Positions 1 through 64,000 of a DNA stretch of 64,000 bases are shown here, piece after piece. The stretch spans positions 48,360,001-48,424,000 of the forward strand of contig OX597836.1 of assembly GCA_951406725.2 (NCBI GenBank), given 5' to 3'. Made by a program: the position numbers and the translations under genes. Position 1 is the stretch's first letter. Every line of letters begins with the position of its first letter. This stretch comes from Octopus vulgaris (Eukaryota). The notes under the pieces were generated by a model, which searched no databases, was not told the DNA's origin, and saw only the letters and a list, made by a program, of their open reading frames with translations.

Positions 1-611
1 AGCTGTGTATGGTTTCATGGTTGCAGTTGGTCGTCACTGATGTCTTTAGATTCTCATAGAAATTCAGATGACATGGCAATAGAGAAAAAAGATGATTTAT
101 GGATTTATATTTGAAATGATTTAAAGGAGTGAAGCTTTGATGAAGTGCAGAATAAGATGGAATGAAACGACCAAGTTCACTCCATTGAGGAAGAACTAGC
201 TTTAACAGCTTTTTAATATAATAACATGTTAAATAATAACAGCAATTATACTATTAATAATAATAATGATAATAGTAATAACAACAAGAACAATGATAAT
301 ACTAATAATAATGGTGATTATAGTAATAAGAGTAATAATAATAGTATTTTTTGTATTATTAATCAGCAGAAGTTATAGATTCCAGATCTGAAAATTTCAT
401 TTATTGACACTTACTGAGCCTAGTAACAAAGATGAGGAGGATGATGATGATGAAACCCTGAATTAATGTTTGGACATGTAATAATATTATCAACAGTTCG
501 GGCAACAGAATCCTGTGTGCATTGTTTCAAATCTTTATCTCTGCCAATATTTTCACAGATTTCTTTTATTTTAATTTGCTTTGAGCTTGCCCTTGTTTTT
601 CCCCTTTTCAG

Positions 612-731
612 ATTGACTTGGGACATATAAAGGAGTGCTTTCAAGAAATCTATGGGCAACCATTGTCTGAATGGGTTGACAGTGACTGTGGTGGAGATTA
701 TAAACGATTGTTGTTGAGGATTATCAAGTAG
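612..731 (+). CDS. Annexin terminal coding exon, proximal copy A (C-terminal part of annexin repeat 4)
   Basis: Polypyrimidine tract and cag acceptor (AG 610-611). Phase-0 translation IDLGHIKECFQEIYGQPLSEWVDSDCGGDYKRLLLRIIK* (TAG 729-731) fits the annexin C-terminal consensus (E)IDL..IK..F...YG..L...I..DTSGDY..LL.L. AATAAA at 865-870. Upstream exons lie outside the window. Confidence 0.92.
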   Translation: MDLGHIKECFQEIYGQPLSEWVDSDCGGDYKRLLLRIIK

Positions 732-1148
732 CAAAAGAGAAATTAATTTTTCCTAACAGTAACCCTCTATCAGGTTTTTCATTCACAGCCAATGGCTTTG
801 ATAAAAAGAAAGAAATATTTGTGATATTATTAGCAAATATTAATGTATTTTCTTAAAGTACATTAATAAAATAAATTTCAAAATTGGATTAATTTTGTGT
901 CTATTATATTTTTAAGGAATTATCCTATTCCTCAGTTTTATAATGTCACCAAAATGATAAGTGTGACACTTAATGGTTTCTCTTACATTCAGTGCTTTGG
1001 TGAGATTCATGGATCATAGCTAATGGTGAAGTAATAGCTGATGTGGTTCTGACAAGATCAGCCATTGTCTTTAACACCGCATTTGAGTGTCATTCTTTGT
1101 TTTGCTTCCGAGTCCCAATACAATATCTTAATTATAAGTGCCATGTAA

Positions 1149-1363
1149 GGTGGTGAGCTGGCAGACGTTAGCACACTGGGCAAAATGCTTAGCGGTATTT
1201 CATCTGTTTTTATGTTCTGAGTTCAAATTCTGCCGAGGTCACCTTTGCCTTTCATCCTTTTGGGGTCAAAAAAATTAAGTACCAGTTGCGTTCTGGGGTC
1301 AATGTAATCGACTGGCCATCTCTCCCCAAATTTCGGACCTTGTGCCTAGAGTAGAAAAGAATA
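1149..1363 (+). mobile_element. tRNA-derived SINE, family B (MetaSINE-like core)
   Basis: GGTGAGCTGGCAGA...GAGTTCAAATTC B box; GCCTTTCATCCTTT.GGGGTC..AAATTAAGTACCAG core. Confidence 0.85.
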
Positions 1364-1966
1364 AGTTCCATGTTGTTTTTTTCTCTCTGTCATATATAGT
1401 GAAGCAAGGCTCACATAGTGTTTGTCACTGTTGACCCACTGGTGGCTCGTTTGGTATCTTCTGTTTTGTTAATTACATTTTCCGTTTGCTTAGTCTTTTA
1501 TTTTTTCTCATTACAAGATGAAACTCTGTATGAGATAAGGGGAAAAGTCAAAAGATTAAAAAAAAAAAAGACTTTATAAAATATAGGGCAAAACACATTG
1601 CAGCAGACCATAATTGCATAGGCACCGGCTGAGTGCCAGCTTCAAAAGGATTCAGAGAAAAGAAATGATAATATGATCCAACTGCAGGACTTTAAAAAAA
1701 AAAACAAAAAACAAAACCACCATAACCGTCCCAGTGGGTCGTATGAGACTTTTGAGTCTCCTGCAAATATTTCAGTCACGTCAGCTGGGTCCTTTCTTTG
1801 TGTTTTTTCCCTTCACCAAGCTTTAGCTGTTCAAGTTGAACATCTCCATGAATCTCATCAGTATGGAAGGGCCTTCAAGGGTGATAGTCACTGCTCCTAT
1901 CCCTCACATAAAAAAAGCAATTTAAAATCCAGAATTCGAAAAATATAAATACTAAATATATTTATG

Positions 1967-2360
1967 GAAGCAGGCATGGCTGTGTGGTGAGAAGCTTGCT
2001 TCCCAACCACATGGTTCTGGGTTCAGTCCCACTGCATGGCATCATGGGCAAGTGCCTTCTGCTATAGCCTTGGGCCGACCAAACCCTTGTAAGTGGATTT
2101 GGTAGATGGAAACTGAAAGAAGCCTGTTGTATTTATATATCTATGTGTGTGTTTCTCTGTGTCTGTATTAGTTCCCCATCACCACTTGAAACCAGTGTTG
2201 GTGTGTTTGCATCCCTGTAACCTAGTGGTTCAGCAAAAGGGAATGATAAAGTACCAGGCTTTAAAAAAGTAAGTACTGAGGTTGATATGTTCAACTAAAA
2301 TTCTTCAAGGCAGTGCCCCAGCATGGCCACAATCTCATGATTGAAACAAGTAAAAAGATA
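1967..2360 (+). mobile_element. tRNA-derived SINE, family A
   Basis: A box TGGCTGTGTGG, B box GGTTCAGTCCC, conserved body CCTTGTGAGTGGATTTGGTAGACGGAAACTGAAAGAAGCC, internal (TA)/(TG) tract, tail CCAGCATGGCCACAGTC. Confidence 0.88.
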
Positions 2361-2759
2361 ACAATTCTGGTTATTAAGACCTGCAAAGGTATTCTCGTTA
2401 TTGTGTGTTTGTGATGGAGCAAGATTTTATCTGAATGAGAGAAATCCACAGAAGATATTTTGGTAGGCACAATTTTTTAATTTTAAGCTTGCCTTGTTTC
2501 TCAAGATAAACTAATCTTCTTTTTTTCTTAATCCATTAACACTAAAATTAAAACTCCTCTCTGCATGCTTTACAAACGATGAGTGTTGTTGAAGTGAAAA
2601 CGCTTTCCTAGTTCTAATGCTTAAATACATTAAAATGCCAACATTATGAACTCCTGTTCAACCTCTTCACAAGAAAAGGGATTTCCTGGGCCAAGTGTAT
2701 TTTGATTGGTTTCTTTATCCTGATATGTTGGCTGACATCATTTTAATCAGTTGATTTCA

Positions 2760-2837
2760 GGTGGTGGTGATGATATTACTCAGGTAAGTCCATGATTCAA
2801 CCAACTGGGTCTGCTGTTTTAATCACTGAACATCATT
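2760..2837 (+). ncRNA. Candidate intronic box C/D snoRNA
   Basis: C box GTGATGA 2767-2773 and D box CTGA 2826-2829, with an internal C'-like ATGATT and short flanking complementarity (ggtggtg/catcatt). The D-proximal segment CTGCTGTTTTAATCA resembles the antisense of the conserved 28S stretch GGUUGAUnnAGACAGCAGGACGG. Sense to the annexin intron. Confidence 0.4.
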
Positions 2838-2940
2838 ACTGTTGTCATTTCAATGTATTTAAACAATACATTTAGTATTTGTCACAATATTTTATTGAGG
2901 TATGTTGCTAATTGTCTCAGGGAATTGTAAAAAAAAAACC

Positions 2941-2943
<3 letters not shown>

Positions 2944-2995
<52 letters not shown>
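2944..2995. repeat. (TA)n microsatellite
   Basis: Direct reading. Confidence 0.95.
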
Positions 2996-2997
<2 letters not shown>

Positions 2998-3120
2998 CTT
3001 TCTGTGGAAGAGTGTGTAGTCTCGAAATGTACTTTTTCAATTCCCGAGTGCTATACTAATACATCTGCTTGTATTCTACACCACCTGTCTTCGTCTTTCG
3101 TTTTTTTCATGAATTCTCCC

Positions 3121-3154
<34 letters not shown>

Positions 3155-4922
3155 ATGTTGAAATTTATAGAAAAACAAGTCAAAGACAGGTGTAAGAACA
3201 AACAAGGAGGTGGTTTATGGAAAGGTGTGTGTGTGTTTTTGTTTGTTTTTTTCTTTCTTTCCTATTTCTCTATTTCTGAGTTGTTTTTGTTTGTTTTTTT
3301 TTTCTTTCCTATTTCTCTTGTTTATTCTGTGTGAAATTCCTCTTTTTGACTCCCTGATTCTCTTAGTTTCCTCATACACAATAACAATACTGTTTTTGTT
3401 TGCCTCTCTTAGCTGCATGCAGTCAAACTCTTTCGTAGAAGCTTACAGTTTGTATTTTTTGCATGAATATCATATTGGTACTAATATTTAAATTTTACCT
3501 GAGTTTCTGTAGTAAATATTTCTAAATCATTTTCTCTGTTCCTTTTGAATCTTCTGATCTGTTCTAAAACCATTTTATTTAAGCATCGTTGGAACATGTC
3601 TACTTAAGATTTTACAATAGAAGGAATATTTTCTATTTGGACAAAATTCAGAATCTATATTTAAAATATTGTGTAAAAGACATCAACAAAGTATGTTTTT
3701 ATTGCTAAAGTTTTCATGGAAGAGTTATTGGAAAGCAATCAACCATTTTAAATATTAATAGAATTAAAATATACACTTATAAACAAAATATGTTACATGG
3801 TTGATGTTGGGGATGCCATCCAGCTGCAGAAACCATGCCAAAGTCGATGTTGGAGCACAAGACGGATCCAACAAATCTAACTCCTGTCAGATGTTAAATG
3901 ATGATAGTTTGTAGTAAACGAACTGAACTTTTTCTAATGCCATTTCCTGTTTTGGTAGTAACACCTCACTTGTTCTTGCAGCACATCAAACCATCCGTTT
4001 CTATTTTCCCCACAAAATAGTTTTTGTTGATAAAACATTAAAACAGGCTGGAAATCACCCAAAAGATTTGTAACTGCAACATCCAATAAACCTTCAGCTG
4101 TACCATTTCTACCAGCAACATTTCTGGATCCAACAGGAAACATACCATCTGACAACATTCAGTGTATATTTATTATTTATACTGAATCTAATAAATCGGG
4201 GGGTGTTTAGGGGAGACTTAGTTATAGCAAGCAAAAGGGAACACCTACATGGAAATCTCTCTTGTTAACTAGTTGCGTAGTTTATGAAGATGATAATGAT
4301 TTAGAAGCTAATTAAGAAGAAATAATGCAACTCTGACAGTTGGCCATAAAGTTTGAATATAGTAGTATACCTAAATATTCCAGATACTGTAGCAGAAGTT
4401 GGTCTTAAGCATTGTCTAACATTTCATATTAGACACTAACTTCAGAATTGCCATTTTCTATTACAAAGTCAATTGCAAAAAAATTATTGGAACTGTCTTA
4501 AAATTCCTCCTGATAACCAACTCCTCTAACCATAAATATCTAATATTGTTGGCTGGGCAATATTTGACATCTTCTCAGGACATTATTTGTATCAGGTTTT
4601 AAATTCTTTTTTGGCATTAGTAAGTTAACAATATCATTAATATTTCTAATGAAGTATTTCAGAAAAAACAAACTTGTAGGCTTTTATAAAACTTTGGTTC
4701 CAAAGTTACTTTTACATCTTTTATTAATTAAACTATTCTATTAAATCTAGAATTATTTTGGAAAAAGTTCTGTCTTCAAAGAGAAATACCACAAGATGTA
4801 GCATTTCATCCTTTTTCTTTCTCTGAGATCCTTTTTTCTAATGTTTTGATTGTCTCTCATCTGACCCGATTCTTCCAAACATTGTACTTTTTTTTTTTTA
4901 TATTTATCCTTTCTTCCTTTAG

Positions 4923-5045
4923 GTTGATCTGCAAGACATAAAAGATGAATTTCAAGCATTGTATGAAAAGCCACTTGCTGAGATGGTTAGCAATGACTGC
5001 GGCGGTGATTACAAATCCATTTTGTTGAAAGTAATTGGTGATTGA
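4923..5045 (+). CDS. Annexin terminal coding exon, distal copy B
   Basis: Acceptor tttcttcctttag (AG 4921-4922). Phase-0 translation VDLQDIKDEFQALYEKPLAEMVSNDCGGDYKSILLKVIGD* (TGA 5043-5045), 21/39 aa identical to copy A. AATAAA at 5089-5094 and 5218-5223. Confidence 0.92.
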   Translation, partial: VDLQDIKDEFQALYEKPLAEMVSNDCGGDYKSILLKVIGD

Positions 5046-5780
5046 CTTTTACATTCCATTCCAGTTTACCATTTTTGAAAAATAGTAAAATAAAACTTTT
5101 CGATTCTTTTACATTCTTGCTGTTAAATTTCAAAGAAACTGTTGTTTGGAAGTAATTTTATCGTTTTTGAGGTTTTAAATTTAATTGGATTTTATCCCAA
5201 TTGATTTTTTTATCAAGAATAAAGTAATTTGAACTGAAATCCTTTCTGGAATATTTATTTCTGAGATCCTAAATTCAATCATCATTTAATGCCTGTTTTT
5301 CCATAGCCAATGCCCTTCTTGTTTCTAAGCAAAGTAATATTTCCCCATGGAAGACTGGAAACAATCAACATCGCTTGTATGAGGGGTAGGCTTGTTTACA
5401 GCTGTCTCATGTTAAGAGAACAAACACAAATTTCTACACAATTTTCATCAACCAAACCCACAAAAGCTTAGGTCAGCTGAAGGCTGTTTGCCTAAGGTGC
5501 CAAACAGTGGTATTGAATCCTGATCCATGTGGTTGAGATCCACAGCTCTGCCTCACATTTTTTTTATTTTGATCTTATTTTCTGGGTGTTTTTCTTTCTC
5601 TTCACTTTGACTCCCTAATCAGGAGTTAAAAAAATTAAAATTATTTAACCCTTTCATGATTATTTTCCAATAGAAATAAGCAGCTCATCTTAATTAAAAA
5701 AAAACAAACAAAAAAAAATGGTTTTGGAAGGATTTTGTAAAATGACTTTCATTACTAAAACCCCATTTTGACCCCAGTGG

Positions 5781-5971
5781 TTACTCTTTTGTTTCAGTCA
5801 ATTGACTGTGGCCATGCTGGAGCACTGCCTTTAGCCAAGAAAATCAACCCCAGGACTTATTCTTTGGAAGCCTAGTGCTTATTCTAATCGTTCTTTTGCC
5901 AAACTGCTAAGTTGCGGTGACGTAAACACACCAGCATTGGTTGTCAAGCGATGTTGGAGGGACAAAGATAA

Positions 5972-6005
<34 letters not shown>

Positions 6006-6150
6006 GACAGGCTTCTTTCAGTTTCCATCTACCAAATCCACTCACAAGGCCTGAAGCTATAGTAGAAGACACCTGCCCAAGGTGCCACGCAGTGGGACTG
6101 AACCCGGAACCATGTAAGCAAGCTACTTACCACACAGCCACTCCTGCGGC
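5781..6150 (-). mobile_element. tRNA-derived SINE, family A
   Basis: Reverse complement of the family A consensus. Confidence 0.88.
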
Positions 6151-6676
6151 TATGTTCTTAACCTTTTTAACGTCCAGACCAGATCCCAAATCTGATAAAT
6201 GTTATAACTTTCTACAATAGTGATAATCTATTAAATGTCAATTAGATTGCTTAAGAGTGTTTGCTGTTTTGCAGGGAAACGCTTCAGAAATAAATACAAA
6301 ACACAAACTGGAATTGGAATTTTGGTTTACTTACATGTAAACCATGATGATGATGTGTTACCAAATATCATCAGTTTGTGCTGCACACAAGGTTCTAAGA
6401 GCAAATACCTTGTAAAATTTTGTGCTTTAATAACTAATAACACATAGGTGTTCCAGCCATGACCATGCAGTTGTTAAATCCTTTTCATATGAATGCAATT
6501 TTTCAACCTTTTCTTTTTTTATACCAACCTGTCTGAAACTGCTCTTGGCTCTAGGATACAATTTTCATGTTTTAAAATCTTCTAAAATAAAACCTCATTG
6601 AAACTTCAAGCAAATGAATATGGTAACACTTGGGAACAATTGCTAATTTGTATTCTCAGACTTGTTGGGTCAAGAA

Positions 6677-6995
6677 TAAGCTTGCTTCCCAACCACATGG
6701 TTCCAGGTTCAGTCCCACTGTGTGGTACCTTGGGCAAGTGTCTTCTACTATAGCCTTGGGCTGACCCAAGCCTTGTGAGTGGATTTGGTAGATGGAAACT
6801 GAAAGAAGCCCATCGTATGTGCATGTCTTTGTCCCCCTCAACTGCTTGATAACTGGGGCTGGTGTGCTTACATTCCTGTACTCTAGTGGTTCAGCAAATG
6901 AGATCAATAAAATAAATACCAGGATTTGAAGAAATAAGTATTGTTAAAGGTAGTGCTCCAGCATGGCCATAGTCTGAACACTAAAACAAGTGAAA
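6677..6995 (+). mobile_element. tRNA-derived SINE, family A (5'-clipped)
   Basis: Family A body and tail. Confidence 0.82.
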
Positions 6996-7789
6996 GATAT
7001 ATATATACACAGACTCATGCATGCACATAAACACACACAGAAAGTGCCTCAACCGGTTCCTCCAAGACTTGTAAATTACACAAAGCAGTCTCTGATGATG
7101 AGGCAGGTGGAAAGGGGGGGGGGCAAACTACTTTTGGTAAATAAAACAGTTTTGTCTGAAGTAAGAAAACACCAGAGTAACCCATGTAACAGAATGGTTT
7201 GATTACAGAAACCTATTTGAAGCTAAACTCCCCCCACCACCATTCGTGGCTAATGAAATCCCTATGGCAGGTAAAAGTACCTGTTTGAGCCGATATCGTT
7301 GAAAAGCTCCTGGAAATCTGGTCTACATTCCTCACACTTCTAACCGAAAGTGGAACACAAAACAAATCTGTTGCTGTCGTCCACTTATTTTGGACATACA
7401 ATCCACTGTTTTTTCTTTTATGAAAATCTGCTGGTTATATCTATGACGAGAGGCACCAATGTAATGTAGGATTTCTTTGTAGACAAAATAAAGTTTTAAG
7501 CTTAAAATATCTACAATGCTGAGTAACAGCTGAATTTAGTCACATTTTTTTGCTGATTTAGGAATGGAGTTTGGCCAAAAAGAAATGTTTGAAACCTTCA
7601 TATTTAAAAACTAAAGGTAGAAAACTGATCAAACTATTGCATTCATAGTTTTGCTATCACTCGTTCCGCAAAATGAATAATGCATAAAATATTTTGAATA
7701 TGACATAGAAAGCTGCTGTGAATAAAGAGTAACAAAAGAATATAACACCAGACCCAAACAGAGCAGAGCTTTGCTCTTACAAGACAAGA

Positions 7790-8560
7790 CATCCCATGAG
7801 CCATTTGCAATACCAGTATATGGGATATGACCATTTGAGATACTTAACTGGTTCTGTAGAGGAAATATGTTCCACAGACATTAGAATGTGAAAGATCCTG
7901 ACATCAAATGGAGATTCACACAGAAACAGTGATAGTGACACAGACTCCATCTCCTCAGAAATGTGTTGGGAAGCTGCTTAAAGATCAGCACAGACAGTCT
8001 TTGAGTTACGATATGATGTCAGTCAGTGAATAACAGCGACAAAAACTGTATACATCAACCGAGTGTTGAAAAATGAAGTGATAAACACATCCTGCGGGTT
8101 GGACGAGAATCCCTTAGCAAAGAACTGGAACCAAAAACACACTGTACATGTAATGTATGCATTGGATGACGATAGGAACACACAAAGTGTTGCTTCTCTT
8201 AGATTCATAACCATTTCATTGCATCACATCTTGAAGATTATGAATTTGCAATCGAAGAGCAGGTGACAATAATGAAATACCTAAAGAAAAATTGGGTCTG
8301 TGAAATCCTTCAACTCCCGAGATGCAAACCACAAGATGGTGATTATGTTCTGTGGAGGATATAACGCGTGTAATCAGCCACTGTCCAAAAATGGAATAGA
8401 GGGATTAGCTCTCCAGCTACGACCTGATCTTTTGGCTAAAACATATAATGTAATTGGTAGAGAAGGATACTCTGGGATAAATATAGATAATATCTCTGTT
8501 ATTAAATACAAGGAATATTGGTGGAATATTTCCTTTAAAACTTCTACCAAGAGCAAATAC
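7790..8560 (+). mobile_element. Degraded R4/Dong-like (RLE-type) non-LTR retrotransposon fragment
   Basis: Frameshifted remnants AIPV..., EILNW, DIRM*KILTSNG.SHRNSD, DRLHLLR, FAIEEQV and EYWWNISFKT occur in the order expected for the R4-clade RT C-terminus leading to the endonuclease region. Confidence 0.55.
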
Positions 8561-9689
8561 AAAAAAAAAAAATCTAACATACTCTGCCTTACTGGCTCTT
8601 TGTGCTGGCGGCATGTAAAAGCATCCACTACACTCTTAGAGTGGTTGGCATTAGGAAGGGCATCCAGCTGTAGAAATTCTGCCAGACCATATTGGAGTCT
8701 TGGTGTAGACCTCAGTGCCAGCATGGAAAGTGGACGTTAATCAATGATAGTGATGATGATGATAGTTATTAGGAGTGGAAAAGAAAAATTATGCATAATT
8801 GAAGGTAGCTTCCCAGCAGGTGAGAACATCTTTTTTGAAATCAGCAAGGAGGAGAGTATTTGTGGATAACTGTTGCAAAACTTGAAACTCTGATAAAATA
8901 GTCTACATTCATCTCAATAAATAATTGGTGCAGTTCGTTATGTTAGTAAATGTCTTCTAAGAGTCAATCTGGCAAAGAAAGGATTTTCAAGTTAAGAAAG
9001 AAACAATTACCAAATGTGATATTTAAGTGGAACAGGAATTCAGTGCATGAGTTTTAAGTTCCAGATCTAAAGCAGAAAGTGGAATTGTGTTTAGCTGCCC
9101 CACCTCCCTCCCTTCTATCACCAGATTACTTCAAAAAGACCATAATCCTACTTTCTTGGCTAATTCTAAATCCAGACTTACTACTTGAGAGAATTAGCCA
9201 GATCATAGTCAATGTGATTAAAGGTAGGAATTTATACAATCAACTCTTTTTAGGGAAACAGTTCCTCAATATAAGAAATTGGTTTGATTCTTTACACAAA
9301 CATAATTTCTAATATTTACACAATTTGATGTTGAACTTTATCCTTCTGTTACTGAAACACTTTTAATGACAATCTTATAATTTGGCCACAGGATAAGCTA
9401 CCATCATGGATTAAGATATTGATTTCACTGTACAGGATAGAAAATTTCTATCTTTTGATGATTCCTTCAGGGTTAAACTGTGAAGGCCCTGAGCCTTTTT
9501 TGATATTCATATGGGCTACTTTTATTTCAGTTATCCTGCCATCAAAATTTGATTATATAAGAATTAAGACTAATATATACAAGAGTTAATCCATAAGAAT
9601 GGCCACCAATTTGACAGATTTAGAAAGATTTCATTTATAGGTTTAGAATTTTAGCTCTTAAGATTACACTAAATGCTAATAATAATATA

Positions 9690-10270
9690 ATCTACTTTTT
9701 AAATGTTATACTCAAATCTCAGGTAGTTACAAATCTTAAAGAAAACCAAACAAAATTTTACATTTGATTAACAAAACAACTTAAACCCTCTTCCCTAGCA
9801 TTTGGAAGAATTTACCAAGAAATATTAATAAAAGAATTTTCAGAATCTCCTCTGATGAAGAGATGCATAATCAGGCTGCTGTATTTTACTGAGGCTTTAA
9901 GGAGAAGCAGCTTCAATGACAGGGTTGAGTACATCCCCCACCCAACACACAGCCCCTAATGAAGATGGTAAGTTACATGGTATAAGTCTCCTTTCAGTTG
10001 AAAGGTCTGATCTCAATTCAGTCAATAAACACTTCCCTAGAAGCCATAAGAATTCTATTAAAAATAACCTAAAAGTAAGTTACAGCTGTAAGGATAATGT
10101 CACCACTTCTGTAGCTAAGATTGATACGAAACTCTCAATCCTAGCTAAAGTAGCCCCTCTAACATGATTCCTCCTTACAAACACCTTTGCAGGAATATAT
10201 TTCTTCTAAATGATATAAACCTTTAACTTGTGAATCCCTATAGTGCTTTCTCAATGGAAATCTCCCAGTT
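9690..10270 (+). mobile_element. Degraded Penelope-like element fragment
   Basis: Remnants PSIWKNLPRNINKRIFRISSDEEMHNQAA..Y.EAL..S and NKHFPRSHK...NNLKVSYSC, characteristic of the PLE RT-thumb/linker region. Confidence 0.72.
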
Positions 10271-10784
10271 CTGTTAGAAACTAGAGATGAAAAGCAGTTA
10301 AGCCAGTATATATAAAAAAAAATAAAATAAAAACAAACTATTTCATGAATTTGGATGAAATTAGGTGACAGAGCCACCTGGTTTGCCAAACCTCAGTCAA
10401 ATCGTTCAACCCATGCTAGCATGGAAAGCGGATGTTCAAAAATGATGATGAATGTAATGATTGTTGCTGTACATTGTGAATGTGGTTTTCCTCAATGTTA
10501 TGGCACTGTCACCTGCCCAAGTAGATTGTATACAGGTAATTTAATTACATATTTTGACATTACTGCAGTTGATAGCATAAAAGACGTATGAGCAACTTTA
10601 GATGCTCCCCAATTTCAACAGCTCACATTTGGAATAAATGCTTTTGCTGTATTAAAGTTCACGGAGAGCCAACTTTGGCATACGGGACGTCAAGTAATTT
10701 TTTTGAGACATTTTTCGGACAACATGTTTGGGTAACATCAATCTGAATATAACAAATTCTCTTCAATTTAGTGACATGCTATCT

Positions 10785-11046
10785 TGAGTTGCTGAAGCAT
10801 GGAACAAACTGCTGGCATCAGTTGTTAGTTGTCGGAGCATTGCATCCTTCAAAACTTCCATGCTACCTGAGATTCGCCAACACTACACCTGATTTTCTCC
10901 CCTCCATACACACACAAGCATGTATCTGACTCATACACTGTTCGCTTTCCAGACATTTGTACATTACTGCATGTACTTTATATGCACTTTTGACAAGTTG
11001 TGGTGCACCTGAGCACTGTAGACAATAATTTCATTATTATTATTAT
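10785..11046 (+). mobile_element. CR1-type LINE 3' end
   Basis: RVAEAWNKL-like coding end, 3' UTR and (TTA)n tail. Confidence 0.82.
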
Positions 11047-11571
11047 TTTTATGGGGAATCAAATTATTTTCACTAAGTCCAAGATCTCTTTCTCTCACTG
11101 AATTATTAATAATAATAAATCTCTGAATGAGGTATAAACAGTAACTGCACGACAATGTGAGGTATACTTGCCATCTCAATATGGCTAATCACTAAGGGTG
11201 GGTGTTACTGTAGCTTGTAGCCCCAGGAGAACATCGTCTCCAGCTCACTTAAGGCACACTTTCTGTGCCCTTTTGGTATTTGCAAAGGGAGGTAATCCCT
11301 CCCTCGTCAACCTAAGTGATACGCACGGACTGCAGTTTCTAGGTATTGACCTGTCCTCAGCGTATGACAATAAATATACCATCTATCTACAAATATATAA
11401 TTCTCACGTGCTTTTTTGTCCCATCACAAGAGATGACTGACAAAGGAAGGGATGAAGACATACTGAACGGCATCTGTGTGTATATATGTATAGTGAATTG
11501 GCTACACACAATGGTTATTATGATTATGTGAATGTTTGTGTGTGTGTGTTTATGTAAAATATATTTATATA

Positions 11572-11735
11572 GGCGCAGGAATGGCTGTGTGGTAAGTAGC
11601 TTGTTTACCAAACCACATGATTCCGGGTTCAGTCCCACTGCGTGACACCTTGGGCAAGTGTCTTCTACTATAGCCTCGGGCCGACCAAAGCCTTGTGAGT
11701 GGATTTGGTAGATGGAAACTGAAAAGAAGCCCGTC

Positions 11736-11778
<43 letters not shown>

Positions 11779-11954
11779 TGTGTGTGTTTGTGTGTCTGTG
11801 TTTGTCTCCCTAGCATTGCTTGACAACCGATGCTGGTGTGTTTATGTCCCCATTACTTAGCGGTTCGGCAAAAGAGACCGATAGAATAAGTACTGGGATT
11901 ACAAAGAATAAGTCCTGGGGTCGATTTGCTCGACTAAAGGTGGTGCTCCAGCAT
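11572..11954 (+). mobile_element. tRNA-derived SINE, family A
   Basis: Near-consensus copy starting GGCGCAGGAATGGCTGTGTGG. Confidence 0.9.
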
Positions 11955-13303
11955 ATATATCCACCGATGGAAGTGGAATGATGAAAGTGCAACAGTGACA
12001 AAAACAAAAAAAAAACCAAAGGGCATTTACACATATAAAGGGACAGACTTAAAAAAGGAAAGAAGGAATCTGTGACAGGTTTGCTACAGACTGGGCACAG
12101 ATTTGCCAATTTGAAGGCGGATTCAGGGCTGGCGGTCAGTGTGGGTTTGGCCTGTAGTGTCTAGGGTTACAGGTAGGGGGACACTTGGGTGGGTTAAGGA
12201 AGAATGAACAAGGGAAGGCATTAGAAACAAAAACACAGAAGCAGCAGTGAAGGAAATGATGCATTTATTATTAAATGGTCTCTATTAAATACAGCCCTAT
12301 GTTTAACATAGGAAATGAGCTTTTGGGGGAAATGTCCACATCTCAGAAAAGTCAACTCACTTTTCTATTAATTTTCACAAAAAAATGTCTGGATGAGTCC
12401 ACCATCCGAGCAATTGTTAATAGTTTCAGCATTAACATCAATGAATATTCAATGGGTTTTGTTCATGAGATAAACGTACATACAAACATGCACACACACA
12501 CATATATATATGCACACACACACACAATTTTATTTTTCTCTTTTTCCCCCCATCACACTCATCCACCCACACAAATGTATTTTTTTATGACCAAAAGAGA
12601 CAAATATAAAAAGTCATTTCATCCTCTGGCCAATTATTTGTGTCATTCATTAGCTCCATGACCGACATCTTCAAATGTCTATAAACGATTTTTTTGCAGA
12701 GGGGGTGGGGGTGGAAATTCAATTTTGGTTCATTTTGTAAATTACATGTTCTACTTGTGAGAATTTGCATAAGAAAGTAATGAGATTTACCTAGCAATGA
12801 ATGTTAATTAACCTTACCTTGATAATTAATCAATCTGCTGCCCCAATTAGATGAAACATTTACAATTCATTTAAGCCTGATGGATTACGAAAATAGCAGT
12901 TACTAATGGTCATATTGGTAGTGATTAGCTCACAACTAACTGCAATCACATTTGGTCAGTTTAAAATAAAATTGGTTTCAAATTAAATAAAACATGACTT
13001 CCTCTACTTGGTGGGCTTTTTTTTTTTTTTAACTCTGTGAAATAAGTTTCACTGATTTTCAATTTAATTCTATTAAATATAATTTGTGAAAGTATATTAG
13101 TTTTTCAAAATATAAACAGTAAGAACTGACTTTATGAAACTTGTTCTCTTTAACCAACTAAGACTAGTCACCAAGACTAAAACAGAGATTTAATTAGGAA
13201 GTTAAATATAGGTTCATAAAGCAGTCATTTATGAATATATGCATATATAAATGTTTGGGGGGGGGGCCTTTTATGTATAAATAACTGAATTATCAACAGC
13301 TTG

Positions 13304-13363
<60 letters not shown>

Positions 13364-13710
13364 AATATATCTTAAATTTCACACTAAGTAATCTATGTTT
13401 CTTAAATACTAAATTTTCTAATAAAATCAACAGAATTTCCTGGGACAGTGAGATTTTTTGAGAATACTGAAAGGTTTTGTATTTAATAAGGAGACAGAGA
13501 GAGCGAGAGAAAGAAGTAGAGGTTGTTGAAGAGACAGGAAGGGTTCTGTTAGGAATGTTAAAAGACCTAAGAAAATGTTAGCTGTTTTTTAAGTACATTT
13601 TTGCCATTGCAGGGAGTTAAGAAGTCCCCCAATATTTTGTTGGTATAAACCACAGGTTTTTACCTGTAGAATATATTGGAGAAAATGTCTTGAAATTAAC
13701 TTTGCATTGA

Positions 13711-13850
13711 TTAAATTATTACTTTTCCGGTGCCAAAAACCATATAAACAATCCAACCGAAAATACATACAACAGCAGTTTGGCTGAAAACCGCTCCCCA
13801 ACTTTTTGTCGCTTCCAGAATATTGCCAGCAATGTAAACCCCTACAAAAC
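13711..13850 (-). CDS. SLC17A9: SLC17A9 last coding exon
   Basis: (G)[45 protein letters not shown]; tttttgcag acceptor; TAA at 13711-13713. Confidence 0.95.
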
Positions 13851-16800
13851 CTGCAAAAATATGAGAAAAAAATAATCCTAAATCTTTGTTTACAAAGCAA
13901 TAAATGTGAGAAGAAATATAAAATTGTTTTGAGCAGAGAAAACAAGTGAAACAAGCAATGGCAACTCTAATAGGAAGAATGGTAAGATTCCCTCCTTAGC
14001 CAGACATGTTCCCACTGAATATTAGAAATGCAGGATGCCACTTGTATGAGGGTGGCACTCGTTTACAACAATTATGTGATGTCAAGACAAGGACACACAC
14101 ACACACACTGTTATAGAGACACAAACATAGCATAGGAGAAAAAAAAGGACGTAAAAATAGTTGACCAAATAAATACTGTCATTTACATTGATTTCTTTTA
14201 TGAAGTGACATTTACATAAACTTTATTGGACTTATTTGATAAAGAATAAGAAACGGACAAAGACAGAAGAAATCCTACCTGGGATTGCACCTGCCATGTT
14301 CATGATGCCTGAAACCAAAATAGAAAAGAACAATTACATATAATGTTCATAATAATAATAATAATGAAATTATAGCGTATAGTGCTCAGGTGCACTACAG
14401 CTTATCAAAGATGTATGTACAGTACATAGAATTATTTACAAATTATTTACAAATGTGCTGGTGGCACATAAAAAGCACCATCCGATCGTGGCCGTTTGCC
14501 AGACTCGTCTGGCACCTGTGCCGGTGGCATGTAAAAAGCACCCACTACACTCATGGAGTGGTTGGCGTTAGGAAGGGCATCCAGCCGTAGAAACATTGTC
14601 AGATCAGACTGGGCCTGGTGCAGCCTTCTGGCTTCCCAGACCCCAGTTGAACCGTCCAACCCATGCTAGCATGGAAAGCGGATGCTAAACGATGATGATG
14701 ATGATGACAGGAAAAATGAACAGTGTACGAGTCCTGATATACATGTGTGCATGTGCATGGAGTGGGGGATATCAGGTATAGTGTTGGCGAATTTCAGGAA
14801 GCATGGAGGTTTTAAAGGATGCAATGTCTTGGCAGCTAACAACTGATGCAGGTAGTTTGTTCCATGCTTCAGCAACTCTGAGCGTGAAAAAATGTTTCTG
14901 AAAATGATGGGAGCTGTGCTGTTTTCTGACTTTGTAGGCATGCCCACATGTGTTAGACACATGGAGCTCAAAAAGGTGCTCAGGGTGGTTGTTGGCAACA
15001 TGGTTAATAATTTTGTGGGTGTTAACCAAGTCAGTTGCCAGACGTCAGAGCTTCAATGTATCCCTGCCCAGGGAAGCAAGGCTTGGTTGCACATCTCTGA
15101 ACAGTTTCCAGGAGGTCAATGTCCTGAGCAAGATAGGGCTTCCAGACTGGTGATGCAAATTCCAAGTCGGCTACACCATGGCCATATACAGCCTTAAATA
15201 GATAGCTGAAGAGTGGCTGACAAAGATCTTGCTGTCAAATGAGGTTATAGGAAATTTCACCATAAACATTTTTGCAGTAAAAAATAAATAAATTACAAAC
15301 AGAAAAGAATGAGAAAAACAAAAGTTTAGCTGTTTTCTTGAAATGACAACTTTCTCAATTAACGTACAAATTAGAGAAAGGTAATTTCTTTCAAATGAGT
15401 TTTCTTGTTTACAGTTAGTTTGTGTGTCGTCTTTGTGGCGAAATTTCCTCAAGCAAATTTGCCAATGTTTACAGTGACTGCTCTGGATATGATCTAATGA
15501 ATACAGAGTGTATTACAGGTTTGTAATATACACACACCCCTAATGTATGAAGTGTACTGAAATGGGTGTAAGGAGTAAGTGTGTGTGTGTGTGTGTGTAG
15601 TGGCATGAGTCAAGTGGAGGACTCCACTAAATACATGAATATACTTCCAATTAACAAACTGATTAATTAACTCATATGTTATACCATAGTTTCTGTTTGT
15701 AGATGCAAAATATAAAAGAAACAATTTTTTAATCTTTGTATTTCACAGATTTCAAGCAATATACATTCGTTTCTAATGAGTAAATTAACCAAATTCAATT
15801 ACATAATTAGTGAAATAAAAGAAAGATTATGGGGAATGGAGGCTGGAAGAGTGTATGTATAGATAAGAGTGTGGTTATGGCTGAGCCTCTGTATGTGTGT
15901 GTGTGTGTGTGTGTGTCTAATTGCATGTGTTTTAATGAATAAGCATATTTTTAAGGGAAGGGAGATAAAGGGAATGAAGACAACCTACCGAAAACAGATC
16001 CTGCGTGTTTGGGAGCAATGTCCTGGGGGTTTATTAATATCCCGCTGCCATGGAAACCACAGCAGGCAACTGCACATGCGAGGCAGAAGAGGGATGCTTC
16101 AAAGCTTGATGTATATCCGATCAGCATAAGAAATATAGCACTTCCACACAAGGCTACTGTCTGCAAAACAATAAAGATTACTAATCAATCAAAATTTGAT
16201 AGACTATTGACAATTACTGATTATTTCAGTGTGTCTACTAGCCTACTGTTGATAAGTTGTGTTGAGGTAAACTGTGATGGACTCCCTCGGTTGAAGATGG
16301 TGTACGAGCGTTCGGCTTTTGCCAAACACCCCTACACAAATAATTAGCTTATGGTAATCAAATGCTCATATGCCACTCATTAACTCACTCCTTCCAGCAA
16401 ATCGACATTACCTGTACAGGTGTCAAAGTGGTCATAGAACAATGCAAAATGAAGCATTTTGCTCAAGAAACACAACACATCACCCAGGAATTGAAACCAC
16501 AATCTCACAATTGTGAGTGCAACATCCTAACCACCAGGCCATGTGCTGTACATTAAATATTAATTCACTACTTACATACCTGCAATCCACTGAGTGGATC
16601 CCTCCTGAGCAAAGCTCTACCCGCCCCAATCCTAATGTAATTACTTTTGCAGATAAAGGTGAACGGATGGATCCTACGAGCGGTGGAAAACTTCACCTAC
16701 CTGGGCAGCACTCTCTCCTGCAATGCCAACATAGATGCTGAAATCATCAACAGAATCTCCAAGGCAAGCAGCGCGTTTGGGAGACTGCGAAAGAAAGTCT

Positions 16801-18839
16801 GAGAGCGGAGAGGAATCAGCCTCAACACCAAGCTGAAAGTCTACCGGGCAGTCGTGCTTACCACCCTACTATACGGCTGCGAGACGTGGACTGCTTACCG
16901 AAAGCACGAGCGCCAGATAAACCACTTCCACCTCAGGTGTCTTCGGAACCTCCTTCACATCCTCTGGCAGGACAAAGTCCCAGACACGGAAGTTCTGAAG
17001 CAGGCAGATCTCCCTAGCACCATCACGATCATGCGCAAGGCCCAGCTGAGATGGGCAGGCCACGTCTCCCGCATGTCCGACACTCACATCCCAAAACAGC
17101 TCTTCTACAGTGAACTCAGCCAGGGCAAATGCAAAGTCGGAGGGCAGAACAAGCGTTTCAAGGACAGCCTCAAAGTCTCTCTCAAGGACTTCTCCATCGG
17201 CACAGAGACTTGGGAGACACTTGCTGCCGACCGCTCATCCTGGCGCAGCGCAATCACCACAGGAGCAAAGACAGCCGAGGAGAGACGGATTCAGTCAGCA
17301 GAACAGAAACGCCAGATGCGGAAAGCCAGAGCCACCTGCACCAATAGCACAGCCCCTACCCACTTCTGCCCCACCTGTGGGAGGGGCTTTCTTGCCCGGA
17401 TAGGCCTCACTAGCCACCTCCAGTCTCATAGCAGCAATTCCACCAAATGATGTCAATGGTCATCTTCGAACCAGAAGGACGAACATTATTATTATACTTT
17501 TGCAGACGACCAAACACCCTTCTCCATGTTGCAAGGGAAGAAGCATGCAACTCGGACATCGTCCTTTCCACCCTGTCTCCCTTGCAGCAGCACCGAACCC
17601 ATTGTCACTTCTGTTTGGATTATTACAGGATTGGTCATGATTTAACAATGTTTTATGGAAGAATAACTTCAAGGTATTTATTACTGCCAATTCAAGGAAA
17701 TGGCTGTTTTCTGTGGAAATATTCGACCAGGTAGTGTTGTATGTCACAATTTCAAATAAACACTATGAACTGAAGGTAGACAAATGAGAAAAAGGGAAAC
17801 ATTTCTAGTTTCATTGCAGTTTAGCTGTTTGGAATATAAGTATTGCTTCAACTTACCTCCATAAATTTTCTGACAAATGTCACAGTGTAACCTGATGTGC
17901 GACAGAATAGAAAGAATATAAGATCAATAATCACAAAAGACATCTAATAATACATTTATAAATATTTTAACAGTTCATTTAGCCAAGTACTTTAATACAT
18001 AAGATATGTATATCAGTATAGTAAAGTTTAAACTCTCTATGTTGGGGAACTATAGCAGTCAAGGGTGGTTACAGATGACAGTGTGGATGGAACACAGTAG
18101 AGATAGAATCAAGGTTAACTGTACCTCTGTTGCTAGAACACAACAGAGGTCCTGAGGTACTGTCTGCAATTGTAAGCAGCTTCAACACTGTGGGGTTATT
18201 TGTTTTGTTAAAAGGAATGTCTAACTGTGTGTCCACCCAGGGAAGTGAGATTTAACTTTCATCAATCTTTAATCATTTAGTAATACAATGAAATATTAAG
18301 CCCAATTTTTCCAGTTTTTAAGTTTTAATGCATGGTTATTTTCATTCCTTCCTTGGGGAGTAGGGGGGGGCGATGGTAAATGAAGAACATGCAAGATTTA
18401 TTTTTAATGCAAATTGGTTTCATACTAAATGATAATGAAAAGTTGATGAGGAGTCAAACGAGAATTCTTTAAGTTTTTTCTTTTTGACAAAAGCAAAACT
18501 TACCTTTGCATATCATGACATCTGCTAACCAACCACTGAATATGGAGCTTGGAATGGTCACTACCCATGGGACCACATTAAATACCCACCCCTAGAACAA
18601 AAACAAACAAAAAAAATACATGAATTTAAAAAAGTTTCAATGCAAACATTAAGTAAGAGACTCAATAACATCATAGAAGAGGAGGAGGAGGCTGAAGGTT
18701 GGTTGTCCGTTGCAGGTGAGCATGGCATGGTGGCTTGTGTCATGATTTTGCTGGGTGTCGTTGTGGCCTGTGTAGTTGTGAGAGCAGACAAAGTCTCTCT
18801 CTTGGCTGACCCACTCTTGACCCTGCAGGAAGTGACAAC

Positions 18840-18893
<54 letters not shown>

Positions 18894-19628
18894 TGGTGGT
18901 GGTGGTGGGGTCTGTACTAAAAGTTGACTGCTGTTCATTTTTAGGTGAGGTTGGCCTTGGCCGGTACTTAAAAGGTGTTGCTGCTTGACAGGTGGGCCAA
19001 GGGAACCATGTCGTTCATTGAGCACTCTCCTTTGAAGGCTTACACCACCAGACAGGCAGTCGTGGGCTCTGGCAGCTGGAACTGTTTTGTAGAGTCCTGT
19101 AAAAGAACTTGGAAGGTTGGGCCTCCAACCAGGCCTTTCCTGATACCCTTACTTTTCAGCCCCACCCCCTCATATAACCAGTCTGGAAAGTCAGTAAACT
19201 GGTCAGACATGTACAACGAAAACAAGATCACTTGGTGAGTCAAATGAAAAAAAGAACTAGGAGTGGCTGTGTGGTAAGTAGCTTGCTAACCAACCACATG
19301 GTTCCAGGTTCAGTCTCACTGTGTGGCACCTTGGGCAAGTGTCTTCTACTATAGCCTCGGGCCGACCAATGCCTTGTGAGTGGATTTGGTAGACGGAAAC
19401 TGAAAGAAGCCTGTCGTATATATGTATATATATGTGTGTGTTTGTGTGTCTGTGTTTGTCCCCCTAGCATTACATCCCCGTCACTTAGCAGTTCGGCAAA
19501 AAGAGACCGATAGAATAAGTACTGGGCTTACAAAGAATAAGTCCCGGGGTCGATTTGCTCGACTAAAGGCGGTGCTTCAGCATGGCCACAGTCAAATGAC
19601 TGAAACGAGTAAAAGAGTTATGAACATT

Positions 19629-19693
<65 letters not shown>

Positions 19694-22322
19694 TGTTGTT
19701 ATTAGATGAGCTTTTTCAATGGAAGAGAAGTGTTAATCCCTGCAGCAATAAGCAGACAAAAGAAGGGTCTTTTGGAATGTTTTGGATGATAAGGATCCAT
19801 CAAGGACTGTGAGGAAGTGTTGGCTGTCAATATCCACAGGAGGAAAGAAAATGGAGGATAAAAAAATCATGCAGTCATATTTTAGTAGACCTTCCACTTT
19901 TTGAGAAAACATCATCATCATCATCATAAATTAAGGCCCAGTTTCCATGCTGGGATGAGTTGGATGGTTTGACAGGATCCAGTGAGCTCCAATGTCTTCT
20001 TTGACATGGTTCCTACAGCTGGATGCCTTTCCTAATGCCCACCACTTTACAAAGTGTTTACTGGGTGCCAACAGCACTAGTGAGGTTGCCAAGTAATTTG
20101 CAAGGCAAGGAAGAACAAGAAAAGGGGTACAGGTGTGTAGAGGGTGGCTTTGTGCCAGGTGTTGAGAGGTGAAGGTATAATAGAGGAAGAGAAGATATAC
20201 GGCTACCCTACTTTGTATAGGGGTGGGTGAAGGGAGAGAGTAGCTGTGAAGAAGACAGTGGTGACCGGGTGCCAGAGCGGATCAGGAGGGGACCGGAGAG
20301 GTAGGAGATGGAATTTAGTAATTAGTGGTGGACTAAAGTTGGTGTGGAAGCAATGGAATTTTAACAGAGGCAGGAGAGGAAGAGACTGGGTAGAAATGGA
20401 GAAAATCATGAGAGACGATGCCATTGGTAGCAATCCCATAATCCATCTGGAAAGCACTCACTGACCCACAGGATCCACTACTTCTCCAACCCATCTGGAA
20501 GCAGACCACTTCTGAGAAACATTTTGACAATGGCAAATTGGGAGAAACCACTGAAGCAAAATACTGAATAAAATGGAAATTGGATTGAATCTTTTACCTT
20601 TGCTGAAGGAAAACTTTCATGGAAATATGTTGGCATCCAAGATAAGAGTACAAAGAATGCATTATTTTGACAAAAGTGACCAACAATAAGGGACCTGAAA
20701 AAGAACAAAAAGACAAAAAAAATAATACTAAAAATGACACTAATGAACAAAAAAAGAAAACATTTTGTACACCAAGAATGAATGTAGCTAATTCTAATAG
20801 TATTTTTGTTGCAAGGTTTGTGGTATTTCTCTATCAAGTCAGCTGTGGGGTCCCATGTGGGGTCCTATGCTATTCAATTTATAAAGACTCAAAAGTAGGA
20901 TCAAAATGGCAATCCAGTAGATTAAAATACAGCTTGGTTTAATTTTTTCTGCTTCAAAGATGGCTCTCTCTCTTAAATGTTGGGGGCCTCAACCTTTGGC
21001 GGCATTATCCTAATATTTATCACTTAATGCACCAAGATTTTCCAGCAAAAGTGAGAGTCCAATAAACAAACGTTTTGATGACACATTGTCCCTCGTTCCT
21101 TGCAAAAGCTCATCAAAGTCACTTCTTATTTTCGGAATAGTTTGCAGCGTTGTGGTTTGCACAGACACTTTTCAAACTTTTATCGTGCAGCTTCTTCATC
21201 AAATCTCTCCTCTCTCAACTGAATCTCTGATCTGAATGGCCACAAACATGCCTTAACTTTGGCATCACTGATTCAAGGAAACTTAATTTGAAGCTGTTTG
21301 CAGTTTTAGTTAAGTTTTTCATAACCCCAAACTCAGTCTGCAAAGAAGGAAGAAGTAGTTTCTCAGAGTCAAGAAGGGATCTCTCCAAAACCCTTTTCTT
21401 GCCAGGAAGAATTCAAATAGAATTTGGCAAATCCTTCTGAATGTAGCCATCAAGCTTATCCCCTACACTCCTTCTCATTTAAAGAAAAAAAACCAAAAAA
21501 CTACTGTACATGGTGTGAAATAGATGCAGTTATAACAAAACTTCTCAAATATTCCATTTAATTTCATGGTGTCTTTCATGTGTGATAGTTACAAAAAGGA
21601 ATTTATTTCCATAATTAAGAAAAAGCTGACTTTAGAGGAATCAATGAACCACCGCCATTCATCCACATTATGTTTAGAAGCAAGAGGTACCAGGAACTGA
21701 CCTGGTTTGCTTCCCCAAAAGTGATTGCAGAAAATCAACAGAGCCTCTAGACTCTTGTAGGGAAAAAGTGGTCTTAAGAATTGCTAAAACCCAGACGGTT
21801 TATGGCCCTGTAAGGCTCTCAACAGCATGGAAAGCAACAAATGCAGTAAACTGTTACCGGAAACCATTTGTGAAGGAAACCGAAATAGGCGCAGGAGTGG
21901 CTGTGTGGTAAGTAGCTTGCTTACAAACTACATGGTTCTGGGTTCAATCCCACAGCGTGGCATCTTGGGCAAGTGTCTTCTGCTATAGCCCCAGGCTGAC
22001 CAATGCCTTGTGAGTGGATTTGGTAGACGGAAACTGAAAGAAGCCTGTCGTATATATGTATATATATATATATATATGTGTGTGTTTGTGTGTCTGTGTT
22101 TGTCCCCCTAGCATTGCTGGACAAGCGATGCTGGTGTGTTTACGTCCCCGTCACTTAGCGGTTCGGCAAAAGAGACCGATAGAATAAGTACTGGACTTAC
22201 AAAGAATAAGTCCCGGGGTCGATTTGCTCGACTAAAGGCGGTGCTCCAGCATGGCCACAGTCAAATGACTGAAAAGAGTAAAGAGTAAGAGTGGAAGATG
22301 GTTATTGTTTTTACAGGAGAGC

Positions 22323-22369
<47 letters not shown>

Positions 22370-25300
22370 AGGAGCTGTAAACCTTGGTTAGACAGCAAGA
22401 AATAAGCAATAAATGAATGGTTCCCCTCCTCACAGCAACGTTTGACCCTTCAGCATTCAGATTCTTCTTCTGTCAAACGCATTCCTTATTTATTCACATT
22501 GCTCTGAATCAATGAAGAATAATCTGATGGCTTTGAGATTGCAATGATGTGATTGGTCGTTTTGAGAATGATACTGTAGGGTAGGTGTGAGAGGCCTGAC
22601 CTGGCCAGTCTAAATGCTAAAGGGTTAATACAGAGATTAATTCAATGAAATGCTTCAAATATATCGACAGAAATGTCATCAACAGATATCTGAAGGTGCA
22701 ATATTTGCAGTGATGCACTTAAGCAGCTGCAATGAAGTGACATCATTTCAGCAGGTAAAATGCATAAGCAGCAAGAGCGCTTTCGGCTGTTCATCAAAAT
22801 GTCCCAGCATTAAATAAGTTGTGTTGAGCCCCTACTTATCTCATATCAGATATGTGCCTGTCATAACCATGGCAACTCTGAACACTGCCATATACATATC
22901 TTATGCGTGTGTGTGTGTGTGTGTGCAAAGTAAAATGGGTTTCCAATGCAATGTTCTACGGTGTGAAGATTAAAGGACTGAGGTGATCCAGATTTGATTG
23001 TTAGCTTCACTTTTAAAATAATAATAAAAAGAAAATAAATCTGTGGATTACAAATTCATAATAAATATCTCGGGTCATTGGATTGCAGGATTTCTTCTGG
23101 CTCTTTATGTTGTGAGTTCAACTCCCACTAAGGTCAACTTTGCCTTTCATCCTTTCAGAATCGATAACAAAGTATCGGTCAAGTACTGAGGTTGATGTAA
23201 TCCTCTGAATTACCATCCTTTAAAATAGAGGGTTTTATATTAAAACTGGAAGCAGTTATTCGTTAACCCCCATCAATTAAGACTGAAAATGAAGTAGACT
23301 TACCAAAATGCTAGTTTAGTGGACAATGTTAACCATGGGACAGAGGTATAGTCTTTGGGTACTGTCTTTCCTGGGGCAACGACATTATCAGCTAAGGAGA
23401 CAACCACATATTTATCCTGTTCTCTTGAAATGAGGCAATACCGCAACAGAAGCAGCCAGATGATGCCACATGTTCCTGGTAAGAAGAGAAGAAACAGACA
23501 CTCACGATACACCAATCAAATCAGATAAACAGACCAAACCCGGATTGTTCCTGGGACAAAAAGAGTCTGAAGAATAGAAAGACATTTATCTATTGCACAT
23601 GGAAGTTGCCACTCCAAAACTTGCAGCCTTTTATTGTCAGAGGAATATAGGTGTGTCTATAAGAACCCAACAACACTTAACTTCAATACTTCTTGATACT
23701 AGAGAGAATGTCTGTTGTAAGACTAAGGATCCCTCTCTACCCTGCAGCACTAAATCCCTCCATTCTCAAGTCATCAGGCTCCCTCACATTCAAACTCTTT
23801 ATTTCACTATCTTTTTTCTTTTCAAATTGCAAACGCACACAATTCAATACAAACTTTAATTTTTTTCCCTGTACACCATTCCAAGGAACTACACCAAGGA
23901 ACAATCAATATTTATGTTGGCAACATCCAACACTTCTAATATCCTCTGGAATGTTGTCTGGTTCAGTTCTACAATCTTACAAAGTGAAGTAGAAGAGAAC
24001 ACATCTCCACGGCAGGCAACTTTTTCATCAATTTTTAATAAGTTACAATAAAATAATTTTAATTATTCAAGTAAAACAAAAATGACTGCATTTCATCTTC
24101 ATTCCGTTACAGCTAGGGAAAGAAAGCTCCGATTAAACAGTCTCAATTATTATTAGTAATATTATTATTATTAGTAGTAATCTCAGATGATTAAAGACTG
24201 GGTCTTTGGATTAATATAGCTATATTAAATCTTTCTGAACTGTTATTTGACTGAAGTTAAAGCCTTGTAGTGTAAAACAGAATTTGTTTATTATTTTGAT
24301 ATAGAGGAGACATTTTAAGGGAGAAGTGTGAATCAGTTTCGTCCAAGCCTACTTGAGACTTTATTTCTAATGGGAAAGTATTAAAAATATGATTGAAATA
24401 GCATCTTATTGGATAATACAATTCTATGATTATCTCAAACAATAAAATATTTATCAGATTATAAAACAAAATACATGCAGGTTGGGAAAACTAAATTTTA
24501 ATCAAGCACAACGCCATAATTAAAGTAAAAAAATCTATGGCTTTGTTTAAATCACAGAAATAAATAAATCCCACCAGAACCAGTTGAATTTTGTCAAATG
24601 CCAAATTCCAAGGGACAAATTATTGCTTTCGGTCTTTTATGAAGACAATATAATATAAATGTTCAGAATAGTTTAAATAATTACCAAACTCTGATCATTT
24701 TTTTAATTTATGTCTATAAAGTCGATATTTTGATCAGAGTTATTAGAAGCAAGAAATCTCAACATTGCCAAGTTCTTTTAGAAAGTTGAGTGTTTATCTC
24801 CAATAATAATGTTTACTCACCTGTAAAATAGAATGCACTGTGCCAGCCATAATTGTCTAAAAGAAGGGATCCTAGGCTGCCAGTGAACAGAGTACTAGAA
24901 GCAAAGGAGGAAATTTCAAATGTTAGAGATGTCAGCAAAATTGTAGAAATTGGAATAAAATTCAAGTGGTTTGTTTGCGAGTGAAAAGAAAGGAACTTCT
25001 TTCACTGATGCAGATGTTAGGATCAAACCTTCACAAAAATAATTTATAAGAAACTTTATAAGAAAGACTGGAAAAGCTCCAAGGGAAAAACTGCATCTTG
25101 TACCTGTTTCAGAGCATTTTTTTCTTTCGTAATATGATACATCGTCATTGGATTGAAGATGCTTATTCTGCACCTGATCACTCTTGTGTGTCATCATCCT
25201 CATCATTTAATGTTCACTTTTTTGTGCTTGCATGGGTCAGACGGATTCTGTTGAAGCAGATGGCCTACAGCTGGATGCCCTTCCAGTTGCCAACATTCAT

Positions 25301-28300
25301 CTGCTTCCAAGCAAGTTAAAACCTCCCCACGGCCAGAAAAAACGTTGCTGGTGTAACAGTGATGCTCATTTACAACCATCACATGGTGTCTAAACAAGGG
25401 TATACATAAACACACATGCACACACACTTCCAGTTTCTGTCTACCAAACATATTCATAAGGCTTTGGTTGGCCTGGGGCCATAATAGAAGACACTTGCTC
25501 AAGGGGTTGCACAATGGGACTGAACCCAAAGCTACATGGCTGGGTAGCAAACTTATCAACTACTGAACCATGCCTGTACCCTTGTATCCCAATAGTTGAC
25601 TCTGGTTCCCTAACAAACCCCAGTTACTCATCTACTACTGATTGCAATGGTCAATCATCGTTTTTCATCCATGTGCTATCTACTCCATATTTTGTTGAAG
25701 ACATAACTTCATCCAAGGTTGTCTTGTACATTATATCCTTAAAAACAAAAAATGGCTTTACAGCTTCTCTTAATTGCTTTTATGTTTTTCACCAACATTA
25801 CAACAGGTGATGACTTAGAACCACCTAAAGCACTTTGAATAAAACTTGAATAAAAGCACAGGTGTGGCTATGTGGTAAGTAGCTTGCTTGCCAACCACAT
25901 GGTTCCGGATTCAGTCCCACTGCGTGGCCCCTTGGGCAAGTGTCTTCTACTATAGCCTCGGGCTGACCAAAGCCTTGCGAGTGGATTTGGGAGACAGAAA
26001 CTGAAAGAAGCCCACCATGTATGTGTGTGTGTGAGAGTCTGTCTCCCCACCATCACTTGACAACTGATGCTGGTGTGTTTACGTCCCTGTCACTTAGCGA
26101 TTCGGCAAAAGAGACCGATAAAATAAGTAGTAGGCTTACAAAGAATAAGTCCTGGGGTCGATTTGTTTGACTAAAAGGCGGTGCTCCAGCATGGCCGCAT
26201 TCAAATGACTGAAACAAAAGAATGAAAGTCCCTGCGTTGGGGTTTTAAATGTTTGAATGTGGCTTTTCACAGTTTGTTCGACCCTTTCAGTTGAGTCCTT
26301 TGATGCACGACTGTGAGTGTCCATTGCTTTTAGTGCAACCAGTTGAGGTCCATCATCTGACCGAAAGGCCTGAGACACTCCAAAAACAAGAGAAGACCAC
26401 AGTCAACTTGCTTTTCAATCAGGACAGATAAATACTTCATTCCATGTTGAATATAAATCCACATTAGACTCATAATCTCTCTCTCTCTCTCTTTCTCTGC
26501 CTGCATGTGTGTGTGTGTGTGTTACAAGCTAGTTGTTAAGGGAGTCAGGTTTGGCATAACAGGTATTTCACAGAAGGGGTTGGATCAAAGATGTTATCAC
26601 AATCAGGCAAGGGGAAAACAATGGGATGGGAGGAAAAGGGAATAATTTAAGAAGGGACAAGTATTCGGCGAAGAGGTTCAGAGAAGTGGAGCTCATTAAA
26701 ATAATGCTAGAAAGGAGAAATGAAATAAATTTACAACAAAGTGGTAGAATAATCAACGCTGGAGTGGGAGACATTTTCTTTGACCAAAAATAAATATGTA
26801 TGGGGGGTGGGGGTGGAATGTACTAAATCGGTTGTTTAAACATTAGGATAGAAAATATTCTTACATAGTTAGTGGTTGTCCATTTTCTGGAGATAGAGAA
26901 AAAAAAAAAAAAATTCAGCCATTGTGAATGAGTCATGGCAATATGAAGAATGTGGAACCCCATTGAGGATTGGCTGAGGTGAGTTTAGTTGTGTGCTGTG
27001 AGTGTGTGTCCATGGGTTGTATAGTATCTGCTATGATCTTGGTGGTGTTAGAGAGTATAAGACTGAGATCCCTGTACATTGGCATCCCATGTAGTATCAG
27101 GTGGTAACATGTGGGCACAGTTTAGGACTGACATGCTTTCTATATAAGAGGAGAGGTGAACAATTTGGAATGACTTACCCTAAATAAGAACCAGATGATA
27201 TGAAGCTATATGTTAACGAACGCTCTTGCTCAATCACTTTCCTTGATATGATGCTGGTGAAGCTGGGGTAGTGAAAACCTTAAGAACAAAGGAAAAAGTA
27301 CAGAAATATAAACACACACATATACATACATACAAGCATATATACAAATAACTATATATATATATATATCAACATCATCATCATTTATTTAATGTCATTG
27401 TCCATGCTGGCATGGGTTGGACGGTTTGACCAGGGCTGGTAAACTGAGGGGCTGTCATAGACTCCGGCCTGATTTGGCATGGTTTTCTATGGCTGAATGC
27501 CCTTCCTAAATCAACCACTCCAAGAGTGTAATGGGTGCTTTCACGTGCCACTGGCACAGGTGCCAGTTGCGTGACCCCAGTGTCCGCCATGGCTATGATT
27601 TCACTTGGCTTGATGGGTCTTCTTCTGAAGCATGGCATATTGCCAAAGGTCTCGGTCATTTGTCATTGCCTCCATCAGGCCCAATGCCCGAAACTGATAT
27701 AAACATAAATAAATATATAAACGTATATAGAAACCCATAAACTACAGAAGGTGTATAGAAGGAAGGGTTTTTGAGCAGGTCTCGGTTGTGTGCTCAAGCG
27801 AGTGTCTTTGTGCATGAATATGTTTCATTAAAAATAACCTAGAAAAGTTGGTATAGAAATCAACAAAATTAGATTCTTTATTCATTAACGAAGAGCCAGT
27901 GATGTGATAAGCCCAAAATGTAAATACCAATATCAGTCTCGGCATTTGTTTATCCATCCTTTGTAGAAGATCAGCAGCTGTTTGATTAGTTATCTTTGGC
28001 CGATGCCAGTGCTGCCCGACTGGCACAAAAAACACACCCACTACATTCTCAGAGTGGTTGGCATTAGGAAGGGCATCCAGCTGTAGAAATCTTGCCAAAT
28101 CAGATTGGAGCCTGGTTCAGCCTCCCGACCTGCCAGTCTTCAGTCAAACCATCCAACCCATGCCAGCATGGAAAGCGGACGTTAAACAATGATGACGATG
28201 ATGATGGTATAGTAGTAATCACAGGGTAGTCATATATTAGTAATTATAGGTTATATACTATTATATACTAGTAATGATGGATCAGTCTATGTAAAACATG

Positions 28301-31300
28301 GAATATTGCTAATGAAGAGCCACATTGTCATAGCAAGACTCAGACTATATTTCAGTGATTTCATTTTATGGCATGTCTGCTTTGAGATTGTAGCATAAAT
28401 ATCTCTAGAGAAGACATAGAACACCTCCAGGTAGGCAGGTATGGCAGCTAAGATTTCTAATGGTAGCGGGGTGGGGTGGGGGTGGGGAGTCAGCAGTGAC
28501 CTTAGTGAAATTGCTACAATTTAGAACTTGAATCAGACAAGAGACCAAGTGATTCAGCAGTTCAATGGGAAGTGTAGAGCTCTCAACTGTAGTTGCTATT
28601 TAAGAACATGAGTCATATTCAGCAAACTAATAAAAAAATAATAATAAAGAAAGGTCAATTTTACAGTAGCTTGAGTCTGTTGAAGGAGCTTGTAAGAATG
28701 ACTGCTTAATTCCAGTAGTTCATGGAATCAAGTAGAAAAGATTATTTCCAGTAACAATCCCAAATTTGCTGGCAGCAGCTAAGTGAACTGAGGTGAATAA
28801 AATTAAATGGACAACCAAAATAGACGGAGAGATTGCTCTGAGCTGAAGAGTTGTCAATCGGTCAGCTGAGTGATATCTTGCCTCTTCTTTGATTCAATAC
28901 TTTGACAGGATTATTAGCTCAAAATACATGAATTATTGATGGATAAAGAGAAAAAATTCAAACAACAGTTATAATAAGATAGGAAATATTCTTACCTTGA
29001 AAGATTCCCAATAAAACCCGTGATAAGACTAAAATATTAAGTGTGACTTGTTTATCTTTACTGATATATACAAGTTGTGGGGTCCAAAATGTTATTATTG
29101 ACCAAAATGCTGCAGCCATGGGCACAACAATCTCACCGCCAACTCTGTCACTGAGATAACCTCCAATGAACTGGGTCATGGTATAACCCCAGAAAAAGGA
29201 GGATAAAACTGTTCCCTGAAAAGAATTACAAAAGAAACCATGAAAATAAAACATAATATTGTATGTTATTGAGGATTATAACAATGTCATCGATTTTGCT
29301 ACAAAATCTATTTTCAGTGAAGAAGAGAGGGTGATGGTGGTGGTGGTGGTGGTGGCCAAACTGACCAGGATGATACAACTGGTGTTTTAGCTCGAATGCT
29401 TGCAAATTGATGATGAAGGCAGGGACCATGTAAACTTAGAGGAAGTTGGAAAGAATTATGGTTGTGGAAAGGAGTTTAGTTTGGAAAAGAGGAAGAAAGG
29501 GATGAGCATCAAGTGATACATTATTAGAGAGGTCAAGAGACAGAGGTCAAGAGGTCAAGAGAGAGTATGCAGAATGTAGGTCAAGCAACTGTTCTTTTGT
29601 TCTTTCAAAGTCTGATATTTATTCTATTGGTCATTTAACCAAGAAGCTAAGTTACAGGGGACATAAACAAACCAACATCAGTTTTCCAGAGATGTAAAAC
29701 AATTACAAAGATACACACCCACACACAAATACATCCTGATGTCACGGTGTCAGCCAGACCATTGGATCTCACTATACACCACTCGTCACAATGTACTTCA
29801 CATTATTTTAGCTTTTGGTGATGCCACTCCGCTTGATGGGCAGGCCAACATTCCCACTGAACAGAAGGCCACCGATCCATGGTAGGGTGTCCCATTGACA
29901 GCCGAGTGGACTGGAGCAGTGTGAAATGAAGTGCTTTGCCCAAGAATACAATGCACTGCCAGGTCTGGGGATTGAAACAATGATCTCGTGGTCATCAGTT
30001 CAACACCCTAACCACTAACCCCCATACCTTTGCACACACACACACACACACACGGTACAGACAGGGTTGTGTGGTCAAGAAGTTTGCTCTTTTGCAAACC
30101 ACATAGTTTTGAGTTCCGTCCCACTGCACAACACTTTGCTCAAGTGTCTCCTACTGTAACTTCCAATGGGACCAATACCTTGTAAATGAATTTAGTATAT
30201 CTAAATAGTTCAGTTCATTAGGGACCCAGATTCCAAAACCATTGCAAAGCCATAAAGTGGGTCCTTTATGAACTGAAGCTTTTAATAAACATCGTACTGG
30301 ACCAAAGTGCATCAAAGGAAATCTTTCATGTAAGATTATATCTAATATATTAAGTCATAAAAGGTATCATATTTAAACTAGGGGGACATAAAAGGGAAAA
30401 CTGATAAGGTGATATCTGTAGGATTAAATATTCATAAATATCGACACCAGCGATTCTCAACTGGGGTTCCTTATGATCCTTGCAGGTCCACAGAAGATTT
30501 TGTTGTTAAAATTTATCTCCAATAAATTGCTTATAATTCTGAAAAACACTAAATATTTTAACAAATTTTTAATACAATTTCTAATAATATTTAATTATCA
30601 AAATATGACAGGAATTTTTTAATCATCAAATGGCTATGGAAGCCCAGTAGGGTGAAATAGGAACCAAAGGGTTCCACCGGAAAAAACGGTTGAGTACCAC
30701 TGCTCTGTAGCCTGTCCCTTCAGATTTTAAATGTTCTGTATTATGTACAAGTCACACTATCTTATATTGGATTTTAACTGAAAAAACTGGGGTGCAACTT
30801 ATACACGAGGTAAAGCTAAAACTATGAAAGTAAAAAGATTTTGTACCAAGATTTAACACTAAATTAGGAGCGAGGTGCAGTTATACACGTATGAATATGG
30901 TACTATGCATACAATAGACATTTTCTCTGAACAGACTTGAGTCCATCATAGAATTAAGTAATCCATTATGATTGGGACCAGACACACTATTGGAATACTA
31001 TAAAATAATTTCTACAGTGTTAACACAAAACTACCTTTCATTCTTACTCTCTCCTCTTCTCCCCTTTTGTCACCATTCAACTATGGTTGTAGTTGAATAA
31101 TATTCTTAAGGCCACAATTTACTCACAAGCAGCATCTTCAGAGCTAGCTTTGTCACTAATTCAATTCTTAACCAAATTGAAAACTTAACGTTTTTGAAGA
31201 GGATTGGTCCTTAGCTACATTTTGGCATTAAAAAATTGAGATTTGTTCCAACAACACCAAAGTTTGTATCAAAATTTGTAGCGATGTTATAGGAGAGTAA

Positions 31301-34300
31301 ATAACACCACCAATCAAGTTTAGATCTAAATAACTTTTTTTTAATTTTAAAAGCAAAATATATTTATCTTGGCTTCAATGCTAGAAGAAAGCATGAAGAA
31401 TTTCATAGTTTTGGTCTCATGCAACAAAAATTTGTATAAAAAAAGTTGAGGTAAAATATGAAAAAAATATAAAGGCAAAACATTAGATTTAAGTATAATT
31501 AACTTTTTTATTTTAAAAACAAACTATATTTTAATTAAGCTTAAATGATAGAGCTCAATTCGAGGAGTTTCATGGTATCAGTCTCATGCAATGAAGTTTT
31601 AAAAGAAAAAAGTTATGAGTGTTTGTTTCTCAAATTTGAGGGTGATAATATAGTTCTATACTTTTTTATGAATATAGGTCTATAAGGGGACCTTTAATAT
31701 ATGTCACTGGCATCATTGAGGTGAGGAAAAAATTGTCGACACCACTAATGTGCAATTAGTTTAATTACACCATCTGTATTAATTATTGCAATTATAACAT
31801 GTAAACACAGTCCTGTAATATCTGAGACAAGAAAGAAGTTTTAAAAGAAAAAAAGTTAGGAGTGTTTGTGTCTCAAACTTGAAGGTGATAATATAGTTCT
31901 ATACCTTTTTATGAATATAGGTCTATAAGGGGACTTTTAATAGCCATGAGGAAGAAAATGGGGGACTTGTTTCGGGTTCTGCATCTGCTGACATCAATAT
32001 ATGTCACTGGTATCATTGAGGTAATTTTCAATAAGGTAAAATCTTAAATTATTAATTAGCATAATAGCATAACCTGGAAAAAAACATGGATTTTACTGTG
32101 AATTTGTTGTTATAGGTAGATTATATTGTAATATATAACTAATTTTTGTATCATTCTATTTATTGTACTAATTATGTACTACTATTATTTTTTATAACCT
32201 ATTTTCAAATTTCTAATAATTAATTAATAATTTAAAAAATGTTTTTAAAGTGCAAAAAATATTTTGAGTAATTTTAATTTTTAATAGAAGTAACAAGTAA
32301 TAACAAATAGAAGTAATAACTTGTAAAAATTTTTTAGTTTTAATAAAAGCTAATATTTTCTAAATCTAAATATTTTATTAAAAATTTTATCCTTAGCTGC
32401 AAAAGTAAAAATGTTCTTGTCCTGTACTTTTCCAGGTTTATAATCTTAAGAATATTATTTCTCTTACATGTGTAAGTGGACCCCATGCATACCGGGTCCT
32501 TTCCACCCAGACTTCCTGACTAAGGGAAATAACTCTGGAAGCCTTCATCCAACTGATTTTTAGGAAAATTTCAGTCAATAACTAACATCGAAATTAAACG
32601 ATACTGAAAAATTTATACTTACTGATTCGGTTTTATTCCATTTGAACTCTTTGGCCAATGATACGACACACAGTGGCATTACAGTACGGCAGGCGTATAA
32701 CATGGCACCCCCACAAAACAGCCCACAGCCCCATTGGCGTTTCTCTTGTCTGTCAAAACAAAACAAAACAAAACAAAAAATAAATTTAAGGAGAGTGAGA
32801 GAATGTATGTATACACACACACTCACCCACCATATATTATATACATATTTCTTTATATATACCACTATTATTATTTAACATCCACTTAAATATGCTTGTA
32901 AGAGTCAAACGCAGATTTTCTACAACCAAATGCCTTTCCTGTCTCTAACCTTCACCTGGCCCCAAGTAAGGTAATATTTCCCCACGGCCAGACATGCTTG
33001 TGCAGAATATTGGAAATGAGTGACACTGCTTACACAACAGGGACATTCATGTCAAGACAGGGGGGTCACAAACATACATATATATGAACACACACATGAT
33101 GGACTTCTTTCAGTTTCTGTCTACCAAATTCAGTAACAAAGCTTTGGTCTGTTTGAGTCTTGTAACGATAAAAATTTGTTGTTGTAATTGCATGTTGTAG
33201 GATGTGAAAGATGGACAATGCATGAAGTTTTAAGGAAATATATATTTACCGTTACGTTACAAATACCTTGCCTCGACGGGTAGGTTATGATAAATCCAAA
33301 AGCATGCAAAGTAAAGTTTGTGTTTGTGTCCTCTTCATTGTTTAGTAGTTATTGCAGAGAGAGATAGAATGATGTTGTAAGAGAACAGAATTAGAGCTAG
33401 TGAGAGTTGTAGGGTGTGGGACGTTGTCTCTCAGTTGCTGATAATAAACTTCATTTCTCCTTCTGACCAAGGTTCTAGCTGGTCAGGCAGACTTCGTTGT
33501 CACCAAAGTGACTAACTGGTTGAGTCGTCACCATGTGACTGGGCTCGTTGAGTCATCACCAATTGATTTTTGCTTCGGGTGTTTAGAAGGTTAGATATAT
33601 CATTGAGAACAATAGATTTAGTTGGTTATCTTGTTATCTCTATTCTAGCTTTTGGTGAAGTAGAAGAGGTTAGAAAGGCGAAGAGGTGAAGACATTATTT
33701 CTTGTAATGATGTGGCTTGGGGTTCACTCCCAATGCATGGCACCATGGCCAAGTATCTTCTCCTATAATTCTGGGCCAACCAAAGCCTTGTAAGTGGATT
33801 TGCTAGATGGAAACTGAAAGAAGCCTGTGATGTGCGTGTGTGTGTGTGTGTATGTATATATGTATGTGTATGTGCATGTGTGTGTTGCTGAGTGCTAGTT
33901 GTAAATGGGTGTCAATGTTATATGAGTGATGTCCTTCGTTTGCAATCTTCTGTGAGGCCATTCCTGGTTATTCTGTTGTTTGTGTTCAAGAGACAAAATG
34001 AAATATTACCTTATTTGAAAACAGATGAATGTTGGCAACAGAAAGAGCATCCAGTCACAGAAACTCTGCCTCAGTGTGACCCATGCAAGCATGAGAAAAT
34101 GGATGTTAAAACAATGATAATGATGAAAGCTACAAGAGTGTCCCCACTTCACACATCAAAAGGTGGAGGAGCTGCTCACACCTAAACATTACAGATTGAC
34201 TTTAAAGAAAGGAAACCCATACCCACCCACAAGAATGTGGCGCATCCTTCCTACCTTGTTTCCTCCTCCTTCTGCAGCAGTTGCTGCTCCCCTCAACTAG

Positions 34301-35702
34301 CTGCATCACACCACCACAACCTAAACTCACCTTTCTCAATAATACCAGTAATTTATGTAACGCCAAATCTACAAGAAGTCTGTTTACTGACATCACACAG
34401 TAGTTGTGTTGTTTTTGTTTTTGAGAACTTCAGTGACAGTAAAGTTGTTATCCTCAAAACAAGCAAATTCTTCAACAACTGCTGGAATGAGAATCTTCCA
34501 GCAAAGTTATCTGCCAATGGTAGACATTCGCTCACCAGTTGACTACAACCATTAACGAATAAATGCAGTTCTCCTCTCTGTCTTCTCTTGTATTGTTACG
34601 ACAGGTGAAATTCTGCTATAATCAAACTGATCAAATATAATAAAAAATTGTTACAACGAGATCACCAAAACCAAATCTTGATCTTTGTGCTACAAATATG
34701 CAAACTTCAATAGTTGAATGGTCAGTGTTGGGTCACTCATATCACAGCTAAATCTCTCAGTGACACATTAATTCCCTCCATTTATCTAGTTTTTCCCTGT
34801 GGCTAAGGAGAAACACATCAATGATTGCAAACACATTTCCCTCTAATAACTTTCTGCATTGTTTTATTCCCTCCGCCCCACTTCAGATACAATAAATTGT
34901 ATTTATAAGGGGTCAAGTGTAGTTGTGTGGTTGAGAAGCTTGTGGGCTTGGGTTCAGTCCCTCTGCATGGCATCTTGGGCAAGCGCCTTCAGCTACATCT
35001 CTGGGGAGACCAAAGCCTTGAGAGTCAATCTGGCTGACAGAAACTGAAAGAAGCCCATTGTGTGTGTGTTTGTATAGCCTATGTCTCGACATCAAGTGAT
35101 GGTTGTATGACAGCATCACTGTCATACAAGTAAGTGATGGTTGTTTGTTTCCAGGTTTTCATGAAAAAACATGTCTGACCATGAGGCAATATTACCTTGC
35201 TTGGAAACAGGTGAGAGTAAGTAACAAAATCCGTCTGACCCATGCAAGCATGACAATGTGGCTGTTAAACAATGATGATGATGATGATGACAGTTAATCC
35301 CTTTAATACTTAATAATGATAACCTCATTTTGATATTTTCTACTAACAATTCTAGATGTAAAGAAAAAGAACTTTTTCCATTCTAAACCATGTCTTTGGG
35401 TGAATAAGAATGATTCCTAACACAATTCCCCACTGAATCAAGTTCACATAACCGTTAATTAGGTAAACTTGTTCGTTACCATAATTACACATTATTATGA
35501 CTCATTTACAGTCATTAAATGTCAAATTAATAAAATGTATAACCAACTTTTATTCTTAATTTCCTCAAAAATGTGTTCATATTTGTTATAACAAAAGAAA
35601 CGTATTTAATACTAAGGAAAATGTTTAGAAAAAATTATTTAAAAATAGAAATGAATGTTAGTGTGACAACGGCTGGAAATATATAACTAAGAAAACTTAT
35701 AT

Positions 35703-35787
<85 letters not shown>

Positions 35788-38700
35788 TTTAAACACATCA
35801 AATGTGTCACTTGAGTGGTTTCTTGTCTAAACAAACAGATAAACAGACAGATCAGTTCAGATCAGAGACAGCAACAAGCAGATGACTCACAAGCTGGCAC
35901 AGAGGGGATGGTTTGATGGTTAAAGAATGGGTTTTGAAAAACAAGTCTACAGGTAATATTATGTTACAGAAAACATTTATCTAAAACTAAAATAAAGGTA
36001 AATGACTTTCCAGTAAGAGGATTAGAAAAGAAATTAAGCATTTCCAAAAGCTGGACTTTAAAATTTCATCATTGATATCAATAGAAGGGCAGGGAGCTGG
36101 CAGAATCGTTAGCATGCCGGGCGAAATGCTTAGCAGTATTTCTGCTGCTACGTTCCGAGTTCAAATTCCACTGAGGTTGACTTTGCCTTTCATCCTTTTG
36201 GGGTCAATTAAATAAGTACCAGTTATGCACTGGGCTCGATGTGATCGATTTAATCCCTTTGTCTGTCCTTGTTTGTCCCCTCTATGTTTAGCCCCCTGTG
36301 GACAATAAAGAAATAGACATCAATACTCATATTTTGCAAGAAATACAAATAGAGGCCCCTAATTGTGGATCTCTGATTAACTTAACTGAAACAGTTACAA
36401 ATCAAAACAATTATTCAAATGTGAACATCATCATCACAATCATCATCGTTTGGTTTGACTGAAACTGGTAAGCCGGAGAGCTGCACCAGGTTCCAGTCTG
36501 ATTTGGGATGGTTTCTATGGCTGGATGCCCTTCCTAACGCCAACCACTTTACAGAGTGTAACGGGTGCTTTTTAGGTGCCACCAACACGGGTGCCATTTG
36601 CATGACACCAGCCACGACTATGGTTTCACTCACCTTGACAAGTTTTCTCTTGCATCGCATCTCGCCAAAGAACTTGTTCACTGTTGCTGGAAATTAAATG
36701 CAACAGTATAGGGGAGTATAATGGTTTCAAATGTTGGCACAATAATTTGTGTGTGGGGGGTGTAAGTCGATAACATCAACCCCAGTATGCAACTGGTACT
36801 TATTTTATTGATCCTGAAAGGATGAAAGGCAAAGTCAACCTCATAATGTAAAGATGGATGAAATACTTTTGTCTGGCATGCTAATGGTGTACAGGGCAGT
36901 CATTATTCCAACCCTCCTTTACGCATCCGAAACCTGGACCCCGTATAGTCACCACCTGAAAACGCTCGAGAAATTTCACCAACGCTGTCTTCGGAAGATC
37001 CTTAACATCAGCTGGGAAGACAGAAGAACTAATGTCAGCGTGCTACAAGAAGCAAAAATGACCAGCATTGAAGCCTATGTCATCAAAGGCCAACTAAGAT
37101 GGAGTGGCCACGTGGTTAGAATGACTGATGAACGACTTCCCAAACAGATCTTCTACTCCCAACTCAAAGACGGCAAGCGTACAAAAGGAGGCCAGAAGAA
37201 ACGCTACAAGGACTCCCTGAAATCGAACCTCAAAAAGTGTGACATTGACTTCACCAACTGGGAGGAAACGGCAAAAAACAGACCACTCTGGAAAACCACC
37301 ATCCATGAGGGAACGGTGACTTTCGAGTCAAAAAGGTCTGCAGAGCTGGAGGAGAAAAGACGACGATGGAAGGAGCGCCAACAACAACCACGTGCGACTC
37401 TCCCTTCCAGCACTAGATGTCCGCATTGCGACCGATCTTTTCAAGCAAGAATTGGTCTTATCGGTCACCTGCGGACTCACCAGTAAATTTGCGCGAAGAC
37501 CATCATCTTGAGGGATTGCCATCATCAATGGTTCTGCCAGCTTTCTGCTCCCTGGTGGCAACATATTGAGGTATATCAGTCGACGTATAATGAAAGAAGT
37601 TTGTTGATGTTTTTTTAGAGGAAGTGTGGGAGAGAAAGAGAAAGACTGGGAAATGAACAGGTAAATTAAAAACATTACCTGGCAACAAAGAAAAACAACT
37701 AAAGAGGTGACTTCACACTGTATGTGAAGAGCTGTATTCCTCAAATTAATCAACCTGTTGCCATGGCAATCAAGACATTGTGCTAGTTATGTGGTTATCA
37801 TCTCAGGTTAGCTTTGAAGGTTGATAAAGGTCCAAAACATATCGAATCTTTAGAGCAATGGATAAAAAGTCTTCCTGGGTTTACTTCTGTCTCAATCTGA
37901 TGTGATTTGGAATTTCTCTAGAGTCACCTTACTCTTATCAGTCAACCACATGGTCCTCTACTTGACCTTGTAGATATAACAGCCAAATCTCCTCAAATCA
38001 CACTACTAGCTTTAACAATAAAGGCACAATAGATAATATAGACATACAAAAAGATGGGATGGTCATAGCTAGAAAGCCTCTGATCACAGTTCTACACATA
38101 GGTCTACTTAAAGCTCATCTTAGGGTCAACATGATGTTACAGAATATAGAGGAAAGGAAACTGAATGAAGAATGTACAGCATATCATCCTCCTCTTCATC
38201 ACCATCATTGCTTTAATGATGCTGATGCATGGGTCAGACTGGACTCAGTGAGGCAGGTTTTCTACAGCTGGATGCTCTTCCTGTTGCCAACCCTGACCCA
38301 TTTGCAAGCAGTCCAGACAGCTTTTTCATGGAAGACTGCACCAAAAAATTATTTCTATGATGGTGTTGTCTATTTACAACTGTCATCTGATGTCAAGACA
38401 CAAACACACACAAATCCACAAAACATTTCAATATAAATTGAAAATACTTGCACAAGGGGCCACACAGTGGGACTGAATCAAAACCTTTGTAACCCACAGG
38501 GCTGCAAAACAAACTCCTTTCGCTACACAGTTTCTTTTATTTGTTTCAGTCATTTGACTGCGGCCATGCTGGAGCACTGCCTTTAGTTGAGCAAATTGAC
38601 CCCAAGACTTATTCTTTGTAAGCCTAGTACTTATTCTATTGGTCTGGTCTCTCTTGCCGAACCGTAAGTGACAAGGACATAAACACACCAGCATCGGTTG

Positions 38701-41696
38701 TCAAGTGATGTTGGGGGAACAAACACAGACACACAAACATATACATATATACGACAGGCTTCTTTCAGTTTCTGTCTACCAAATCCACTCACAAGGCTTT
38801 GGTCGGCCCGAGGCTATAGTAGAAGACAATTGCCCAAGGTGTCATGCAGTGGGACTGAACCATGAACCATGTGGTTGTTAAGCAAGCTACTTACCACACA
38901 ACCACTCCAGTGCCCTGTCTGTGTCTTGTTCCAATATCAATATTTTTCATCTCTTTCTCATTTATTAAATCAACATTGGTGTAAAGCTGGTAAGCCATAA
39001 CAGACTAGACATCACTTTATATGAAAGATAAACCCTAACCTGGACCCCTTACAAAAACAGAAGCTAAAAGGAAAAAAGGGAGAGAAAGAAGTACAGATAA
39101 AGGATAGTTACAGGTTTTTGTTGTTAAATATTTTTCTATCCTCCATAAACTGGACGGATCTTGTTTATCCCATTAACAGCTTTTATAGCCTTTTTAAAAT
39201 ATCTTCTCTCTTAGAATGGTAATTTTCAAGTCATCATCATCATCGTTTAACGTCCGTTTTCCGCGCTAGCACGGGTTGGACGGTTCGACCGGGGTCTGGG
39301 AAGCCAGGGGCTGCACCAGGCTCCAGTCTGATCTGGCAGTGTTTCTACAGCTGGATGCCCTTCCTAACACCAACCACTCCGCGAGTGTAGTGGGTGCTTT
39401 TTACGTGCCACCTGCACAGGTGCAAGGGGGGTCCAGCATCAGCCACAATCAGTTGGAGCTTTTAACGTGCCACCGGCATGGAAGCCAGCCAAGGCGGCGC
39501 TGGCAACGGCCACGTTCGGATGGTGCTTTTTCAAGTAGGAACAAATAATACCATAAGATTTCTGAAGAGTCTCCACAGATATATAAAGGTGATTCCATAC
39601 AACCTACTTGGGATAGAATACAGCTGAAAAGAATCTGACCAGTTAGAAGCCAACAGAGTCTTTGTTAACCATGTTTAATGCCTGGTAGCTTTTATACATG
39701 AATAGATCTGGATGAGATAAGCTGGGATTAAAGCTTGATTGTTTATCTCTTGATTCTTCTCAATATTTTCACCACTTTTCATTTATTATACTGTTACTGA
39801 ATGTTTTAAGATGCAAAAGATTCAGAATAAAGTCTAAACTTTTTCTGCTCCATCTGCTTTTACTTTTCTTTCTATGATCAGCTTTCCAAATCACCGACAC
39901 TTGTTTATTATTTCCCACTAAATAATGAACACTTTTAAGGAGAATCATCATCGTTAAACGTCTGTTTTCCATGCTAGCATGGGTTGGACGGTTCGACCGG
40001 GGTCTGGGAAGCCAGGAGGCTGCACCAGGCTCCAGTCGGGTCTTGCAGTGTTTCTACAGCTGGATGCCCTTCCTAATGCCAACCACTCTGTGAATATAGT
40101 GGGTGCCTTTTACGTGCCACCAGCACAGGTGCCAGTGAGGCTGGTAAACAGCCATGATCGGTTGGTGATTTTTACATGTCACCAACACAGACGCCAGCCA
40201 GGCGGTGCTGGCATCAGCCATGTTCGGATGGTACTTTTTATGTGCCACCAGCACGGGTATCTTAACTACAATTTCCACTTGATTTTTATTTTGATGTTGA
40301 TATACGACTCAATAGGTCTCCTCAGGCATAGCGGGTCACCCTACAATCTAAGGTTAGCACAGCAGGCCGTCCTGTGAACCATGAATTCACTTCATTTGTT
40401 AGGTTTTCGCAGTCACAGCATATCTCAGAGGTCTTGGTCTTTTGTCATAGCCTCTGTGAGGCCCAATGTTCCACCGGCACGGGTATCACAACTACAATAT
40501 CCATTTGATTTTGATTTTGATGTTGATATACGACTCAATAGGTCTCCTCAAGCACAGCAGCTCACCCTACGATCCAAGGTTAGCACAGCAGGCCGTCCTG
40601 TGAACCATGAATTCACTTCATTTGTCGGCTCTTCGAAGTCACAGTGTATCTCCAGAGGTCTCAGTCTTTTGTCATAGCCTCTGTGAGGCCCAAGGTATGA
40701 AGGTCATGCTTGACCACCTCATCCCATGTCTTCCTGGGTCTACCTCTACCCCGGATTCTTTCAACAGTTTGGGTGTGGCACTTCTTCACCCATCTCTCCT
40801 CATCCATCCATAGTGCATGACCATACCAATGCAAACGTCTCTCCTGCACACCACATCCGATGCTTCTTATGTCCAACATTTCTCTCAGGGCACTTACACT
40901 CTGTCGTGCATGGACACTGACATTTCACATCCAGCGGATCATGCTAGCTTCATTTGGAGAATATTCTCAATATTTTAAAAATACAACCTCTTTTCCTTGA
41001 TTGAAATAATTCCATATTCAATAAACAATCAGTAAATAGAAAACCTTTTTACTAAAGCATTTCTTTGGTAGAATCTAAAGATGCGATTCCACCCTCCCTC
41101 CCTCCACACACACACCCTGCATCGTATCTGAACCTCTTCGGACTCCCCTGTCTAAATGAAACCCATCTGCACAAACGACCCACTTGTTTTAACAGCTTTA
41201 CTTCTTTTGAATTTTTTGTTGCTATATTTTTGGTTATTTTGAAGGATTTTAGTTGTTCCAGATATATGGGGGCAATCAAATACCATACTGCTTTCTTCTT
41301 TTGTTCAAGCTAAAAGTAATTAGCGATTTAGGCTTCGTAGATTCTTCTATTAATAAATGAATAGGGGTTGATAGTGTTTCATGAAACATGTCTATTTGGC
41401 AGGGGAGAAGGTCTAAAGACACCTACTAATATCGTTTTCCCTATTTAAGGATCCTATCTCCTCCCCCATTTTCAGCTGCCAGTCAAAAACTGAATGTTGA
41501 TAACTCTCATATACAATCTCAAGAGTTTATAATTTAGATAGTCTTATAATTAACCTTAATAGCCTGTCACCTGATGGTCAGTTTCTTTTTGTAAAAAAAT
41601 AACAAAAAACAAACATTAGATAAGTAACATGTAAATCGGATTGCAACCAATTACTGACAATATCTCTCTATCTATCTCCATCTATCTATCTCTCTG

Positions 41697-41751
<55 letters not shown>

Positions 41752-41784
41752 GTCTATCTCTCTATCTATCTATCTATCTCTCTG

Positions 41785-41835
<51 letters not shown>

Positions 41836-43671
41836 GTCTATCTCTCTGTCTATCTATCTCCATATCTATCTTTATTGTTGTGTTAACAGTTTGGTTAATT
41901 ATCGTATTTGATAGCATTAAAGACGTACGGGCATAATAAACACATCCCAATTTCTGTAGCACATATCCGGGAAATTAAATGTTTTTTTAATGCATTCAAG
42001 TATACGGAAGGCTCAACTTGGCATATAGGAGCCGGGGTGGCTTTCTGAACCACGACTCTTTTTTTTTTTAAGTGCGTCGTATATACCATAATATCCAATA
42101 TCTGTATTTCCTTACACTGAGCTACGGGAATGGATCAAGGGTGTTTTAGAAGGATAAAACGTTGACCATTTCCGTTGGCACATTTAATTTACAGTTGATC
42201 GAGTTAACACAAAGGTGGACAGAATCGCCAGAGTCGGGAAGAAAATGCCTTGTGGTATTTGTTAAGACTCTTTGCGTACAAAAGATCAAATCCCGTCGAG
42301 GTCAATTTTGCCTTTCATCCCTTCGGGATCGATAAAATAAAACACCATTCAAATGCCAGGATCGATATAACCGACTCTCCACCGTCAGAATCGTTAGCCT
42401 TGAGTCTAAATCGGGAAAAAGGTTATTATTTGGGATATTAGACGAAAAATATGTCAACAGCAAAATCTGGCACTTTCAGAATGATTTCATTTAAAGAATT
42501 AAAGAAGTTTATTGTATAAAATAGGAAGAGAAAGAGTGAAAGTAGGGAGTCTTTGGGTTTGGTTTTTATCAAAACGAAGAATCAATCTGGAATTGGCAGG
42601 AAATATTCCAAGTGAAAGGAAAAAAATTAAAATTATAAAGAATTAAACTTTTCTTTTTACATGCTGGATGTTGTTTAAAAGAGTTATTTAAAGACAGGCA
42701 ACAAAAACTGCCGAAATTCGTTTTAATTTGAGCGAAAATGGTTCTTGTACGAAGTAATTGCTTACATTGTCAAAATTACGGTGAAGAAGAAGAAGTGGAA
42801 GAAGAAGAAGCTTGGAGGAGATTTACGAAGAAGAATATTGTGAGCTGAACGTCGACAGATGAAAGAGCAAACATTAAATTGTCCAATTTGGTGTTGTGTG
42901 GCATCAAATATATGAAGAAAGAACATTTAGAATATGGGAGTAAAAGACCTTTAAAAGTCAGATCGTGTGTGTAAGTGTAGAGAGAGGGAAAAGGTGAGAA
43001 AGGGAGTGATAATGAAAGTGTAGACATCGACTGGAAGTTCACTATTTATTAAAAAGACCAGAACTAAATCCACAAAACCTGTCCATTTAATGACAATATT
43101 GCCTCATTCGTTGCAGGGATTTATGATTTTTATTTAAATTCATTACATAATCTTTTAGTTTGAGGAAACAGAGCACTAAATGTTGATATTGTATCGTTAT
43201 CTAATTATTTATCTATTAAACTCGACTCCAGACACAAAAATAAAGAGAAAAACCGAATCAGGCGACGAAGGAGGCGGACTGGGAAAGTGGTCGCTTAAAA
43301 TGCGAGAAATAGCAGCCAAATCTACAAACTCCGACACCCAATCAACTTTTGGGAAAACGGAATGGTTAATGTAATTCTAGATATAATGTGTGTAAATAAA
43401 GGTTAGAATAGCCATGGATGAAACACCTTTCGTTAGTTAACTCCTGCAGAATCGGAGAAAATCTGTGTCGAAACAAGATTAAGAGGAAGCAAAGCTGAAT
43501 TACAAAGATAAACATTCAAAGCCACACAGACACACAGACTTATATATATATATATAATCTTTGCTCGTATTCTCACCTGGTCCAGTATTTCCCTGGCGAA
43601 AGCCTCTCATCGTCTGCTCGAATAAGAACCCGACATATTCGATCGTCATCTCGCTTGGAATTTTGCGCCAT
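13711..43671 (-). CDS. SLC17A9: SLC17A9 / VNUT vesicular nucleotide transporter (MFS, SLC17 family); 12 coding exons, 449 aa
   Basis: Exons 43577-43671, 32623-32749, 28996-29215, 27179-27278, 24821-24894, 23304-23475, 20598-20694, 18504-18591, 17857-17891, 15989-16160, 14279-14308, 13711-13850. All introns are GT-AG with consistent phases, total 1350 nt. Motifs: [98 protein letters not shown]. Confidence 0.95.
14279..14308 (-). CDS. SLC17A9: SLC17A9 coding exon 11 (30 nt)
   Basis: (G)IMNMAGAIP(G); tttcag acceptor, gtagga donor. Confidence 0.92.
14345..15205 (-). mobile_element. CR1-type LINE 3' end, interrupted by an RTE-tail insertion (about 14456-14707)
   Basis: HKIINH...[10 protein letters not shown]...[19 protein letters not shown]; (TTA)n tail at about 14350; homologous to the + copy at 10785-11046. 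Confidence 0.85.
15989..16160 (-). CDS. SLC17A9: SLC17A9 coding exon 10
   Basis: [57 protein letters not shown](G); ttttgcag acceptor, gtaggt donor. Confidence 0.95.
16654..17494 (+). mobile_element. 5'-truncated RTE-clade (BovB-like) LINE with 12-bp TSD
   Basis: Translates FTYLGS...[16 protein letters not shown]...[21 protein letters not shown]...[11 protein letters not shown]...[15 protein letters not shown]. Short 3' UTR with (ATT)n tail. TACTTTTGCAGA at 16642-16653 and 17495-17506. Confidence 0.93.
17857..17891 (-). CDS. SLC17A9: SLC17A9 coding exon 9 (35 nt)
   Basis: (G)[11 protein letters not shown]; catcag acceptor, gtaagt donor; bridges phase 1 to phase 0. Confidence 0.9.
18504..18591 (-). 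CDS. SLC17A9: SLC17A9 coding exon 8
   Basis: [29 protein letters not shown](G); ttgttctag acceptor, gtaagt donor. Confidence 0.95.
19259..19618 (+). mobile_element. tRNA-derived SINE, family A
   Basis: Near-consensus copy with an internal deletion. Confidence 0.9.
20598..20694 (-). CDS. SLC17A9: SLC17A9 coding exon 7
   Basis: (W)[32 protein letters not shown]; ttttcag acceptor, gtaaaa donor. Confidence 0.95.
20960..21335 (-). mobile_element. Degraded Chapaev3-like DNA transposase fossil
   Basis: Minus-strand remnants G.MKN, SDAKVK, LDSH and NLGALSD resemble LGLMKNF...SDAKIKEG...HFLHSHLDFFP.NLGAVSDEHGERFH. Confidence 0.55.
21888..22292 (+). mobile_element. tRNA-derived SINE, family A (full length)
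   Basis: Near-consensus copy retaining CpGs, with an (AAGAGT)n-like tail. Confidence 0.9.
23304..23475 (-). CDS. SLC17A9: SLC17A9 coding exon 6
   Basis: (G)[56 protein letters not shown](W); canonical splice sites. Confidence 0.93.
24821..24894 (-). CDS. SLC17A9: SLC17A9 coding exon 5
   Basis: (G)[24 protein letters not shown](G); ttctag acceptor, gtgagt donor. Confidence 0.94.
25856..26222 (+). mobile_element. tRNA-derived SINE, family A
   Basis: Full-length copy. Confidence 0.88.
27179..27278 (-). CDS. SLC17A9: SLC17A9 coding exon 4
   Basis: (G)[32 protein letters not shown](G); ttcttaag acceptor, gtaagt donor. Confidence 0.94.
27372..27690 (-). mobile_element. RTE 3'-UTR fragment
   Basis: (CAT)n then TCCATGCTGGCATGGGTTGGACGG...GAATGCCCTTCCTAA; related copies at about 8590-8765(+), 28000-28206(+), 36427-36670(-), 39232-39530(-), 44975-45450(-), 59515-59800(-). 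Confidence 0.8.
28996..29215 (-). CDS. SLC17A9: SLC17A9 coding exon 3
   Basis: [73 protein letters not shown](G); canonical splice sites. Confidence 0.96.
30448..30702. mobile_element. hAT (Charlie-like) MITE
   Basis: Ends CAGCGATTCTCAAC ... GTTGAGTACCACTG; TSD not recognisable. Confidence 0.7.
30735..30902. mobile_element. Tc1/pogo-like MITE remnant
   Basis: Repeated GGTGCAnnTTATACACG subterminal motifs ending in ...ATGGTA. Confidence 0.4.
32071..32438. mobile_element. AT-rich MITE-like element
   Basis: About 20-bp imperfect inverted repeats AACCTGGAAAAAAACATGGA / TCCTGTACTTTTCCAGGTT. Confidence 0.5.
32623..32749 (-). CDS. SLC17A9: SLC17A9 coding exon 2
   Basis: (R)[42 protein letters not shown]; ttttgacag acceptor, gtaagt donor. 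Confidence 0.95.
36088..36314 (+). mobile_element. tRNA-derived SINE, family B
   Basis: Same head and core as 1149-1363. Confidence 0.85.
36889..37526 (+). mobile_element. 5'-truncated RTE-clade LINE nested in a SINE
   Basis: Uninterrupted roughly 200-codon C-terminal ORF ([16 protein letters not shown]...[27 protein letters not shown]). (CAT)n tail; AATGGT at 36883-36888 and 37527-37532. Confidence 0.92.
38531..38910 (-). mobile_element. tRNA-derived SINE, family A
   Basis: Full-length reverse copy. Confidence 0.88.
39944..40955 (-). mobile_element. RTE LINE 3' end (ORF C-terminus plus 3' UTR, internal tandem duplication)
   Basis: [10 protein letters not shown]...[17 protein letters not shown]; the 3' UTR ends in (GAT)n and matches the many short dispersed copies. 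Confidence 0.88.
41660..41870. repeat. (TCTA)n microsatellite
   Basis: Direct reading. Confidence 0.95.
43577..43671 (-). CDS. SLC17A9: SLC17A9 coding exon 1
   Basis: ATG at 43671; [31 protein letters not shown](R); donor AG|gtgag; phase 2 matches exon 2; lies in a CpG-retaining region. Confidence 0.85.
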
Positions 43672-43893
43672 GTTTAGACGCCATAGAGCTGTTCCAGGCA
43701 AAGGTGAAAGTGACAACTCCCCCAACTAATGGTAACAGCCTGCTTTGTCAGTCATTTGAGATTTGCTCAACAGGTTATATATGCACACACACACACACTC
43801 ACACACACACACGCGCGCGTGCACACAGACACACACACACGTATGTATGTATGTATGGGTGTATGTATGTATGTATGTATCATATATATGTAA

Positions 43894-44189
43894 ATAAATA
43901 AAAACCACAGATGGATAAAGTGTCAATCCACTACAGCTGTTTCCAACAAGTTTTTAATTGATTAATGAAGCCATAATTAGAAAAAAAACCGTTTTCATTG
44001 AGTGAATACACGAACCACAATTGAAAAGCCAACAGAATCACCAAGTTGTTGGCTTTTGCATGTTGTAATCCATGAACTCACCTGATGAAAACGGGTTTTT
44101 CTAATAGTGTAATGTCTCCATTAATCAATTAAAAATTCGTTGGAAACAGCTGTAGTGGACTGACACATTATCCATCTGCTGTTATTTAT
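43894..44189. repeat. About 300-bp imperfect palindrome of two inverted hammerhead-like units
   Basis: Arms CAGATGGATAAAGTGTCAATCCACTACAGCTGTTTCCAAC... and ...GTTGGAAACAGCTGTAGTGGACTGACACATTATCCATCTG; centre AAAAGCCAACA-gaatcaccaagt-TGTTGGCTTTT. Confidence 0.9.
44076..44160 (+). ncRNA. Type I hammerhead ribozyme-like motif (possibly degenerate)
   Basis: Stem I TCAC; CTGATGA 44082-44088; stem II AACGGGTTTTT/AAAAATTCGTT; GAAA 44143-44146; palindromic stem III AC-AGCT-GT; GTA cleavage triplet 44152-44154; stem I' GTGG. Confidence 0.55.
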
Positions 44190-44461
44190 CTGTCCTTCGC
44201 ATCCCTTGGAACCTGCTACTTGTGTAGATCCGAAGTATATTATGAATCGAACATTTAGTCCAATGTGCATTTCTTGATTACTCTCAAGGCTATTCATACA
44301 CTCAGTTGGTTACAGTTAGCCATATACATAACCTCAATATGTCTGCCTGTACTTTGATACCCGCGTATGTATTCCTCTTTTCATTGTGTACACATTTTAC
44401 TTTTCGACCTGATCCGGTGCCTTATCGTTTAGGGGCCTGATTCACTTGAATCTTGATCGAT

Positions 44462-44498
<37 letters not shown>

Positions 44499-44521
44499 TC
44501 TCTTTACTTGAATCTTGATCG

Positions 44522-44561
<40 letters not shown>

Positions 44562-44562
<1 letters not shown>

Positions 44563-44956
44563 TCTCTTTACTTGTTTCAGTCATTTGACTATGGCTATGC
44601 TGGAGCACCGCCTTTAATCAAGCAACTCGACCCCGGGACTTATTCTTTGTAAGCCCAGTACTTATTCTATCGGTCTCTTTTGCCAAACCGCTAAGTGACA
44701 GGGGACATAAACACACCAGCATCGGTTGTCAAGCAATGCTAGGGGGACAAACACAAATATACACGCACACATACATATACACATGTATACATATATACGA
44801 CGGGCTTCTTTCAGTTTCCGTCTACCAAATCCACTCACAAGGCTTTGGTCGGCCCGAGGCTATAGCAGAAGATACTTGCCCAAGGTGTCACAGTGGGACT
44901 GAACCTGGAACCATGTGGTTGGTAAACAAGCTACTTACCACACGGCCACTCCTGCA
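44562..44956 (-). mobile_element. tRNA-derived SINE, family A
   Basis: Full-length reverse copy. Confidence 0.88.
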
Positions 44957-45599
44957 TACATATATATATATATATACATCATCATTGTCATCATGTGTCT
45001 GTTGTCCATGCTGGCATGGGTTGGATGGTTTGACCAGGGCTGGTAAACTGAGGGGCTGCACCAGACATCAGTCTGGTTTGGCACGGTTTCCATGGTTGGA
45101 TGCTCTTCCTAATGCCAACCACTCCAAGAGTGTAATGGGTGCTTTTATGTACCATCGGCACGGGTACCTGTTGTGTGACAGCAGTATCTGCCAAGACTGT
45201 AATTTCACCTGGCTCAATGAGACTTCTTCTCAAGCAGAGTATATTGCCAAAGGTCTCGTTTGTTTGTCATTGCCTCTATGAGGTCCAACACTCGAAAGAT
45301 GCTTTTTACTTGTTACTGGCGGCACAGGTGTCATATTGCCTCTGTCATATTGCTTGACAGGTGCTTTTTATGTCCCACTGGCATGGGTGCCAGTTGCCTC
45401 CATGAGGCCCAACACTCAAAAGGTGCTTTTTATGTGCCAGTCATGTGACACCATATATATATTTTTTTTTTCAGGTGTGAAAGCAAAGCCTGGAATCAAA
45501 GGGCCTAAAAGTTAATTTAAAAGAAGCCAAAGTCTTAGTAAGTAGGAAAGCAGACAAATCACAAATCTGTTTGGGTAGATGACCCTGCTCGAGATGTAG

Positions 45600-46470
45600 G
45601 AAAGGCATAGGTAGAAATTCCATAAGGCGTACCTAGTGCAAGCTATGGACACATAAAAAGAAGGTTAACAGGGAAAATGGTGTTTGTGTGGCAGATGCAC
45701 AAGGACAACGGCCAATAGAAATGTACAGAAAACAGACTCTATGAAATGCTTGTGGAGTGGGATGGCTAAAAGTAGTTGATAGGTTTTGTTACCTAGGCAA
45801 CCAAGTCAGCAATGGAGGTGGATGTTCTGAGAGCTGCTAGAATAAGAATAAGCTGGGCAAAGTTCAGAAACCTTCTAGTTTTGTTGGTAAGAAAGGGCCT
45901 CTCCCTCAGAGGGAAAGGCAGATTGAATGATGCCTGTGTGTGAACAGCCAAGCTACATGGCAGTGAAACATGGGCTGTGACTGCAGAGAACAGGCAAAGG
46001 GTTGAAAGAAATTAATCTCGAATGCTCCGCTGGATGTGCAATGTCAGTGTGGCTGGATGACAGGGTATAAGCATCTTGAGAGAAAAGTTGGGTATAAGAA
46101 GCAAGCGAGGTGACTGCACTGGTATGGTCCTGTGATGCATATGGACGAGGACAGCTCAGTGAAGAAGTGCCAATCTCTAACTGTGGAGGGAATCTGTGGA
46201 AGGGGCAAACCCAGGAAGACATGGGATGAGGTTGTAAAGCATGATCTTTGGATTTCATGGACTTTCACAGAAGTGATGACAAGCGATTGTGATCTTTGGC
46301 AATTTGCTGGAGAAGACCTGTGAAGCCAGGTGAAATCATTGTCACAGCCAGTGCTGGAGACACATAAAAGCACCCATGCCAGGGACAGGTAAAAGGCACC
46401 TGCTACACTTTTGAAGTGGTTGGTGTTAGGAAGGGGATCCAACTGTTAAAATCATACCAAATCAGACTGT
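45600..46470 (+). mobile_element. Degraded RTE LINE fragment
   Basis: Remnants of VDRFCYLG, LHGSETW and [17 protein letters not shown] with stops and frameshifts. Confidence 0.82.
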
Positions 46471-47151
46471 TTGACAGGGCTGGCATGCTGCACCAGACTC
46501 CAGTCTCATTTGGTATGGCTTTCTACAGCTGGATGCCTTTCCTAATGCCAATCACTCCGAGAGTGAAATGGGTGCCATTTGCGTGAAACACTGGTGTCAG
46601 CCATGACTGCAATTTTACTTGGGGCTTGAAGGGTCTTCTCAAGCACGACATTTCATATATATATATATATCCCACCCATGCCAGCATGGAAGGCAGTTGT
46701 TAAACGATAATATTCTTTTATATTTATATAGATATATATTCTTATGGTCATTGTTTTAACATTCACTTTTCCATGCTGGCATGAGTCAGACAGAGTCTAT
46801 TGAGGGCAGATTTTCTCCAGCCGGATGCCCTTCCTGTCATAAACCCTCACCTGTTTCCAGTCAAAGTAATATTGCTCCCTGGCCAGAGATGTTCTTGCAG
46901 AATATTGGAAATGAAGGACATTGCCAGTATGACAGTGACAATCAGTTACAACTGTTACACACACACACACACATACACACAGAGCAGGCTTCTCTCAGTT
47001 TCCAGCTACTTCATTCATTCACAAGGTCGACCCAGGGTTATAGTTAAAAGCATTTGCCCAAGGTGGCATTTGGTGTGACTGAACCCAGATCCACATGATT
47101 GGGAAGCAAACATCTTACCACACAGCCAGACCTGCACCTATATAGGTAGGA

Positions 47152-47380
47152 AGGCGGCGAGCTGCAGAAACGTTAGCATGCCAGGCGAAATGCTTAGCAG
47201 TATTTCGTCTGTCGTTACGTTCTGAGTTCAAATTCCGCCGAGGTCGACTTTGCCTTTCATCCTTTCGGGGTCGATAAATGAAGTACCAGTTACGCACTGG
47301 GGTCGATGGAATCGACTTAATCGCTTTGTCTGTCCTTGTTTGTCCCCTCTATGTTTATCCCCTTGTGGGCAGTAAAGAAA
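47152..47380 (+). mobile_element. tRNA-derived SINE, family B (CpG-retaining copy)
   Basis: GGCGGCGAGCTGCAGAAACGTTAGC...GCCTTTCATCCTTTCGGGGTCGATAAATGAAGTACCAG. Confidence 0.88.
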
Positions 47381-49179
47381 TATATATAGATAGAGATTTA
47401 GCCTTGTGGGTGGATTTGGTGAACAAACTAGAAGGCCAGTGTGTGTGTGAAGGTCTTGCATGACAATTGTCAGCAAACGTCATTACACAAGCAGTGATGT
47501 TTGTTTGCTGTTCTGTGAAAATGTGTCTGGCCATGTAGAAAATATTACTTTGCTTAAAAACAGACAGAGTTAGGCCATAGGAAGGGCATCCAACCATAGA
47601 AAATGTACTTCAACAAATTTCATCCAATCCTTGCAAGTATAGAAAAGTAGATATCAAAACAATGACAATGGAAAATATACACACCTGGAATCCTTGTCAA
47701 AATGGATCCCTTAAAACAGAGTTTAGACAATGGCTTGTATTGTCTTCTTCAGCCATCTTTGAGTGTCCATGTTGTAGGATTGTGCCAGTTAGTGCTGTAC
47801 GACCCCATAAAAAATAAAATGCTCAGTTTTTCCTAAATATTGCATTCCATATAATAATTAAAACCCCCATTTTTTCTGACTTCTGTGATTGTGGCCTTTG
47901 TTCTGTGATAATGCACACCTGCACAGTTCCATGTATTGGGCATGATTGGGAAGTGACAGAAATAAGGGCCAAAGGCTCATGACTCACCCCCACTCCATCC
48001 AGTTGTCTTTTCTCTCTCTAATCCCCTACACACTTCTCTAATTAACCCCTTAACCCATCAACTATTCCAATTCATTTATCCCTTCCTTTCAGTCTCTTTA
48101 GTTTGCTACTTACACAAAACTTCATATTGGCAAGAGGTGTGTAAATTTATTAACAGAAAGTGATTCTCTTGAAAATAATTCTGTTCTTATGGTATCATAC
48201 CTTAATCTGGCCATAATTTGTTTTCACCTCTAATAATCCACCCTCAGACTGAGCCAAATCAAAGAAGTCTAAAGTTTGTAGGTTTATTTTATAGTAATAC
48301 TTCTGGCTCGACTAACAGATTCAGCATGGTGGCCCAGGTCACACTGAATTAGTCACCATAACTTGTGTTGCCTTATTAAAACTTATAAAAAGACGTTACG
48401 GGAATGGGGTTGTGAGAGCTACATTTTTTTTTTTCCAGAATGAGATTCGAAACTGAATCTAAGGATTCCTGCTCGCTTGCCCAATCCACCGCCATTCGTT
48501 GACTTGGGGTGAAAAATTTGTCCTGAGAAAGTGATGGATAGGTTTCCACTTTACCGCCATCTTGGGTTGTGTCACAGAAATTTAGGTCACTTGTCCATCT
48601 GAACAAAGTACAAACTACTATAGTATATCCATCCTTCTAGCTAGGATGACCACTATAAATACGGTTTCCTTAGACACAGCAAGCCAGATAGAAGACAACG
48701 AGCAGACAGACAACATTGTGATCGAGAGCCAGGTAGCAGGAGATGAGCAAGCAGTGACAGGTGACACAGGTGAGATAGGGAAACAACACAAGCAAATGAC
48801 AAATGCACACAGACACAAAATATGTCTCTGTACTATTTTGTCCTATCAGCATTCTCTTTCCTCCATTTGGTAACTTTATGTAGCGGCAGATTTGTTCACG
48901 TTTCCAAGCAAGGTTTCTGTATCCAACACGTAAATGCAACTGTTAATCAGACAGATTATGAAAATAGCATTCCTATTCTTTGTCATTTGCTTTCCTTTGA
49001 TGTCAGTCCAACACCCCTATCTTCATCTGCTACACTTGACAATGTACACTGACCCATCAACACCACCACATCTCACTACACATCCCACTACAGGGTGGGA
49101 GAGACAAGCATAATGCATTAAGAAGTATGGAAAAGAGATGTGGTTTGATTCACTGGAATAGGATATGTAAAGAAATTTA

Positions 49180-49870
49180 ATGTCGCATGTGCGTGGAACA
49201 CTCAATGCTTTCAGAAATCAGTTTCACTTCGGTTGGTGGTGGTCTTCTCAATAACCCCGTATCACCAGCCATATCCGATGGGAGGCCCAACATCTTGAGA
49301 TCAGCCCTATATCCTTTCATCCAGTGTCTTCCACAGATGTCTTTCACTTTAAGCAATCAGAACTTCTTTATACAGCTGTCTTCATTCATACTCATCACAT
49401 GACCAAACCCACAGTCTTCTCTCTTGCATCCTGCATCCAATTGCTCTTATGCCCAATTCTTCTCTCACCACATCTGCACTTTGTCGTACATGCACACTGA
49501 TGTTGCACATCCATCGGAGCATATTAACTTCATTTCTCTAGTCTACATGTGTCTTCTGCGTTCAGAGCCCATATCTCACCATCATGGAGTATAGCCATTT
49601 GTACACAAGCATCATACAATCTACTTTTCACTCAGACTCCTTTTGTTGCCAACAGAGGTAATAGCTCTGAGTTTCCTCCATCCTTTTCTTATTCGAGCAA
49701 CAATACTTTTAGAACATCCTCCACCACCACTAATCTCATCACCCGGGTAACAGAAACTACCTACAGCCTCAAGAGAGCCACCTGGGCTTTTGAAAGAGTC
49801 CAATTCCCATGTGTCCTCAGTGCTTATCGTTCCTGTGCATCTGCCTCATGCAAAGATCTTCTCTGTTAAC
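49180..49870 (-). mobile_element. Degraded RTE LINE fragment
   Basis: LEAVGSFCYPGDEISGGGGCSKSIVARIRKGWRK; same family as 45600-46470. Confidence 0.8.
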
Positions 49871-50297
49871 CTGTGATTCCACTGAGAAATCACTGACTTG
49901 TCTTGATCCATGCTTCTAAAACAAAACCAGTTGGAATCCACCTCTTTCATAACATTAGGAGTGCCAAGCCAATAACGGTAAGTTCTACTCTATGTTACCT
50001 CTTAGCAGACGAGTGGGCTGAGCTATTTGAGGTTTGAATACCAACTTCAGCTGGTCATTCTGTGCCCTATCAGCATTCACACAAACAAAACAGAAAAAAA
50101 AAGGAAAGAAAGGGAGAGACGAGTAACAGCCAGGAACAAAGTGTTTTTTAGGGTTTATAGAATCAGCCAAACAATAGAAATCCATTGAAGAAACCACATT
50201 TTATAATTATATAAATAGATTTTTTTTATTTCAATAGAAAGTTAAAATTCTGTACAAAGATGAGAAAAAAAAAAAGATTTAATAAACAGCATTTTTT

Positions 50298-50362
50298 TTA
50301 GTAAAACCAATTTGCTTTTTCTTTCATCATTTGTGTATCAACAGATTCATGAGTCAATTTGG
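50298..50362 (-). CDS. EIF2B3: EIF2B3 last coding exon
   Basis: Strong acceptor tttcctttcttttcag; (T)KLTHESVDTQMMKEKANWFY* resembles the K..NE.V....LM C-terminal pattern; AATAAA (minus strand) at 50225-50230. Confidence 0.8.
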
Positions 50363-51118
50363 CTGAAAAGAAAGGAAATATAAAAAGATCTGTTAAAATC
50401 TTGGATGGAAGTAAATAAGAAAATATCAGCTGGAAAAAAGGTGACAGAGTTTAAGGATTTAATATTTATTCATAGCTCAGTGAGAAGATGGAAGGCAATA
50501 ACTAGACCTCTTTTGTAGGGACTGAGTGTGGGGAAGGAATCCTGGCTTTGCAGGAAACTGAATATAGGCCAGACACTTGGAACAAATACATCGACAGAAT
50601 GAACTTTGCTTAAAAGAAAAAAAGCAGCTAAGGCCCAAGATGTGTTGTTAAAGCAGCTGATGGATTAAATCTGAGGTCGAGAAACTCTGGAGTTTCTATG
50701 TTTTTTGTTTGTTTATTAGTTTCAGTTTGAAAGCTGCAGCCATACTGGGGCACCACTTATTTGCAACATTTAAAGAAAAAAAATCTAATATCAGAGCTAG
50801 AGTTGACCAGTCCTCAATTTCACACCTAAACTGGTCATCAGAGCTAGCTGCATCAATGGCCAACCAAGGCACCAAACATTGAACGGGTCCATTAACACTA
50901 AGTAACCAGCTACAGCTTAGTTCCTCAGGCAATGAGAAGGATTTTAATGGGCACTGTGTTGGTTTGCTGAGCTGAGTTCAAATCTTAGAAGGCCCTAACT
51001 GTCACCCACCACCACCACCAGTTGCAGGATCTGATTAGAAAAGAAAAACCAAAATAAACAATGCTTTTATAGACATTTATTCTATGTGATGCCAGAATGG
51101 AAGATGTGGCATTAAATG

Positions 51119-51192
<74 letters not shown>

Positions 51193-51193
51193 A

Positions 51194-51224
<31 letters not shown>

Positions 51225-51237
51225 CAGAGAGAGAGAC

Positions 51238-51292
<55 letters not shown>

Positions 51293-54200
51293 TGACTTAC
51301 TGTTAGCTTCTATTTTCTCTTGGCTGCCAACAATTGAATCCTTCAGATCACAATTCTCGCCAATGTATACACTGTCACATATTATACACCCATCAATAAT
51401 ACTCCTGCAATAAATACATCAAACATGAAACAAATCCAAACATAAACATACACACACAAGTAACAGTGAAGCTCGTACAGAAATATGATACAATAAAGAG
51501 TATAAAGCTTGTACAAAATTTATTCTATTTAATTGGAAAATTAAATTGGAATTAAATAGTTTTAACACAGCTTTAGAGTTAGATAAAGTATAACATACAA
51601 ACTCACCAAATAACGACTATTTAGGGGAAGTGAAATGCTGGGATCATCGGGTTTTGCTGCAGTCCAATATGGAGCAACCGACGAAACCATGAACAACAGG
51701 TAAAAAGTGCTTCCACATTAGTTTAAACTGATCGTTACAGGCACAGACACACTATGGCTGCAGTTTTGGTCTGCAGGAAGAAGTTTACAAACTAAAAAAA
51801 TTATACAGTAGGAGGAGTCCTCATTAGTGTTGGTGATGAACCAATGACTGACAGGTCTTAGAAGACCAGAGTAGCATTAACTGTTTCAATGTTCAGATTA
51901 TTCTCTCAAATGTGATGTTTGTATATTTATATTGTTTTGAATTAATCCTGCATTATTTTGTAGTTTAGAGATTTCAGTGATGTGATTTTTTAGTTTTAGA
52001 ATGACATGGTAGGGCTGAGGTCAGTTTCAATATAAAACAGGTTAAATATTTTGGCCGGTTTGAATGCTAAAGGGTTAACCATATACATTGTAAGCAGTAG
52101 CAAACTCTTATGGGGTCAACTTAGTAAAGAGAGCATCTTACGAGGGACTGCAATAATTATTATCTAATCTCTCTCTCGCTATATTATATTATATGTAATA
52201 TAACTACTAATTCAGTGGTGACTCAAGTGTCTGATGTAATTGAAACTATTTAAACTGAGAGTCATTCAACAACTAGATGGCCTCGACACTAAACAACCGG
52301 GACAGTCCTGTCCTGGCCTAAATGTGATAGTTGCTTGACAAGCCTGCAGGGCTACCAGATCTTGCTGAAAATAAACGTTTAGAAGTTAAAAACCCTCACT
52401 ATTCATACAGTGCTTGTTCAGTCCTTTGCAGAAACATGTCCAGGACATTTGTTGTTCAATAGACTGAGGGAATTATTACCTTGAATTGAAACAAGTGATG
52501 GTTAGCATCAGAAAATTCTGCCTCAATGGAAGTTTCGTCCAACTCGTGCAAGCATGGAATAGTTATTAGTGTCACTAGCAGCAGAAATGGCTATTTCATA
52601 AACCAGAGTTTATGAACAGACAATATTTATTCTTAATAACTGTCATGTTTCTAGCAGTTGTGGTCTGTGACAGGATTCACCTGTTAATGGTTGCTGTAAG
52701 AGATATCTGTGTGTAGAAGTAATATGTCACATATTGTGGAGTGTAGGAAAGGAGATTGACAAACCAACAGCAGTCAAGGTGAGAGTTAAGAAAGCTGTCA
52801 GCTATAAATTTGTGTAAGATAAAGTCAGTCTATCGCCCCCCCACCCCCACCCAACCGCATAATTGTTAGTACCAAAGCTGCTGTTACACTTACCCTTCGC
52901 CAATTTCTGTATGATCCAAAACGACAGAATTAGTAATCTTCACTTTATCATAAATCTTGCAGTAAGCACCAATCACCGAATGCGTGATGGACACATTTTT
53001 GCCCAAAGAAACACTTCCGTCCAGCAAAGATTCATCATCGATCTGGTCAAGAGGGAAAAAAAGAGCTTTAAATAGAAAACTTTAAAATTCAACAACTTGC
53101 AAAATGAGACATTGCATAAAAAACAAAAAGCCATGGTCATAACTGGAATATTTTTGCTCACAGGTCCCTGAATTTGGGCCAAAAACAGGTCCCTGAATTT
53201 GGGCAAAAAACAGGTCCCCTGAATTTGGGCCAAAAACAGAACAAAAGATGAACAAAAATTGACCATTCCATTTCTATTCGCATAAGACCATACAGAGCCA
53301 TTGTGCAGACACAGGCTGGAAGGTGAATGACAAATGTTAAGAGTCTATTTTTTTCTTTCTTTAAGAAGTCAAGGAGGGACAGAACCCATGACTGCTGCAG
53401 ACTAGATGTGATTGATGATTAGTTTATCAATGATGGCAGACAGATGACAGAACCCTTAGTGTTGGGAGGGGGGGGGGGGTGTCCTTTGTAGTATTTTTTT
53501 TTTTTTTTCAATATATTCTGAGCTAAAATTCTGCCAGGTTCAACTTTTCCTATCATCTTTTTGTTGGGGGTCTGTTAAAATCAAGTACTTGAGTTGATGG
53601 CATCAACTATTCCCCACCACCATCCTGAAGCATCATTGTGCCTAAATCAAACCATTTTTAGTGAGTCACTGATTGCAGAAAAAGTGTGGCCAGCAGAAGG
53701 AATTTCAAGATTTGCAATCCTGAAGAGAAAGGAGATAGGAATGCAAGGGAAGGAAGGGGACGGGAAGAATGGGGGAGAATTTACATAAACTACATACCAA
53801 TACTTTTTTTCTGAAAGAAAAAAAAAAAAAAAAAAAAAAAATTCCCCTCCAGTATCCACACACACTTTATTAGGTAAAGGGTTAAGAACTAAATGCTCCC
53901 TGTTCCACACCAATCAGTGTTTGATATGTAAGGGATATATTGGGTTGGTGCATAATTATTGTGGCTTTTTTCAACAAAAACAATATTTAACAAAAACATC
54001 TTTAAATAATGGCCTGACAGTCTGCCAAGCAAATGGGAAGCAGCAATTGAAGTAGATGGTGAATATGCTCCGGAATAATCATTTAAAGATGTTTTTGTTA
54101 CATATTGTTTTTGCTGAATAAAATTTGTTGAAAAAAAAAGGCTGCAATAATTGTGCCCCAACCCAATAGTATTATCCACACAATGGCCATGAAGTTAAAA

Positions 54201-57200
54201 TTGCTGATCACAGTAAATACTGTCAAATAAATGATATTGTAGGGTACCTCCTGTTGTACCTCAAATAAGGCACCTGAAACTACTTGCCTTAGTTTGCTCA
54301 GCTGAACAAAATAGGCTTCAATCCTTACGATAAAAAATATATCTAATTATAAAATGAACAAATTAAAAATAAATAAACCATCCCATGCATGCAGGAAAAG
54401 AAATGGAAAAAGGAAAAATAACTTCAATGAAGAAGCCTTTACGTATTCCTTTCAGAAATTACAGCTAAATCTACCTCAAATCACACTAAAAAAATGAGAC
54501 GTTGCATAAAAAAACAAAAAGCCATGGTCATAACTGGAATATTTTTGCTCACAGGTCCCCTGGATTTGGGCCAAAAACAGAACAAAAGATAGAAAAAAAA
54601 AAAATGAATATAAAAAGGATTATAAGTTGCTGCTTCTACAAGACCATATCTATCCTGCCCCTTTTCAAACCTCTTGGTCTCTTGTGAGATTTTAAAAAAA
54701 GTGCCAAGATGTCTTGGGTTAATACAGTGGATATTAGTTCAATAATGCCAAGATCAAGTAATAGAAACTACTTGGAAGATGGCCACCAACTGTGGCCAGC
54801 CATCTTAAGCTGCTACAGCTGGTCTGACCAAACCAGCAGCCATTTTTCAATTGACAATCTCAGGCACAAGATTCTCAGCACCCACCTCTACGCTTATCAG
54901 GAATTTTGCAGAGAAAATAATCTCTTTCTAAAATGCCAACATGTTAGAACTGCAGTTTCTAGCAGACCTACTTCCAGGAAAAAGTAAACAGACTTTACCT
55001 TTGATGATTTGCCTGCCGTAATCTTGGATAATGTTCCAGGTGGCATCAATTCTGGGAAGTGTTTCAGGATCTGAAAAATACAGAATACAAAGAAAAATTA
55101 TTCTAGAATATTAACGAGTGTAAATCTGTTATTCATTTAGGACCCAGTATCTTAAAAACTGGATTAAAGAGAATACATAAATGGTATGGCAGTATGGTTA
55201 AGAAGTTGGCATCCCTACCAAAGGGTCTTAGGTTCAGTCCCCTTGCTTGGCACCTTGGACAAGTGTCTTCTGCTATAGCCTCAGGTCAACTAAAGCATTG
55301 CGACAGGATGATTTGGAAAATAAAGTGTGTGGTGTGGGTGTGTAGTGCGGTGGGTAGGTTATTGCGTTTGGGTGCATGGGTGTGTGTGTGTACATGTTTT
55401 TGTGTTTCCTTGACTTGGCATAGCATAATAGTTGTAAACAAGCCTCACCCTCATGGAAGTGGTGTAAGTCATTGCCAAAATATGATTTTCTTTGGAAACA
55501 GGTGAAGGTTGGTAAAAGGAAAAGCACCTGGGCATAATAACCTGTTTGACCCATGCAAGCACGACCAAGTGGATGTTGAAATAGGGATAAACAGCAGCAG
55601 TAGCATAATTACCTGTCGGTTGGCTTCAGCATAGTTTGCGAGGGTATTGGTTCGGACACAGAACCCTTTTTCTTGGATGTACACATAACAGTGTATCTCT
55701 TCATGATACGTAGGAGACACCTTATTGCTCAACGTCAGTTGATATGCTTCTGCTAGGAAACTCTTTGGAATGTAGCTGTAAATGTCTGCAAGATGATAAA
55801 CAAAAAAAAAGACTGATGAAAAAATAAACCCCACCATTTTCATTCTTGACATTTTTTTCTTTTCAAATCCAATCTCTCCTTCCCATTCTTGGCCCAAAGA
55901 CATTCAGACTTCTTCAACAGTCAAGGAATGACTATAACCCTGATCTTGTAGTTAAGTAGTCTGTCTCGCAAATCTGTAGCTTAAATATTTCCATCTACAT
56001 TAAGTTCAGATCAGTTTGGTCTGATTCTCAATTATTTTATTGGATGCATACACAGAACTAAATTGGATTTGAAACAATATTTTAAAACCAACAATGTCCT
56101 TATCTACTGTATACAGGTCCAGGAAAGAGACTTAAAAACGAGGATTGGAGAACTGACTGACCAATCAAAGTGTTATGTAGATGTAAACTTTTAAAGCAGA
56201 TTGTTTCCAGATGTTAATGAGATTATAGTTTTTTGGATTCTCAACTGAAATTCATTTAAAATTCTTTTTACCTCTTTTCTTACTCAATCCTTCGCTTGTG
56301 TCATCTTTCTTTGACTTGTTCTTAGAGAACTGCTTTTTGACAATGTAAGGGACCAGTTCTCCTTTGAGGGTTGTGATCTTCCTGCAGTAACAAAAATGGA
56401 AACAGAAGAATTACAACAACAATCAGGATCGTCTGATGAAGGTCTCAGTACAAAAAAACCATTTGCAATAATCAGGTTCTTAAGTTTGAAACCCTGTTTG
56501 GATTTCATGACAGAGTTTATACCCCATTTGCACATTTTAAGACGTGTGCCAATAAAAAAAATATAAATAATTCATTTTGCAAACATAAAACTGATGATGG
56601 GTAAGCTGTGTGTGTGTGTAAGTGTATGTGTGTATGTAAGTGTGTGAGTGCGCGTAAGTGTGTGAGTGTGTGCGTGCGCGCGTAAGCGTGTAAGTGTGCG
56701 TATGCATGTGCGTGTGCGTCCGTGCATGTGCACATTAGCAGCTTTACTCCTTGTGCACTCTGAGGTGGCATATGAAGCTAGTAGTTAAACAGTTGGTGGG
56801 GGTATGTAACAGCAGAGTTAGGTCCCAGCGGGTCTCCTTTAGTCTAATTGTTTCTGATTCTGAGGGTTGGGCTCCATAATACACAACACTGTGCCACATT
56901 GAGTGTTCATGAGCAAGATGCTCCTAAAACAAAACTTAAGTCCTTAATCCGAGTGTTTTCAGCTCAAGATAATAATGAAACTAAATTCTGATAAAATATT
57001 CAGTATACAGCAATAAACCCTTAAATATGTCTAATCCTTAATCTGGCTCAATAAAATTCTCCTGGTCATAAAATCCACATTTTATTAATAGCCTTTGTCA
57101 GGAGGAGAATAGGATTTTGTTTGCTCAAGTGTGAACAAAAGAGCTTTCCTATTTCACAGTTGAGAGATTTCCAGCTGCAGAAATAAATATACACACAAAA

Positions 57201-60200
57201 CCTTTTCTTTTATTAGAATCCCTGATTTATAAAGACCATCCCAATTCAGTATAGACAAACCATCAGCAACAGAAAGTCAACCACAGAGAAATAAAGGGAA
57301 AAGAATGAGAAAAATGTGAAAACAGGGAAGTTGGTGGGGACGTTTGTTAAACCCTAATTCTGTTACAAGTTACAGTTCAATTAACAATTAGGTTTGTCAT
57401 CTCTTTATTTGTTTGTTTTATGGCCACCTCCTGCCATTATTCCACATGAGCAAAACACACCCTTTCCTCTGTCCTTGCTCTACCAAAAGTTCAAATCAAA
57501 CATTATAATCAACCCAACACCCTCAAATAAGAAATTTACAAATTCTGAAATGGAAGGGGGGGGGGGGAGAAAGAGAGATGATCAATATACAATTTGATCT
57601 TTACAGTTTTGCCAGTGACGACAATGAAGTGCCTAGGTTTAAAAGGGGTTATTTTAAAACCTCCAGTTTAGAACAGTACAGTCAGAGAATGACCACCACA
57701 ACTTCACTGCAAACCAAACAAAGTATAATGCAGTGAGAGCCTTGTGGCTTACCTCTGGGTGTTTTATCAGTCACCTGTAATTACCACAAAATCTACTCCA
57801 ACAACAATTGGAATTGAATTAAGAGTTGGCAACAGAACAAACAGTTGTGGTTCCTTTAATACTCACGGTCTATCGAGAAGGAATTCAAAAATCCATTTCT
57901 TCATAATATACAAATGGCAGTCAGTCATGTCGGTCCGCAACGATATAAATGGACACCTGGAAAAGGAAGAGTAAAAACAAAAAGAACCAGACTTCTGGAA
58001 AGTGTTTTTTTCTTTGGGAGGAAAATACAGTCCATCCAAAATTAGATGCTTAGCTCTAGGTTAAACCTGGTCAAATGGACCTATGGTTAAAAGGTGCCCA
58101 TGCTGTGACCACCCAGGAACTATATAGACAAATAAGCTGCAGAAGTGATATGGAGATTTGGTTGCTTTTTCTAGCAAGTTGATTGACCATAAAGAAGTGC
58201 CTTCAGCATTTGTCAAACATCTTGTAGCAGACGGCTGGACACTTGGCATTTCACAGGGATGAACTGCAGTAGTAAGCAGAAACCGAGTGTCTTAGCTAGT
58301 CACAACTCCTCTCACTACAACCATATCAGAAGAGGATACAGGGAGGATGTGGTCCGAAAACCCGCTAAAAACTGCAGCCATCAAATTGCACTAAATAATA
58401 TTCTGTGATCTTAAAAGGAAACAGTGTATAACGAGTTTTCAATATATATTCTGTCCAGGGTGGAAAAAAAAAAAAATAAAAGGGTGGGGATGGCTATGGT
58501 TGAATTATTTTTCATAAATCCGATTAGAGATAACCTGGAATAAGGTTCATATTTTAAATAAAAAACAGATTCAAAAAGTAGGAGGTTAAAAAAAAAAATC
58601 TTGATATGATGTTCTAACATTAAAACCCCATTTAAAAAACTGCTGGGAGCTTAACCTTGATGTAAATCATTCCACATTAGGGCCAAACTTGGAATGTCTA
58701 TTTCTACAAAATCAAGTTAGAGCATCGTTATCCACTCGGTTAACGACATGAACAATATAGGAGAAAAAATTAATTACAAGCTTCATGTTGTGCACTTAAA
58801 CTGCACCAACAGCTGGCAAAAACCAGTTCCAATCAATATTTATCTTACAGATGAATGGTTACTGGTTGGAAGAGATGCCAGTTATTAAAAACCATTCCGA
58901 TAAAAACTATTTCACCCATGCTAAACCCTTCAAGGTGGAGCCCCAGCATGGCCACAGTCTAATGGCTGAAACTCAAAATTAAAATGCCTAGAACTTACTG
59001 TGTCAGGAAGGAGTGACTAAATGTTATAAAGTCACCCTGGTCGGCTTCATTGCTGTGGAAGACCAGTCGCTGCAACTCTTTATTCAGACCAATCACATCT
59101 CCTTCTGCACACGGGAGTAGAGAGAAAATAGGGAAGATGGAATTAGGAAAATTTATTTGGTTTTTCTTCAAAATGTCAGATTTACAGAAAGAAAGAATTT
59201 TTAAGAAGATCCTTAGACAGAAGTCAATGACAGAGCCTCTGCATGGTCACATGAACGGTCAGAAATCATAGCCAAATCTCCCTTAAATAATCTGGAAATA
59301 AAGAATATTTGGATAATATTCCAGATACATTGCCTGGAAAAAATTTGGGGATCAACACTGGAATGCTACTGAACAAGAATTATCCAAAAGCTAATCTATT
59401 TTAATTAAAATGTACAATAATGAATCCAATTTTGATAGGATATTTCTGTTAATCGTTCCGAGAGAAATATTACTAGCAAACATTTAAAACTGTTTTGATA
59501 CCAATCCAACTACAATCATCATTATCATCGCTTAATGTCTGCTGGGCGAGACAGTTCGACAGGAGCCAACCAGGAAGAAGCCTGCACCAGATTTCGGCAG
59601 GATTTTTACAGCTGGATGCCCTTCCTAATACCAACCCCTCAGCAGAGTGGGCTGAATGCTTTTTATGTGGCACAAGCACAGGTGAGGTCAGTTTTGGTAA
59701 GGTTTTTGCAACTGGATGCCCTTCCAATGCCAACCTCTTTACAGTGTGGATTGGGTGCTTTTTAAGTGGCACCTGCACTGACAGGGTCACCAAATACTTG
59801 TGAGACAAAGAAAAAAGAAATCTCTTTTGAGAGGGGAGGGGACATAGGAGGAGGGGGTATTGTGTCGGATGATGAAAGGTCATAGTGAGACAGAAACAGG
59901 TGTCTTGCTGTAGAGGAGGTACAAGGTTACTCGGAGAGAGAGAGAGAGATCAGGAACGAAGACAGAAACAGGTGCACTGCCACAAAGGAAATACATAACT
60001 ACCAAACCTGAGGGAAGTGCAAGAGAGAGAGAGAGAGAGAGGGGGGGGGAGAGAGAGAGAGAGAGAGTGGGAGACAGCATTAAAGAGCTTAATGAATGAA
60101 ACCATTTTAGCAAACCCCTGCATAATCTAGAGTTTTTATAAAATTAGCTAAAGTTAGTGTATTTTAATAGAAACGTGGTTACAAAACCACTAAATACAAC

Positions 60201-63200
60201 CACTACTGCTACACTGACCTTTATGGTCAGTGCCAACTGATCACTGGCTGTAAATTACTAGTGCGGTATCTCATTTGTTTTTACCTGATGAAGCCTAATG
60301 CAAAATGAAAGAATGGTAAGCAGGGAATTCATAGACAGCAATGTGGCACAAATGTGTCTGAGATCCTGTTTTCAGCAACAAGATAGACATTCTCATTATT
60401 AGCAGCAACATAAAACCAGAAAATGTTAGTGACGAGAGAATCGTCCAAGAAATCAATTCCAATATGTGATGTTACTAGTCTTATTGATTTTTGCCAATGG
60501 TAAAAAAAGGCAAGATTTGAACTTGGAACAAAAATCTAAGACTACAAAGCATTTCATTTGAATGTTTCAGCGATTCTGCAAAAACAAAACCATCCTCATC
60601 AACTCAAAGTAGAAAAAAAGAAAAGAAAGAAAAAGACACAAAACAAACACTGACCATTTTGTTTGTCAACCTTCACTCCAGGAACTGGGGCCTCGTTAAA
60701 TGACTCTGGCAGAGGTGAAAGAAGCATCAAGAAGGAGGCATCATAGGCTTTGAAATGGTTGGTGAAATAGTGGAGAGGCAATGTGGTGATGAGGTCAGAG
60801 GAGATGATCAATAAGTCATACTGAAAAGACAACAGAAATTAAAACTGGTTTGGAAAAGAAAAAAAAGTGTGTTGGGTGAAGGGGGGGGGGTTGCTAAAAT
60901 ATTTGGGGTCTCACTGGTTGCTTTTCCTTGACCAAACGCATACAGATAACTGGCACTGTCAGTTATGATGATGAGTGTTCCAGTCGATCTGATCATTTGA
61001 AGAACTTGCTCATGAAATTAATATGCAAGTGGTTGAGTATTCCGTAGACACGTGTACCCTTACAGTAGTTCTCAGAGAGATTTGGCTCAACTCAGAATGT
61101 GACAAGGCTGGCCCTTTCCAAAACAGGTACTGTCATTTTTGATAGGTGAGGGGAGTGGAGCAATGAGAAATGTCTTGCTCATGGGTACAATACACTCTTG
61201 GGTATCAAACTGCTGACCACTTAAGCCACATATATACAGATTCAAACTGCTGACCACTCAGCCTTCATACAGATACAGAGTGGTCCTATATTCAAGGAAG
61301 TTAGGGTTAGGGTTAAGAAAATTAAAAGTTGTGAAGTGTTATGAAGTCAAAGGTGAATCAGGAGTGGTAGTGTGACAGTTTGGTCAGAAGACATTCTCCA
61401 CTGCCCAGTCGATGGCCAGATTCTAATTGCAGAGCCTTCCTCTACAGCAGTCTTCATAGTTTCAGGAAATGGATTTCTTGCTTAAAAATGGCCAAATTTT
61501 CCTAACAGTCAACCAAACCACTCACCTATTCACATCACTGGTGCTTAGAATTGATTTGAGGGAGACAAAACACGGCAGAACATTTAGTCTGGTCTCACTG
61601 TCTTGGACTTTTAGAGTGATTTCGTATAAGGACACGCATTGGTTGCAGAAAGGTAAAGTTGAAAGGTAAAACAGCCCTGACAGAAATCAAAGCTTGGAAC
61701 ACCAAACTTCAATTTTTGCATTTAAGAGAATTTTAGGAATTAACAAGAATCCTGAAAACATACATGGAAGGAATGCGATACAAATATATTTGAAATCCTA
61801 TTCTCAGTTAAAAATGTATTAAATAATGTTACTTCATCAGGAGAAATGATTTTAGGGTCCAACAAACGAAAATTAGAGTAGCCCTTTATGTTGAGGCTTT
61901 GTATTTAAAAATGACATTAAAAATATTTTCAGGATGAGAAAGAATGAAATGTGATTTACCTTCACTTTATTCCGAATTAGTCTCAAGGCATCGGCCGTTC
62001 CACTGCTGTCATCAGGAACATTGACAAAATCAAGCTTTATAATGAATTCATAAAATTCGAGTTTTCTTTTTATTTCAGATCGTTTGGATTCTTGAACAAG
62101 TACCATTGCCTCTAATTATCAATGCAAAAACAATATATCACCAATATTGAAATGTTATCAAGATATAAAAATCCCTTAAAATCAAGACATGGAACTGAGA
62201 AAAAACAGCCAGGCAACCAAATAGATTTGGATGTAACACGTTGAAATTAAATCTTTTTCAAAAGTTGAAAATTATGTTTGCTAACCAATACAACTGTTAG
62301 TTATAGGGTAGGTCACCAACAATACAAACATTTGAAAAAGAAAAAAAGTATAACAACCACATGAAGAGCTGAGAGATTTAAAATACTTTTTTGATGTAGG
62401 CCAAGATTCCTTATCTCTAGTCATCTACCCAGGTAAACTCATAGCTTGAACTTTGTTAAAAGCCACACCAGTGACAAGGTTGACTTTGAAAGGTAAGAAA
62501 TATTTCAACCATGACAAATTAAACTGACCGAGTTCCTTTGGCTATGTGGAGTATAAGACTCCAAGAAGAGCTCTTCTACCAGTCTCAATCTTTGGCACTG
62601 GAATGCAGTTGTCTCCAGGTGTAGCTACCTGCCATTGCTTAAGTTTCTGTGGAACTTCATGTTTTTGGTCTGCCACACATGTCTCTGTTGGGGTGGCCAT
62701 TGGAGGGCTTGCTTTGTAATGTTGGAAACTCGTTTCCATAGGGCATGTCCCAGGCAACCCCCATTTCCTCCTCTTGATCTGGTTTTTGGTAAGTTGCTGC
62801 TTCACCAGTTCCCACAAGACTAAGTATTTTGCCATTTTACTTGAAGGTGGTTTTTGGAGACATGGCTTTGAAATATCTGAAGTGGTGCACTTCCTAAAAT
62901 CAGTCGTCCTAGATAATTCAGGAGAGAGCCATCTTCCTAACTGATAAAACTTGAGAGCATCAAGACAAGAGGCCTTCATCAGGCTCTAAGGCCATGTTGT
63001 TGTTAATGAGAAAAAGGATGGATGAAGAAGAGGGTCGTAAATTCACAGAATAGATTAGAAGAGCAAAAACTCATTACAAACCTTGAAAACCTGCCTTCTG
63101 ACACATGTTAATAGAATACCAAATCATTGGTTTGTTTCCGACAGTCAACAGAGCTTTTGGCGTGTTGGCAGTGAGGTCATTCATTCTTGACCCGGTGCCA

Positions 63201-63229
63201 GCAGCCAGTATCACAGGATGATAATCCAT
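50298..63229 (-). CDS. EIF2B3: Translation initiation factor eIF2B subunit gamma; 11 coding exons, 444 aa
   Basis: Exons 63082-63229, 61960-62111, 60655-60820, 58999-59104, 57867-57956, 56272-56381, 55613-55785, 54999-55070, 52894-53042, 51301-51404, 50298-50362. All GT-AG with consistent phases, total 1335 nt. N-terminal nucleotidyltransferase-like motifs (PVILAAGTGSRM..LT..TPKALL.VGNKPMIWY, GTADALR, DCHLY, TLKGELVPY.VKKQFS, RTNTL..Y.EANR) and a C-terminal left-handed beta-helix hexapeptide region. Confidence 0.95.
51118..51290. repeat. (GA)n microsatellite abutting the EIF2B3 exon 10 donor
   Basis: Direct reading; other (GA)n tracts at about 18842-18892, 19634-19690, 22324-22366 and 35753-35787. 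Confidence 0.95.
51301..51404 (-). CDS. EIF2B3: EIF2B3 coding exon 10 (left-handed beta-helix)
   Basis: SIIDGCIICDSVYIGENCDLKDSIVGSQEKIEAN; ttgcag acceptor, gtaagt donor. Confidence 0.94.
52894..53042 (-). CDS. EIF2B3: EIF2B3 coding exon 9 (left-handed beta-helix)
   Basis: IDDESLLDGSVSLGKNVSITHSVIGAYCKIYDKVKITNSVVLDHTEIGE(G); gtaagt donor. Confidence 0.94.
53940..54166 (+). mobile_element. Mariner-derived MITE
   Basis: TIRs TTGGGTTGGTGCATAATTATTG / CAATAATTGTGCCCCAACCCAA flanked by TA; the internal LPSKWEAAIEVDGEY resembles a mariner transposase C-terminus. Confidence 0.88.
54999..55070 (-). CDS. EIF2B3: EIF2B3 coding exon 8
   Basis: ILKHFPELMPPGTLSKITAGKSSK; tttttcag acceptor, gtaaag donor; phase 0-0. 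Confidence 0.85.
55613..55785 (-). CDS. EIF2B3: EIF2B3 coding exon 7
   Basis: (D)IYSYIPKSFLAEAYQLTLSNKVSPTYHEEIHCYVYIQEKGFCVRTNTLANYAEANRQ; gtaatt donor. Confidence 0.93.
56272..56381 (-). CDS. EIF2B3: EIF2B3 coding exon 6
   Basis: KITTLKGELVPYIVKKQFSKNKSKKDDTSEGLSKKR(D); a second in-frame donor lies 12 nt upstream. Confidence 0.9.
57867..57956 (-). CDS. EIF2B3: EIF2B3 coding exon 5
   Basis: CPFISLRTDMTDCHLYIMKKWIFEFLLDR(P); ttttccag acceptor, gtgagt donor. Confidence 0.94.
58999..59104 (-). CDS. EIF2B3: EIF2B3 coding exon 4
   Basis: (E)GDVIGLNKELQRLVFHSNEADQGDFITFSHSFLT(Q); gtaagt donor. Confidence 0.92.
60655..60820 (-). CDS. EIF2B3: EIF2B3 coding exon 3
   Basis: YDLLIISSDLITTLPLHYFTNHFKAYDASFLMLLSPLPESFNEAPVPGVKVDKQN; ttttcag acceptor, gtcagt donor. 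Confidence 0.92.
60958..61230 (-). mobile_element. CORE-like tRNA SINE
   Basis: GGAGCAATGAGAAATGTCTTGCTCA..G.ACAA segment; related heads at about 16430-16547 and 29900-30025. Confidence 0.6.
61960..62111 (-). CDS. EIF2B3: EIF2B3 coding exon 2
   Basis: (E)AMVLVQESKRSEIKRKLEFYEFIIKLDFVNVPDDSSGTADALRLIRNKVK; gtaaat donor. Confidence 0.93.
62540..62990 (-). mobile_element. Degraded RTE-type LINE fragment
   Basis: LWE...QQ...QIKRRKW motif typical of RTE C-termini; frameshifted. Confidence 0.55.
63082..63229 (-). CDS. EIF2B3: EIF2B3 first coding exon (exon starts about 63245; upstream non-coding exon not located in the window)
   Basis: MDYHPVILAAGTGSRMNDLTANTPKALLTVGNKPMIWYSINMCQKAGFQ; acceptor ttttag at 63246-63247; donor gtttgt. 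Confidence 0.95.
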
Positions 63230-64000
63230 AATGCGTAATGCTTCACTAAAACACAAGAAAAAAAAAATTCACAGTTGGCTCACTTCAAGTCCAATCAAAG
63301 GCACTTAAGAAAAAAAAATTGCATTAAAATGTTTTGAATCTGATTATTTGACTAAGCATCTAGTTTGGATGTTGGGATAAATTATGGGGTTGGTGGCACT
63401 ACTTCAATGGAAAATCTTTTACTATTGAATATCCATTTCTACTGGTTTATTGAAATTGGAGGTGCCATTCAAAAAAAAAAAAACAAAAACTCCACTCTAA
63501 GAAGTACAAGGTACTGCTCTGCAGGAAGAATATATGCAAGACTTATCTACTTTTATTGCAAGCATTTCTCGAGTCAAGAGGTATCAATAGTGCACAGATG
63601 GGGGGGGGGGGGTCTAAAATGTCAGAAAGCTCTTGTTTAGTCTTAGATTCTGGAACAATGTTGAGAAATTTCTAGATAAAATGTTATTATAGATTACACC
63701 CTGTCATGGGCGAGGTACCCGTTACTAATAACAAGTGTGCATCATTTTAACATCTACTTTTCCTATGCTTGAATAGATTGGAGAGAATCTGCCAAGGTAG
63801 ACATCCTACAGCCAAACGCTCTTCCTGTTGCCAACCCTTATCCATTTCGAAGCAAGGTAAAGATTTCCCTCAGGACCAGATATGTTTGCACAAAATATAG
63901 AAATGACATTTACAACAATCACACAATGTCTCAAGATAAGGAGTTACAAACACACACACATGAGAGGGTGCTGAAAAGTTCCGGGTTTTAAGGGCATCCT

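Follow-up and report, generated by a model that had tools for sequence, protein, structure and literature searches.

Annexin cores are usually regarded as fixed. In Octopus vulgaris, two exons that both encode the end of annexin repeat 4 lie near the start of the window, the 64,000-nucleotide stretch of contig OX597836.1 analysed here (positions 48,360,001 to 48,424,000, forward strand). This raises the question of whether they are two endings of one gene, parts of separate genes, or one working exon and one spare copy. Our analysis favours the first: a single Octopus annexin gene carries two duplicated last exons that very probably serve as alternatives, and the resulting full annexins would differ only in repeat 4, at helices C to E, and in their 3' UTRs.

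Structure of the locus

One annexin gene was found at the locus, with two intact copies of its last coding exon on the plus strand, exon A (612–731) and exon B (4923–5045), separated by 4191 nt. Seven shared exons, all with AG/GT borders, lie just upstream of the window (48350607–48358470, G000:C23), and their last donor, at 48358470, outside the window and 2141 nt upstream of exon A, joins either exon in frame, with a donor-to-B intron of 6452 nt. Translated with exon A, the shared exons give CAI9739761.1, and with exon B, CAI9739760.1 (C-terminal 311 or 312 residues compared). Alignment and PF00191 matches bear out the original prediction that both exons encode the end of repeat 4, with 21/39 identical residues (72/117 nt) and the motif DCGGDYK in common; both match PF00191 positions 31–65 above the curated cut-off (E 1.7e-7 for A and 1.7e-8 for B), and no similarity was found between their flanks.

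That each exon has its own acceptor, stop codon and AATAAA was likewise confirmed in the sequence. Exon A, the proximal alternative last coding exon, encodes 39 residues followed by TAG at 729–731; it is preceded by a pyrimidine tract and acceptor at 582–611 (20/22 pyrimidines, AG at 610–611) and, 41 nt before the exon, by a branch-like TTAAT. An AATAAA at 865–870 is its candidate poly(A) signal, known as a motif only; a single TGTA precedes it, and a U-rich stretch follows. Exon B, the distal alternative last coding exon, encodes 40 residues followed by TGA at 5043–5045, and its pyrimidine tract and acceptor lie at 4885–4922 (19/22 pyrimidines, AG at 4921–4922), with no other AG in the preceding 60 nt. 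Its first and second candidate poly(A) signals, both read from sequence only, are the AATAAA motifs at 5089–5094 and 5218–5223. Both exons encode helices 4C, 4D and 4E, the helix positions for exon A being taken from the model of the B form.

No second annexin gene was detected by Pfam within 214 kb around the locus. A scan for additional last exons, proposed earlier for the upstream sequence and run here with a profile over the same 214 kb, returned only A and B as full copies, and no annexin exon beyond those of the one gene was found between A and B, after B in the window, or in the 150 kb upstream. The earlier reading, in which no annexin exon separates the copies and they are not two tandem genes, stands with one upstream exon set in the 214 kb scanned.

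The arrangement is of a well-known kind. In Pillmann et al. 2011 (PMC3228551), type B comprises homologous 3'-terminal exons that act as multiple poly(A) sites, as in human capping protein beta. The Octopus exons share this pattern in several respects: they are homologous terminal exons, alike in length, frame and sequence, which encode a structural part of the protein and have one shared donor and a stop codon each, and they are not tandem gene copies, since a single upstream exon set is present in 214 kb. They differ from that example in protein family and in that the Octopus poly(A) signals are known as motifs alone, and by the definition given there they are not true mutually exclusive internal exons.

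Transcript evidence and exon choice

The original prediction called for junctions to be mapped from the upstream exon to both copies. On the A side, the joint from the shared donor to position 612, with GT..AG ends, is present in all of the 4 runs examined out of 24 listed (4 studies, two organisms). These data are contigs, which cannot show transcript ends, and none is on record as RNA; the spliced GT..AG joints that they contain indicate their RNA origin. The joint observed is the one to A, and splicing to B is likely from public gene models and conservation. Contig depth cannot rank the parts of one gene, and the depth figures are therefore set aside as evidence: 562 at the A joint versus 4730–6625 at shared joints in run X1, 2391 versus 2052 in run X9, 11–56 for intron contigs, and, in run X9, a fall from 2161 at window positions 610–796 to 31.5 at 935–1196. 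These depths would fit sample-dependent use of B together with cleavage after the AATAAA at 865, and are not counted. In the other 3/4 runs, a single contig (610–1196) crosses this AATAAA. A long UTR reading through from A into B likewise had no support in these contigs, under the same contig-depth caveat. Some A>G differences in the run contigs are indistinguishable from alleles and were not taken as editing.

Among public gene models, both endings are present in O. sinensis (XP_029649936.1 and XP_029649937.1) and O. bimaculoides (XP_014779985.1 and XP_014779986.1) as well as in the O. vulgaris pair given above, and the paired isoforms of O. sinensis and O. bimaculoides first differ at the exon boundary. 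The records called "annexin A13 isoform X1" and "annexin-B12 isoform X2" in the three species represent this same gene with these same endings; they come from automatic annotation, and their names are best-hit labels. Among RNA-derived proteins, the searches turned up none that ends in B, a search for further carriers of the second ending gave 8 matches, none of them new, and the 7 examined of 150 listed representatives included no cephalopod B form.

The choice between the endings is probably an ordinary alternative last-exon choice, in which the shared exons are spliced to A, as seen, or alternatively to B. Use of the A acceptor together with its poly(A) signal would cleave the transcript ahead of B, whereas skipping of A would remove that exon with the intron and let B end the mRNA. 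With either outcome, exclusivity would require no special RNA switch. A more elaborate possibility is that competing RNA pairings between a docking site and selectors govern the choice, as PMC6191721 and PMC9013439 describe for the 3' variable regions of Drosophila PGRP-LC, CG42235 and pipe. Those genes resemble the Octopus gene in having terminal cassettes, duplicated in tandem, of which one is used at a time; the Octopus gene differs in having only two single-exon copies. We regard such a mechanism as unlikely here: no pairing above shuffled controls was detected, the best duplexes between the intron and the flanks of A or B (−28 to −32 kcal/mol) falling within the range of 12 shuffled controls in 3/3 comparisons, which are weak without related genomes. 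The inverted repeats are mostly TA microsatellites among the 25 of 114 pairs listed. The rest of these 25 include a dispersed-repeat-like pair and short AT-rich arms.

Origin and comparison with insect annexin B9

Insect annexin B9, or annexin IX, reportedly has alternative C-terminal exons (Xia et al. 2001, PMID 11719064, cited in PMC3426547). Among RefSeq records, the 323-residue bee and ant AnxB9 isoforms X1–X3 diverge no earlier than residue 308, and beetle AnxB9 isoforms at residue 298 of 313. Insect AnxB9 and the Octopus gene are alike in having alternative homologous repeat-4 endings of equal or near-equal length, with a cap residue that lies within the swapped part and is acidic in all. 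In contrast, insect AnxB9 swaps its last 16 residues among three variants and alters the DE-loop motif, whereas the Octopus gene swaps 39–40 residues between two variants and keeps this motif, and the swapped unit of about 16 residues that characterizes insect AnxB9 is not what the Octopus gene has. Insect annexins also seem to carry an intron immediately ahead of the DE-loop motif, as judged from a one-residue acceptor variant at that point in moth B10; the Octopus gene lacks this intron.

The original prediction left the origin as either convergent with insects or shared and ancestral. Convergence with insect AnxB9 is favoured from sequence comparison, because the insect swap covers about 16 residues at another boundary and the other mollusc orthologues show one ending. 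Inheritance of the arrangement from a protostome ancestor, which would make it common by descent with the insect annexin B9 tails, is improbable. Both swaps do fall at the end of repeat 4 with the cap residue inside them, and AU tests do not reject a grouping with insect B9 (p-AU 0.141 and 0.188). Against this ancestry stand the differing size and number of variants and the absence of the apparent insect intron; further, none of 6 gastropod and bivalve clusters shows a second ending (24 sequences; annotated proteins, not DNA), and in the best core tree a mollusc clade (97/95) holds the Octopus gene while insect B9 and B10 form a separate clade (98/93).

As for the distribution within cephalopods, both endings are shown only for the genus Octopus (three species), which is narrower than the cephalopod annexin of the original prediction; of the decapodiform-type proteins, 8/9 share one ending and the ninth has an aberrant second ending, an odd one being that of Sepia pharaonis. 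In a tree of the exons (39 columns), the B exons of different species fall together (92/89), as do the A-type exons (67/95), with no starred branch, and the AU test does not reject a topology that pairs A with B within each species (p-AU 0.227). The convergent arrangement would have arisen by tandem exon duplication within cephalopods, before the split of O. vulgaris and O. bimaculoides and independently of insect AnxB9. Of the annexin paralogues in the same genome, those on C9 and C21 show a single last exon in the 27 and 22 kb that follow, that on C3 has the corresponding last exon split in two, and the last exon of that on C28 was not found in the last-exon profile scan.

Selection and conservation of the two exons

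Exons A and B are under purifying selection (pN/pS about 0.4). Between them, pN is 0.30 and pS 0.74, the median pN/pS is 0.40 (95% interval 0.22–0.71, codon bootstraps), and pN is at least pS in 10 of 10,000 codon bootstraps. Selection had been suggested earlier from the open frames and from mostly conservative differences; the conclusion holds, and its two signs fare less well. When copies were mutated at random (substitutions only, 20,000 for each setting), 13–19% stayed open, and an open frame alone is therefore weak evidence for selection, while "most differences conservative" was an overstatement, as 9/18 differences are positive in BLOSUM62 and 10/18 are zero or more.

Between O. vulgaris and O. 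bimaculoides, identity is 22/39 for exon B, 31/39 for exon A and 220/275 for the shared body, so that exon B is less conserved than exon A or the body (Fisher p 0.002 against the body); this faster divergence fits relaxed constraint and specialisation equally. It would also suit a reading in which A is the sole working ending and B a spare copy, rarely or never spliced and drifting, as would the observation of a junction for A only. This is nevertheless very improbable, given that exon B has an open frame and an intact acceptor, does not differ between the models of O. vulgaris and O. sinensis, stays open in O. bimaculoides, retains (like A) the family-invariant residues, and terminates an annotated isoform in 3/3 Octopus species. 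NCBI alternative models generally require transcript support. That A and B belong to separate tandem genes, or that B is an assembly artefact, is scarcely credible even with tandem annexin genes known in other animals (e.g., double-length models), since no other annexin exon lies between the copies, after them in the window, or in the 150 kb upstream beyond the one gene, A and B have only 62% DNA identity with unrelated flanks, unlike a haplotype artefact, and both endings recur in three species. The parts of the original prediction that are supported are one gene with two homologous alternative last exons, purifying selection, the splice to A, and both endings in the models of three species.

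Consequences for the protein

Both forms contain four annexin repeats, with four PF00191 stretches in each (E 4e-88 and 5.5e-88). Modelled structures give the B form a pLDDT of 95 and the annexin core fold, which superposes on hydra annexin XII (1dm5) with TM 0.98 and rmsd 0.9; the model of the A form, made with no alignment, is poor (pLDDT 41). The two proteins are identical over 274 residues and differ at 18/39 positions in three helices, with a net charge of −2 versus −5. Calcium-dependent phospholipid binding of both forms is predicted from family membership.

In a type II calcium site, a GxGT loop is paired with an acidic residue that follows its Thr by 39 positions. An acidic cap residue is present in all four repeats, and the repeat 2 calcium loop is without its first Gly. 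The repeat-4 cap residue does lie in the swapped exon, as anticipated, and is Asp in both O. vulgaris forms. As the DE loop is also identical in both forms, retuning of other surfaces is likely, and the swap is unlikely to turn the repeat-4 calcium site on or off. The swap would retune surfaces for partner binding or for packing, among them helix 4C and the C-terminal end, and the charge, along with control through the 3' UTR, and these surfaces and the 3' UTR are likely what it changes.

The gene and both endings are already in public annotation and apparently unstudied: no papers on this gene or on mollusc annexin splicing were found, with most subscription journals outside the search. Given a known kind of arrangement and two publicly annotated proteins, the surprise is modest. 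The value is comparative, as exon duplication seems to have made repeat 4 variable in several animal lineages, with boundaries that differ from one to another. Tentatively, repeat 4 may be a recurrent target of duplicated-exon swaps that arose independently in octopus, in bees, ants and beetles, in moth B10 and in amphioxus, with a regulated, tissue-dependent choice in octopus that yields distinct partners or locations and an accelerated, possibly adaptive exon B; we hold this as possible rather than probable. The octopus pair is a clean natural experiment, and comparison of its two forms would reveal which roles, other than binding calcium, the surface of repeat 4 has. As to extent, the swapped part covers the last 40 residues in octopuses and the last 16 in bees, ants and beetles, and on this tentative reading it would run from the calcium loop through helix D in moth annexin B10 and span residues 237–272 in amphioxus.

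An annexin gene with two homologous last coding exons

Two homologous last coding exons of an annexin gene lie on the plus strand, exon A at 612-731 (39 codons and TAG) and exon B at 4923-5045 (40 codons and TGA). Both have an AG acceptor preceded by a long pyrimidine tract, and AATAAA motifs follow, at 865 for exon A and at both 5089 and 5218 for exon B, confirming the places, acceptors, stop codons and AATAAA motifs of the original prediction. Each exon scores above the curated cut-off against the second half of the Pfam annexin repeat. The two agree in 21/39 residues and 72/117 bases, and no similarity was found when their flanking sequences were compared. Codon comparison gave a pN of 0.30 and a pS of 0.74, and the purifying selection proposed for the pair is borne out by a pN/pS of 0.40 (0.22-0.71); pN was as high as pS or higher in 10 of 10,000 bootstraps. 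The accompanying claim that most differences are conservative was too strong, because only 9 of the 18 residue differences are BLOSUM62-positive. Synonymous sites were close to saturation; therefore, as far as the exon sequences tell, the duplication is old, and the A/B pair alone gives no date for it. We regard the duplicated last-exon pair as genuine.

The bulk of the gene adjoins the window on its upstream side, where seven shared exons, all with AG/GT borders, occupy 48350607-48358470 of the plus strand (contig G000:C23). The phase-0 donor of the seventh lies 2141 nt upstream of exon A and 6452 nt upstream of exon B, and translation is stop-free either way, matching, over the compared length, the public O. 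vulgaris proteins P0124 (CAI9739761.1) with exon A and P0123 (CAI9739760.1) with exon B. A profile built from 195 annexin last segments detected no full copies other than A and B over 214 kb surrounding the gene. The reading of A and B as the ends of two separate tandem genes, already disfavoured in the original prediction, is thus rejected, since one shared exon set fits both endings in frame and full copies number only two in those 214 kb. Both proteins are already public (RefSeq, GenBank) as automatic isoform models, and no paper on the gene was found in a literature search that covered only a minority of subscription journals. A longer O. vulgaris model, P0121, carries two extra 5' exons 16-27 kb upstream (G000:C23, 48323752-48334376), and the start of the gene may also be variable.

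Splicing and choice of the ending

Four of 24 listed runs were aligned to the region that contains exon A and its upstream exons; all four consist of assembled contigs, and such contigs show joints but neither levels nor transcript ends. The predicted joint from the shared donor to 612, with GT..AG ends, was present in all four, which come from four studies. Exon B is likely joined to the same donor, judging from the isoforms annotated with both endings in O. sinensis, O. bimaculoides and O. vulgaris, its intactness in 3/3 of these species, and its retention of residues near-invariant among 94 other annexins. Counted against its use is its lower conservation between O. vulgaris and O. bimaculoides, with identities of 22/39 for B, 31/39 for A and 220/275 for the body (B vs body, p 0.002). 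The exon-tree branch of O. bimaculoides exon B measured 0.49 vs 0.14, and the faster-evolving copy looks like the one in that species.

In the simplest scheme, the acceptor and poly(A) signal of exon A would compete with the exon B acceptor 4.2 kb downstream, and whichever exon won, the other would be lost from the mRNA. This arrangement would belong to type B of Pillmann et al. (PMC3228551), which they distinguish from true mutually exclusive internal exons. Some Drosophila 3' cassettes are regulated by competing RNA pairings (PMC6191721; PMC9013439). At the octopus locus, no RNA duplexes rose above 12 shuffled controls in 3/3 comparisons, a weak test because it drew on this one genome.

Probable effect of the swap on the protein

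The predicted structure of the B form (pLDDT 95) superposed on hydra annexin XII with a TM of 0.98, and in this model the exon corresponds to the final three helices, 4C (277-288), 4D (292-299) and 4E (302-312). The acidic cap residue, 39 positions past the repeat-4 GxGT threonine, does lie within the swapped segment as predicted, but it is Asp in both forms, and the seven residues surrounding the DE loop are also the same. The 18 differences fall in 4C (6), the C-D link (2), 4D (4), 4E (4) and the ends (2). Exon A carries family-rare residues, Cys (1% of 94 others) and Trp (5%), and net charge is -2 in A and -5 in B. In annexins, helix C and the C-terminus face away from the membrane. We infer that the swap may retune partner-binding or packing surfaces along with the 3' UTR, and that the canonical calcium site would be kept.

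Distribution and other candidate annexin swaps

Both endings occur in 3/3 Octopus species, the single Argonauta protein ends A-like, and 8/9 decapodiform-type proteins have one common ending. In the ninth decapodiform-type protein, P0128 of Sepia pharaonis (CAE1175500.1), a second ending resembles annexin over 14 residues before the similarity stops; it may stem from a second last-exon copy that is broken or was mis-assembled. Six clusters of gastropod and bivalve proteins, totalling 24 sequences and excluding two Mytilus fragments of 58 residues, contained no second ending. An exon tree of 25 rows and 39 columns (Pinctada excluded, one row misaligned) grouped B with B at 92/89 and had no starred branches.

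The original prediction allowed either convergence with insects or a shared ancestral arrangement. Xia et al. reportedly described, in 2001, three silkworm annexin IX isoforms made via alternative C-terminal exons (cited in PMC3426547). Between insect AnxB9 isoforms, the sequences diverge no earlier than residue 308 of 323 in bee and ant, and from residue 298 of 313 in a beetle pair; the insect unit is therefore ~16 residues, compared with 39-40 residues and two variants in octopus. Bee and ant have three variants in which the DE-loop motif is altered too, whereas the octopus DE-loop residues are unchanged. A core tree (31 rows; the trimming pattern removed bat, lamprey and Taenia rows) placed the octopus gene in a mollusc clade (97/95) separate from the insect B9/B10 clade (98/93), in agreement with an earlier tree (37 rows, 6 dropped). 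Although grouping the octopus gene with B9/B10 was not rejected (p-AU 0.141, 0.188), an independent origin of the octopus swap is favoured by the different boundary, the different copy number and the single endings in other molluscs.

Other annexins showed related patterns. In each of two amphioxus species, an isoform pair (Branchiostoma belcheri X1/X2, P0272/P0220; B. lanceolatum, P0276/P0277) is identical outside residues 237-272. The variable block has the size of the penultimate exon and comes in two variants common to both species; by public annotation it is a candidate for duplication of a mutually exclusive internal exon within repeat 4. Public models of moth annexin B10 (P0118, P0300, P0295-P0304) show two repeat-4 variants from helix A to helix D, some stringing both copies in one protein, and an acceptor variant differing by one residue indicates an intron ahead of the DE-loop motif. 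Thrips models P0198 and P0226 (385 aa) carry a repeat 1-2 block twice in tandem, which may be a further case of two duplicated exons joined in one model. In a double-length O. vulgaris paralogue (G000:C3, 72037018-72039410 and 72052446-72053634), an intron upstream of the DE-loop motif divides the last segment near the position at which the insect tails start; the A/B gene and the paralogues on C9 and C21 lack that intron. A bolder reading combines two ideas, that exon swapping has recurrently targeted repeat 4 and that octopuses make a regulated, functional choice between the endings; we consider it possible but less likely than not.

Other features of the window

Exons of a major-facilitator transporter gene, presumably SLC17A9-like, lie on the minus strand at 13711-13995, 28958-29275 (MFS_1 match, E 1.6e-9) and 32575-32874, facing the annexin gene. 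Two plus-strand open frames, at 16803-17450 and 36818-37486, have a weak zinc-finger match alone and, we assume, resemble the 3' ends of LINE retrotransposons.
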